From Octopus bimaculoides (lineage: Eukaryota): a DNA stretch of 60,795 nucleotides. A program made the translations under genes and the position numbers. The notes under the pieces are model-generated. The model was not told where the DNA came from. It was given only the letters and a program-made list of their open reading frames with translations, and searched no databases. The stretch is from the NCBI RefSeq assembly GCF_001194135.2, contig NC_069002.1, positions 8,468,143 to 8,528,937 on the forward strand. The letters run 5' to 3'. How positions within the stretch are numbered: position 1 is the first letter of the stretch; every line of letters starts with the position of its first letter. Positions 1 to 60,795 of the stretch are shown one piece after another.

Positions 1-1459
1 ATATACCTATATATATATATATATATATATATACCTATATATATATATACCTATATATATATAAAATATATGTATATATAAAATATATATATACCTATAT
101 ATACATATATATATTTTATATATACATATATATATTTTATATATACATATATATATATATGTATATATATACACCTATAGATATATATATACCTATACAT
201 GAATATATAAACATACACATACTTATATATATGTGTGGGTGTGCATATAGATGCCGAAGATAGAAGAAAGATTATATTCTTTGTATAATGTCCTTGGGAA
301 TGGCCTCCAGAGTGGGTTAATTGTAGGGGAGATTGATTAGCGCAATTAATTTATACTTCAGTGTAGAAAGCGATGCCACGTATCGTTGAGAATGTAGGAA
401 CGGCAGGCAAAACGGGTTTTTTAAATGCGGGGCTATTTATACAGGCATCATAGTGGTAAAAGAATGAATAGAACATTTTTACCTTTGACGAGGGGACCAA
501 ACTTGGTTTTATCGGTAAGAATCTAGGAACTGCGATCATAACGAGTGTCTAAATGTATTTTAATGTGTTTATTATGGATACAGCGGTCAAGAACCATGTC
601 AGTTAAAATAGTGGTTAAAGAATGAATAAAACAGCTTCATGATGGATATTTCATGTTGGTTGATGGTCTGCTAAAAGATGGAGTAAAATCAGTTGGAGAC
701 AAAATCGTCTTTTATCTGTAATGAGGAGACGAAACCTGGTTTCATCAGAATTTTGTAAAACTGTGTAGCATTGCAGCTGTGAGTGTATGCACAGTAATCG
801 TTGTGAGTTAAATCAATGTTTTCTAAAGACAATTTGCAAATAGTAATGTCAGGTCTCCTGTATTACAATTACGTCATTCAATAACTTTTATTCCAGAACT
901 ACAATACATGACATGAAGCAGTAAATATTTATCCAATGAACTGCGTGTAAGAGATGTTGTCACGAATCTCAGCTCACGCTACTAATGCCTCCGTTATTTC
1001 TTCTCTAAAGGCTCCTCAATCCATTTGATTATGTAATCAATTATAGAATTAACTGATGTTAATTAAAGAGATAATAGTTTATTTTAAGTGAGAACAACGA
1101 GATTTATTTTTAGGGTAGAATAGTTACTTGTTATACAATCATACCTTTCCTACACTGAAATCAAAACGATAGACCAACCTCAAAATTCTTCTGGAAATCA
1201 AATAATTTACTGTGACATGAATGCTACGTATTATTTCTACAAGCACAATACTACGGGCTTCTACAAAAAACTACAGTTTTATATAATTGTACTATAAGCT
1301 CTTAACTATAGAATTCTGCTACAGTCAGATTACTATGTCCTTCTGCTATGGCCTACTACGGTAACAATAATACTGCTAGCGTCTATTATAATAACAGAAT
1401 TATGTACTTTTATTTACCAATGTACTATATACTTCTATATCCACGTTACTATCTGCTTC

Positions 1460-1582
1460 TACTGTAAATACAGCGCCATCATCCGGTTTCTGTGACTGAC
1501 GAGGAGATAACCACTCCGAAATGCTTGCATCTCACAGTATGGATAGGTGGCGCAGCGAGCTGATTTAAGTGTATTTACAGTA
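1460..1582 (+). ncRNA. Type I hammerhead ribozyme with extended stem I (core 1490-1537, predicted cleavage after AUC at 1531)
   Basis: Stem I CTGTGA(1490-95)/TCACAG(1532-37); core CTGACGA(1496-1502); stem II GGAG(1503-06)-ATAACCA-CTCC(1514-17); GAAA(1518-21); stem III ATG-CTTG-CAT; C17 at 1531. Distal stem I: ATCC/GGAT, GCGCCATC/GGTGGCGC, TACTGTAAATACA(1460-72)/TGTATTTACAGTA(1570-82). Confidence 0.93.
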
Positions 1583-1773
1583 TCTATCTACAGCGGAAAA
1601 TTTCTTCCAAGAAAAGCACAGTGAATGGCTTATTTACAGGTCTGAACGAACTACTGGCATATTCGAACTGGTAACAAAATTGCATTTGTAAATACCGTGA
1701 TATGTCGTTCTATCTTGACTAAACTGCGTAATTCTACTAGAACCACTGTACTATAAAAAAATATACTATATAC

Positions 1774-2647
1774 ATCTGCTATGAGTATGTTGAATGTGCT
1801 ACAGCTTGGCCATACCCGCTAAAAGATACTAAATAAATACATTTATTCTTCTATACAATACTTATTAATAGCTGTTATAACTACTGTGACTAATCGTTGT
1901 AATATTGTTTATCTTTGAGCAACATGGACTTTCAATTGTAATTCTATCTCAGACAATAATCATAAATTAATTCAGGATTCAGTTAAATTCACATAAAATT
2001 ACAGAACTAAATCAATTACACAAACTTTACATGCAACAAAATTCTCCAGTTGCTCATTACAACTAACATTTTTGGAAAGAATGTGTAAGTCAAAAATATT
2101 GATCAATATCAAAGACACTGTCGGCAAATTCATATGCAATATATGTTTCCAGAATTAAATAAGTGACCGTAAGATCGTCATATCAAGATCCTACAGTTGT
2201 CCTACTATATAATCATTTAGAGATTTTAACTGTCTCCGATATATCATTAATACGTGACTTCTGCACATTTTCATTGTTCACAAACTTTATTTCCTTCTAA
2301 TCCGATTTGGCTCGGTAATACAGGTCCTAAATCTTAATTTAAATCTTGGTGATCATTTCGATGATCAGGTTTGATGCGAATTCCTCGTTGAGAAACTGAT
2401 AACACTTTCTTCCAGTAGACTTAATTCCGCTCACCGAGAGACTATTCTAACATTTCCAATCTGTTTATGCTTCAGAACACAGAAGAGAGATCTAAAACAA
2501 CTGGAGAACAAAACCCTTATTTCTTCTTGCCAAGTTACTTTTCTCTTTTCTTGTTTGCGTTATTCCAACGGTAAATGATTATTTATCTGTTTGGAGCTGA
2601 ATAATGAAGACTCGGAGATAACCACCTTGCATATGGATACTGGGACA
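1774..2647 (+). mobile_element. Unclassified ~0.9-kb interspersed repeat, copy 1 (adjacent to hammerhead ribozyme)
   Basis: Colinear near-identity over most of its length with the reverse complement of 33137-34018 (e.g. shared CTCGGTAATACAGGTCCTAAATCTTAATTTAAATCTTGGTGATCATTTCGATGATCAGG); no long ORF. Confidence 0.85.
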
Positions 2648-3321
2648 TAGATTTCATTCGCAAATGCGCTTAAGGAAGATATTAATCTCATAATTTACTC
2701 ACCACACTACCACTTATATGAGAGGAATTTAGACTTAGTTGAAAATACTCTTATACGCTATAAGAATATATGTATTCTTTCGAAAAGATGTGAAATAATA
2801 ACTTTCTGGAACGATGTATCTCGAAACAAGTACAGCTAGAAAAGATAGCATGTAGATATTGGGTTAAAAAGCTATTTTGGTAAGAGAAAGTCGAAGGCTG
2901 GTCGTGGGACTGGAACAGCGTCTCTTGTAGGCATGTCAAGCGTTCGGCCATGGGTAGTCGTCGCTTTTTTTTTCCTATTCACAAGAATGTTTCCACCCAA
3001 TGCTATTATTTATAACTTTATCTCCTTCGAGATATACTGTTACAAAGAAAAGATAGCTTTGTCAAAAGTGGCGTTGTAATAGGGGTAAATTTCAATAAGC
3101 TAGAAACTTCAAGCTTTCAATTCCCTGTAGCTGACCTTTTAATTCTATTCTATCCCTTTATAAGATGTAATAGTCATTCAAGATTCAGTTAAATTTGCAT
3201 AAAAAATTACCTAAAGAATTTTCTTCGCAGTCTGTTAAGGTATGGCAATTTTTTGGCCAATTCTAAAATAAATTAGTATTTTTTCAAATTATATTATACT
3301 AGGTAATTTGGAAAGGTAAAT

Positions 3322-3673
3322 CGATTACACTAAACACAGTACATGAATGGTATTTATTTTATCGACTCTGAGAGGATGAAAGGCTAAGTCGATCTCGGCG
3401 GAATTTGAACTCAGAACGTGGAGAGACGAAATACCGCTAAGCTTTTCATCCAGCGTGCTAACGTTTCTGATTTCGTTATTGCTCACAAAGGGCTGAACAT
3501 AGAGGGGTTCAGTCGATTACATCGACCCAGTACGTAACTGGTAATTTATCGATTCCGAAGGGATGAAAGGCATATTTGACCTCAGCGGAATTTGAACTCA
3601 GAACGTAACGGCAGACAAAATACCTCTAAGCATTTCGCCCGGCGTGCAACGTTTCTGCCAGCTCACCGCCTTA
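3322..3673 (-). mobile_element. Two tandem copies of tRNA-derived SINE family A (Meta/MESC-type central domain)
   Basis: Reverse complement of GGCGGYGAGCTGGCAGAAACGTTAGC...GTTCTGAGTTCAAATTCCGCCGAGGTCGACTTTGCCTTTCATCCTTTCGGGGTCGATAAA...GTACCAG; the head contains a B-box-like GAGTTCAAAT. Confidence 0.85.
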
Positions 3674-6269
3674 GAATCTGAAAATATTATTTTTAAAAAA
3701 GGTATTATAGTGAATATCGGAATCAGTCGAACTTCCTACCAACACTCAAAGTTATGAATTATGTATGTAGGAGAAGAGAAACTTCTAGTGTCTCTGAAAT
3801 AGGTGAGCCCAAAGGTAGACTTCATTCTTGCCTTAGTTCTCCCCATGGCAGGTAGATTTTAAAAAAATGGAAACATAATTGTCTTTGTCATAGACCCATT
3901 ACGGGGCCCGGGAACGTATATGAACTCTCTACATCTTTCACACCAGGCAATTTATCATTTACCAAAATATTCAGCTGTGTCACAAACTGAAAGCAACGGA
4001 TATAAAAAGTCATTGCAAATTTCAATTTTCGTATATCAGAGATAGGAAAACAGAGCTGCAAATACGTCGATTCCTTCTTATCTAACAGTTAATATAGATA
4101 AATTAAACTGTAATAAACTTCTTTGTTCATGGAACCATAATAATTTACTTTCAGTCATTGCGCGCTCTATATATTTATCTCTCTGTCTCTCTATCTTTCT
4201 CTCTCTCTTACCACCTATCTGTATTAATTTTATAAATTAAAATCTGGTTGATGTTTTTTCATTGTTTTTTTTCCTTCGTTTTTCATCATTGTCTATGTGT
4301 GCTTTTTTTGATTTGATTTTTGTTGATGTCTCGAAATTAATTTTTCTTTGATATCTCCCCCCCACCCCAGTTTTATTTATCTATGATTTTTGTTCTTATC
4401 TTTCCAGGAATAGGGTGAAATTTAAAGAAATCTCGAAAGTTTTAATGTATTTTCTATTATTTGCTTATTTGAATCAATATAAAATAATTAGAAGTTTCCC
4501 GATTTGAGGCTGAACACGTTCATCGTAAATTTATCATTTCTTATAACTAGTTAGAAAAACAAACTGCTTAGATGACAGAAATAAAAATATATAGCACAGC
4601 AATCTGAGAGGTCAACACTCCGAATTAAGAACAAAGATTACGCCCAACGTAGTGATATTTAATTTCCAAGAATTTTCTATTTCAAATGAGAACATCTTAT
4701 ATCGCAGAATATCTGTTCTGTTATATCCATCTGTGTATGCTTACGAAGATATTTCGCTACTGCTTCTGCCACTTCCCCTCCTCAAGATTTCAGTCATACT
4801 GTAACATCTATTATGCTTTACTCGCTCTAGGACTCTGGGCAAGTGATATAACTGGGCAAGTGATATAATAATAATAATGGTGATGATGTTTCCTTATCAA
4901 CCAATTTTTATATGTTCATAGAGAGCCTCAAATGGGTTTATGCGTCTTTCTTACCTTTCTGAAACATAAATTAAACGAAGAAATTCCATCCAGGAATCGA
5001 AGTCTTCAACTTGAACCAAGTCAAAGTAAAACATGTCAGGCAGTTTTCCAAACGTCTGAAGATGTTTGTATTAGTCCTAGTCATCTATAGCCAATACCTA
5101 ATTGTTGCCTGTCAGATAATCTAGCCCTCGAGTGATTAGATTATCAATTGACACTGCACTCACCCATTCACAGAAACTCAATCTCTCAATGACATCTACA
5201 AATTTAAGAAGGAACAGCACAAGTATAGCAGACGTATTACTCGCCAGTTTCCTGTAACAAACGATCTCATAAAGCAACTTCAATCCTCTGCTTAGCGGAA
5301 GAGATATGAAAGTTGGACGTTAATCAGTTAATTACTAAGTGAGTTTATAGGTTACATGTCGTTGCAGTGCATTGAATTAAAAACAGACTTTTCATGGCAG
5401 AGAGAATATTTCTCTTCAGTTTGTAAAGTAAATTTGAATATCACCGAGATAATTTCTACCTATATTGCGAAACGTTAGAGAATTTAAAGACTAGCTTGAT
5501 AATAGAATTTGTAAGGAACAGAAATTAAACTGGTCTTTAGCTAATGTATATAAGTTATTTCGTGTTAAATCAATTAGGAATACTGGTCAATGGTCAATCT
5601 ATTCAGAAACTTGCATATAATGAATGTCGATAGACTGCCAGTCTGATGGCCACAAGTTCATATTAAGTTAACAGTAAAGTTCATCAACGATCTTCTCCCT
5701 CTTTTCACTTCAATTTTCTTTATATGCGTTTAGTAGGATCTATTCTGTTGAAGATATTCGAGTCAGATCTGCTGTCTGGTGATAACGTTTTGCTTTCATT
5801 AGTGTTGATGTTCTGGAAAAGGTTAAGGTTATTGCACTTCCAGTACTGAATAAGCAATATAGATAATGAAAAATGGAAATAGTTAGCTACCAGAATGAGT
5901 TGTAAATCTCCGAACGAATGTAAATTGTGATAGCGTGTTTACCTTCTCCAATGATATCAGATTAGTAGTGCAAATAACGTAGGAGGGTTCCAAACGAGAA
6001 TCAAATCTGAACGACTCTCATAACTCTTGCTAAAGTACGTTGTTATAGAAGAAAGTAGACTGTGATGGAAATAAGACGAGTACACACACACACGTGTACA
6101 TCTGTCTGTGTGTATGTATATATGTATTCACGTATACATGTATGTATATACCTATATATATATACATATATATATATATATACATGCATAGATATGTATA
6201 TCTATATATATAAAAATGAATAAAGATAGTCAAGAAGAAGGAGTACGTTTAGACAACTATTTAATAAAG

Positions 6270-6372
6270 ACTACACATGTTTCGATACAACAGGGATACA
6301 CATATATACAGGATTTAAATTAAGCAACGGTTTACCTGTATTATGGTATCCAGTTGTATCTCATCAGGTGAT
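6270..6372 (-). ncRNA. Degenerate type I hammerhead ribozyme (Penelope-like terminal-repeat type)
   Basis: Minus strand CTGATGA(6367-61)-GATACAAC...GTTGTATC-GAAA(6283-80)-CATGTGTA. Long stem II of three helices (6284-91/6353-60, 6294-99/6346-51, 6306-12/6335-41) and palindromic ACATGT in stem III. Stem I is only ~2 bp. Confidence 0.6.
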
Positions 6373-6627
6373 ATATGATCGGTTTCCCCGTAAGTAAATC
6401 TTTCACTTTGATGTTAACACATCCAACTAGCTCTTTTGAATTGGCTATTTGGTAATTCCAAGGGTGAACGAGCTCTTTTTTGTACTCTAATACGTTCCTA
6501 ATGGAATACACCTTATATATATATATATATATATGATAAAATCTTTATAAGAATTTATCAAGTAGTCAGCGTGAAAAAACCCCATAAGGAAAAAAAACCC
6601 ATCGTTTTTTTCATAAATATATATAAT

Positions 6628-7210
6628 NNNNNNNNNNNNNNNNNNNNNNNNNNNNNNNNNNNNNNNNNNNNNNNNNNNNNNNNNNNNNNNNNNNNNNNNN
6701 NNNNNNNNNNNNNNNNNNNNNNNNNNNNNNNNNNNNNNNNNNNNNNNNNNNNNNNNNNNNNNNNNNNNNNNNNNNNNNNNNNNNNNNNNNNNNNNNNNNN
6801 NNNNNNNNNNNNNNNNNNNNNNNNNNNNNNNNNNNNNNNNNNNNNNNNNNNNNNNNNNNNNNNNNNNNNNNNNNNNNNNNNNNNNNNNNNNNNNNNNNNN
6901 NNNNNNNNNNNNNNNNNNNNNNNNNNNNNNNNNNNNNNNNNNNNNNNNNNNNNNNNNNNNNNNNNNNNNNNNNNNNNNNNNNNNNNNNNNNNNNNNNNNN
7001 NNNNNNNNNNNNNNNNNNNNNNNNNNNNNNNNNNNNNNNNNNNNNNNNNNNNNNNNNNNNNNNNNNNNNNNNNNNNNNNNNNNNNNNNNNNNNNNNNNNN
7101 NNNNNNNNNNNNNNNNNNNNNNNNNNNNNNNNNNNNNNNNNNNNNNNNNNNNNNNNNNNNNNNNNNNNNNNNNNNNNNNNNNNNNNNNNNNNNNNNNNNN
7201 NNNNNNNNNN
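6628..7210. other. Assembly gap (other gaps: 8319-8422, 11212-11221, 14955-14964, 37110-37205, 49586-49909, 53948-54073)
   Basis: Runs of N. Confidence 1.
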
Positions 7211-8253
7211 CTAACCACTAAGCTACCACCTAATATGTATATTTAGACACAGTTACGTTTTCGTGACTCGAGTTTCGTACTTACTACAGCTGTAATATCT
7301 CGATATAACTCTTCTTTTATATCATTTGGCTGTTGTTTGCTTTATTATTCATATTGTCTGTGGTGGATTGATTTTAAATATTTTGTTGCATCTTCTTTGT
7401 TCGTTATGATTATATTTAGGTTTCCTTCTCTCTTTTAGGTTGCATCTATTTCTGTTTGTGATGTCAAATTATTTTTATTCATCGTAGACAGTGCATTCCT
7501 GTATGTAAATTACTCCAGTATACGTCCCATGATAATCACAGAAAATATATAATTACCACGCAAAATATACACCACATAATCAGAAGTGAGATAAGTTCAA
7601 TTTGAACCATGATCAGCATACGCAACCAGCAATGACCCAATAACTGTGCAGATCATGAAAACATAAAACCTCCCGGGCCAAGAATAGTAATCTTCCATAG
7701 GGTTAGAGGAAACGAACGACAAATTCCTAATTCAATACAAACCAGGACAAACTCCATACACACAAAAACTGTTATAGAAATACGTTTAGAATATTTAAAG
7801 ACAAAAATATCAACAACGGTTAATGACTCTATAGATAAGATTATAATATTAAACACACTAAACATAATAACAATGGACGAAATGAATGACTGGCAAACAA
7901 GAAGCTTTTAAGGACAATTTGATAAACAAGGGGATCTAATCGCGAAATCAAATAAACAACGAACCGTAGATGAAAAAGAAAATATTCCGTAATTTGAAAA
8001 ATCGGAGATACGCTTTTATGAATTTCACAGTTTTAAATTGGATAAACAAAATGATTTTCCTGAACAGCAAAATATCTAAGGCAACATCGAAATACAGAGA
8101 TGGATGGCTGAAAAGGTCTTTAACTAACAAAGAGGATTGAAACAAAACATTAAAATCCAATCAGGCACAGGAACAACCAAAAAGTAAAACATAATTTGTT
8201 TTATATATTGACTCGTCTGTTCGTCATTCGTTCGACAAATATTGATATTATTA

Positions 8254-8269
<16 letters not shown>

Positions 8270-8286
<17 letters not shown>

Positions 8287-8422
8287 TGTATGTACGTATA
8301 TATGTGTGTGTGTGTGTGNNNNNNNNNNNNNNNNNNNNNNNNNNNNNNNNNNNNNNNNNNNNNNNNNNNNNNNNNNNNNNNNNNNNNNNNNNNNNNNNNN
8401 NNNNNNNNNNNNNNNNNNNNNN

Positions 8423-8490
<68 letters not shown>

Positions 8491-8808
8491 GTATATATCC
8501 ATATATATATATATACATATATATATATACATATGTATATATCCATATATATATATACATATGTATATATACATAAGTATATATCCATATATATATATAT
8601 ACATATGTATATATCCATATATGTATATATATATATATACATATGTATATATCCATACATACATATATATCCATATGTATATATCCATACATATATATAT
8701 ATCCATATGTATATATCCATACATATATATATACATACATATATCCATATACATATGCCCATATATATATATATATATCCACATATATATACATGTGTTT
8801 GTGTGTAA

Positions 8809-8870
<62 letters not shown>
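8270..8870. repeat. Compound (TA)n/(TG)n microsatellite with ATATATACATATGTATATATCC minisatellite, spanning a gap
   Basis: Visible periodicity. Confidence 0.95.
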
Positions 8871-8871
<1 letters not shown>

Positions 8872-9164
8872 TAAATTGCGTCTAGGTAGAAAAGATCGTT
8901 ATTACATATATATAAAAGAAAGGTTTTAGTATTTTTAACATTCTTGTTTGTATATATTCTTTTTGACTCATCTTTCATATTTTGCCTAAATTATCTGTTT
9001 TTGACCTCGTTAGTTTCTTTTCAAATCTAATATATGTACACCCCACCATTCCTCTTCTCTAAAGAAGTTCAACAACCCGAGAAAATAGAGAAAACTTGAA
9101 AAGGAATAAAGAAATACTTCAGTCTATATCTGTATGGGAATACGTATGTACCCACTTATTTATT

Positions 9165-9197
<33 letters not shown>

Positions 9198-10771
9198 ATA
9201 ATTCCTTTTTAACTGCGGAACTCGCAGTAGATTAAAGTGTAAATATATATTAATAGTAAATAAACATTGGGATACAAACGTCGAAAGGTTCAGTCACTTC
9301 TTCCAGCCAATAACATACGATTTCTAATTTCTCGAAGTTTCTTAATTCCCATGATATAAACACTGTGTGTGTGTGTGTTTCTTTTCTCTTTTGCTTGTTT
9401 CAGTTATCCAGTCTCGGCCATGCTGGGCACCGTCGCGAAGCGTTTTTGTCGAATTAACCAGATATAGAAGTGGACGGTCGCATGAAACTATATATGTGTC
9501 TGTGTGAGTATCTGTATGTGTGTGTGGAGGGGCTTGTATTGTGTGCGTGTGGGGCTGGGTGTGTGTGTATTGTTTACTTGTCCATGACGTTTGCACAGGT
9601 GATATTTATGCCGTTAATATTACTTTTAAACAGTTGCAAATCAACACCTGCAGGAAAGACAAGAGCAGAGGAAATATTCAAGGTGGGCCGACGACATTCT
9701 GGGGAGAAAATTTGGGGAATCCGAAGTATTTTGGGAGTCCTGATTACTAGAAATGACATGAAGTGGAAATTAGAGTCAGGTGTACCTGATCGGGGGGTAC
9801 GAGGCCAACCAGCTCCCAGCAAAAAAAAAGTCATGACTGTAGCGATAGGTAAAAAGAGATGCGGCAGAGCCCCTGGAGTTGAGGGGCTGAAATGAAACTG
9901 TTACTGATTGAATTCTCGTCAGTTAAGAGATTTTTCCGGTGGGAAAAAACACAAATTTCACAACTCCCGAAGTAAACACAGTCATGTGATGGAAGTCACT
10001 ACTAGCTCTCACTTCACACGCAATCGTGTGCTGCCACCTGTTGGTGTGCTTCAGAACTCACCCGGGAATTTTATAATAGCACTTCGTATGTATGTATGTA
10101 TGTATGCATACATGTTTGTGTGCCTCTTTTATTTTTTAATTATTATAAATCTTCCACTGAGGAGGGGGGCTGGTTTCCAACAAAGATACAAGGCTCCATC
10201 TTTGGGATATGTATGTGAATGAATGTCTGTATACGTGTTGGTGTGTGTATGTCTGTGTGTATAAAGAGTGTATTTATGTAATTATTTGGTCGTTATTTTT
10301 CAGTTGTCGCTCATTTGTCTGCGTCCTACTTCCCAAAGTCTCGATCACAACAAATTGTATTTAAAATATGTTTATAGACCTATTCATTTGCTTATATATT
10401 TTTATCTCACTTATATAATTTATTTACTTCAGCAATTCTTATTTCACTAATACATCTTCAAAATTAAATCAATTCCGATGAAACCCTACTTTATTACAAC
10501 CACTGAAAATATCTTGAATAATTTCCAAGTAATCTGGCAACAAGAATTTGATAAGCTGTCTGCTATTTAAGTTTCTTACATACTTAAGAGTAAGATGTAA
10601 ATAGCCATCCAAATAAAAACACGGGAATATCACATGTAGTCCACATGATGCGATGTCACTTGTTGTACTTTGCTTAACAAAAGTTCGGTGATAGTTTTCG
10701 TTTTTATTTTGCTGTTATTTTTGTTTCTTTTCTCCCGAGACATATGGCTGTATATAATTATACCGCCGATG

Positions 10772-12575
10772 AAGGCTGCGAGCTGGCAGAAACGTTAGCA
10801 CGCCGGGCGAAATGCTTAACGGTATTTCGTCTGCCGTTATGTTCTGAGTTCAAATTCCGCCGAGGTCGACTTTGCCTTTCATCCTTTCGACTTAATCCGT
10901 TCGTCTGTTTATGTTTAGCCCCTTGTGGGCAATAAGGAAATAGGTATTTCGTCTGTCTTTTCATTCTGAGTTCAAATTTCACTGATGTCGACTTTGCCTT
11001 TCATCCTTTCGGGGTCGTTAAATAAAGTACCAGTGAAACGCTGGGGTCGACGTAATCGACTAGTGCCTACCTGCAAAATTCCAGGCCTTGTACCTTCAGC
11101 AGAAAGGATTATTCTGCCGATAAAGGCAGCGAGCTGGCAGAATGGTTAGCACGCTGGACGAAATGCTTAGCGGTATTTCGCCCGTCGCTACGTTCTGAGT
11201 TCAAATTTCGCNNNNNNNNNNTTCGCCCGTCGCTACGTTCTGAGTTCAAATTTCGCCGTGGTCGACTTTGCCTTTCATCCTTTCGGGGTCGATAAATCAA
11301 GTACCAGTGACACACTGGAGTCGATGTAATCGAGTAGTCCCTCCCCACAAAAAAATTCAGACTTTGCGCCTTTAATAGAAAGGATCATTATTATTGTTAC
11401 TGTTTTGTTTAACACAACTTCACTGGAGACTGTAACAACATGTCAACAGTGTACAACCATTTAGACTTCGAGAACTCTGCGGAAGATTCTTGCCGTTTGG
11501 AATAAGACTGTTTCCACTAGTTGACTTAGCTTCCCATATAACCCGATCTTTTCAGTCCAATATATGAGCCTGGTACTTACTATTATAATAAAACAAATAT
11601 GTAATTAAATAAATAATAAAGGAAGCGCTATTAAAATGACGAGTTGTCAGGACAAGTAGCACGCCCGACAACATGCTTAGCTGCATTATTTCTAGCTTGT
11701 TACGTTCTGATTTCAAATTCCGCCGAAATTGACGTTGCCTTTCAGCTTTGCAGTCGATAATATAAAGTACCGACCGAGTAGTGGGGTCCACTGGCCTCTT
11801 CCTCTCCAAATGCTAAGGGAAATTTCTTCTGGTTCTACGCTCTGTGTTTAAATGCCGTTCAGGCTAATTTTGCTTTTCATCCTTGCGGTGTCAATAAATT
11901 AAACACCAGTTGACCACTGGGTGTCGATGTAATCGACTTCCCTACTCTTTAAAAAGGTTCGCCTTGTGCCAAAATATTAGAATTTCTATTAAGCTGGTGA
12001 GCTACAAGAATCGTTCAATTGACGGGAAAATGTATTGCCGTATTTATATTCTGAGCTCAAATGCCGCCTAGATCAACATGGCCTTCATTATTTCGTGGTC
12101 GACAAAACAAGATAATAATAATGATAAAAATAGCTGACCTTGTGCCAAAATCTGAAACCAATTATTATTATTGGTTGTTTGGCAAGATCATTAGTGCACC
12201 ATATAAGATGTCTTACTCTGCTTATTTTAACTCTCCTTACGCGTTTCAATTATAGCTGAGGAAGTTTGGCTTTTCTGGGTTCGGTAAAACAATGTTTTAG
12301 CCAAGTAGTTAGCTTGATTTTATAGACTGACTCTTCCCACAATTTGTGGCCTTCTGCCAATCAATGTTAGAAACAATTATTACTATATTATTATTATTAA
12401 GGCGGTGAGCTGGCAGAATCGTTTGCAGGCCGAGGTATTTCGTCTGTTTTAAGGTTCAGAGCTCAAATTCTGCCGGAGTCGACTTGACCATTCATCATTT
12501 CAGGGACGACGAAATAAGTATCAATTGAACATTGGGGTTGATGTAATCGACTTACCACCTCCCGCGAAATTTCAG
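10772..12575 (+). mobile_element. Cluster of ~7 same-strand SINE family A copies/fragments of differing divergence
   Basis: Family motifs recur at ~10772, 10946, 11122, 11640, 11830, 11990 and 12400, separated by short (TTA)n-like spacers. Confidence 0.85.
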
Positions 12576-12602
12576 GCTCCTACCTGAAAGGATGGAGCCT
12601 GA

Positions 12603-12777
12603 TTATTTTGGTTTGGCTCAGTTTTGGTCTTATTCCTGGTAGGATTTATGTGGATAGCGGTCTGCTACCCGTAGCTTTAGGTATCCACAAGTTTTCAGCA
12701 GTCTTTCAAGTGCAAGTTACACTCCTGTTAATTCTTGCTGTCCTTAAGAGACAAAATTTCTGTAGGAGCTCTACCGG
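12603..12777 (-). mobile_element. 3' end of an R4/Dong-like (RLE-type) non-LTR retrotransposon
   Basis: Minus frame PVELLQKFCLLRTARINRSVTCT* (12777-12706) resembles the conserved LLQK.CLLGTARI.RKVL* C-terminus, followed by a ~100-nt 3' UTR ending in AATAAT. Confidence 0.5.
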
Positions 12778-14203
12778 GAGGCGTTAAATCCTTTTATTAT
12801 TATTATTATCATTGTAAACAGAAAATAACATATTTACAAGAGAATCGATTACGATATTTAGTTACATTACTTTGAAATTTTTGCTGATATAGCGACTACA
12901 AAATTTTGCTGAACAGTAATTTCATTCAGAAGGCTTCATTTTCTGTGCTGGATCTCTCACGCTAATGCAAGAGAAAACGAAAGTCTTTCGATGACTAAGG
13001 AAGCCATTGACTGACCGGATTTTAGAAGAGGTTCTAAGATTGGAAACTGGTTGCATGGAAAGGTGTGTATTAGAGACAGGAACATTATATATATATATAA
13101 GAGAGAGAGAGAGAGACTGTGTATGTGTGTATATATATATTTGTGAGGGCTGCAGAAGAGTAGTTTTTCGACGTGAATGTACCTGATTGCCATGTTTTAT
13201 TGCAAATGTGTCTGTGTGTTTATGTGTATGCTGACTGCTAACTAATCAATGGATGGTGACCACCTAATGAGCTGCTTTGAGATACAAGAGCGAGGAGATA
13301 CGTATGTCTATATAGGATCTATTATATGAGTAAGTGTATGTAAATGTATGTGCATAGTCGACCGTGTTTCATTAGATTTTTATGTGTGTTTGTGTATGAT
13401 AGTATAGCGTATTGTTATATGTCTGTAATACATTTCTGTTATATGTACAGGTCCGTGTGTGTATGCAGAACTATGTCTACCGTATTTTAATGCGAGTGTG
13501 TGTGTGTATATGATAGAAGCATTGATTTGTTCTTCCGCATGTGTCTGTATTAGTGTGTTCGACCTCTTCCTCTCTCTGTCTGTAATAGAATACCAGAGTA
13601 TCACGTAATCTGTTTCTAATACTCATTTGTCGCTCCTTGATATAACAATGTATAACATCACTTCACCGTGTGTCACATCGCCGCCTCCATTGTTTTCACC
13701 CCGCCTCCTTCACCTCTTAATTCTCCTCCACGTCCACCGTACGCTTCTATTTCTTCTCCTTCACCTTGCTCTTTCATATCCTTCTTCACTTCCTCCACCT
13801 CCTATTTTTCTCCTTCTCTTCCACCTTATTATACTTTTCCTCCTCCTTCTTCGACTTCTCCTACTACTACTATTACTTCTACTCCTTCCTCCTCTTCTCC
13901 TGTGCTCGTCTTATGCAATACAAAAGTCATGATGATGATGTTGTTGTTGTCATTGCTTGTCCTTGTCTGTTATCGTCCTTGTTCTATCATCACATTATTT
14001 GAATAGGTTCGTCAATTCCGGAGAGAAGCTGGCAGTCATTTTTTTTTATTTAATTTTATTTCTGTACAGTGTCATGTCTTTCACTTTGTTATCCTTAGTA
14101 AAAGCATTTCGAGAAAAAGAAAAAAAATTATCCACAGACATGTATAGCTTGTACTTGTGAGATTATGTGTGTGTTTATAAGTGTGTGCGTTTGTGCGTGT
14201 ATG

Positions 14204-14235
<32 letters not shown>

Positions 14236-14403
14236 GAAAGAGAGAGATGCATACCTTAATATATACATATACCTAAATAAATGTATACACGCATGTATGC
14301 TTGTATATGTGCATATATGTATATATATACACATATCTTTAAATACATATGTGTATATATATATATATATATACCTACATATAAGAGGAAGAAAGATAGT
14401 GTT

Positions 14404-14620
14404 TATCTGTGCGTGTGCTCCACTGTCTTCCTACAAAATAATGGCGCTAACCACAAAGCGAGGTCCATTTCAAGACTTCTTCACTAAATTCAAACGGTCA
14501 ATAGGTTTTTCTTAGTTGCTCTGTTGGGGTTTCTAATTCATTGATTTTACTACATGGCCAATGAAATGGTAATCATTAGTAATGGAATTGGTGAATAGAT
14601 GTGGCTGGCACCAACTGTAT
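14404..14620 (+). repeat. ~215-bp interspersed repeat, copy 1
   Basis: Near-identical to the reverse complement of 26555-26769 (about ten differences by eye). Confidence 0.9.
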
Positions 14621-14711
14621 TCACTTCACACATATGTACAAATACACTCGCATAATCACACACAACTATTCATAGAAAAGTTGTATACATACATACATGT
14701 AGACACATGTG

Positions 14712-14748
<37 letters not shown>

Positions 14749-15244
14749 ATACATATATGTATGTATGTATATAGATGTGTGTATTTCTATACACATACAT
14801 ATGTACGTATGTATATATATGTATGTATATATATATATACACACGTATATGTCTGTGGTGAGGATTGTGTGGTGGTGCATGTACGCGTGTCTTTGTACAG
14901 ATGCATACTCATATATAAATATTATTTTGTATGCATATATAAATACATGCATATNNNNNNNNNNTGTCTTTGTACAGATGCATACTCATATATAAATATT
15001 ATTTTGTATGCATATATAAATACATGCATATGTGCATACATATATATCTATGCATGTTCGTACAGAATTGCTTGCACGGATGCTGTCTCAGAAGGTGCAA
15101 AGCAATATTCGTCACACTATTTGTATTTGTTTGCTTCTGACTCCATATATATCTCCTTCCATTAAAAGCACTCTCAGAACCGCTCCGCCACACACATACA
15201 CGCACACAAATATATACAATTACTCTATTATTCTATTACCTGCT

Positions 15245-15390
15245 TCAATCATTTGACTGCGGCTATGTTGCAACACCTTCTTTAAGGGTGTTAGTCGAAG
15301 TAATTGAACCCTGGCATTATAATTTGTAACTATAATACTTATTTTATCGGATTCTTTTTGCCGAACCACCAAGTTACGAGAACGTATACA
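15245..15390 (-). mobile_element. SINE family B 3' half
   Basis: TCATTTGACTGCGGCTATG...TAGTCGAA...TTTTTGCCGAACCACCAAGTTAC. Confidence 0.7.
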
Positions 15391-16804
15391 TATCAACGAA
15401 ATTTGTTTCATATTACATCAAAACGCTTCAATTGAAGAAAGTTTATGTTAAATAATGTTGTCAGCGATACACTGTACATAACGGACTGTAAGCAAATTTT
15501 ATCAGTGTTCACGATCAGAATTGAACTGTGGCTAAATGATAACATAGCCCAGCTCTTAACTGTCTTTATTCTATGTGGTTATTCCTTAACTCATTGCGTA
15601 TCATTACGTCTGCCTCAGTCTCTTTAAGTCACTTCAGAATAGTTCATGTTGCATGACTTGGAACATAATCTTTCAGACTTCTCTTTCCATAAACTGATCG
15701 ATCGATTCTCACTTTCCACCGTATGTACACGTTAAAAATGGTTTGTATGATCAGAGAATGAATACCTCGCCAGGATAGAGAGAAAGAAAGAAAGAAGAGA
15801 ATTGAAGAAATGATAGTGGTTAGAAACAAGCTTTCGTCTTGCAGTCATTTATATTTTTATTCCAGGAAATGTCAGTTTCAATTTCGTTTCTCATACTTAA
15901 CACGTTATTGTGAACGCATACATGCACTCACACATACACACATATACGTAATATAATAATAATAATAATACAGTTAATCCAAATATTGATATTTCGAGCG
16001 CATTTAATGCAACTCCAATCCATTATAAGCTAGCCAATCTTTCGTTTACACGGATACTGTCACAAGATTTTGAAGAGGTTTTGTTCTACTGGACCCAAGC
16101 CGAAAACGTCTGGGAAACTGCTCTACATCTAAGCATCACAGGATATATATTTGTATGCATGTATATATATATATATAGTATATAAAAAGGGAAATTAGAG
16201 AGGATTGGGCGAAAGAGTATAGAGTAGAGTCGTATCAAAAAGTTTAAGATAAACTTACTTGGAAATGGATGCGCGGCGTTCAGTTATGTAATAATATAAA
16301 TAATATATATATATGCATATATATATTATTTATATTATATAGATAGATATACAGATAGATATGCGAACACACACACACACGCAAACATCTAACGAAATCT
16401 ATATATTTAATGTGCATGCCATTCTATATATATATAAACTAGTAGTAGCCATAGAAATTCCATGGTTATTTTGAATGCTGTAAATTTGTTGGAAGTTTGT
16501 ATACCATATGAAATATATCATTTCTTTTGATACAGCATTTTGTTTGGAAAATTTGGTTTTTGAGTTGATATAGTAGCCAATATTGACAGTATTGAATATA
16601 CAGTCTTAGGTGACAACCACTCTGACATGTTGTCATCACCTCTTCCAAGGAATTTGTTGTCTATTCTTCTTTCTTTTTTGTTCAATTTTAGACAAGTAAA
16701 CAATTTTAACGATGAAGTGAAACCAAAGACAAAGGTTTTCTATGAGACTATTCTGTAACTGTAAGACTGTGTTGATAATACTTTCACAACTAATAGTAGA
16801 CTGG

Positions 16805-16905
16805 GCAGTGAGCTGGTAGAGTTGTTAGCAGGCTGACCAAACTGCTGTGCGGCATTTCCACCGGCTGTACGTTCCGAGTTCAAATTTTCCTAAAGTCGAT
16901 TATCA
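16805..16905 (+). mobile_element. SINE family A 5' fragment
   Basis: GGCAGTGAGCTGGTAGAGTTGTTAGC...CGTTCCGAGTTCAAATT. Confidence 0.7.
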
Positions 16906-17344
16906 TCTTTTAAAGGGGTGGCTGTTATTACATATGTATCAACATTTATATATAAATATATATGATCTCTATGAATGTTCGTATGTATATTAGTGTATTT
17001 AAAACTGGAAATGAAGTTTATCTAATGTAATACAACGGTTCGACAAGTACACATGCAAAAGTAAGTGCCAAGCATTGAAATAATTACTAAGATTGATACG
17101 CTTGAGCAAACCTTTGGAAGCAGTGCTGCTCTAGCTTGGCTATGATCCAAAATGCGGTAAAGGGGATAATAAAAACCATGCTTAATTAAATTTATATATT
17201 ATTACAACTGCAAAAATTACCGCATTATAGTTACACAAATGTTTGACACAGCTTAGTATTTAGTTATATCTTTGACTTATGCTTAGCTTTTATTTGTGAA
17301 TACACACATATATACATGTATATATATGTACATATGTACATGTG

Positions 17345-17376
<32 letters not shown>

Positions 17377-17414
17377 CATACGTATATGTATATATGTACA
17401 TATATATATTATAT

Positions 17415-17745
17415 AATTGAACGTTCCCTATATACCCCTCGTCCTGGTCTACTGACTCTCCATTTTTGTTTTTGTTCCCAACTTTGACCCTCCATAAATC
17501 CAAATTTTTATTTTGGTATTTATGGGAGCAACTGTCTTCGAAGACTCATATTGTCGTTGAATGCTCGAAATGAGGAGTAGATAGACAGCCGACAACTAAG
17601 GAAGGGTCGTTATTTATGTTACTTGTCTTGTTTTCAATGATTTTGTCTCGTTTATATATTTAACTCATTTGTTTTCGTATCTCGTGTTGTTTACTGTTGG
17701 TGACGTCCTGTACTCATATACTGGCAAATACAGATATATACATTT
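17415..17745. mobile_element. (TA)n-flanked interspersed repeat, probably Penelope-like remnant
   Basis: Non-repetitive block starting at a (TA)n run; I recall a similar repeat from octopus genomic DNA. Family assignment is unverified. Confidence 0.35.
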
Positions 17746-18461
17746 GCTTGTATATACAGAAAATTTTACATGCTTCCCGTTCCTGTAGCGAAATAATTAT
17801 TTTATATTGTAAGATAAAATTCAAATGTACTTAAATGAACACAGTATGTGTAAGATAGAGAACGAGAGGGGGAAAAAACAGAAGACAATGTGAGAATAAG
17901 GAAATCAGATAACTAAAGTAACAGTGACGCCATAAATTTTCCTACGTCGACATATTTTCTTTGCATTTTGTTCACGTTTTATTCTCTCGTTTTTCTCTCC
18001 TTCATTCACTTTCCCTTTCTCTGTATCTACGAGCTGCATTACAAAAATCTTTAGAGGTTTTTAGCTGAAACCGTTATTACAGTGTTAGGTTTCTGTAATT
18101 TCAGAATATCATTACTATGCATCTAATAATCTGACCTGCCAGCTTTTGTAATTGCAGGTTCTAGGATATGGCTGTAACAATCCTTTGAATACACCCTTAT
18201 AAACACTGCTCCACACAACTGACTAGTTTGCAGAATGCAATTGGGGCGTGAAGAAAATTTGAAAGCTCGCCGTGTAATAAAGTTTTGTATTAAACTAAAC
18301 AGTAACTGAATAGAAACCAATGGAATGATTCAGATTCTTAATAATTAACTTGTTTGGAGCCGAGGATCTGTTTTCCTAAGCACAAAAGCTATGTTTCCAC
18401 AGAGTGATTCAGGAAATTGACAGAATAGTTAATATGCATTTATTTATTTATCTTATACATG

Positions 18462-18610
18462 TTACAGTCATTTGAGTACGGCCATGCTGGAGCTCCTCCT
18501 TGAAGGATTTTAGTCGAACAAACCAACCCGAGGACTTTCATTTTTAAAGACTAATTCTGTACTTATTCTATCAGTCCCTTTTACCGAACCGTTATGTAAC
18601 ACGGACATAA
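18462..18610 (-). mobile_element. SINE family B 3' half
   Basis: CAGTCATTTGAGTACGGCCATGCTGGAGC...TTAGTCGAACAAA...TACTTATTCTATCAGTC...CCGAACCG. Confidence 0.75.
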
Positions 18611-21600
18611 ACACACACATACATACATACATGTATGTATATATATATATACATTTTGTTAGTCTGATGTATTTATGTTAGCAGAGAGCTTTCAAAAAAT
18701 TTTGCCCGGATTGTTAATCCTTAATTTATAATTATATACACATGATGCATATATATATATATATATATACACATGTATGTATGTAGTTATATGTATACAT
18801 TTCCGTATGACTATAAGAGAAAGAGAGAGTATGCAATAAATGGAAATTTACAAATAATGAATCCTAGGTGTTTGCAATATATTTGTATTTTAGAAAATTT
18901 CGCATGATTTAATAAGACGTTTATGACTGTTTCGATGTATCCTGCACATTGGTGATAATATTATACGCACATCGAAACAGCTATAAAGGTCTGAATATAT
19001 CACGTAAAATTACACAACAATTCATGTAAATATTCCATACGTTTTTGATTGTCTGTTCTTCACTGTTTATTGATATTCGTTTATTGTTATTCTATCCATT
19101 TCACCTGCTTTTCTTTGTGTGTGTAACATACCTGAAAAAGCTGGATTTTTCAGAATTTGAATATCCTGGCATTAATCACGGTGAGTATCTATTTCGGAGT
19201 AAGCATCTTTACACCCAATGTAGAGACACACGCAACCTCATACATCATCGATTTTCTGGATTCTTTTAACCAGGTCTGTTCACCATGGTCCAAGGACTCT
19301 AAATTAAACAAATATTAAATTTACTTAAATAATTCAATCAAATACAGTTACCTATACATTAGTGTAAATTATTGAGGGACATAAGTCTTTCCGGATTATC
19401 AATGTCCAGAAAGTCGGTGTTGTACTCTGCATATGTGTGTGTGTGTGTTTTGCTAACGTCACGTCTATAGGAGCTGTAATTTGGTTACCCACGGGCTGCC
19501 TTCAACTCTTTGTATCCAAAAGTTTTTTCAGTCAAATATCCAATATTTACATTGTAGATTCATGAGCTTTAAGGTCGATCCACCATTCCAAACCAGAATT
19601 ATCTTTATAGATATGTATGTGCATATAAGTATCCACACACACACTTATATATAAGTGCGTATGTTTGCATGCATGTATGTATATGCATGTATATATTCAT
19701 ATACATACTTTACTGTTTGTTAATTAATGAGTACCAAACATATTGCATAGTATATATCATGAAAATCAAGCCAAGAGAGGAAGAATACAGTTATACACAC
19801 ACAAACTCACTCACACACAAACACAAAATTTATGCAGATATTTTTCGAAGTGTATTTCCATACACATGTGGAACTTTCCTACTTCAGATCATGTTCCTAT
19901 CAAGATTTATATTCATATGTATGCATGATAACTTTCTTGGGAAAATGGATATGTTTTTTTCCTTGATTCTATGTATACATATATGTTGATAACAGTGTAT
20001 GTATTTGTTTATGCGCGTGTAGGAGATAGAAAGTGTGTCTGCGTACGTGGAGACAAGAAAACATATGTTTGGAAGTTTATATGCATGTGCACAGCATATA
20101 ATATAAAATCCATACATGGATTTATTCATATACTCATGAGCATTACTAGAATCAAATTTATACCCGTATCATAAAAATCAACCATGCTGAAAACATCAGG
20201 TTTCTTATGTAAGAACAAGCTTCTGCATTGAATACAACAGACATTTATTCTTAAAAGCGATGTATGTATTAAAAAAAATTTCTAAATATTTTTTCCATAT
20301 TTTGTACGCTTTTATTCCTTCATATCGTATATTTATTCTTTAATATTTCTACCTCGATATTGTAGCTGGGAGTAGATGTGGGTGGATATTTTCTCTCTAT
20401 GTTGTTTTATCTGGCTTTGCATTAAAATGTAGCTGAGAGCATGAATACAGGTTAATATTGAAGCGATCGGCGAAGGATATTCCTGTTATTGCTACGATTA
20501 CTGAATGAACTGGTATTAATGCTTAACATATCATAAGAAAAAGGCATGAACGTTACAAAATCCCATTCATTCTCCATTTGAAATAATTTTACAAAACCGT
20601 GTTGTTCTGGTTACGTAAAAGCAAATCAATACCATGTCAGAAGTCTTCAGAATTGGTTAAACATAAAACAGCAATGTTAGAAAACTATATATCTTTCACA
20701 CAGACATGCGATGATAGAAGCACATCTTGGCGTTGTTACATTATAAATCTTACAAACCAATATTCTTTGAATGATCTCTGTGGAATGATTTCTCAAACAC
20801 CGACGTGCGAAGAATTCTTGTCTTCATTGACCATGCCACTTAACATATAATTTCACTATCTGTACGCTCTTCTGCGTAGGAGCTGTGTGTTTCCATATAC
20901 GCATATGCAAATAAGAATATATACAGAACTACATATAAAGTCTGTATGCGCATATGTTTATATATATATAGTAATATATTTATTCCCTTCAGTGGCAGCC
21001 ATATGATGTAATTCTTATATAAATTTTATATTTCTATTTCATTGCAATTTTTTTTATTCTGTTGCTACGAGTGGAAGTATATGAACATACACACGTACGT
21101 ATGTATGCATATATGTACGCATATAGATAGTTATGTGTATGTATGCATTTACACACACACACACACACATATATATATGTGTACGTATGCATAGATATGT
21201 ATACATATTTCATAAATATATGTGTGTGTATGTGTGTCTGTATGTCTATTTTAAAATATGTCATTATCAAAAAATATAAGAGTATATTCACCAAAACTCA
21301 CACGCTATAATTGTGACCCTGATCAGTTGTCCTGGTACAACTTGTTCAACTACCAGAGTGGTTAGATTAGCTGGTATCATAAAGCGTAGATAGTACAACA
21401 GTTGCTCTGGAATTCTTAACCCGAAGTAGTCTGGGTGGGTGAATTAATGATAAGTAAATCTTAAGAGGGGCTTTTTGTTTAAAAAGTTTACATGAAAGTG
21501 TTCAAAATAGGTAGTAAAATAAATGTATTATTATAGGCTACCAACCCGATACTTCGGTGACACTCATCTTTTTTCTTGTGAATGTATAAATAGATATGTA

Positions 21601-21710
21601 CTCTACAAATTGTTTTCTCTAACTCTTCAGTTCAACGTTAAACTGTTTTCGTTTAAACTGCACGTAGAAACTAACATGCATGCATACATACATATGTACG
21701 TATGCACTAC

Positions 21711-21768
<58 letters not shown>

Positions 21769-24103
21769 GTTTATATATAAGTATACATACATATATATCT
21801 ATATACAAATATTTTTCTCCAAGGACGGAGTTGAGCTTCTTGGAGATTTCATACGAGTCATCCAGAACTTTGATCACTCGGGAGACATGAAAAGAAATCA
21901 AATGATGATTGATTTTCCACACCTGCGACAGGGAATTCGCCAGATACAAGTGATAAACCACAGGATGAAACATCAAAGAATCGAAATATCTCCTGTTTAT
22001 TTTGAAAGAAACCGACAACAAGGTGCAGTCTATTTATTTCGAATGATTTTCATTTATATATGATTGGTTATATAAACCTTCAATCGATTTATATTATAAC
22101 GCCACTCCTTTCTTTTATAATGTATCATGAGAAGCAATTATATTAATGATTCTAATTTAAGTTTTGAACAAGCTCTACTTCTGAAAACAGATTCTCTATA
22201 CTGTCTGTCAGGCTATTAGCGGCGTGATACTTGATCCGATGCTGATACGCACGGTTCTGGAGCGACACTTTATTCGTCTGTTGCAGAGGGGTTGGTGATC
22301 GGAGACAGTAGATATCAATGCCTCGAGCAATAATGACAGCTGAGACACAGTAGAAACTGAATCCTCGTTTGAGTATTTGAAATGTCTACCTTACTAACTT
22401 AACGTATACTTGCGACACTGTACACTACGTTCTTCGTAGTTGTCTATGCTAAATGGGGAGATAAGTGGAAGCAATCTTAATTGTACAAGTTGAGACGTAA
22501 TGGTTCCGATGTTGGTGGACACGAACAAGAAGACAGAAACAGTTATGTTCAAGACACTACACTTGATATTGAAATTAGTAGCGAATGATTATGGTTTCGA
22601 TTTTCAGACCAGGCACTGCGTTGTGTTACAAAACTATGTATTTCATTTTACGTTGCGTCAGTCAAATCAGCTGTAATATGTTCCAGCAATATCTCGGAAG
22701 TTAACCATGAGACCGATTGGCATCTGGTTCAAGGAGTGAGGAAGTAACCTCAAACCATCACAAGCCATTGGAACCAGCTTAAAATCCGACCATATCAGTT
22801 TAGGTCTCATGGGGGACGTAACTGACAGGAACATTCTGTTGCTTCAGATCTTCTATTTGAGGTCATTAGAGACGCTGATTTCGTCATAGCAGTGCTCAAG
22901 AAGAATCTTGTGAAATCTGATGTTCTTCGTAAATGCGGTAGCATTTATTCAGAAAGGTCCGACGTATGGATGAGTGCCAGAACCATAATTCTAATTGAGA
23001 TAAAAACTCTCTGCATTTAGAAAAGCGGTCTGTAAGTAATGGAGTATTTTGTACTGAAAATCGACAAACTAATATTCGCAATAACAACAATGGCTTCTGA
23101 AAGAACAAAAGATGCAAGAATACAACCCATTTGAAGAATCTCTGAAATTCTTTGGTGATAAATACTCCCATAAATACAACTTTGATGATCATAGAGGTTG
23201 AAAGTGCCGTTTAAAGTCAATTAAACACTGTGTTCTAAGCAGTTAGATAATAATAATAATAATGATGGACGTAACGTTCTATGTTAAAAAGTGTAAAACG
23301 ACTCACTTCAAAAGTGAAAGTTAATTATACAGCGATATAAAACAGCTGAAGCTACTTCAGTATGAAAAGCAGACGACAGAAGCAACAAGAACAGCAGATA
23401 ATTGAGCGCAGGAAGGACTCCAGTTCTGAAGAAATGAGAGTAGATAGTTTGTGAAAGTGAGTTACAAGACCAGAGGAAAAGAAAAATGCGGGTGTTTGAG
23501 TTGCAAGAGATAGTGGCAATATGACGAAAGGTGATTTTCTCTCTGAGCCTGGCAAAAATGCAATTTCATTATGGCGGCGGTCATAAAATAAATTAAATAT
23601 AAGCGATGAATGGCAATATCTCTTGCGATAAAGATGACGTGTTTTTTTTGTTCACTGCTCCTGTATATGTATGTGTAAGGATACAACTATACGTGCGCGT
23701 AGACATACGTACACACACATACATATATACATATATATAAGTACGTATGTATATATTACTCTCACGAGTGGACAGACATCATTTCTGTACGTATGTATGT
23801 ATGTATGTATGTATGTATCTACTAATCTATCTGTCTGTCTATGTAAAAAGGTAGGTCGATCGGTAGGTAAGTAGGTACGAGGCTGGGTATGTAGGTATGG
23901 CTGTATGTAAACGAGTGAGTGAAAACACGAAGCATATTTTCAATAGTTTCAATCACAGTTGACTCAGCCCCATAAGCTTTATGGCAGCTACAGAGACACA
24001 GAGGGAGAGAGAAGTAATAAAGAAGATAAACACAGTTAGGCTTGATACATATATTTACGTGGAACACATAAGATACAGAAATGTATACATACTATATGAT
24101 GTG

Positions 24104-24135
<32 letters not shown>

Positions 24136-24363
24136 ATCCTTTATATTGAACACTCAATATTTCATATATTCAATAAGACATTCAATACTTTACTTCATAG
24201 TACCATCCATTTTTATTTTATATTATATATTCCATATTCTATATCTCACATTGGTTTTGCAGGAATATAAATAAACAGACAGTGTTGGAACTCTTTTAAA
24301 AAATATAATATATTCCTCTATACACAATCATACAAAACCCCTTTTTTTGTATTTATTTTTACT

Positions 24364-24398
<35 letters not shown>

Positions 24399-24554
24399 CT
24401 ACAGGGTGTGATAATTAGTTGCCATTGTATATTTTTAAATTTGTAGAGTGAGTAGAGTACCGTCTGTGAGAAAAAACAGCTCCATTACCCCAGTTCACTC
24501 TGCCAGAAATTCAGAAATCAAACATTCATTCAACATCATAGAGTTTGGAGTGAT

Positions 24555-24809
24555 CTCACCTAAATCCCAGGCTCCTTCATTAGAATTTCAACATCAACAA
24601 CAGGATATTTTTGTTTGTATGTAAGTATGTGCTAATTTGTATGTTTTATGTATGTGTTCTACAGTTGCATGTCTAGACTTGTTCATATATATTTAAATGA
24701 TAAAGATCTGGTAAGTTTTACAGATTTTTACAGTTCCAGTGATGGATTGGATCTGTCGTCAAGCCTTTCTGGTTTTGAGAAGCTTAATTCCTCAAGATTG
24801 ATATTTAGG
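24555..24809 (+). repeat. Unclassified dispersed repeat (MITE-like), copy 1
   Basis: Shares TTCATT(A/G)GAATTTCAACA..., ACAGATTTTTACAGTTCCAGTGA and TTCTGGTTTTGA blocks, in the same orientation, with 29728-30003. Confidence 0.75.
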
Positions 24810-25024
24810 CAGTGTGTCACATATCCCTGTATGTATGTATGTATGCAAACTAGTGAATGAAAAAGCTAAGCGTATATGTAGATATATTTTTAATCGAAGC
24901 TTGACTCCGCTCCACATCTTTTGTGAGCTCGTAGGAAACGTACGTTTCTTCACATGTTAGTAGCTCCTAGCATTTGTCGAGATTCACTCAAACTGCTATT
25001 AAATATTTATCTACACACACACAC

Positions 25025-25061
<37 letters not shown>

Positions 25062-25584
25062 TGGGTGTATGTGTATGTATGTACATATACATCTGTATGT
25101 GTCTGTATGTATACATACATATGCATGTACGTATGTATGTATGTATGTATGTAATGCTTCCTTTTTCATCTTATTCGATTATTTGCTGTAGGTCTGCCTT
25201 TATAATAGGTTCATTAAATTGATATTTGAAATTCCTGATGTCAACGTTGTCAATAATGTTGATGACGGTGATGAAGTTTTTTGGTGGTGGTGGTAATGTG
25301 ATTCAATTTTTGATGTTGCTGTTGTTGTTATCTTTGTAGACATCAAATGATCGACAGCGATTCCTCTGTTATAGAGAGAGTCGATTTAAATGTTCGTGGT
25401 TAGATGTCTGGCTCCCGAATATGTCGGTTTTCTGTTAATGATGTCACTAGAACACAGCATAGTAACACACTGTAGTGCTTCAACCTATTCCTTTGAATGC
25501 TACATCTTAAACGATTGCATTTCACAACACTACACCACCTCAAACAATATCACTTCACACTCCAAGGCGTCGAACAGACAGAAT

Positions 25585-26035
25585 CGTTAGAAACGCCGGA
25601 CAAAATGCTTAGCAGCATTTCGTCCGTCGTCACGTTCTGAGTTCAAACTCCACCGTGGTCGACTTTGCTTTACATCAATTAAAATAAGTACCAGTGTAAC
25701 ACTGAGGTCTACGTAATCTACTTAACCCCTCCCCTGAAGTTGCTGGCCTTGTGCCAAACTTTGAAATCATTATTATTAGCAATTCGTCTGTTCAAATACC
25801 CCCTTGATTGATTTTTTTCTTTTAAGGCCGCAAGCTGGCTGAATCGATAGCACGCCGGGCGAAATGTTCAGCGGTATTTCCTATGTTGTTAGGTTCTGAG
25901 TTTCAAATTCCGCCGACGACTTTGCCTTTCATCGTTTCAAGGTCGATAAATTTAGTACTAGTCGAGTACTGGGGTCAATGTAATCGACCCAAATGTTAGG
26001 CTTTGTGCCTATAGTACAAAGGATTATTATTATTA
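25585..26035 (+). mobile_element. Two SINE family A copies
   Basis: Heads at ~25585 and ~25822, central GACTTTGC(C/T)TT..CATC domain, tails ending in (ATT)n. Confidence 0.85.
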
Positions 26036-26554
26036 TTATTATTATCATCATCATTCAGGCGGCCAGCAAGAAGAATCGTGGTCATCGTCGAAAACGAAGG
26101 AACGACAAACATTTCATGCACACAGACACATGTTTATATACATCTACGTATATACTTAAGAATATGTATTTGTATTCATGTATATATGCATATAGGCTTG
26201 CATGTACGTATCCGCAACTAATTTTTAAGTAGATGTGAAGAGTAAATTCAGGGTCTATTTAGTTTTTCCTTTGCATATGTCTACTTATCTTAAACACAAC
26301 ACACACACACACACACACACACACAGAGGCTCTCACACAGGGGGATGCGTAAGCACATATATAAGAATATATGTGTGAGTGTGTGTAATTTACAAATATA
26401 CACATGCATATGTGTGAATATATATATATACGTGTATCTATGTATGTATGTACAGAGACGCACATACATCGGAATGTGTTTGTGTATGTCCATGTGGTGA
26501 GTGGTATACATCTGTCTAAATGTGTATGTATGCATGTGTATGTGCGTGTAGTGT

Positions 26555-26769
26555 ATATAGCTGGTGCCAGCCACATCTATTCACCAATTCCATTACTAAT
26601 GATTACCTTTTCATTGGCCATGTAGTAAAATCAATGAATTAGAAACCCCAACAGAGCAACTAAGAAAAACCTATTGACCGTCTGTATTTAGTGAAGAAGT
26701 CTTGAAATGGACCTCGCTTTGTGGTTAGCGCCATTATTTTGTAGAAAGACAGTGGAGCACGCGCAGATA
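26555..26769 (-). repeat. ~215-bp interspersed repeat, copy 2 (inverted)
   Basis: Reverse complement of 14404-14620. Confidence 0.9.
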
Positions 26770-27659
26770 TATTAGATCAGACATACACAAACACATATAC
26801 ACACTAGCTCCCTCAAGACCCGTCTCATATATATGTGTGTGTGTATATATACATATATATACGCACACATATACACACACACTATATATATATATATACT
26901 GACATGTATGTATATATGTGTGTGTGTGTATGCTTGTATATATACACACAGAAATATTATTTAGTCAGCAGAGGTCAATATCTTAATTCACTGACAGCTT
27001 ATCGTCCTAATTTTAATATATTCACTTCTCTCGCTCTCTTCCTCTCCCTCTCTTCCCCTTCTGTCTCTCTGAGTCCCGCATTCTCCCCCCTCTCTCTCTC
27101 TCTTATAGCCTGTGTATACATTTTCTTATTCTTTAACGGTCTATTTTTTCTAGTCTACCCATACGTATGCATATGCATTGACATACGGATAGCTTCCACA
27201 TCCTGCCTATATAGACATACATCCACACACATTCATGCACATAGATATATTTATTAACATAGGAACACACACACACGTGTATACGTACACAGATGTATTG
27301 ATAGATAAATAGATAAATAAGCACAGAGAGAGCTTGATAGACAGACAGTTATACAGATAGATACATAAAGAGAGTTTGATGGATGGATAGATAGATAGAT
27401 ATACATATAACCTCGTATAACTACATCTTATACACATTCGTGTGTAAAACATTTTCTTGTCAAAAAGCTTTTAGAGGAAAAAATATACTAATACAAAAAT
27501 GGAAGCGACGTCTGACAAGTTTTCACCGGAAGTGACAAACTCAGTGAAGTAAAGTGATGATCGAGAAGATCAATAAAAAAAATATTAAATGGAACGACGA
27601 TATCAGTAACGTCGTTACTATTGTTTTGTAGAACAAGAACAAGAAGAACAAGAAGGAGG

Positions 27660-28344
27660 AGGAGGGGAATGTTTTATATGGTGCGACCGAGACAGTCATT
27701 GGTATTGTGTCACGGACATAGGACAAAGAGTGGTGTAGAAGACACAGTGTAATGACGTCATACAACTGAGAATGTGCCACTTTTAAGAGCGGGTTTGTGG
27801 GGAAATGGCTCCTTTATTCATTGATATTGTGACCTAGACTGAGTGAGGAGAGGGAGAGAGCAATAGATTCTCTGGTGGGTAGGGGAAGTCATTCAGAGAT
27901 ATTGTGCCGTAGAGTAAGGGCGGAGTAGATTTATAGAGGAGATGATATGACACAGTGTTATTGAGATACGGACCAACGATCCCTAACCGCCAGGCTGCAG
28001 GCTAGAACTGAGCCATGGATCATCTTGCTGGCGGATCGCCTAGAAAGAATAGACTTTTAAAATCTTATTTCTATTTATCGACTATCACAGCCTGCAGGAT
28101 GCTTCTTTCATTATATATACGTATTATATATACTTTATTTAAAAGGAGCAGCAATGTAACAAAAGACTGTTACTCGGAGTTTCAAGTTCCCGTTCATCGG
28201 ACAGTTTTGTTAGTTTTAAATAAAGTATATTACTCTACCTCTCGTATTTGAGTACTCTTTTTTTCCATCCTTGTTGCACATTTACGTGCTTACTCCGGCA
28301 TATATATATATATATACACATTACATATGTAACAATTATATAAG

Positions 28345-28375
<31 letters not shown>

Positions 28376-28740
28376 TACATATGTAACAATTATTTAAGTA
28401 ATAATTAAATCATATATCATGTGCTTTATTACGCTTGTGATCCCCCACCCTGTGGAAAAATTGTCTTGAAAGAAACCGGTTCGAATAAGAAAGTGTCGGA
28501 GACCTCAGCCATGCATTGAGAAAGATACACATTGGTGGGGAGAGATGATATCATACAGTGATACTGTGTTATAGAGTTAAAGATATGAGTAGATTTATGG
28601 TGTGTGGAAAGGTGACACCATTTAGTGATATTGTGTCACAGATTCACAGAGGGGCAGGAATTATATCAGACGGTGATAGTGCATTATAGACTGGGAGAGG
28701 ATGACACTTATGGCGGAGGGTTGAACATACGGTGATAATG
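27660..28740. repeat. Two patches (27660-27960, 28540-28740) of a degenerate GA-rich minisatellite-like repeat
   Basis: Recurring variants of GAGATGATATCATACAGTGATATTGTGTCA(C/T)AGA. Confidence 0.45.
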
Positions 28741-29727
28741 TGCAAAAGATTGAACTAAACTTTAAATTTTATGCGTAAAAAAAAAAAAAAAGATCGAAAG
28801 CCAAACCTTAAATATTGTTGTCGTTCACTCAGAGTGAGAAATAGGAAGAAAGAGAATAGGCGTTACAAAGAAAGACAAATATATTTGTTTAATTAGAATA
28901 ACTACGAAGGAATAATTAATACTCTCAAGTTAGTAAACATTAATTAAACTACTTAATACTTCATTCTTGCTACATATTTACTCCATTAATTGGTTGTTCG
29001 TATAGTTATATATCTTGGGAAACGCCAAGCCGAATGAATTCTAACATTACGAAAGAAGGAAGTATAAACACTAACATAGAAATGTAATTACTGTACACTC
29101 TTTTAAATGGGAATTTTGTTTTTTATCAACAGCACATTTTTACAGGAAGAAAAGAACAGTAAAGCAAAGGTATAAAACATTCAATTATCGAGAAAATCTA
29201 TCTCACCAAGGAGACAAGAAAAATGAAAAAATGGAGAGAATAAGCAGTAAAAGAGGGATTACAAATGCGTTACCGTGGAGAATGGCCAACCACGCTGGTT
29301 ACAGAATTTATCCAATGTATGCAAATTTAGATAAACGTATAGACATGGTTTTTCTTTAACGTTTTAACGTATTCAGTTTTTTCCTGCCTGCTGAACATAT
29401 TTGCCCTTCAATCAGATGTTCTGCTTTCCAGCCCCTCAAGCACCAGAGAAGTCCAAATCTTAGGTTATATACAGTATGGTCGATATTTAAGAAGTTTAAA
29501 TTTGCATCATGCGCTACCAAGTAGTTATATAAATTTTTTAAACTGCGGCCGAAGTAGTCTAGTTTCTTCCTACTGAATCCATTGGTAACAATGTAAATAT
29601 TATGAACTGACGTATTTCTACGAATGTATGTATGTATTTATGTATGCATGTGTGTATATATGCATGTATGTATGTCATTAGTCAGTTTTATTTCAAGATT
29701 TCTTGCCAATAGAGAAAGAATCGGTTT

Positions 29728-30003
29728 CTCACCGAGATCAAAAGCTCTTTCATTGGAATTTCAACAACATCAACAGGGTTTTTATGTATGCATATGTGCA
29801 GTTTTGTATGTATTGTTTTATGCACGTCTTCTCACGCATATACTTGCATATCTGGACATGCTTACATATACTTAAATGACAAACATCTGGAAAGTATTAC
29901 AGATTTTTACAGTTCCAGTGAGGGCTTGGATGCGTAGTCTTCGAAATCATCTTTATGCCCTTCTGGTTTTGATAAGTTTAATTTCTTAAGATTAGTATTT
30001 AGG
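29728..30003 (+). repeat. Unclassified dispersed repeat (MITE-like), copy 2
   Basis: Diverged direct copy of 24555-24809. Confidence 0.75.
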
Positions 30004-31089
30004 TGTTGTATGTATGTATTTATGCATGTATGTATGTACGTCCTATGTATGCATATAATATTCGACAAGTGTAAAAAAACTAAATTCACTGACAAATTAG
30101 AAGTGGTCGCCAAAATCAGATACTTAAGCTTCATAAGAACAAAATCTTCCGGTATTTAGTGACATTACATGGAATTGGGGGGAGGGGGGTAAGGCAGCTC
30201 TTAAATTATGCAGCCGGCATGCATTTTCAATAAACTTGAGTAAACATATCTGCATCCTATATGCTGTATAAAGTTTGTGCATACACAAAACAGACACGCA
30301 CACACACACACATACGCATTGTCGAGTTTACATAGTAAAGAGGGAGTGAGAGATACATATATAAAATTATTCCATTGTCCCACATTCTCAGTCAGTTTAA
30401 AAGATATTTCTGATTATATCTACAGAAAAAAAGAAACACAATTGTTGGATTTCAGAACGAAGAAACCAATTTGGTGAAGTTCGAATAGTTTGCAACAATA
30501 TCTGCCATTCCTATATTCCCCGTTCTCATTCATTTCCTCCCACCATATCTCTTTCTCTATCCTCCCTGTCCGTCTATCCCTCTAAGTCTTTTATCTCGTC
30601 TCTTTCTTTAAATTCTTCAACTTCTAAATTACAGCTTGGATATTTATCTTCGTATTTGCTTTCGTTATTAACAATTTGTGATGATCTTGTGTGTCTTGTT
30701 TTGATTCGTCATTTTATTTTCATTTTCTTTTGTTATTGTTTATTTGTCAGAAAGTCTAGGAATTAGTTTTGCGGTTTATTTAAGATAGGAGAGATCACCT
30801 GGATATGGATTTTGGTATAAACTTCAGAGGTTGCAGCAAATTCTTTCATTTCTAGGAACAGTGGAGATCAAGAAACCGAAATAGAGGAGGAGGTGGAGGA
30901 GTGGTGGTAGTAGCAGTAGGAGGAGGGGTGGCGAAGATAAAAACAGAAAAGAGAAAATATTTGCGATGGAAAATTACGAGAATAAAAGACAACAAACGAG
31001 ATGAGATAAGATAAGCTCTATCTTATTCGTCCACTTCTTATATCTAGGATGCTTTATAGGAATGTATTTTGATTTATACGCAAATATCA

Positions 31090-31200
31090 CAGGCCTGGCT
31101 GTATGGTTAAGCAGATCGTTTTGCTGTTATGCGGTTTCAGGTTCAGTCCCGCTGCGCGGTACCTTGGGCAAGGATCTTTTGCTATAGTCTCTAACCGACA
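31090..31200 (+). mobile_element. SINE family B 5' half
   Basis: GGCTGTATGGTTAAG...CAGGTTCAGTCCCGCTGCGCGGTACCTTGGGCAAG...CTATAG. Confidence 0.75.
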
Positions 31201-33136
31201 ACTGGAGGAACGGGAAATGAAGTAACTTGTTCAAGAACCCAATGCGCAGCCGCTCTGGGAACGCATATTCTTGCGTTGAACACCCTAACCATCAGGCTAC
31301 GCGCATTCACATTTTATAAATAAGCAAAAGAAATCATTGATTTATGATAGAAATGTTCAGCTCCAGAAAACTTCTGACTACGCCATATTGATTATATGTA
31401 ATAGAAAGCAAAACAAAACTTACAAGATTTCTTTAAATTTTGTCCTATTCTTAGAACGATAAGAAATAATAAGTGAAGTGAGGGAAGATATCAAAGAAAA
31501 ATTAATTTTTCGAGACATCGACAACAATAAAAATCAACAAAAACACACATAAACAATATCGAAAAGAAACAAAAATAAAAATAAAGACGTCAACCAGATT
31601 TTAATTTATAAAATTAATAAATAAAGATATATGATGGAACAGAGAGAGATGAAGAAAAGCAATGACTGAAAGTAAAACATAACGGTTCCATGAACAGAGA
31701 AGTTTATTACAGTTTAATTTATCTATATTAATTGTTAGATAAGAAGGAATCGACGTGGTTGTAGCTCTGTCAGCTTTCCTATCACTGATATTCCAAAATT
31801 GAAATTTGCAATGACGTGTAGTTGTTGATGCTTATTTTTCTTTTATTTTTGTGTTCTGTTGGTGGTATAACCGAATATACCCAAGTAAATCATTGAAAGA
31901 CTCTCATACGTTATGCACAGAGTTCGTATTCTTTCAATAGTGTAGCAATATATCCATGACGAAGACACTTTAACTTCGTAACAACAACAACACAAAGTCT
32001 ACCAAGTTAATGTAGACACTATATCCTCTATCTCCGATCGCATAGTTTAGATACGTATTCGTATAAGAAATCTAGTTACTTTCAGTGCTGGCTCAGAACT
32101 CTACAGAAAATCTGTAGAGATAAAAATGAGAACATGGAACTGCTAACACGAAAGTAAGACAATATTGATAAGAATCTTTTAATAAACTTCGTTGTATATT
32201 ATGGTTGCCAAACGAAATACTGTGTACATACTAGTAGTTAACACATACGATAGTAAGACAGTTCATTTGTGTTGGTAGCAACAACTGCAGCAGAATTGTA
32301 ATAGTTTGTTTAGTTTTACACCTTGCCTGACAGTGTTTAAATGTTATTTCTTGTTTGACCTCTCCATACTCAAAGCTGTCAACTTGAATCGTCGGAAACT
32401 ATCATTTTTAACAACCAGTTCTTGGTGTTGTTTTCTGACGCTGGTGGTGATGTAGTCAAATGGGAGTAGAACACTGAAAAGTGGTGTGACGCCTGGTTCC
32501 GTTCTAAACTTGAAGTGACTTGACAAAAGGTGTTCCAGGCCTGACCATTCCAACTTTTAGTTAGATATTTTGTATCTAGAACGTAATGTGCCACTCTCGT
32601 TTTACTATAATAATATATTGTTTGAATGAGATATGACTACTATATTTTGTAGGTCAAATATTCATGTAGGGGCTAACTTGTTGGTTGATGTTTTTTATGT
32701 TATACAAGATTATGAACGTTGTTTATGCATCTAACCTCGTTTATCAATGATACAAGCATTGCTGATCCGAGATAACACAATGCACTCAAGTGCGAGCTGT
32801 GTTACGTTTATCACGAATTGATCTGTGATAACCCAGGTTGGCAATCAGTCAAAGATTCTGCTTGGAATCCGTGCTTGTCCGAGGGAAAATTTACAATACT
32901 TAGTACAAATTGGTGTCTTAAAACGAAATCTATATTGTTTATTTCTTTTCTATTATTCAATTAACATATTTTATTTAACATTTTTTTAACTGCTTTGGTG
33001 GGGGTGAGACAAAACAACTATGATTAAAGAGGATAGACGTATTTAACTAAGTAAAAATTTCTTTAAGTTAAATGAAATAAATTTGACAAAATGCGAATTT
33101 TACTTTTTACAGAAAGGAATCTATAACGCGAAACCG

Positions 33137-34018
33137 TGTCCCAATATCGACAAGGTGATTATCTCCGAGTCTTCATTATTCAGCGCCAAACTCATGAATA
33201 ATCCCTCACAGGTGAAGAAAGTGAAAAGAATAGAGAAAAGTGGGTTAGCAAGAAGAAATAAGGATTTTGAATAACGTTTTTGATCTGCCGTTGTTTTAGA
33301 TCTTGCTTCTGTGTTCTGAAGCATAAATAGATTGGAAATGTTAGAATAGTCTCTCGGTGAGCGGAATTAAGTCTACTGGAAGAAAGTGTTATCAGTTTCT
33401 CAACGAGGAATTCGCATCAAACCTGATCATCGAAATGATCACCAAGATTTAAATTAAGATTTAGGACCTGTATTACCGAGCCAAATCGGATTAGAAGGAA
33501 ATAAAGTTTGTGAACAATGAAAATGTGCAGAAGTCACGTATTAATGATATAACGGAGACAGGAAGAGTTAAAATCTTTAAATGATTATATAGTAGGATAA
33601 CTGTAGGATCTTGATATGACGATCACTTATTTAATTCTGGAAACATATATTGCATATGAATTTGCCGACAGTGTCTTTGATATTGATCAATATTTTTGAC
33701 TTACACATTCTTTCCAAAAATATATTAGTTGTAATGAGCAACTGGAGAATTTTGTTGCATGTAAAGTTTGTGTAATTGATTTAGTTCTGTAATTTTATGT
33801 GAATTTAACTGAATCCTGAATTAATTCATGATTATTGTCTGAGATAGAATTACAATTGAAAGTCTATGTTGCTCAATGATAAACAATATTACAACGATTA
33901 GCCACAGTAGTTATAACAGCGATTAATCAATATTCTATAAGAAGAATAAATGTATTTATTCAGTATCTTTTAGCGGATAAGGCCAAGCTGTACCCTAATC
34001 AACATAGTCATGGCAGAT
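33137..34018 (-). mobile_element. Unclassified ~0.9-kb interspersed repeat, copy 2 (inverted relative to copy 1)
   Basis: Reverse complement of 1774-2647. Homology stops at ~34018, so the ribozyme-bearing flank is absent here. Confidence 0.85.
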
Positions 34019-34194
34019 ATGTATAATATGCCTCTGACTACGAGGAGCACATCCTCTTTACAACAGGCCTCTTTTTACTCCGGCTAGGAGTCGAAACCAC
34101 CCTCCTCGCATGAGTAGCAAGCTACTGAAGCGGTGGAGCCCGTTTAGTTGGCGACCACCCGACCATGTCCCAATCCAACTAGTACTGATTAAGA

Positions 34195-34278
34195 ACACAA
34201 TGCGTCCCCCAGTCCAGGAATTGAAATCGAAATCTTACGATCATTGAGTCCAACACCCTAACCACTAAGCCACGTGCC
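34195..34278 (-). mobile_element. SINE tRNA-like head fragment
   Basis: GAACACAATGCG...GAATTGAAA...TTACGATC...CAACACCCTAACCACTAAGCCACG; a similar fragment lies at ~31215-31305. Confidence 0.65.
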
Positions 34279-35614
34279 ACACACACACACATATATGTTC
34301 TGTTTGTTTTTCTTACGAATATCTACTGCGCACTCTTGCAGATATTACAAGTGAGGAGACGCTTCGCCCCAATTGCTGTGTAACCGAAGATTCCTTCTAT
34401 GGCCTCGATCTCAGAAATTATCGCTCCAAGCAATTTACACTTTAGAACTAAACCCCTCGTCTAATACTCTTTCGTTCAGACCTGCATATATATCTGGAGA
34501 TTTCCTCAGATACTTTTCATGATTCTCCGGGTACTTAATGTCGAAGAATTCATTTTGGAGATTATCCTTCGAGAATCTACATATGTTGATTAAGTACTAT
34601 GGATAAAATGTTTTTTCTTTCTTTTTTTTTTTAAATACACGATAATCAATGATAGTTAGGGCAGGGTTTTATTCCGTCTCGTAAAAGAAAATCTGAACAG
34701 TAAAATATCTTGAATTAAATATATGACTAAGAGATTGAAGTTGAAGTCTTATAACAAAGGTACGATGTGGTTGAAAGCAAAATATATATAAAATAAAAAT
34801 TGTGTTAGAAAAATAAAAACTGGTACGAAATGTTATCTTGATAGAAAGCTTTCTTAGGATAATATCAAATATTAGTTTAAAATTATGTAGGATATTTTAC
34901 TTTTGGGAAGAATATTGAAAATGGCTGTTTGTTTTGATGCTGTCAATATATTATAGAAGTTAAGTAACTCAGCATCCACGGATTTTCAAAGAAATCATCG
35001 TTATGTTGACCAAGCACTTAATGCTTGAATGTATTAATACTTGGAACCACTTAAGTAATAAAGATGCACAACAAAGTTAACAGAATATGTCAATATAAAA
35101 TATCAGATTTTCAGAAATAAGAGTCTTTTGATGGAAGATGCATTAATAAGTGTTCAGTCATTCACTAATCCGTTGCAGCATTTGGCCAAATAGGAAAATG
35201 CAAATCAATATACTGTGTGAATAGGTTAAACTTCAAATCTAACATAATCGAGAGATTTTATTGAAAGAAAACAGATGCCCCCTTGGGGCACAGTCGAATA
35301 GAAGAAATGCAGAAAGAATCTGTTACTTTTTATGTTCTTAAAGATTCTCTATGTTATTTTAAAATTATCTCTCAACCAATTTTCCGAAGATTTGATATTC
35401 ATTTAATCTTTGGAGGAGGGTTAATTGACATTTAGTGTTGGAGATGTAAAAGGGTAAATGGTTGCACCTTTTGCGTCATGTGTTCGAATCCTGCTCAGGT
35501 CACATTTGACACTCGTCTTTCAGTGTTCGACGAAGTATCTTCCATCTCTCTATAATTATCTGACCTTCTACCTATGTTATAAATAATTATTATCATTATT
35601 ATTATTATTATTAA

Positions 35615-35716
35615 AGGCATCGAGCTGGTACAACAGTTAGTATGCTGGCAAAAAACACTTAGCGGCATTTCGTCCGGTTTTACGTTCTGAACCCGAATTC
35701 CGACGAGGTTGACTTT

Positions 35717-35751
<35 letters not shown>

Positions 35752-36095
35752 TCGGGGTTGATAAAATAACTACCAGTTGTATATATATATATATATATAT
35801 ACACATGTAAATATATATATATTTGAGGGAATTTGAACTTAGAACGTAAAATCGGTCAAAATACCGCTGACAGTTCTGCCAACTCGCTGCCTTAAACCGA
35901 TTTAAGATATTAGTTTCAAATTTTGGTACAAAGCTAGCAATTTCTTGATAGGGGATACGTCGATTATATCAACTCGACTGACGATGTAAAGTAAGTTCAA
36001 CCTCAGCTGAATTGGAACTCAGAACATACAAACGGACGAAATGCAGGTAAGTAATTTCATCCGGTGTGCTAACAGTTCTGACAATTTGTCTGCCA
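35615..36095. mobile_element. Three SINE family A copies/fragments (one +, two -)
   Basis: Plus copy 35615-35780 interrupted by (TA)n; minus copies at ~35825-35895 and ~35905-36095. Confidence 0.75.
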
Positions 36096-36829
36096 ACTTG
36101 AATTGTATTAGTATATTAAAAAACAAAAAGAAGACCATGTGTATCAAAGAATGTCATTCCTCTCACGAAATGAACCCAGATCAAGAAATCAATAAGCAAT
36201 TACTTTTACCGAATCCAGCATCTTATTCTATAGGTCATGTTTAATTTTGACATTAAACTAAAAAATCGAATCACGATATACATCTCTCTCAGACTGCTAA
36301 AGACATCAACAGATGTGTTAAGTGGGTAATGTTCTGCATATACATTGCATGACGGGCAAATTTCTGCGTGATAAACCAATTTTTCTGTTATTATGACTTA
36401 ACACGTGTCGTAAAAAATAAAATGACATCTTTATCACTGTAAGATAAGAAAGGAAGATTGGATTTCTTCCCAAGAATCTTTATACAAATATTTCTTCTGC
36501 AGTTATTAATATGGCAATCTTGACTAAATTTTCAGTTGATTTTCGATTATCTAATGTGTTTCTGCCTTCTTTCATTCTTTGTTGGAAAATGTCCAGGAAT
36601 CATACCAAAATATAAATATTCAGATAAATAATTCAAATAAATGGTATAAAAATAATGAAATATAAACAGTGTGGATGGCATAAAACGAAAACATTTTTTT
36701 CTTCTATTTTCATATATTTATGTTTCAAAATTCAGGTCGAAAACTCTGGGTTTTTCAGAATTGGGAAAGTATCAAAGAAATGATACCTTACAATATTCAG
36801 GTATGTTATTTTTATAATTTTACTTATTT

Positions 36830-36985
36830 TAGTCATTGTACTGCTGCCATGCTAGGGTGTAGTCTTGAAGGGTTTTAGTCGAACAAATCTATACCGGTAA
36901 GTAATACGTTTTTAAATATCCTACTTACACTATCAGTTTCTTTTGTCAAACCACTAGGTTACAGGGTCGAAAACAAACTCAAACG
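36830..36985 (-). mobile_element. SINE family B 3' half
   Basis: TAGTCATTGTACTGCTGCCATGCTAGG...GAAGGGTTTTAGTCGAACAAATC...CCACTAGGTTACAGGG. Confidence 0.7.
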
Positions 36986-36996
36986 CACACACACAC

Positions 36997-37038
<42 letters not shown>

Positions 37039-37067
37039 AGTTTATGTATCTCAGTATCTATCTATAA

Positions 37068-37109
<42 letters not shown>

Positions 37110-37205
37110 NNNNNNNNNNNNNNNNNNNNNNNNNNNNNNNNNNNNNNNNNNNNNNNNNNNNNNNNNNNNNNNNNNNNNNNNNNNNNNNNNNNNNNNNNNN
37201 NNNNN

Positions 37206-37237
<32 letters not shown>

Positions 37238-38202
37238 TAAAGGGTAAAAATCAGCGGGGAAATAAAAACTTCAGAGGTAGATTTCACAAATAATTTATAA
37301 TCATACACATAATTATAACAAGGGACCGGCTATGTGCCTCACCCCACCACTGAAAAATAGACGCCAAAAGACACTATTACCACCAGAAATTCTCCGAGAA
37401 TAATACACCACATAATAAGTTAGCAAAAGAAAGAAAATGAATTAAAACTTTCGAAAAACCGCGTAGAAGATCCTGTTTACAGCTTATAGATAGATAGATA
37501 GATAGATAGATAAACGCTGTGCAGTAATCATGTCTGCACTGCGGACTATGATCGTAAGAAACGTGTGATTTGCGGAAGCGCGAGTAGTGATGCATTAAAA
37601 TATTTGTAAATTCCATCCTCGGATTATTACTATGATTATATTTATTCTACATTATACCGGCATAGCTCGGTAAAACCCCATAAAAATAAACTTCTATTGC
37701 AAGTTGGTGTCATTAGGCTGTAGCCGACATAATAAAACAGGCGCTTTTATATACGTACTTAAAAACGTTTCCCGTAAACTTACTTAAAGGATATATACAC
37801 ACACACACACACACACACACGTCTTTACGGTATAATCATTATGGATAGAATATTGATTATAGATTAAATGTTTTATTCATTCTGTTTTATCTTTAAGTAC
37901 TTTATACTAAATGGACAGACATAGCGTCTTTTGAACCTGACTCCACCTGGAAAACATGTGTGTGTAAAAATATGTGTTTATGTATCTTACTCTCTCTCTC
38001 TCGCTATATATATATATATATATAATTATAAATATATAGGGATCAGCATGAGATTGTTTCACCAACATACTGAAAATTTAGAAATAGCAGTCAAAGAACT
38101 ACTAATTCTAAACTACAATTTTGTCTCTAACGGATGGCGATATTTACGGCACACATAGAACAAAAACAGAAGAGAAAACAAAAGCAAACTTGCCTTTAGT
38201 TA

Positions 38203-38265
38203 ATCATGTACGACGTTTCGTGATTAAGAATATAAAAACTACTCTTCTCCACTCTTCAGCATGAT
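38203..38265 (-). ncRNA. Type I hammerhead ribozyme (predicted cleavage after GUA, position 38209)
   Basis: Minus strand reads ATCATG-CTGAAGA-GTG...(27 nt)...CAC-GAAA-C-GTC-GT-A-CATGAT. Perfect 6-bp stem I, G10.1-C11.1 pair, all invariant core nucleotides present, short near-palindromic stem III (ACG-T-CGT). Confidence 0.85.
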
Positions 38266-38619
38266 GTACAGATAAATCTGAAAATGCCCATATACTCATG
38301 GGTATTTGACCATGCGACATCAAAATCACATAAGGAAAGGCATTCACAAATTTATCGGCTAGTGCGTTCCCCATTTCTCCCCAAGAATTTATCCCATGTG
38401 CGCCACAAATTTTATTAACTAATTGGCAATCCCCTGCCCTATATCTATATATATACACTCACACACACATCATAAATCCGAAAGAGAAGCACACTCCAAA
38501 TTATAGAGTAGTAGATTATTTAGATAAAAATAGTTATGGCCGGTCTATGAGGTTCAACTCGAAACCCTGATTAACCTCATAGATCTGCCATAACTACATT
38601 TACCTAAAAGTATATGTGT

Positions 38620-38651
<32 letters not shown>

Positions 38652-38714
38652 GTATTGGGGATGCTAATCTGCCAATTATGTGTGTGTATATATATATGTA
38701 TGAGTGTACATATA

Positions 38715-38850
38715 TCAGTGGCGGCGTGGACAGGAGAGGCTGGTATGCATTAGCGACTGCTGATCTTCCATAAACAAACTTGCCCGGACTTGTGCCTGAG
38801 AGGGGAACTTTCTAGATGCAAAGCTATTGGCAGTCATGACCAAAAGAGGT
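38715..38850 (+). mobile_element. SINE family C 3' half
   Basis: GGAGAGGCTGGTATGCAT...TTCCATAAACAA...GAGGGGAACTTTCTAG.TGCAA, homologous to ~50215-50360. Confidence 0.65.
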
Positions 38851-39445
38851 CTTTACCCTTTAAATTTCAAATCTAAAGGGTTAACATGATTGCGAATTAG
38901 TTTTGTTAGATTTCCTCTCGTTTTCTTATGATTTGCTATATTTCTTTCGAAAATTATGTACCGACTTTTCCCCCCATAATTTACACATTTCGATATTCTG
39001 CTCTATAATTTAGATATATATGTTTAGAGGACATCCGTTTCTCTTATGTTTGTGACAGAGTCACATACGGATAATTATTTGACTATCTCTACGTATACAA
39101 ATATACGATATTTTGTTTCCATTATATCTTCATGTTGAAATCTTTGTTTGTATATTACCACATGCATATACGTGTATTTGCTGTATTCATATATGTATAT
39201 TTAATATATATTTATATGCGCATAGCACATACAATCGTGTGCGTACGTACATATAAAACATGCACCTATATCTAAACTGTACACATATTTACACACGTGT
39301 GTTTGTGTACGTATGTATACATACATATGTACGTTATATATATATAACGATGAATATATATTTATTTACACAGTGTAGGCGTTATAAGCTGTAGGTTAAT
39401 TACATCATATATACATTTTACACACACACAAACGTTTATGTATTT

Positions 39446-39486
<41 letters not shown>

Positions 39487-39984
39487 CCAGAAGTGACACG
39501 CTGTATAATTTAATTGGACAGTTTAGAAACGAAATCTGTCAAGTCAAAAACTATTGATTTATAAATAGAGTTCGTGTTAAATGTCAGCTCGTCTATCATC
39601 TTAAACGTAGTTGTAACGATCAACCCGATATTATCACTTTAATTTTACCCTCCATTACGCTTATGACTCAGCATGTGCTCCACTATGGGCTCCACATGCT
39701 ATGTTAACCACTAAGGATACTCATTAGGAACTTCGGGATAAGTTACTGCCACTGGCCTAGATATTGTCTTGGTGAAATCTATAGTATATAGCTGTGTTTC
39801 TCAACCATTTTTTCCCTATGGACCGTTTTAATTCCCATTTTACCTGCATTAACACTTCTCTCTCCCGTTTTTCTCTCAACGTCTTTTGCTCTGGCTCCTT
39901 GCCTCTTCATTTTACTAACCACGTGATGTATTAGGCCGTATTGCAGTGGTTCCCAAATGTGGTTCTCAATCCTAAAGTCTTCCA

Positions 39985-40182
39985 AATTGTTGGCACAAGG
40001 GCAAAAATTTTACGGGGTGTGGGTAATCGATTATATCAACCCCAGTATTTAGCTGGTACTTTATTTTATCATGCAGGAAAGGACAGATGACATCCGTGGG
40101 ATTCGATATCAGCACGTAAAGAGGCGGAAGAAATAAGTTAAATATTTTGTCCGGTGTACCGACGATTCTACCAGCTCGCTAC
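39985..40182 (-). mobile_element. SINE family A copy (diverged)
   Basis: TTGGCACAAGG...TCGATTATATCAACCCCAGT...CTGGTACTTTATTTTATC...GATTCTACCAGCTCGCT. Confidence 0.75.
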
Positions 40183-40790
40183 CAAAATAAAATTTAAAGT
40201 GGAGAAGAAAAAGAAAAAAGATCTACAAAACAACAACAACAACAATAATAATAATAATAATAATAATTATCACCATCATCTTTGTCGTCATCATCATCTC
40301 CCATGAGACGGGATTTCACTTCAGTTCATTAAATTTATAGTTCTTTTGACTCACCCCTATGAATATAGTATATAGACACTCAATTTAGAGTGAAATATCC
40401 AGAAGAAAGTTTCCTTTTGCATTCCTTCACCTCTACACTTCCTGTGTCCACATTATTATCCTCCCCTCCTCTTCTTTTTCCTCCTCAATATCATCCTCAT
40501 CAATAACATTATTATTGGAGTTATTATTGAGAGCAGTGCATGCGATCAAAGTGACACTGAGGTACAAATATGCGAAGCCCAATATATCCTCTTACTACTA
40601 ATACTACTATTATTATTATTATTGCTGTTGTTGATATTGGAATTATTGTTATTATGTCCTCATTCCTCTCTCTCCAACAATAACATCTTCCATATGATGG
40701 ATTAGCGCTGACTTCTTTCCGATTCCAATCTATTGTACAACGGAATTTTCTTTCAGAAGTACATATATATATATATATATATAGGGTGTA

Positions 40791-40842
<52 letters not shown>

Positions 40843-41524
40843 CTTATATATATAGCTATGTGTGTTTCTATATATTTTCGAGTGAATGTATGTATAAGGG
40901 TGTGTTTACGTATATACACTTATCAATGTAGATATACTCATAAATACGTGCATGCATTCATTCATTCATACATGAGCAGGGACACTCAAATATGGGAATA
41001 TCTTGGATAATTGTGAAAGCACTTTACTTCAATCCTGCAGTAATTATTCAGCCACATTCAATTTCGACTTAGAACGTTTAATCATCTATCATTCGATCGC
41101 TATCAATTTCCTGGTCAAACAATTCTAATATCTCTTTCTATTCACAGGCAATTCATCCCATTAGTCGTCATCATCATGATGGTGATCATCCTCATCATCA
41201 CCAGCAACAGCACCTGCCCCTCGATATTACTACTGAGTCGTGAGTTGCAAAAAATATTGTACAATGCTTTGTTGTGTCGAGTTGAAATTGCAAAGATTAT
41301 GGTTGGACGCCCTAAAACTTCTGTCTTCCATTATTTATTGGTATATTTCTTATCCATCTTCCAAACAAGTCAAAAATTGGTTTCGGAATGATATAAGCTT
41401 GAATTCTAAAGAACAAGCAAAATATTCCACATGGCATAATCATAGAGCCGGTTACCGGCTTTCCAAACACACTCATATATATGTATCTTCCAACGGTCGT
41501 ATTGCGTCACTACTTGATATCCTG

Positions 41525-41561
<37 letters not shown>

Positions 41562-41749
41562 AATTGGGGGGAATTGAGTAGGTAAACTACGTCAATAAAC
41601 TGTTATTGTTCCTGAAAGTTGTTTTTTCTGCCTACTACAGTCTACTCAAAGCTTACTAATTTCCTCAGATCCGGAAAAATCAACAGCGTACCTTTAATTC
41701 ATATATTTTGTAGATATGTAGAAATATTATAAAAGGAATATAACAATAT

Positions 41750-41966
41750 AAATTATTTCAAATTTTGGCACAAGGCCAGCAATTTCGCGGGAGTAGGTTG
41801 ATTACATCAGCCTCTGTTATCAACTGGTACTTATTTTATTGGTCTCCGGAAGAGTGAAAGGCAAAGTTGACCACTGTCGTATTTGAACTCAGAACGGAAA
41901 AGACGGACGAAGTACCGCTAAGCAATTTGTATGACGTGCTACTAATTCAGGCAGCTCACCGCCTTA
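41750..41966 (-). mobile_element. SINE family A full-length copy
   Basis: TTGGCACAAGGCCAGC...CTGGTACTTATTTTATT...ATTTGAACTCAGAACG...GCAGCTCACCGCCTT. Confidence 0.85.
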
Positions 41967-41984
41967 CTTCTGTAGCCTTTACTT

Positions 41985-42358
41985 GTTTCTGTGATTAGAC
42001 TACGGCCTTGCTGGAGCACTGCATTGATGGATTATTTTACTCGAATGAATCGAACCCAGTGCTAATTTTTTTAAACATGGCACTTATTCTATCGGTCGAT
42101 TTTGTCAAACCAATATATTACGTGGACAAACACAAACACCGGTTTCAAACGGTAGCGGAGGGAAACACAAAGATAGATAAACACACACACGTAGATATAT
42201 ATACAATGACGGGCTTCTTTCAGTTTCCGTCTGCTAAATCCACATACAAGGTGTTGGTCGGCCCAAAGCAATAGTAGAAGACACTGGCACAAGATGACAA
42301 GCAGAGGAACTGAACCTGGAACCATATAGTTGGGAAGCAAGCTTCTTGCCACACTACC
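41985..42358 (-). mobile_element. CORE-type SINE family B (Octopus OR-like), near full length
   Basis: Minus strand reads tRNA-like head (GGTTCCAGGTTCAGTTCC), CORE-like CTTGTGCCAGTGTCTTCTACTAT, ACGGAAACTGAAAGAAGCCCGTC, an internal microsatellite, then a CTCCAGCAAGGCCGTAGTC tail. Confidence 0.8.
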
Positions 42359-42364
42359 CTCTTG

Positions 42365-42560
42365 ATAATTTTGGTGCAACGCCATCAATTTGGCGGGAGG
42401 GGGAAATCGATTGTATCGATCCCGTTAATTTACTGCTACTTATTTCATGAAGCCCGAAAGGATGAAAGACAAAGTCGACCCCGATGGCATTTGAACTCAG
42501 AACATAAAAACTGAAGAAAGAAAGCTAGTCATCCTAACGATTCTACCAGCTCGCCCCCTT
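42365..42560 (-). mobile_element. SINE family A copy
   Basis: CCCGAAAGGATGAAAGACAAAGTCGACC...ATTTGAACTCAGAAC...TTCTACCAGCTCGCC. Confidence 0.8.
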
Positions 42561-43482
42561 AATCTTAATATAATTACCGCATATTTGTTGTTGTTAAAAA
42601 ATTTATATTAGTTAAGCGTTTTATTTTAATATATGTAAATCATATATTAATCATAGCACCGACTACTTACAGAGACGTTGTGTATTAGGTTGATGTACAT
42701 CTGTCTCATCAGCCTTTTCCCACCGTCATTTCAATACACATAAATACACACAAACATACTCAGATAAATATACATATGTATAGATCTATCTATGTGTATA
42801 TATATATATATATATACACACGCACACATACTCATGCACATAAATATATATATATATATATATACACATGTATACACACACTCATACTTATACACAAATA
42901 CATACACACACATACTCGTAAATATATATGCGTGTTTGCGTATGAATGTAATGTGCGTGTTTGTGTATGTGTAATGATTGTGAGGTGTGTATGTGTTGGG
43001 GGGGGGGACTTGTTCATGTGCAGATATGCGTCTCTTTGTGTATGTCTGCATAATCAGTAACATTTATTTCAAAGATAAGCGATAAAAAAATCCCACAAAT
43101 ACTTCAATTGTATTGCTTCTCAAACTACACCAATTAATTTAATTCCACCATTTATATTTTTTGCTATGTATTTAAATTTTTAAATTTTGTTTACTCATAT
43201 TTACAAAATACGATTGGTGAAATTTAAATAACAATGTCACCAAATAATTTTACTTTGATGGAAATAGCGATCTTAATATCCGCTGCTAATTATTGTAAAA
43301 TATTTGCATGACAACTCTTTGAATAAAATGGCTACAATGACATCTGAACTTACTCAGTTTTTAATTCATAGTGTCGTCATATTTTCTTCATTCATTGTCT
43401 CATATTAGAAATTCTTATTTTCCATCTGCTGATCTCTAGTTTTTTTTTTTTCACCAAATATTTTAAATATATGCTTTTCGAG

Positions 43483-43860
43483 TTCTACGGTCACAGTCTT
43501 CAGGATTTAGCTCCTGCGCGTAATGGGGTTTCCGCGGGCGAAAATTCTTTATGCAACACCGTACGTATTGTTTGTCTTGTTAGTGCACTTTCATGAGCTG
43601 GTTGACGTGTTGACTTCTGTGGGCTGCGATTAAACATTTCCTGCACTGTTGCCACGTTCTCCGCTGATCGGGATGTAGTTGGACGGCCACTTCTTGCATC
43701 GTTCACAGAGCCCGTGATCATTAGCTTTGCATGACAACTGTTCATTGTCTCCGGGCGTAGTGTTGCATGTTTAACTTTCCATGCACGCCTCCAAGCAAAA
43801 CAATGCAATTCCACACTTCATAGTGTACTGCTATCTAAGCTCGCTCCAGCACAGTCAAGG
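43483..43860 (-). mobile_element. Decayed Tc1/mariner-family transposase, N-terminal DNA-binding region
   Basis: Frameshifted minus-strand translation LTVLERA*IAVHYEVWN...HATLRPETMNSCHAKLMITGSVNDARSGRPTTSRSAENVATVQEMFNRSPQKSTRQPAHESALTRQTIRTVLHKE...KPHYAQELNPEDCDRR. The TGSVxD..SGRP, RSPxKSTRQ and KPHYxQEL motifs are typical of this family. Confidence 0.85.
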
Positions 43861-44004
43861 AACCGGCCATTTGGAAAATAAGAAATAGAAAATAAGAAAT
43901 TCCCATTACTGTTGTCTGTTTAAAAAAAATATATTTCTCATAACTTCAGTGGTACTAAAAATTCAATAAACAATTCCTAATGCCTATATATATATATTCT
44001 CTGT

Positions 44005-44120
44005 AAGCCTAGGACTTATTCTATCGGTTGCTTTCGAGGAGCCGCTAAGTTACGAGGACATAAACACACCAGCATCGGTGGTCAAATGATGTTGGGGAGA
44101 CAAACACAGACACACAAACA
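44005..44120 (-). mobile_element. SINE family B 3' fragment
   Basis: GTAAGCCTAGGACTTATTCTATCGG...CCGCTAAGTTACGAGGACATAAACACACCAGCATCGG. Confidence 0.75.
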
Positions 44121-44125
44121 TATAT

Positions 44126-44170
<45 letters not shown>

Positions 44171-44751
44171 CACATTGATATATCTATATATATATAGACA
44201 GACAGAGAGATATAGATATATAAAATCATATTTGGATGTGTATATATATGCTTTTATTTGTATGTGTATTTACATATATATATATCAATATATAGAGACA
44301 AGAGAAACATACAGATATGCAAATATATATATGCATTTATGTGTGTGTGATGTGCATGTGTGTGGGGTGCATAAATAAATATAAAAATTGAATATCAAAT
44401 AGTTTGGGTAAATATTTTGATAAATATCAGAAGCAATGTGCTAAGGTTATATCAGACGTCACTTGTTTGAAAACTGATCGATGTCTTATAAATATTATCA
44501 TCATGATTATTATTATTATCATTATTATTATTATTACAGAGATCATTTTCTTTTTCTTCGTTTTCGGTATTTTTGTCTCAAACGTAGATCCCATTTACGA
44601 GGATGTGACAATGAAAACATCAATTTGATAAGTCTAAAATGCTTGGGAAACGAAAATCAATTTTGAAACGTAATGTTGTTGTGTGTGATTCACTGGTATA
44701 TACACAGACACACGATATATATTGATAAATATTTATATGCATGTATATATA

Positions 44752-44782
<31 letters not shown>

Positions 44783-45254
44783 GTAAATGTGTATGTATGT
44801 ATATATATATATATATATACATACATACGAATATTTACCAATATATATGGTGTGTCTGTATATATACACACATGTAAATCTATTATGTGAACATATTCAT
44901 ATAATTATATGTAGCGAAGTAAACAGATCGTGTATGGTAATTTCCTCAGTCGAAGCCTATAGTTATGTCCTGGTTAAATACAATCAGAAGATATTGGTAA
45001 GAGAGACACGAAATGTGTTTATGTTAATTACATACAGACAGAGTAGAGTTGTCAACCAGATAACGATGATTCGTTTTAATACATGTCGACATATTGGTGA
45101 TAAAGTTGTAGCTGAAGTGATTTTCTCATATTCTAACATAATATGGGAATATTTTCGAAATGTTTACTCAAAACATACCGTCTATTTACACTTGTTAACA
45201 TTGCCATTGTTTTATCCTAAGTAAGCCACGATCAACCACACTTATGAGGAATGC

Positions 45255-45345
45255 TGTGTAGGCGCAAGGCGTGGTTGTGTTCTAAGAAGCTTGCTTTTCA
45301 ACAACATATTTCTGGGTTCAGTGCCACTGCGTGACACCTTAGGTA
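45255..45345 (+). mobile_element. SINE family B 5' fragment
   Basis: GTAGGCGCAAGGCGTGGTTGTG...AAGAAGCTTGCTT...GGGTTCAGTGCCACTGCGTGACACCTTAGG. Confidence 0.75.
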
Positions 45346-45979
45346 AAATATAAATGAAAATTCAGTAGGGTACCCAAATACCACTTGCTATAAACCTATG
45401 TTAGAGACGGAAATGGAATATACGAGCAACTTTATTGCTTACAAGAATCGTTTCGATCCATCCTGCATCAATACCTCATGCATCGGATATTGTACCACTG
45501 GTTGTTGCGGTGCATCCCTCGTTGCAGAAGTGCCTCGTCTGGTGATCGTATAAGAGGTACCTCGTTAAATAAATCCTGTTTCGCTCTGTTCTATAATAGC
45601 GTGCTGTTAGTGACCCCACCCTACCATATATATATATATATATATTCAGTGAGATATTATAATAGAAAATTACTATATTATGAGACATTAAATAAATTAT
45701 AATATAGGTGGCTATAGCAATTAAAACTAAAAAGGCAAAATTCATAAATGAGGGTGCAAAATAGCACCAGATATTCCTAGAAATAAGAGCTAAAAAAATA
45801 TAACTCGCATAGCCACACAAAATCACCAACCTCGTTACATGCTCAGAGACAGCGTGCGGCAAGCCACATCTTTCTTCAATGAGATAAATTCAGAGAATAA
45901 AGTAGTTTCATAAAACACTCGCGTGATTCCGAAATTTAACCAACATGGTCTCCTCATGGTTTCTACAATTTACTCCGGT

Positions 45980-46290
45980 TTAAAGATAGCATAAGTACCA
46001 CCAGACCTATAGTAAACGCTCATAAGATCTGGCGTCGACTCGTCCGACTCAGTCCTACAAGCTGGAGCAACAATATGGCTGCAGTCCAATGACTTCAATA
46101 AGTAAAAGATAAGAGATATCATACTTGATGTAAGATAAACGAAGAAACTATTATTAAATGAAATTCTAAGTTTTATTCGATTACATATACGACCCAACTC
46201 TTGGATGGTAAGATGTGAGGCAGCCGTGATCGCTGGGTGTTTTTCCAAATATTGATTTGACCCGAAGTTCAAATGCTTTTGACACTGTAA
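45980..46290 (+). mobile_element. Highly decayed LINE reverse transcriptase remnant
   Basis: Across frameshifts, TRPIV..KIWRRLVRL / EQQYG / IDL..SNAFDTV occur in the order expected for RT motifs YRPI..KI.ERL, QxGF and DLxKAFDTV. Confidence 0.35.
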
Positions 46291-46454
46291 CCCTTTATAT
46301 ATTAACGTTAGCTATGTTGACAACATTAGTAAATAATATGTAGATACACGATAACATATTGGCAGACACGATAACTTATTGGCAGACATTATTTTCATCA
46401 GCTGTTGGGCGACGTGCTAGAAGAATCGTTTCTAACGCCAGACAAAAAGGTTTG

Positions 46455-46690
46455 TGCCAGTGGTGGTGGTAGTGGTGGCAGTGGCAGCGCTGATGCTTGT
46501 GGTAGTGTGCGGCGGCGGTAGTGGTAGTGGTGGCTTTGATTGTGGTTCTGGTGGTAGTGATGGTTGTACTTGTGGTGGTGGTGGTGGTGGTGGTGTGCAG
46601 AGGCGGCGGCGGTGGCGGTAAGTGGTAGTGATGGTGCTTGTGACGGTTGCGGTGATAGCAGTAGTGATGGTGATGGTGATGGTGGTGTGC
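46455..46690. repeat. (GGT/GTG/GAT)n trinucleotide low-complexity tract
   Basis: Visible; it is the source of the His/Thr/Pro-rich ORFs. Confidence 0.9.
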
Positions 46691-47098
46691 ATCTCCCAAG
46701 GAAGAACCTCCAAAGAATTGACATAGATGAATGGAAAGATGTCAGGAAGTGATTCACAGATCATGTCTAGCGCTCGACCTTGTGCTCTCCAACATGCACT
46801 GGTTTTGCTGAAGAAGAACGTAGTGCAGACGCACGAACACGCTTTTGTTTCTTGCACAATCCAGTTTATTCTTTCGTGCCTCTAGAACCTGACACGTGAA
46901 CATAACGGAAGCAGATATTATTGCATGTTGTCCGTAGAGAACTAAGGTCAGCTTTATCTTTCATTCCTTTGGAGATTAAGTAGATATGTACCAGGCATTT
47001 TCTGGTGCCGATTTAATGTAAAATTTCTCCGCTTGACATGATTGATAACTACATGCCAAATTGAGATCATTACTATTATTGCTATTATTATTATTATT

Positions 47099-47310
47099 AA
47101 GGTGGTGTGCTGGAAGAATCGTTGGCCGAAAAGCTTAGCGATATTTCGCCCGTCGCTACATTGTGAGTTCAAATTCCACTGAGGTTGATTTTGCCCTTCA
47201 TCCTTTCGGGGTTGATAAATTAAGTAGCAGTTACGAACTGAGGTCGATGTAATTGACTTATTTGTACCCTTAGAATTTCAGGCACTTTGCCTATAGTAGA
47301 AAGGATTATT
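47099..47310 (+). mobile_element. SINE family A full-length copy between (ATT)n runs
   Basis: AAGGTGGTGTGCTGGAAGAATCG...GAGTTCAAATTCCACTGAGG...TTTCATCCTTTCGGGGTTGATAAATTAAGTA...AGTAGAAAGGATTATT. Confidence 0.85.
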
Positions 47311-47316
47311 ATTATT

Positions 47317-47364
<48 letters not shown>

Positions 47365-47654
47365 GGTAGTAGTAGTAGTAAAGACGGTATCTGCTGTAGT
47401 GAAAAATATGCTTACATTTATTTGTTACTTAGCCTACATTATTATAGCTGAGAGAGTGTGAGCCCCAGGGAAATATAGCCTAACAATCTACTGTTCCATT
47501 TAGTGAGCTTTTGAAATATTTCTTCCATTGAAGATAAGAAAAACAAAATAGGAAATCAAAAAAGAAAATCAATCTATTGATAAATTGATGATAAATAACA
47601 AGGACTTTGGGTTTTTGGTGCAATGTTAAATATTTTATTTGCCATTAGAAATGA

Positions 47655-47900
47655 AGAAGAGGAGGAGGAGGAGGAGGAAAAGATGAAAAAGAAGAAACAG
47701 AATAAACAGAAGAAGAAGAAAAGGAAAAAGAAAAAGAATAAGAAAAAGAATAAGAAAAAGAGTAAGAAAAAGAAGAGGGGACGTGTGGAGGAAAGAAGAA
47801 AAGGGAAGGAAGGAAGAAAGAAAAAATGAAATAAAGAACGAAAGAAAGAAAGAAATAAAGAAAGAAAGAACGACCGAGCGAAATGAAGAAAGAAAGGAAG
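47655..47900. repeat. Purine-rich (GAG/GAA/AAAG)n tract
   Basis: Visible. Confidence 0.9.
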
Positions 47901-48497
47901 AAAGAGTTGTGCGCTGTTGTTTTAAAAGAATCTCTTGTGGAAAGGAATATAACAGAACGGGAATGAAAGAATAAAGGAATGAATAGAATGCTTAAGAGAA
48001 TCGTTGAGGAATTCAATTAGTATCTGGTGGAGTTAAATTTATTTGATTATAAAATGTATGTTAGATAATAAATGATGAATAATAATCGACTGACCCGAGG
48101 GAGTCACACAGATGGAGAAACTCACGGTGATGGTTCTCATAAACAAAGTTTCTTGTCCTAATTATAAACCGCAATTGCCCTCAACACCGCAAAAGGAAAA
48201 TAGCTGAAAGCCACAACATAATGTTTGTTTCTACAAACAACCGATAATGCAATACAGAGGATGGGCAATTGTTGCTGGTGATTTGCTGTTGTTCATGTTG
48301 TTGTGTTGCTGCCGTTGTTGTTGTTGTTAGTGGTGGTGTTAGTGGTACTGTGACTGTTGTTGTTACTGTTGCTGCTGCGGTTTTTAACCCAAATCTGCCC
48401 CTGGCTGAACAAATCTAAGCTCAAATTTACTTCGCTCGTGTCTATGACGTCATTTTTTTACGGAATGTTATTTGAAGTAATTTATGGCGTCATTGAA

Positions 48498-48680
48498 CGC
48501 ATGTGGCCGAGGAGTTAAGGGTATTCCGGTCACAATAGCAAGTTGGTGGTTTCGATTCCCGGACCGGGCGATGCTTTGTACACTTGAGCAAAATAATTCA
48601 TTTCACGTTACTCCAGTTCACTATACTGCAAACGGGTAAACCACGCGACCGACCGGCGATCCATTCAGGGAGAATGTCAT
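48498..48680 (+). mobile_element. SINE family C 5' half
   Basis: CGCATGTGGCCGAGGAGTTAAGGGT...GGTTTCGATTCCCGGACCGGGC...TTGAGCAA...TTTCACGTTACTCCAGTTCAC. Confidence 0.75.
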
Positions 48681-48708
48681 GGTCTCGATCACTTACATGG
48701 CATTGACC

Positions 48709-48899
48709 CCGAGTAATGTCCTCCATAGGACCATCATGGTTGCCTTTTCTCTGGTTCTGAATGTTCTCAGGATTCATCCAGCCAGTCGTCTGCACTTTGT
48801 CGCCATCCTGGTAATGTGCACTTGGAAAGAAGTATCATCACTCATGTCAATACCCAGGTCCCTCACTAATTTAGGCTCTGGGACAGTAATTCCCTGTGA
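48709..48899 (-). mobile_element. CR1/L2-type LINE reverse transcriptase C-terminal fragment (inactivated)
   Basis: Minus frame SQGITVPEPKLVRDLGIDMSDDTSFQVHITRMATKCRRLAG*ILRTFRTREKATMMVLWRTL matches the VRDLGI...HI...GWILRTF pattern; the W codon has mutated to a stop. Confidence 0.8.
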
Positions 48900-49530
48900 A
48901 ATATTTTGTTGGGTTTATGTCAGTCACCTTGAGTTTCGCTTGTGGCTGCACTGGGTTGTGAGGCAAAGGACAACCCCCAAAATGGTAGAACTTGTACATC
49001 CATATATAGAATTCCTGACCACGAGGAGAAATAATTTAAGATTGAAAAAAGAAGTGAATGAAAAAGGAAAAGAAAAATAAATGAAAAAGACGGGAAAAAT
49101 AGAGAAAAGATGAGAAAAGGAAGGTGGGTTTTCTCAGAAGATAGAGTAATTCACATCATAAAGATTAATAATATTTTGATTTGATCGAATTGGGCTTTTA
49201 CTACTCGATGTTTCACGTGAGAGAGCTCAGCGTCATCAAGCAACTTACTGGATTCCTGTTGTAAGATATAAATGATGGAGGGAAATTGAGATAAACGATG
49301 AGGAGAAATAAAAAGGGGGGGGACAACTTGAAGGAGATTAGGAAAGAGGGAAAAGTATAGAAACAGAAAAGGAAAATAAGGAAACAATGCAATAAGAAGA
49401 AGAAGGTTATGACGGTAAAAAGAATTTAGTGGGAAAATGGCAGGTAAGTGAATTGGATTCAATGGGGAAAGAGCTACAATTGGAGGGTGTGTATTTAACT
49501 GTATAACTAGATACATGAATATGAATATAA

Positions 49531-49563
<33 letters not shown>

Positions 49564-49985
49564 AAGAGAAAGAGAAAGAGAGAGANNNNNNNNNNNNNNN
49601 NNNNNNNNNNNNNNNNNNNNNNNNNNNNNNNNNNNNNNNNNNNNNNNNNNNNNNNNNNNNNNNNNNNNNNNNNNNNNNNNNNNNNNNNNNNNNNNNNNNN
49701 NNNNNNNNNNNNNNNNNNNNNNNNNNNNNNNNNNNNNNNNNNNNNNNNNNNNNNNNNNNNNNNNNNNNNNNNNNNNNNNNNNNNNNNNNNNNNNNNNNNN
49801 NNNNNNNNNNNNNNNNNNNNNNNNNNNNNNNNNNNNNNNNNNNNNNNNNNNNNNNNNNNNNNNNNNNNNNNNNNNNNNNNNNNNNNNNNNNNNNNNNNNN
49901 NNNNNNNNNCTAACATCTGCCCAGCCTACTTCAATCCCCTCAATCAAAACCTTCTTCTTCCGTTCTATTTTTCCCCATTTTCTGT

Positions 49986-50016
<31 letters not shown>

Positions 50017-50383
50017 GCGCATGGCTCACTGGCTAGAGCGTCGAACTTACGGTCGTGAGGCTGTGAGCTCGACTTCCGGACCGGCCTATGTGTTGTGTTC
50101 TTGAGCAAGACACTTTATTTCACGTTGCTCCAGTTCACTCAGCTGTAGAAATGAGTTGCGACGTCACTGTTGCCAAGCTGTATCGGCCTTTGCCTTTCCC
50201 TTGGATAACATCGATGGCATGGAGAGAGGAGAGACTGGTATGCATGGGCGAATGCCAGTTTTCCATAAAAAAAAAAGCAACCCTAAGTTGTGCGTTTGCC
50301 AGTGAGGTGACTTTCTGTCCAGACTTGTACCCCGGAGGGGAATCTCTTAGGTGCAACCATGGCCATTCGTGACCGACAGAGTC
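50017..50383 (+). mobile_element. SINE family C, near full length (tRNA head, CORE-like TTGAGCAAGACACTT, long tail)
   Basis: GCGCATGGCTCACTGGCTAGAGCG...CCGGACCGG...TTCTTGAGCAAGACACTTTATTTCACGTTGCTCCAGTTCACTCAGCTG...AGGTGCAACCATGGCCATTCGTGACC. Confidence 0.8.
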
Positions 50384-50431
50384 GTTATATATATTTGTAT
50401 ATTTAATTATATGCATGTGTCTATATATATA

Positions 50432-50477
<46 letters not shown>

Positions 50478-50689
50478 TACAAACACATATATAGTGAGTT
50501 ATTTCATTACTTATTTTATTTCTATTCTTCACAATAATCCAACTTTTCTCATTTCGTTAACGCTACATTTATTTAACCATAAAGAATTAATGAAAATGCA
50601 GCAGTCCAAAGTCATTCCTTTGTTTTGTCAGTGGGTTGTAGAGGGTGGCCTAATGACAAAAATCACACCTTCCACGGCAATACTTCACT

Positions 50690-51110
50690 ATTACCCCACC
50701 ACCACTACTAACACTCCCACAACAACTCCCCCATTACTGCTACTATTACTACTACTAGCACCACCACCTCCATCATCACCACTAATGCTACTATTATTTC
50801 CACTACCATCACTGCTATTACCACCACTACCACAACCCCTACTACTACTATGACAACCAGCAGAACCCTAACACTCCCACCACCACTACTATTATCACTC
50901 CTATCCCCATCACCACTACCAAAATGCCCACTTGTAAAAGTGGGCCTCCACTTGTAAAAGTGGGCCTCTAACTTACCACTGCTATCACTCCAACTACAGC
51001 GAACACCACCACTATTACTACTGTTACTGCTACTGCTGTTGTTCACTCCCACTACGTCAGCAACTTCACTGACGACATCACTATCGCCACCATCAAGTCC
51101 CACCGCCATG
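50690..51110. repeat. (ACT/ACC)n degenerate trinucleotide tract
   Basis: Visible. Confidence 0.9.
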
Positions 51111-51689
51111 TTCCTCTGTGGCCAGCCAGTTTCCTGTCAGTCCTGATATTGTTGTAAAGTATTTGTGCGAATATAAAGACCACAAATAGACTGGACAAAT
51201 GTTAAATCGTTCATCAGTTAAATTGCTGATAGCTTGATGAAACTTTTTCTCTCTTTTTCTTTGTAAATGGTTATATTTTACTAAATTACGAGTGGTTACG
51301 GAGGTAGTGGAGGTGGGTTTTCGCTTATTTTCGCATGAATCAATCAAGCAATGTTCAATAGACGGAGGAAACAATCAAAGGGTCGATAAAATCAATCAAT
51401 ATTAAGTTGTTTTCCGCTAGTGTGATGTGATAAATGGAATCACTTATTTGGCTTAACACTTATCAGATTCGATAATATAACGAGTGATTAATCGCATTGG
51501 CCTCCTGTCGTGGCTCTCAGAACTGCTTTCGTTTCTCTTTCTTGAGTGGCCGGACTATACATCCATTCAGCCATCTTCTCCGCCCATTATTCGTCGGAGG
51601 GTCATGGGAGCAGTCCTCATGCACCTCCTCCCTCCATTGGGTCTTATCAGAAGCAACGGTCATTTCACTTTCGGACCGGATTACACGCA

Positions 51690-51746
51690 AAACTAAACGG
51701 TTGTCAAGCGATGGTGAGGGACAAACACATACACTCAAATACATAC

Positions 51747-51784
<38 letters not shown>

Positions 51785-51830
51785 GACAGGCTTCTTTCAG
51801 TTTCTGTCTACCAAATCCACTTCCTTTGTG
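51690..51830 (-). mobile_element. SINE family B internal fragment
   Basis: CGGTTGTCAAGCGATGGTGAGGGACAAAC-(TA)n-CGACAGGCTTCTTTCAGTTTCTGTCTACCAAATCCAC. Confidence 0.75.
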
Positions 51831-51895
51831 GTTGGGTCGTTGATGACCTCTTTCTAGCATATCGAATGTCCACTTAGTGGTCATCCCTTCTTATA

Positions 51896-51969
<74 letters not shown>

Positions 51970-52904
51970 ACTTTCTAAGACCAGTCATGTGAATATACTA
52001 ATTTGAACCATGAACTTTCTACAAAAATAGGGCAAGCCGCAAACACTAGTCAGAAGCACACTGCGACATTAACCTTGTCTTTCTATTTGAACTTTTTGAA
52101 AATCAGTGTAAACTGTGATACCGGTTAAAGCTTCAAATATATTAATAAGAAATATTTTAACGATTCTCAGTGCATTTTCAACTTCTATTTTTCCTATATA
52201 TATAGTGGGGTGTCTAGGTGTTTGTGAATAGATAAATTTTGCAAGGTTGTTATATAAGCTAGAATATGACAAACGGAACGAAAACATATATAGCATTTAA
52301 ATTTTCCATTAATGGGAATGATAAGAACGTGGTGTATAGAAGCATTATAATTGTAGATATGTCTAAATTATGTCCTAATATGGTAACCAAGTCGCTGGTT
52401 GTATATGACAAGTATTCGAGACCACTTATGACGTTGAAAATCTGTGAAAATATTTCGAAGTTTCTAGTTCCTTTTTGAAATGTTATTTTACATTAACGAG
52501 GAAGTAGAGAAAAGCCTATTGAAATATCGTTTGGATAAAATAATGTGATTTATGTAAATTGTAAGGATGTATAATTAGGATTTAGACGCATTAGTTTTGC
52601 TGTAGCTTCATTAATTTAAACGATATATAAGATTTTAGATAGCATTATTGAATAATATACGGTAAAACTCGGAGATGATTGTGAGTTAGGAATGAAATGA
52701 ATGCAAAATAATTTAACGTACAGGTAGTGTACTGAAAATTAATTAACGACTGATAAGTAAGAAATATATATTATTTGATATAATGCTACGCGCCATTCTT
52801 ACTTTTACACATTCAGTTGTTAATTTTTCTTACGACGTCAATTTAGTCTCTTTTTCTTTCTCTTGTTCCTTCCTCTTTCTATTCTACTAATTTAACTCTG
52901 TTTT

Positions 52905-53410
52905 GTCTTTCTCTCTCTCTCTGTCCTTCTCACTCTCACGTTGCTTTTTGTCTGCCCTCAACCACATTTTTTTGCGACGTCTAATACTGTCTCTTTTCCC
53001 TTCCTCTCTCTCTCTCTCTCTCCTTATCTCTCTCTCTCTCTCTCCCTATCTCTCTCTCTCTCACCAATTTAAATCTTTTCTGCCCCTCCCTCTCTCTCTC
53101 CCACTTTCAGAAACTTAACTGTTGCTTTTTGTTTGACCCCAACCACTTTTTTTTTCGACGTCTAAATTCTGTCACTTTTTCTATTTCTCTTTTCCCTTCC
53201 TCACTCCCTTTTCCCTTCCTCTTTCTCTCTCTCTCTCTATTTTCCCTTCCTCTTTCTCTCACCAATTTACCTCTTTCTTGCCTACTTCTCTCCCTCCTCT
53301 CCGCTCTGACCAACTTACCTCTCTTCTGCCTTGTGTCTTTACTCTCCACCACTTTCTCTCTTCTCCCCTACCATGTGACGCATGACCATTCGCATCCCTC
53401 CCCCCCTTCT
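52905..53410. repeat. CT-rich tract with internal ~150-nt imperfect duplication
   Basis: (CT)n runs; the block (C)CTCAACCACATTTTTTTGCGACGTCTAA / CCCCAACCACTTTTTTTTTCGACGTCTAA occurs at ~52955 and ~53135. Confidence 0.8.
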
Positions 53411-53556
53411 CCCTTTTGCCTGACCTTTAACAGGTCCCTGTTAGTGTATATGTTTTCATTCATATGCAATTACTACACCATTAGAGCATTTTAGCTCGTA
53501 TTTCTAGGAATGTAGTTGTTCCTAAACACGCCAGTCACATTTAATGACAAATATAT

Positions 53557-53890
53557 ATATTACATACAAAAATAAGAGGAATGACCAGCAAAAGTGGACT
53601 CCTATATGCTAGAAATAAATGCCGAATCATCTAACCACGAAAAAAATATATGTTCTCAGTAAAAAATTAGCGACACAACAGACTGTAAAAGGGCAAGACG
53701 AATGAAAAAATACTAAATTAATCGTTTTTTTATTTAGTAGTTTTTTCATTTGTCTTGCTCTTTTACAGTCTGTTGCGTCGCTGAATTTTTACTGAGAACA
53801 TATTTTTCGTGGTTAGATGATTCGGCATCTATTTCTAGCATATAGGAGTCCACTTTTGCTGGTCATTCCTCTTATTTTTGTATGTAATAT
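53557..53890. mobile_element. Foldback/MITE-like hairpin element (~160-bp inverted arms, ~13-nt spacer)
   Basis: 53557-53718 is the near-perfect reverse complement of 53732-53890 (ATTACATACAAAAATAAGAGGAATGACCAGC... / ...GCTGGTCATTCCTCTTATTTTTGTATGTAAT). A diverged single-arm fragment lies at ~51853-51892. Confidence 0.9.
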
Positions 53891-54073
53891 AATTTTAATC
53901 TTCGGATTTTTTTAATATGCTAGACCACTGGTTTTAATTGATTAATANNNNNNNNNNNNNNNNNNNNNNNNNNNNNNNNNNNNNNNNNNNNNNNNNNNNN
54001 NNNNNNNNNNNNNNNNNNNNNNNNNNNNNNNNNNNNNNNNNNNNNNNNNNNNNNNNNNNNNNNNNNNNNNNNN

Positions 54074-54109
<36 letters not shown>

Positions 54110-54113
<4 letters not shown>

Positions 54114-54230
54114 GACGTGCTTCTTTCAGGTCGAGGCTAAAGTAGAAGATACATGCCAAAGGGGAGCCACGGATTTGAACTGAACCCGAAACCATGTAGC
54201 CGGGAAGCAAACTTCTAACCACGCCTCCAC
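54110..54230 (-). mobile_element. SINE family B 5' half with internal deletion
   Basis: CGACGTGCTTCTTTCAG...GTAGAAGATACATGCC...CTGAACCCGAAACCATGT...AAGCAAACTTCTAACCAC. Confidence 0.7.
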
Positions 54231-55152
54231 TACTCCTAGTTGCCTCTTCTAGTTAGTATAATTTCTTTTTACTATATTTCTGTATTACTATCATACATAG
54301 TTTCTTTAGTCTCCATTAGCTTATCTAATTAGTTTCCACTTACTCAGTTGTGTAATTTTAGCTTTAATATATCCAAGTTTCTATTTTCGGTTCCTATTTT
54401 CCTTGGTACGTTGCAGTCGACTGCATTTTCACTATTAGACTATTGCGTCCTGGGTGGATTGAATTCTATTAGCAATTCAGCATTCCCAAATAGAGATGAT
54501 AATAATAACTATAATTACTGTATATCTCTAATCAATGAATTAATTAGCTGTAACTACTTTCTCATTAATTAGTTATTCATATATGTACTGCAATTTACTC
54601 CTACATTATAGTAATAATTATTTCTACTGAAGGCACAACGCCTCAAATTTATGGGGAGGGGACGATCATATTCGATCCCATATATTTGGTTTGTTGCTGC
54701 CATTTACATATTACGAAATTTTAACCATAATATACCTTTATTCAGTCCCTCGAAAAAGTCTCCGGTATTTGAGGCAAATGCTCCATTGTAACATATCTTT
54801 TATCTTTCTCTGGTTTCCGGCCAAAGGTTGTGGCCATGCTAGTGCACCGCCTTCCATTGTGCTACAAACCATATTTCAAAACCGTTCCAAGCTATATTCT
54901 TACCTTCACTAAACGCCTGGCTGAGATAAACCGCACACTACACCAAATAATTCCTTTCATCATATATTTCTCTCTTATTTGCTCTTCATTAACACTTATC
55001 AGTTAAAACTATCTCCATATTGGATTGCTCTCAATAATATATATATAATGCATAATTTCCTATTCATATGAATATTTATGTGGATATGAGTCGAAAATAT
55101 ATATTACAGCGAATAATAATTAAAAAGCCATAAAAGTACACATAACACACAC

Positions 55153-55198
<46 letters not shown>

Positions 55199-56052
55199 TT
55201 TGTGTAGGCTGAAACGCATATGTAGAAACAACAATCTTATAATTGCATTACATGGAATAATAAACGGGTGTGGACAAAAAATTAGAGAATTGCTGTCACC
55301 CCCTTATACTTAAGGACTATCGTTTTTCTTTTTACACCGAGAAGTTCAAACCATACAAATACCTTAAACTTAGTAATATACATAGAAATACATAATATCC
55401 CATTATCATCTCTTAGATTCCCCACCTTATAATAAAGTAATTTAATCAGATTACCAAGTAACTAACACTTTCACATTATACATACAAATACAATGGTAGA
55501 TTTCTAACACAACATCTCTTTGGTATTCCTTAGTATCAGCCATAATATATATTATAGCATAGCAGAAAGATTAAATGTATAAATTGGAGAGATTTTTTAA
55601 TATGTCTTAGAATCTGAGAACGTAGCATAGCAAATATCTGGGAAACGTTTATATTCTCGGATGTATACACAGAAATTGAAAAAAAAAATCTCAGGCGTTG
55701 TAAAATCACTGTGCTGCAATGAATAAAAATATTTTTGTGATTGAATCGTAAAATTGAAATCTTCTGTAATGAAAGAAACTTAAAAACTTTTTTTTTTTTT
55801 TTCATAAAAGACTATTTTTAAATTGAAATTTATAAGAATTTCCTATGCGGTATAGTCTTTGATAATTAAAAGTAATAAATTCCTAACCAATTATTAAGTG
55901 CCTTTTTTGTTATTGAATAAATATATATCATTTATATGAGAGTGTGGTATCTTCAAATACCAGGGATTCGCACATTGCAGAAAAAGAAAGAAGTAATGGT
56001 TCATATTGAAACATGGAACCATCTCGCTGACGAATGTGTGTATGTATGTATG

Positions 56053-56090
<38 letters not shown>

Positions 56091-56137
56091 CATTACATAT
56101 ACATATATACATACTTACATATGTACGCATGTATGTA

Positions 56138-56168
<31 letters not shown>

Positions 56169-56930
56169 GCAGTGTACGTGAGTGTGTGTATAAATGTGTT
56201 TACATTGCCAGTGTCTGGACTATATTTCGGTCTTTGCCTGAGTGAGTCCATAGATGTATTTGTTCATTTTGTTTAGCGGGCGGGCGTAAGCGAGCGTTTG
56301 TACTTATTTATGTGTGGGTGTGTGTGTGTGTGTGTGTGCAGTCGCGCGCATGTATATACGTATGTGTGGGTGGATACTAGCTTGCGAGGGCGTCTACGTG
56401 TGTGTTTGCATGCCCGAGCGTCTATAAGTGAATGAACAATTGTTTATATGTCTACCTAGGTACATGTGAGTGTACGTGCGAGATATACGAGATGCCTCTA
56501 GATACTTCATCATCTTCATCATGAAAATCAACAGCCGCACCACCAACAACATCACCATTACCGCTACCACCACCAGTACCACCACCACCACCACCAACAC
56601 CTCAACATCATCGCCATTATTGTTTCTTTTATTTTGTTAACAGTTTATTTCATCTGTCGTCTGCACTCAGTCAGTTCCTTTTACGCTTCTCTGAACAGGA
56701 TATACAAATGCAAACTATTGAAAACACGTATTTATTGCTGCTATACTGCATGACACATCGAATGAGGGATAAAAACAGTGTCAGAACTAAACACTGCATT
56801 ACGCTATGGTGCTTTGCCTAGCAACAATATCACAACAAATTTGTAACGCAAAATAAAGGGAAGAAATATTTTACTTTATCGGTAGACAAAGCCACAATGA
56901 AACATGAATAATTTCTGTCTTTTACATCAG

Positions 56931-56996
56931 AAATATGGCTTCAACAACTAGGAAGGTGTCAAATGAAAATGTATTTACGCTAGAAGTGACTACAAG
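56931..56996 (+). CDS. Candidate 66-nt exon, possibly carrying a start codon (MASTTRKVSNENVFTLEVTT)
   Basis: Acceptor ATTTCTGTCTTTTACATCAG, donor AAG|GTAAAT, one open frame, ATG at 56935 in AATATGG context. No homology recognised. Confidence 0.25.
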
Positions 56997-57256
56997 GTAA
57001 ATAAAAATTAAATAAAACGTGGATATAAAGTATATAAAAATGATGAAAAAAGAAAAAAAACTCTTGCAACTAATCCGAAGGTTTACATCTCATGCTTTTA
57101 TGATTCGTTGGTTCCTTTTGTGTTCGATTTGCACAATATGTACGGGAGACTGTTTGCGGAACGAATCTTTTACGGAAAGTGCGCGATCAATAGAATGAAT
57201 AGCAGTATTGTATACCGTTCTATGCATACATACGAAGAAAGAAGAAGACATGCATG

Positions 57257-57297
<41 letters not shown>

Positions 57298-57479
57298 ATA
57301 TACGCATTTATATATTTCTATGTATATATATATATAAACACTACATACATACATACACATAATTACACTTTTTCACACATATTGTATATTTCGGCAACTA
57401 TATATCATATTGTGCGTGTGTATATATATACTCACATGTTTCTACCTAACTATCTATCTATCATCTCTCTTTCTCTCTG

Positions 57480-57486
57480 CATATAC

Positions 57487-57569
<83 letters not shown>

Positions 57570-58176
57570 TGTTTGCCCCCACCCCACCCCACCATCACCT
57601 GACAACCGGTGTTAGTGTATCTACGTCCCCGTAATCTAGCGGTTCGGTAAATGATTGAGAGCCCGACGCTCTAACCGCTGAGCCATGTACCTTCAGAATT
57701 GTGGCATTATATTACGATATAGTGTTGTTTCTATGGTTAGCTTTCTATTTTGGTGAGGAATTTTGTGAAGCACAAAACTATTCTTCTTTGGTAATTTCTA
57801 TCCAATTTTTAATTTGTGGACAATGATGTACTGCTTCGCAACAGCTCAATGTTGCAAGTGCATGTTGAGACGAAGCGTGTGTGTTGCTCTTGTTTGTCCA
57901 ATGTAACAGCTAGTGTCCTGAAGTTCGCAACATTCTGCTTTGCAGTAAAATCTATAGATCATATTTGTCATCCGAATCAGCATGAGGTCCTGCTCTTTTG
58001 TACTGAATAAAATCAGGATTCATACCGCTATTGTGTGTGTGTGTATGTATGTATGTATATATATACATACACACATACGTATACATATATATATATACTT
58101 ATATATGCATGTGTATATATATAAAGATTAAGAGAGAGAGACAGACAGACACAGATAGATTCAGACATGATTTTGC

Positions 58177-58210
<34 letters not shown>

Positions 58211-58438
58211 ATATTTATATATGAATATACAAACGTATCTAATATTCATACGTAAATATATATATACACATACATACGGGTATATATATGTATATGTACA
58301 TATACATAAACACAGATACGTGTATATATATGTATATATACATATATATAAATACATATGTACATATACACATACATACATGTATATATATGTATATATA
58401 TATATATATATATAAATACATATACACACATTTATATA

Positions 58439-58473
<35 letters not shown>

Positions 58474-58640
58474 AAATACATATACACACATTTATATATA
58501 TATATATATATATGTATATATGCATATATATATATAAATACATATATACATAGGCAGTCAATCATACAAACACTGGCATACACACACACACACGCACACA
58601 TTGTACGAAACAGGTACGTATGTATGTGTGTGTGTGTGTA
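57480..58640. repeat. Large (TA)n/(TACA)n/(TG)n compound microsatellite region
   Basis: Visible, with a unique ~430-nt interruption at ~57595-58025. Confidence 0.9.
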
Positions 58641-59159
58641 TATGTCTCGGATATATGTTATTCGCATTACGTGTAACAAAATTACTGCGTAGCTTTTTAA
58701 TTCAATATCAACCGATTTTTGGCAACGTGTAAAATAAGCTTATTTCCTTCTCACCGTAAATAAGTTTACCCCGGTACTTCTATGAAATACTTGGTTATTT
58801 CATTCAATAAGAATGTCCATCATCTGTAGACAAGGTATAATATAATAAACAACAGGGGTTAGACACTTTATTAACTATTTGAAGTCTGTGACACGTAAAC
58901 TAATTTACAGTACAATAGACAACAAAGATTAAAAAATGCTATTAGCTCACTGGTGCTAAAACCTAAACAAGAGAAAAGAGAAGCCGAAACTTCTGCTGTA
59001 CACTGCGTCATTTTAGTTTATTACAGTTGCCTGAATTTGAACAGCATTTTCAAATGGAGAGAAATTATTACCGAAGCGACGTACACAAAATTACTTCATA
59101 TTTTGAAAGCGGCAAGTTGGCATAAACCTTCAGCACGCGGGACAAAGAAAAACTTATTC

Positions 59160-59290
59160 GTCAACTGGTACTTATTTTATCGACCTCGAACGGATGGAGA
59201 GCAAAGTCGATCTCGGTGATATTTGAAATCAGAACGTAAAGACCGACGAAATGGCGCTAAACATTTTGCCCGGCGTGCTAACGATTCTGC
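59160..59290 (-). mobile_element. SINE family A 5' half
   Basis: CTGGTACTTATTTTATCGACC...AAAGTCGATCTCGG...CCCGGCGTGCTAACGATTCTGCC. Confidence 0.8.
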
Positions 59291-59624
59291 CATGTCGTAA
59301 AAATTTATCGAGTCAATTACTGATTTCACGTTTTGGACAGCAAATTTGGTTGATTCTGCGAGGGCGGACAGCAGCCTGTTGTGGGGGTTCTCACGGGGTG
59401 TCTTGTGGCACATTATAAGCTTTGATAATTGGTTAATTATCGTGGAAGACATTCAATACCCAAATTATCATTATTATCATTACTATTGTCATTATTATTA
59501 TTATTGTCATTATTATTATTATTATTATTATTCCGCGTAATGAGAGTTAAAGTTTGGTAGACTTCTTGTACAAACCTCACTCTTTCAGGCTCAATTAACG
59601 GGATATATATCTGCACACACACAT

Positions 59625-59703
<79 letters not shown>

Positions 59704-60539
59704 TATGGACACATGTACGTGTACGAACTATCTATCGATCTCTGCCTGTCTGACTTTCTCTCTATCTCCACACACACATGTATATTTGCGCCCGTGCGTG
59801 CGTGTGTGTTGTGTATGTATACATGCATATGTACCTATCTATATACATGCTCCAATACATATGTTCACATGCATGCTCACACAAAATATACACACACATA
59901 CATACATATGCATAATTGTGTGCGTCTGTGAGTTCGCGTCTCAGTGTAATATATATGTTTATCTACTAGTAAACAAATTCATTTCGTTCATTCGATATTA
60001 CTTGACTGACTTTATAAGCATTTCCAACATGTTGTAGACACTTCTTCGCCAACCTCCTTTCAACCTCTGCTCTTTTTATCTATTTCACAATATAAAAGCT
60101 TATTTATTTACATTGCTTGTTAAATCACAATGTATGCTGCTTCATTGATAACTCAATATAAATTGATAACAAGCTGATAACCCACAAGATCGTGTATACT
60201 TTCTGCTATTGGTAGTCGAGTCAAGTATTTGTATGAGCAGAACAAGTGGAGGATGTCGCCAAGAGCTAAAAATGTTTCAAATAAACAGGGAGAATTAGCA
60301 AGAATTAACATGTATATATCGACGTCAGTGTGAGACAGGAAACTGTAGTTGGCTGTATTTGCAATATTTTGTAATTATACACACTGTAGGTACTAATATA
60401 CATCAATAACTTGATTCTTCATGTCTGACGGTCATACAGATAATGTTCAGCTACGTTTTGAAAAGAATCGAAACAAACGAACACACTCAGAAACACATAA
60501 ACATACATACATGCACACACATATGTATCTGTGAGTATG

Positions 60540-60574
<35 letters not shown>

Positions 60575-60719
60575 ACACACAAATGTATATATCTACAAAC
60601 TCACACATACACACAAATATAAATATATACGCCTATATATACACATATACACACACACATATATACATATTACTTAGTCTGACAGATACATTGATTGATA
60701 GATACATATGTACATATAT

Positions 60720-60721
60720 AC

Positions 60722-60795
<74 letters not shown>
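60720..60795. repeat. (GATA)n microsatellite
   Basis: Perfect tetranucleotide run to the window end. Confidence 0.97.

What the first reader, a model, noticed from the sequence alone, without database searches (positions are those of the whole stretch)
1460..1582. Complete type I hammerhead ribozyme with extended stem I, G(CUUG)C tetraloop and a possible loop-loop contact
Seen: all invariant core nucleotides (CUGACGA, GAAA, AUC) with perfect stems I (6 bp) and II (4 bp). Stem III is capped by G-CUUG-C. Stem I continues through three more helices (4, 8 and 13 bp). The 5' side of its internal loop (GGUU, 1485-88) is complementary to AACC (1509-12) in loop 2. Established: stem I/loop 2 tertiary contacts enable fast cleavage at physiological Mg2+, G(CUUG)C is a stable tetraloop, and AUC is a permissive NUH triplet. 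Inference: unlike minimal dimer-dependent Penelope-type hammerheads, this one looks competent as a monomer and recently active or under selection.
Basis: partly seen in the sequence, partly recalled or inferred. Interest (0 to 1): 0.9.

Follow-up and report, generated by a model that had tools for sequence, protein, structure and literature searches.

The report
Solitary type I hammerhead ribozyme motif
A complete, textbook-shaped self-cleaving hammerhead RNA motif sits at the tip of a 123-base hairpin in non-coding animal DNA; it is real rather than chance, but it belongs to a kind of ribozyme already known to be common in invertebrate genomes.

Summary
On the + strand, 1490-1537 carries every invariant hammerhead core base (CUGACGA, GAAA, U16.1, C17) framed by helix I (6 bp), helix II (4 bp, 7-nt loop) and helix III (3 bp, CUUG loop). 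Helix I continues through 5, 8 and 13 bp to close a 123-nt hairpin (1460-1582). A covariance model built only from four experimentally validated animal type I hammerheads ranks it first in the window (18.8 bits, E about 0.004). A strict descriptor found nothing in 515 Mb of random sequence. Rfam reports no hammerhead here, but my control shows Rfam's threshold also misses textbook phage hammerheads, so that negative says little. The window is eukaryotic (microsatellites, SINEs, assembly gaps). The motif is a single copy here: no tandem partner, no flanking repeat, no reverse-transcriptase remnant within 1.5 kb. Its architecture matches the canonical type I hammerheads of invertebrate retrozymes. 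Most likely it is a solitary copy or relic of a small hammerhead-bearing retroelement that would self-cleave between 1531 and 1532 if transcribed. The proposed GGUU/AACC contact exists but arises by chance about 4% of the time. Monomer competence is plausible but untested. 'Recently active or under selection' is unsupported. Verdict: a new member of a known kind, of modest interest.

The parts
1460..1582 (+). Whole element: a 123-nt imperfect hairpin with the hammerhead three-way junction at its tip
   Evidence: MFE -45.3 kcal/mol, z -4.8. GC 45.5% against 31% in both 500-nt flanks.
1460..1472 (+). 5' arm of the outer 13-bp helix; pairs with 1570-1582
   Evidence: 100% complementary inverted repeat I3; pair list.
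1473..1480 (+). 5' arm of the 8-bp G+C-rich helix; pairs with 1546-1553 (one U.G)
   Evidence: Pair list and base-pair probability 1.0.
1481..1485 (+). 5' arm of the 5-bp distal helix; pairs with 1540-1544 (the last pair is G1485.U1540)
1486..1489 (+). 5' side of the helix I internal loop ('loop 1', GUUU); the 3' side is UA at 1538-1539
   Evidence: Unpaired in both the MFE and the hammerhead fold. It sits after 6 bp of helix I, as in validated coral and axolotl hammerheads.
1490..1495 (+). Helix I proximal, 5' strand (CUGUGA); pairs with 1532-1537
   Evidence: 6 Watson-Crick bp.
1496..1502 (+). Core C3-A9: CUGACGA
1503..1517 (+). Helix II (GGAG/CUCC, G10.1-C11.1) with 7-nt loop 2, AUAACCA
1518..1521 (+). 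Core G12 A13 A14 A15.1: GAAA
1521..1530 (+). Helix III (A-U, U-A, G-C) capped by the CUUG tetraloop at 1524-1527
1531..1532 (+). C17 and N1.1: predicted self-cleavage between 1531 and 1532 (triplet AUC)
   Evidence: Position follows from the hammerhead consensus; cleavage itself is not tested.
1532..1537 (+). Helix I proximal, 3' strand (UCACAG)
1540..1553 (+). 3' arms of the 5-bp and 8-bp distal helices, with A1545 bulged
1554..1569 (+). 16-nt asymmetric insert in the 3' arm with no partner in the 5' arm
1570..1582 (+). 3' arm of the outer 13-bp helix

Best explanation
The + strand of 1490-1537 encodes a canonical ('full-length') type I hammerhead self-cleaving ribozyme. Its open helix I is prolonged by 26 further base pairs into a 123-nt hairpin (1460-1582).

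Mechanism (inferred from the established hammerhead mechanism, not tested here): when a host transcript reads through this region, the RNA folds into the three-way junction. G12 (G1518) and G8 (G1501) then catalyse attack of the 2'-OH of C1531 on the 1531/1532 phosphate. This leaves a 2',3'-cyclic phosphate on the upstream piece and a 5'-OH on U1532. Because helix I totals about 32 bp, the two products should stay paired, which would slow release and favour religation (inference).

Origin (inferred): a solitary monomer or relic of a small non-autonomous hammerhead-bearing retroelement, of the metazoan non-LTR retrozyme / Penelope-like-element lineage. That lineage is where nearly all canonical type I hammerheads of invertebrate genomes reside. 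A single copy cannot make circular RNA, so at this locus the ribozyme would only cut whatever transcript contains it.
For: - **Core and helices:** every invariant core base and all three helices are present without a mismatch.
- **Independent model:** covariance model R1, built only from four experimentally validated animal type I hammerheads (PMC7229834 Suppl. Table 2), puts 1490-1537 first in the window. The match is full length, 18.8 bits, E about 0.004, with filters off or on. The same model finds bona fide phage hammerheads at 17.9-34.8 bits.
- **Descriptor null:** 0 strict hits in 515 Mb of random sequence and 0.005-0.009 relaxed hits per window.
- **Helix I extension:** -33.3 kcal/mol, in the top 0.24% of flank pairs in the window.
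- **Energetics:** the hammerhead fold is within 2.6 kcal/mol of the MFE.
- **Architecture:** 6-bp helix I, then an asymmetric internal loop, then a distal helix; 4-bp helix II with a 5-7 nt loop; 2-3 bp helix III with a tetraloop; low-GC surroundings. This matches the validated coral, mussel and axolotl retrozyme hammerheads.
- **Solitary copies are known:** dispersed monomer copies of retrozymes, and families with consensus lengths from 51 bp upward, are documented (bioRxiv 10.64898/2026.07.22.740005).
- **Composition:** the element is a GC-richer island (45.5% against 31%), as expected for an inserted structured element.
Against: - **No relatives:** there is no second copy in 60.8 kb, no tandem partner and no significant similarity between the flanks.
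- **No retroelement remnant:** no reverse-transcriptase or GIY-YIG remnant, or any other Pfam domain, in six frames of 240-3299. No pol III boxes or tRNA-like head nearby.
- **Rfam:** RF00163 does not report it even at E<=10 on a 71-nt search. The control weakens this result.
- **Differences from the validated examples:** helix III is marginal in nearest-neighbour terms (pair probability 0.03). The tetraloop CUUG is not palindromic, and the triplet is AUC rather than GUC.
- **Untested:** no transcription, cleavage, copy-number or conservation data could be obtained, because no eukaryotic genome collection was available.
Confidence: 0.6

Rival explanations
1. A host-retained ('domesticated') single-copy hammerhead. 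It would lie in an intron, UTR or long non-coding RNA and be kept because cleavage or religation of that transcript is useful, like the amniote intronic hammerheads (RECK, CTCL, DTNB) or the rodent Clec2 3'UTR hammerhead.
For: It is a single copy in the window with no transposon hallmarks around it. All 39 base pairs and the core are intact. Such domesticated type I hammerheads exist and resemble retroelement ones (PMC6155905).
Against: No gene, exon or orthologue could be identified: no Pfam hit, and none of the 12 window ORFs looked up, by exact sequence, is on record in the protein collection. Intactness of one copy cannot separate youth from constraint. Retrozyme monomers are common and are found in both intergenic and intronic regions.
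Confidence: 0.15
2. A foldback or MITE-like DNA element. On this view the 123-nt hairpin reflects terminal inverted repeats of a small DNA transposon (TA | CTGTAAATACA ... TGTATTTACAG | TA), and the hammerhead in its centre is a passenger or a coincidence.
For: There is a perfect 13-bp terminal inverted repeat. TA dinucleotides sit at both ends, and a 6-nt direct repeat CTATCT lies near both ends (1449-1454 and 1584-1589). The window contains a mariner-like transposase fragment at 43503-43817.
Against: No second copy in the window. The complementarity is not confined to the termini: it runs continuously into helix I of the ribozyme, which is what RNA-level structure predicts. TA and a 6-mer repeat are weak evidence in 31%-GC DNA. 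The validated retrozyme hammerheads show the same helix I extension.
Confidence: 0.1
3. A chance look-alike: an inverted repeat in AT-rich DNA that happens to contain the 11 core bases, with no catalytic activity and no hammerhead ancestry.
For: Large genomes are expected to hold a handful of strict descriptor matches by chance; extrapolating from 7 'mid' hits in 515 Mb gives roughly 10 per 5 Gb searched. The finding was picked from many windows. Rfam gives no hit.
Against: A strict motif (fewer than about 2e-4 per window) combined with a flank duplex in the top 0.24% gives roughly 1e-6 per window, or a few hundredths per genome. The geometry of internal loop and loop 2 matches natural type I hammerheads. 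A second, weaker hammerhead-like motif in the same window (38203-38265, minus strand) suggests this genome carries hammerhead-derived sequence.
Confidence: 0.08

Closest known systems
Canonical type I hammerheads of metazoan non-LTR retrozymes (coral Acropora millepora Amil224, mussel Mytilus galloprovincialis Mg353; Cervera & de la Pena 2020, PMC7229834)
   Same: Type I topology. Core CUGANGA / GAAAY / RUH. Helix I of 6 bp followed by an asymmetric internal loop and a distal helix. 4-bp helix II with a 5-7 nt loop. Helix III of 2-3 bp capped by a tetraloop. AT-rich genomic setting. The motif matches a covariance model built from these sequences.
   Different: It is solitary, not in a 150-450 bp tandem array. 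The tetraloop CUUG is thermodynamically stable and non-palindromic, whereas the validated ones are GUAC, GCGC, ACGU and CAUG. It has GAAAU...AUC instead of GAAAC...GUH. The helix I extension is much longer and more stable (26 bp). No primary-sequence similarity outside the core.
Schistosoma mansoni Sm-alpha hammerhead and Rfam family RF00163 (Hammerhead_1)
   Same: The secondary-structure shape is the same as the RF00163 consensus printed: 6-bp helix I, 4-bp helix II, 3-bp helix III. Position 7 is also C, as in that consensus.
   Different: The stem sequences differ (GGAG/CUCC against GUCC/GGAC; AUG/CAU against ACG/CGU) and loop 2 differs. RF00163 gives no reportable score. No SINE-like pol III head is present.
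Minimal hammerheads of Penelope-like elements and Terminons
   Same: Type I topology, animal genome, and probably a related evolutionary lineage.
   Different: Those usually lack helix III and tertiary contacts and act as dimers (PMC6155905). This one has a 3-bp helix III plus a stable tetraloop and a helix I internal loop. No reverse transcriptase or GIY-YIG coding remnant lies nearby.
Amniote intronic hammerheads (HH9/HH10: RECK, CTCL, DTNB) and the rodent Clec2 3'UTR hammerhead
   Same: A single genomic copy of a type I hammerhead with an extended helix I, embedded in host non-coding sequence (PMC6155905).
   Different: Those are defined by deep conservation at orthologous loci, which could not be examined here. 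The taxon is also different (this is an invertebrate-like genome).

Membership tests
Hammerhead ribozyme (any type) | Conserved core C3 U4 G5 A6 N7 G8 A9 ... G12 A13 A14 A15.1 ... U16.1 H17 | tested here: met
   CUGACGA 1496-1502, GAAA 1518-1521, U1530, C1531.
Hammerhead ribozyme (any type) | Three helices radiating from the core, with pairs 10.1-11.1 and 15.1-16.1 formed | tested here: met
   Helix I 6 bp, helix II 4 bp (G1503-C1517), helix III 3 bp (A1521-U1530), all standard pairs. Published filter GAAAY/RUH met: GAAAU/AUC.
Hammerhead ribozyme (any type) | Site-specific self-cleavage 3' of H17, abolished by core mutations | not testable with these tools
   Needs in vitro transcription or RNA end mapping.
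Hammerhead ribozyme (any type) | Significant match to a covariance model of known hammerheads | tested here: met
   R1, built from 4 validated animal type I hammerheads: 18.8 bits, E about 0.004, full length, best hit in the window. R1 recovers phage hammerheads at 17.9-34.8 bits.
Rfam RF00163 Hammerhead_1 | Score at or above the gathering cut-off of 34 bits | tested here: inconclusive
   No hammerhead hit at gathering or at E<=10. In the control, 8 phage loci carrying textbook hammerheads also gave no hit at gathering, and one of them scores 30.5 bits, below 34. The cut-off is therefore too narrow to decide.
Type I hammerhead | Helix I open-ended; helices II and III closed by loops | tested here: met
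   Loop 2 at 1507-1513 and loop 3 at 1524-1527; the helix I strands are 1490-1495 and 1532-1537.
Canonical ('full') type I hammerhead | Internal loop in helix I placed to contact loop 2 (tertiary interaction) | tested here: inconclusive
   The geometry is met: the internal loop GUUU/UA sits after 6 bp, as in coral and axolotl. The conserved non-canonical contacts cannot be read from a single sequence. GGUU/AACC complementarity arises by chance with P about 0.04.
Metazoan non-LTR retrozyme | Tandem repeats of about 150-450 bp, each carrying one type I hammerhead | tested here: not met
   No second copy in the window and no significant flank-flank similarity. Only a solitary-monomer derivative remains possible.
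Metazoan non-LTR retrozyme | Low GC content (<45-50%) and expression as linear and circular RNA | tested here: inconclusive
   GC is 45.5% for the element and 31% for the flanks. Expression is not testable.
Penelope-like element pLTR hammerhead | Minimal hammerhead in a pseudo-LTR next to an RT / GIY-YIG ORF | tested here: not met
   Helix III is present, and no Pfam domain appears in six frames of 240-3299. More distant or deleted coding parts are not excluded; the window begins 1.46 kb upstream.
Domesticated intronic/UTR hammerhead | Conservation at the orthologous locus across species | not testable with these tools
   No eukaryotic genome collection was available. Exact ORF look-ups failed. 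Viral, metagenome and prokaryote scans were empty or gave chance hits.

The most novel reading that the evidence does not exclude
This would be a single-copy hammerhead retained by an invertebrate host, in an intron or long non-coding RNA. Its long helix I would keep the cleavage products together, and it would use a Watson-Crick kissing contact (GGUU 1485-1488 with AACC 1509-1512) of the kind so far described for type II hammerheads. That would make it an invertebrate counterpart of the amniote intronic hammerheads. Alternatively, it is the monomer of an unusually small (about 125-nt) retrozyme family.
Probability: 0.12. Interest if true: 0.5.

Novelty: new member of a known kind. Interest (0 to 1): 0.27.

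Why it matters
If it cleaves, it adds one more canonical type I hammerhead to the many already catalogued in invertebrate genomes, and that by itself changes little. Two points have some practical value. First, Rfam's hammerhead models at their gathering cut-offs missed both this motif and every hammerhead in the phage control, so routine Rfam annotation undercounts hammerheads. Descriptor searches or broader models are needed. Second, a solitary, fully intact hammerhead with a stable non-palindromic helix III cap and a 32-bp helix I would be a convenient natural test case for monomeric cleavage against religation. If it proved conserved, it would also be a candidate domesticated ribozyme outside the amniotes.

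Tried and rejected
- **Rfam scans** of the whole window at gathering threshold, and of 351-nt and 71-nt stretches at E<=10, gave no hammerhead. I did not take this as evidence against the motif, because the positive control failed in the same way.
- **A second copy or tandem unit** was sought with blastn at word size 7, the repeat finder, TRF and flank-flank local alignments with shuffles. Nothing was significant.
- **The inverted segmental duplication** 1763-2647 / 34029-33137 was tested as an 'empty site' comparison. Homology stops 180 nt downstream of the element; the upstream alignment scores 108 against a null maximum of 99, so it is uninformative.
- **Relatives elsewhere** were sought with exact and degenerate patterns. 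Viral contigs gave 0 and 0; metagenomes gave 0 and then 3 hits, all coding-like chance matches without helices I or III; prokaryotic genomes gave 0.
- **Orthologous loci through ORFs** could not be retrieved: none of the 12 window ORFs looked up, by exact sequence, is in the protein collection.
- **Organism identification** failed. The mariner-like fragment gave one anonymous hit and the SINE strings are in no paper. My recollection that the SINE looks cephalopod remains unverified.
- **Coding or retroelement remnants** were not found: Pfam on six frames of 240-3299 and on four other ORFs gave nothing meaningful.
- **Pol III boxes and tRNA-like sequences** were absent.
- **The weak match at 2605-2639** (GGAGATAACCAC plus flanking words) was considered as a decayed sister copy. 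It scores 30, reached by 5 of 1437 null pieces, which is about what the whole window would give by chance, so it is not claimed.
- **Translated hammerhead frame search:** I ran no further search on this, because the exact look-ups showed that ORFs of this genome are not in that collection.

Full report
**What is in the sequence**

Read on the + strand, 1490-1537 is CUGUGA-CUGACGA-GGAG-AUAACCA-CUCC-GAAA-UG-CUUG-CA-U-C-UCACAG. This is the hammerhead consensus in type I order:
- Helix I, 5' strand: 1490-1495.
- Core C3-A9: CUGACGA, 1496-1502.
- Helix II: GGAG/CUCC with G10.1-C11.1, capped by the 7-nt loop AUAACCA.
- Core G12-A15.1: GAAA, 1518-1521.
- Helix III: A1521-U1530, U1522-A1529, G1523-C1528, capped by CUUG.
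- C17: 1531.
- Helix I, 3' strand: 1532-1537.

All 13 pairs are Watson-Crick. Helix I is followed by an asymmetric internal loop (GUUU 1486-1489 / UA 1538-1539). It then continues through helices of 5 bp (one G.U), 8 bp (one U.G) and 13 bp to the ends 1460/1582. A 16-nt unpaired insert (1554-1569) sits in the 3' arm. The only difference is that the '4 bp' helix is 4 Watson-Crick pairs plus a G.U pair.

**Is it more than chance?**

I wrote a hammerhead descriptor: core, contiguous helices with G.U allowed, and loop limits. On the real window, both strands, it gives two hits, this one and a weaker one at 38203-38265 on the minus strand.
- In 400 first-order Markov windows, the relaxed form (I>=4, II>=3, III>=2 bp) occurs 0.005 times per window.
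- In 515 Mb of composition-matched random sequence there were 40 relaxed hits, 7 intermediate hits, and no hit of the strict form seen here (I>=6, II>=4, III>=3).
- Extrapolation still allows roughly ten strict matches by chance in a multi-gigabase genome, so the core motif alone is not proof for a finding picked from many windows.
- The helix I extension adds independent information. The duplex between 1460-1489 and 1538-1582 is -33.3 kcal/mol, and only 7 of 2901 equally spaced flank pairs in this window (mostly microsatellite palindromes) do as well.
- The whole 123-nt fold has z = -4.8 against dinucleotide shuffles.

Together these put the chance expectation at a few hundredths per genome.

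**Test against known hammerheads**

Rfam reports no hammerhead: none at gathering thresholds for the whole window, and none at E<=10 for 351 nt or 71 nt around the motif. Before using that result as evidence, I ran a control.
- A pattern scan of viral contigs returned at least 120 loci with CUGAUGAGUCC...GGACGAAAC.
- Eight of these loci, scanned at gathering threshold, gave tRNAs and a twister-P5 ribozyme but no hammerhead.
- One of them (L037 579-627) is a textbook hammerhead lying between tRNA genes. It scores 30.5 bits against RF00163, whose cut-off is 34.

The library therefore does contain the hammerhead models, but their cut-offs and sequence-specific stems miss clear hammerheads. The negative for the window is uninformative.

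As an independent test I took the four experimentally validated animal type I hammerheads printed in Supplementary Table 2 of Cervera & de la Pena 2020 (coral Amil224, mussel Mg353, axolotl Ax353 and Ax330). I aligned them and built covariance model R1 with the textbook structure.
- With filters off, R1 ranks 1490-1537 first in the window: full length, 18.8 bits, E about 0.004 with rough calibration.
- The hit survives default filters.
- The same model recovers phage hammerheads at 17.9-34.8 bits, including ones that lack my search pattern. It therefore generalises, and the window motif scores at the low end of the range for real hammerheads.

**Energetics**

The explicit hammerhead fold of the 123-nt RNA is -42.7 kcal/mol, against an MFE of -45.3. 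The competing structure re-pairs part of the core, as is usual because nearest-neighbour models do not credit the core's non-canonical pairs. Helices I and the three extensions have pair probability about 1.0, helix II 0.56 and helix III 0.03. Helix III is thus intrinsically marginal, as in other animal type I hammerheads.

**Context**

The window is eukaryotic. It has 34% GC, abundant TA/TG microsatellites, seven runs of N, many copies of tRNA-derived SINEs and a mariner-like transposase fragment. I could not verify the species.

Around the motif there is:
- no ORF of note;
- no Pfam domain in any frame of 240-3299;
- no tRNA or pol III box;
- no tandem repeat, and no significant similarity between the upstream and downstream flanks.

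The element is a GC-richer island, 45.5% against 31%. An inverted segmental duplication (1763-2647 against 34029-33137, 90% identity) begins 180 nt downstream and does not include the element. No other copy of the element exists in the window. No relative was found in viral, metagenomic or prokaryotic collections. No eukaryotic genome collection was available, and the route through ORF look-ups failed. Copy number, age and conservation therefore remain unknown.

**Comparison with what is known**

Canonical type I hammerheads are widespread in animal genomes. Most sit in short tandem repeats now called non-LTR retrozymes, and minimal variants sit in Penelope-like elements (PMC7229834; PMC6155905; PMC8557442). 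A 2026 preprint reports that retrozymes derive from the terminal regions of Penelope-like elements. It also reports that dispersed monomer copies are common and that consensus lengths run from 51 to 972 bp.

The present motif has the architecture of the invertebrate retrozyme hammerheads:
- 6-bp helix I, then an internal loop, then a distal helix;
- 4-bp helix II with a small loop;
- helix III of 2-3 bp with a tetraloop.

According to that literature, this form cleaves efficiently as a monomer, unlike amphibian hammerheads with a 1-bp helix III. It differs from the validated examples in several ways:
- it is solitary;
- its cap is the stable, non-palindromic CUUG tetraloop (the four validated examples all have palindromic tetraloops);
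- it has GAAAU...AUC rather than GAAAC...GUH, which is still within the published GAAAY/RUH filter;
- its helix I extension is unusually long.

It fails the defining tandem-repeat feature of a retrozyme and the RT-adjacent, helix-III-less features of Penelope-like-element hammerheads. I therefore file it as a hammerhead of type I and only infer a retroelement origin.

**The proposed loop-loop contact**

GGUU (1485-1488) is antiparallel-complementary to AACC (1509-1512). Three things weaken it as evidence:
- complementarity of at least 4 nt between loops of 5 and 7 nt arises in 4.1% of random trials at this composition;
- G1485 is otherwise engaged in the closing G.U pair;
- type I hammerheads are described as using reverse-Hoogsteen and other non-canonical contacts, whereas Watson-Crick contacts are typical of type II.

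It is a testable idea, not a finding.

**Mechanism and verdict**

Most likely (0.6) this is a genuine, probably active, canonical type I hammerhead that is a solitary copy or relic of a small hammerhead-bearing retroelement. If transcribed, it would cut its transcript between C1531 and U1532. The long helix I would hold the products together and favour religation; this last step is inference.

The rivals are:
- a host-domesticated single-copy ribozyme (0.15);
- a foldback or MITE-like DNA element carrying the motif (0.10);
- a chance look-alike (0.08).

The finding is a new member of a well-known kind. It is neither surprising to a specialist nor a route to an open question, unless conservation or an unusual tertiary contact is later shown.

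Noticed in passing
window 38203-38265 (minus strand): A second hammerhead-like motif: AUCAUG-CUGAAGA-[33-nt AU-rich helix II with an internal loop]-GAAA-C-GUC-G-U-A-CAUGAU. The core is complete, helix I is 6 bp and helix III is 2 bp plus a 3-nt loop. R1 gives 16 bits, E about 0.03. It is the only other descriptor hit in the window (0.005-0.009 expected per window). However, there is no thermodynamic support (z = -0.29), no repeat context and no Pfam hit. It may be a decayed minimal, Penelope-like-element-style hammerhead or a chance match.
   Followed up: partly
window 2605-2639, and its paralogue at about 33150-33190 (minus strand): TGAAGACTCGGAGATAACCACCTTGCATATGGATA shares a 12-mer (GGAGATAACCAC) and collinear words with the hammerhead (TGA.GA / GGAGATAACCAC / CTTGCA / TATGGATA) but lacks GAAA and helix I. 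The local score of 30 is reached by 5 of 1437 null pieces, so it is not significant window-wide. It lies inside the duplicated segment, so it predates the duplication.
   Followed up: partly
window 1763-2647 against 34029-33137, and 4009-4558 against 31815-31312: An inverted segmental duplication about 30 kb apart (90% and 75% identity). The distal copy is interrupted just upstream by a tRNA-derived SINE at about 34030-34290.
   Followed up: partly
window 1449-1454 and 1584-1589: A 6-nt direct repeat, CTATCT, lies 5 nt before and 1 nt after the hairpin, and TA dinucleotides form both hairpin ends. This could be a target-site duplication, but the evidence is weak in 31%-GC DNA.
   Followed up: no
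window 3321-3673, 10757-12560, 25540-25990, 35630-36083, 41825-42507, 47098-47260, 59166-59292: Many diverged copies (68-90% identity) of one tRNA-derived SINE family (core GAGTTCAAATTCCGCCGAGGTCGACTTTGCCTTTCATCC). From memory it resembles cephalopod SINEs, but this is unverified: the strings occur in no searchable paper.
   Followed up: partly
window 43503-43817 (minus strand): A mariner/Tc1-like transposase N-terminal fragment (…RSGRPTTSRSAENVATVQEMFNRSPQKSTRQ…). Its only database relative is one anonymous Logan protein at 64% identity, and there is no Pfam hit.
   Followed up: partly
window 6628-7210, 8319-8422, 11212-11221, 14955-14964, 37110-37205, 49586-49909, 53948-54073: Runs of N (assembly gaps), several next to microsatellites. 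The window comes from a draft-quality scaffold.
   Followed up: no
L037 579-627; L066 1336-6896; L011 2403-3881; L046 132-180 and 1199-1253: These phage contigs were fetched as controls. L037 has a hammerhead between tRNA genes in an 11-tRNA array. L066 has an array of at least 9 hammerheads and L011 has 4. L046 has a hammerhead plus a twister-P5 ribozyme. Rfam at gathering thresholds reported none of the hammerheads.
   Followed up: partly
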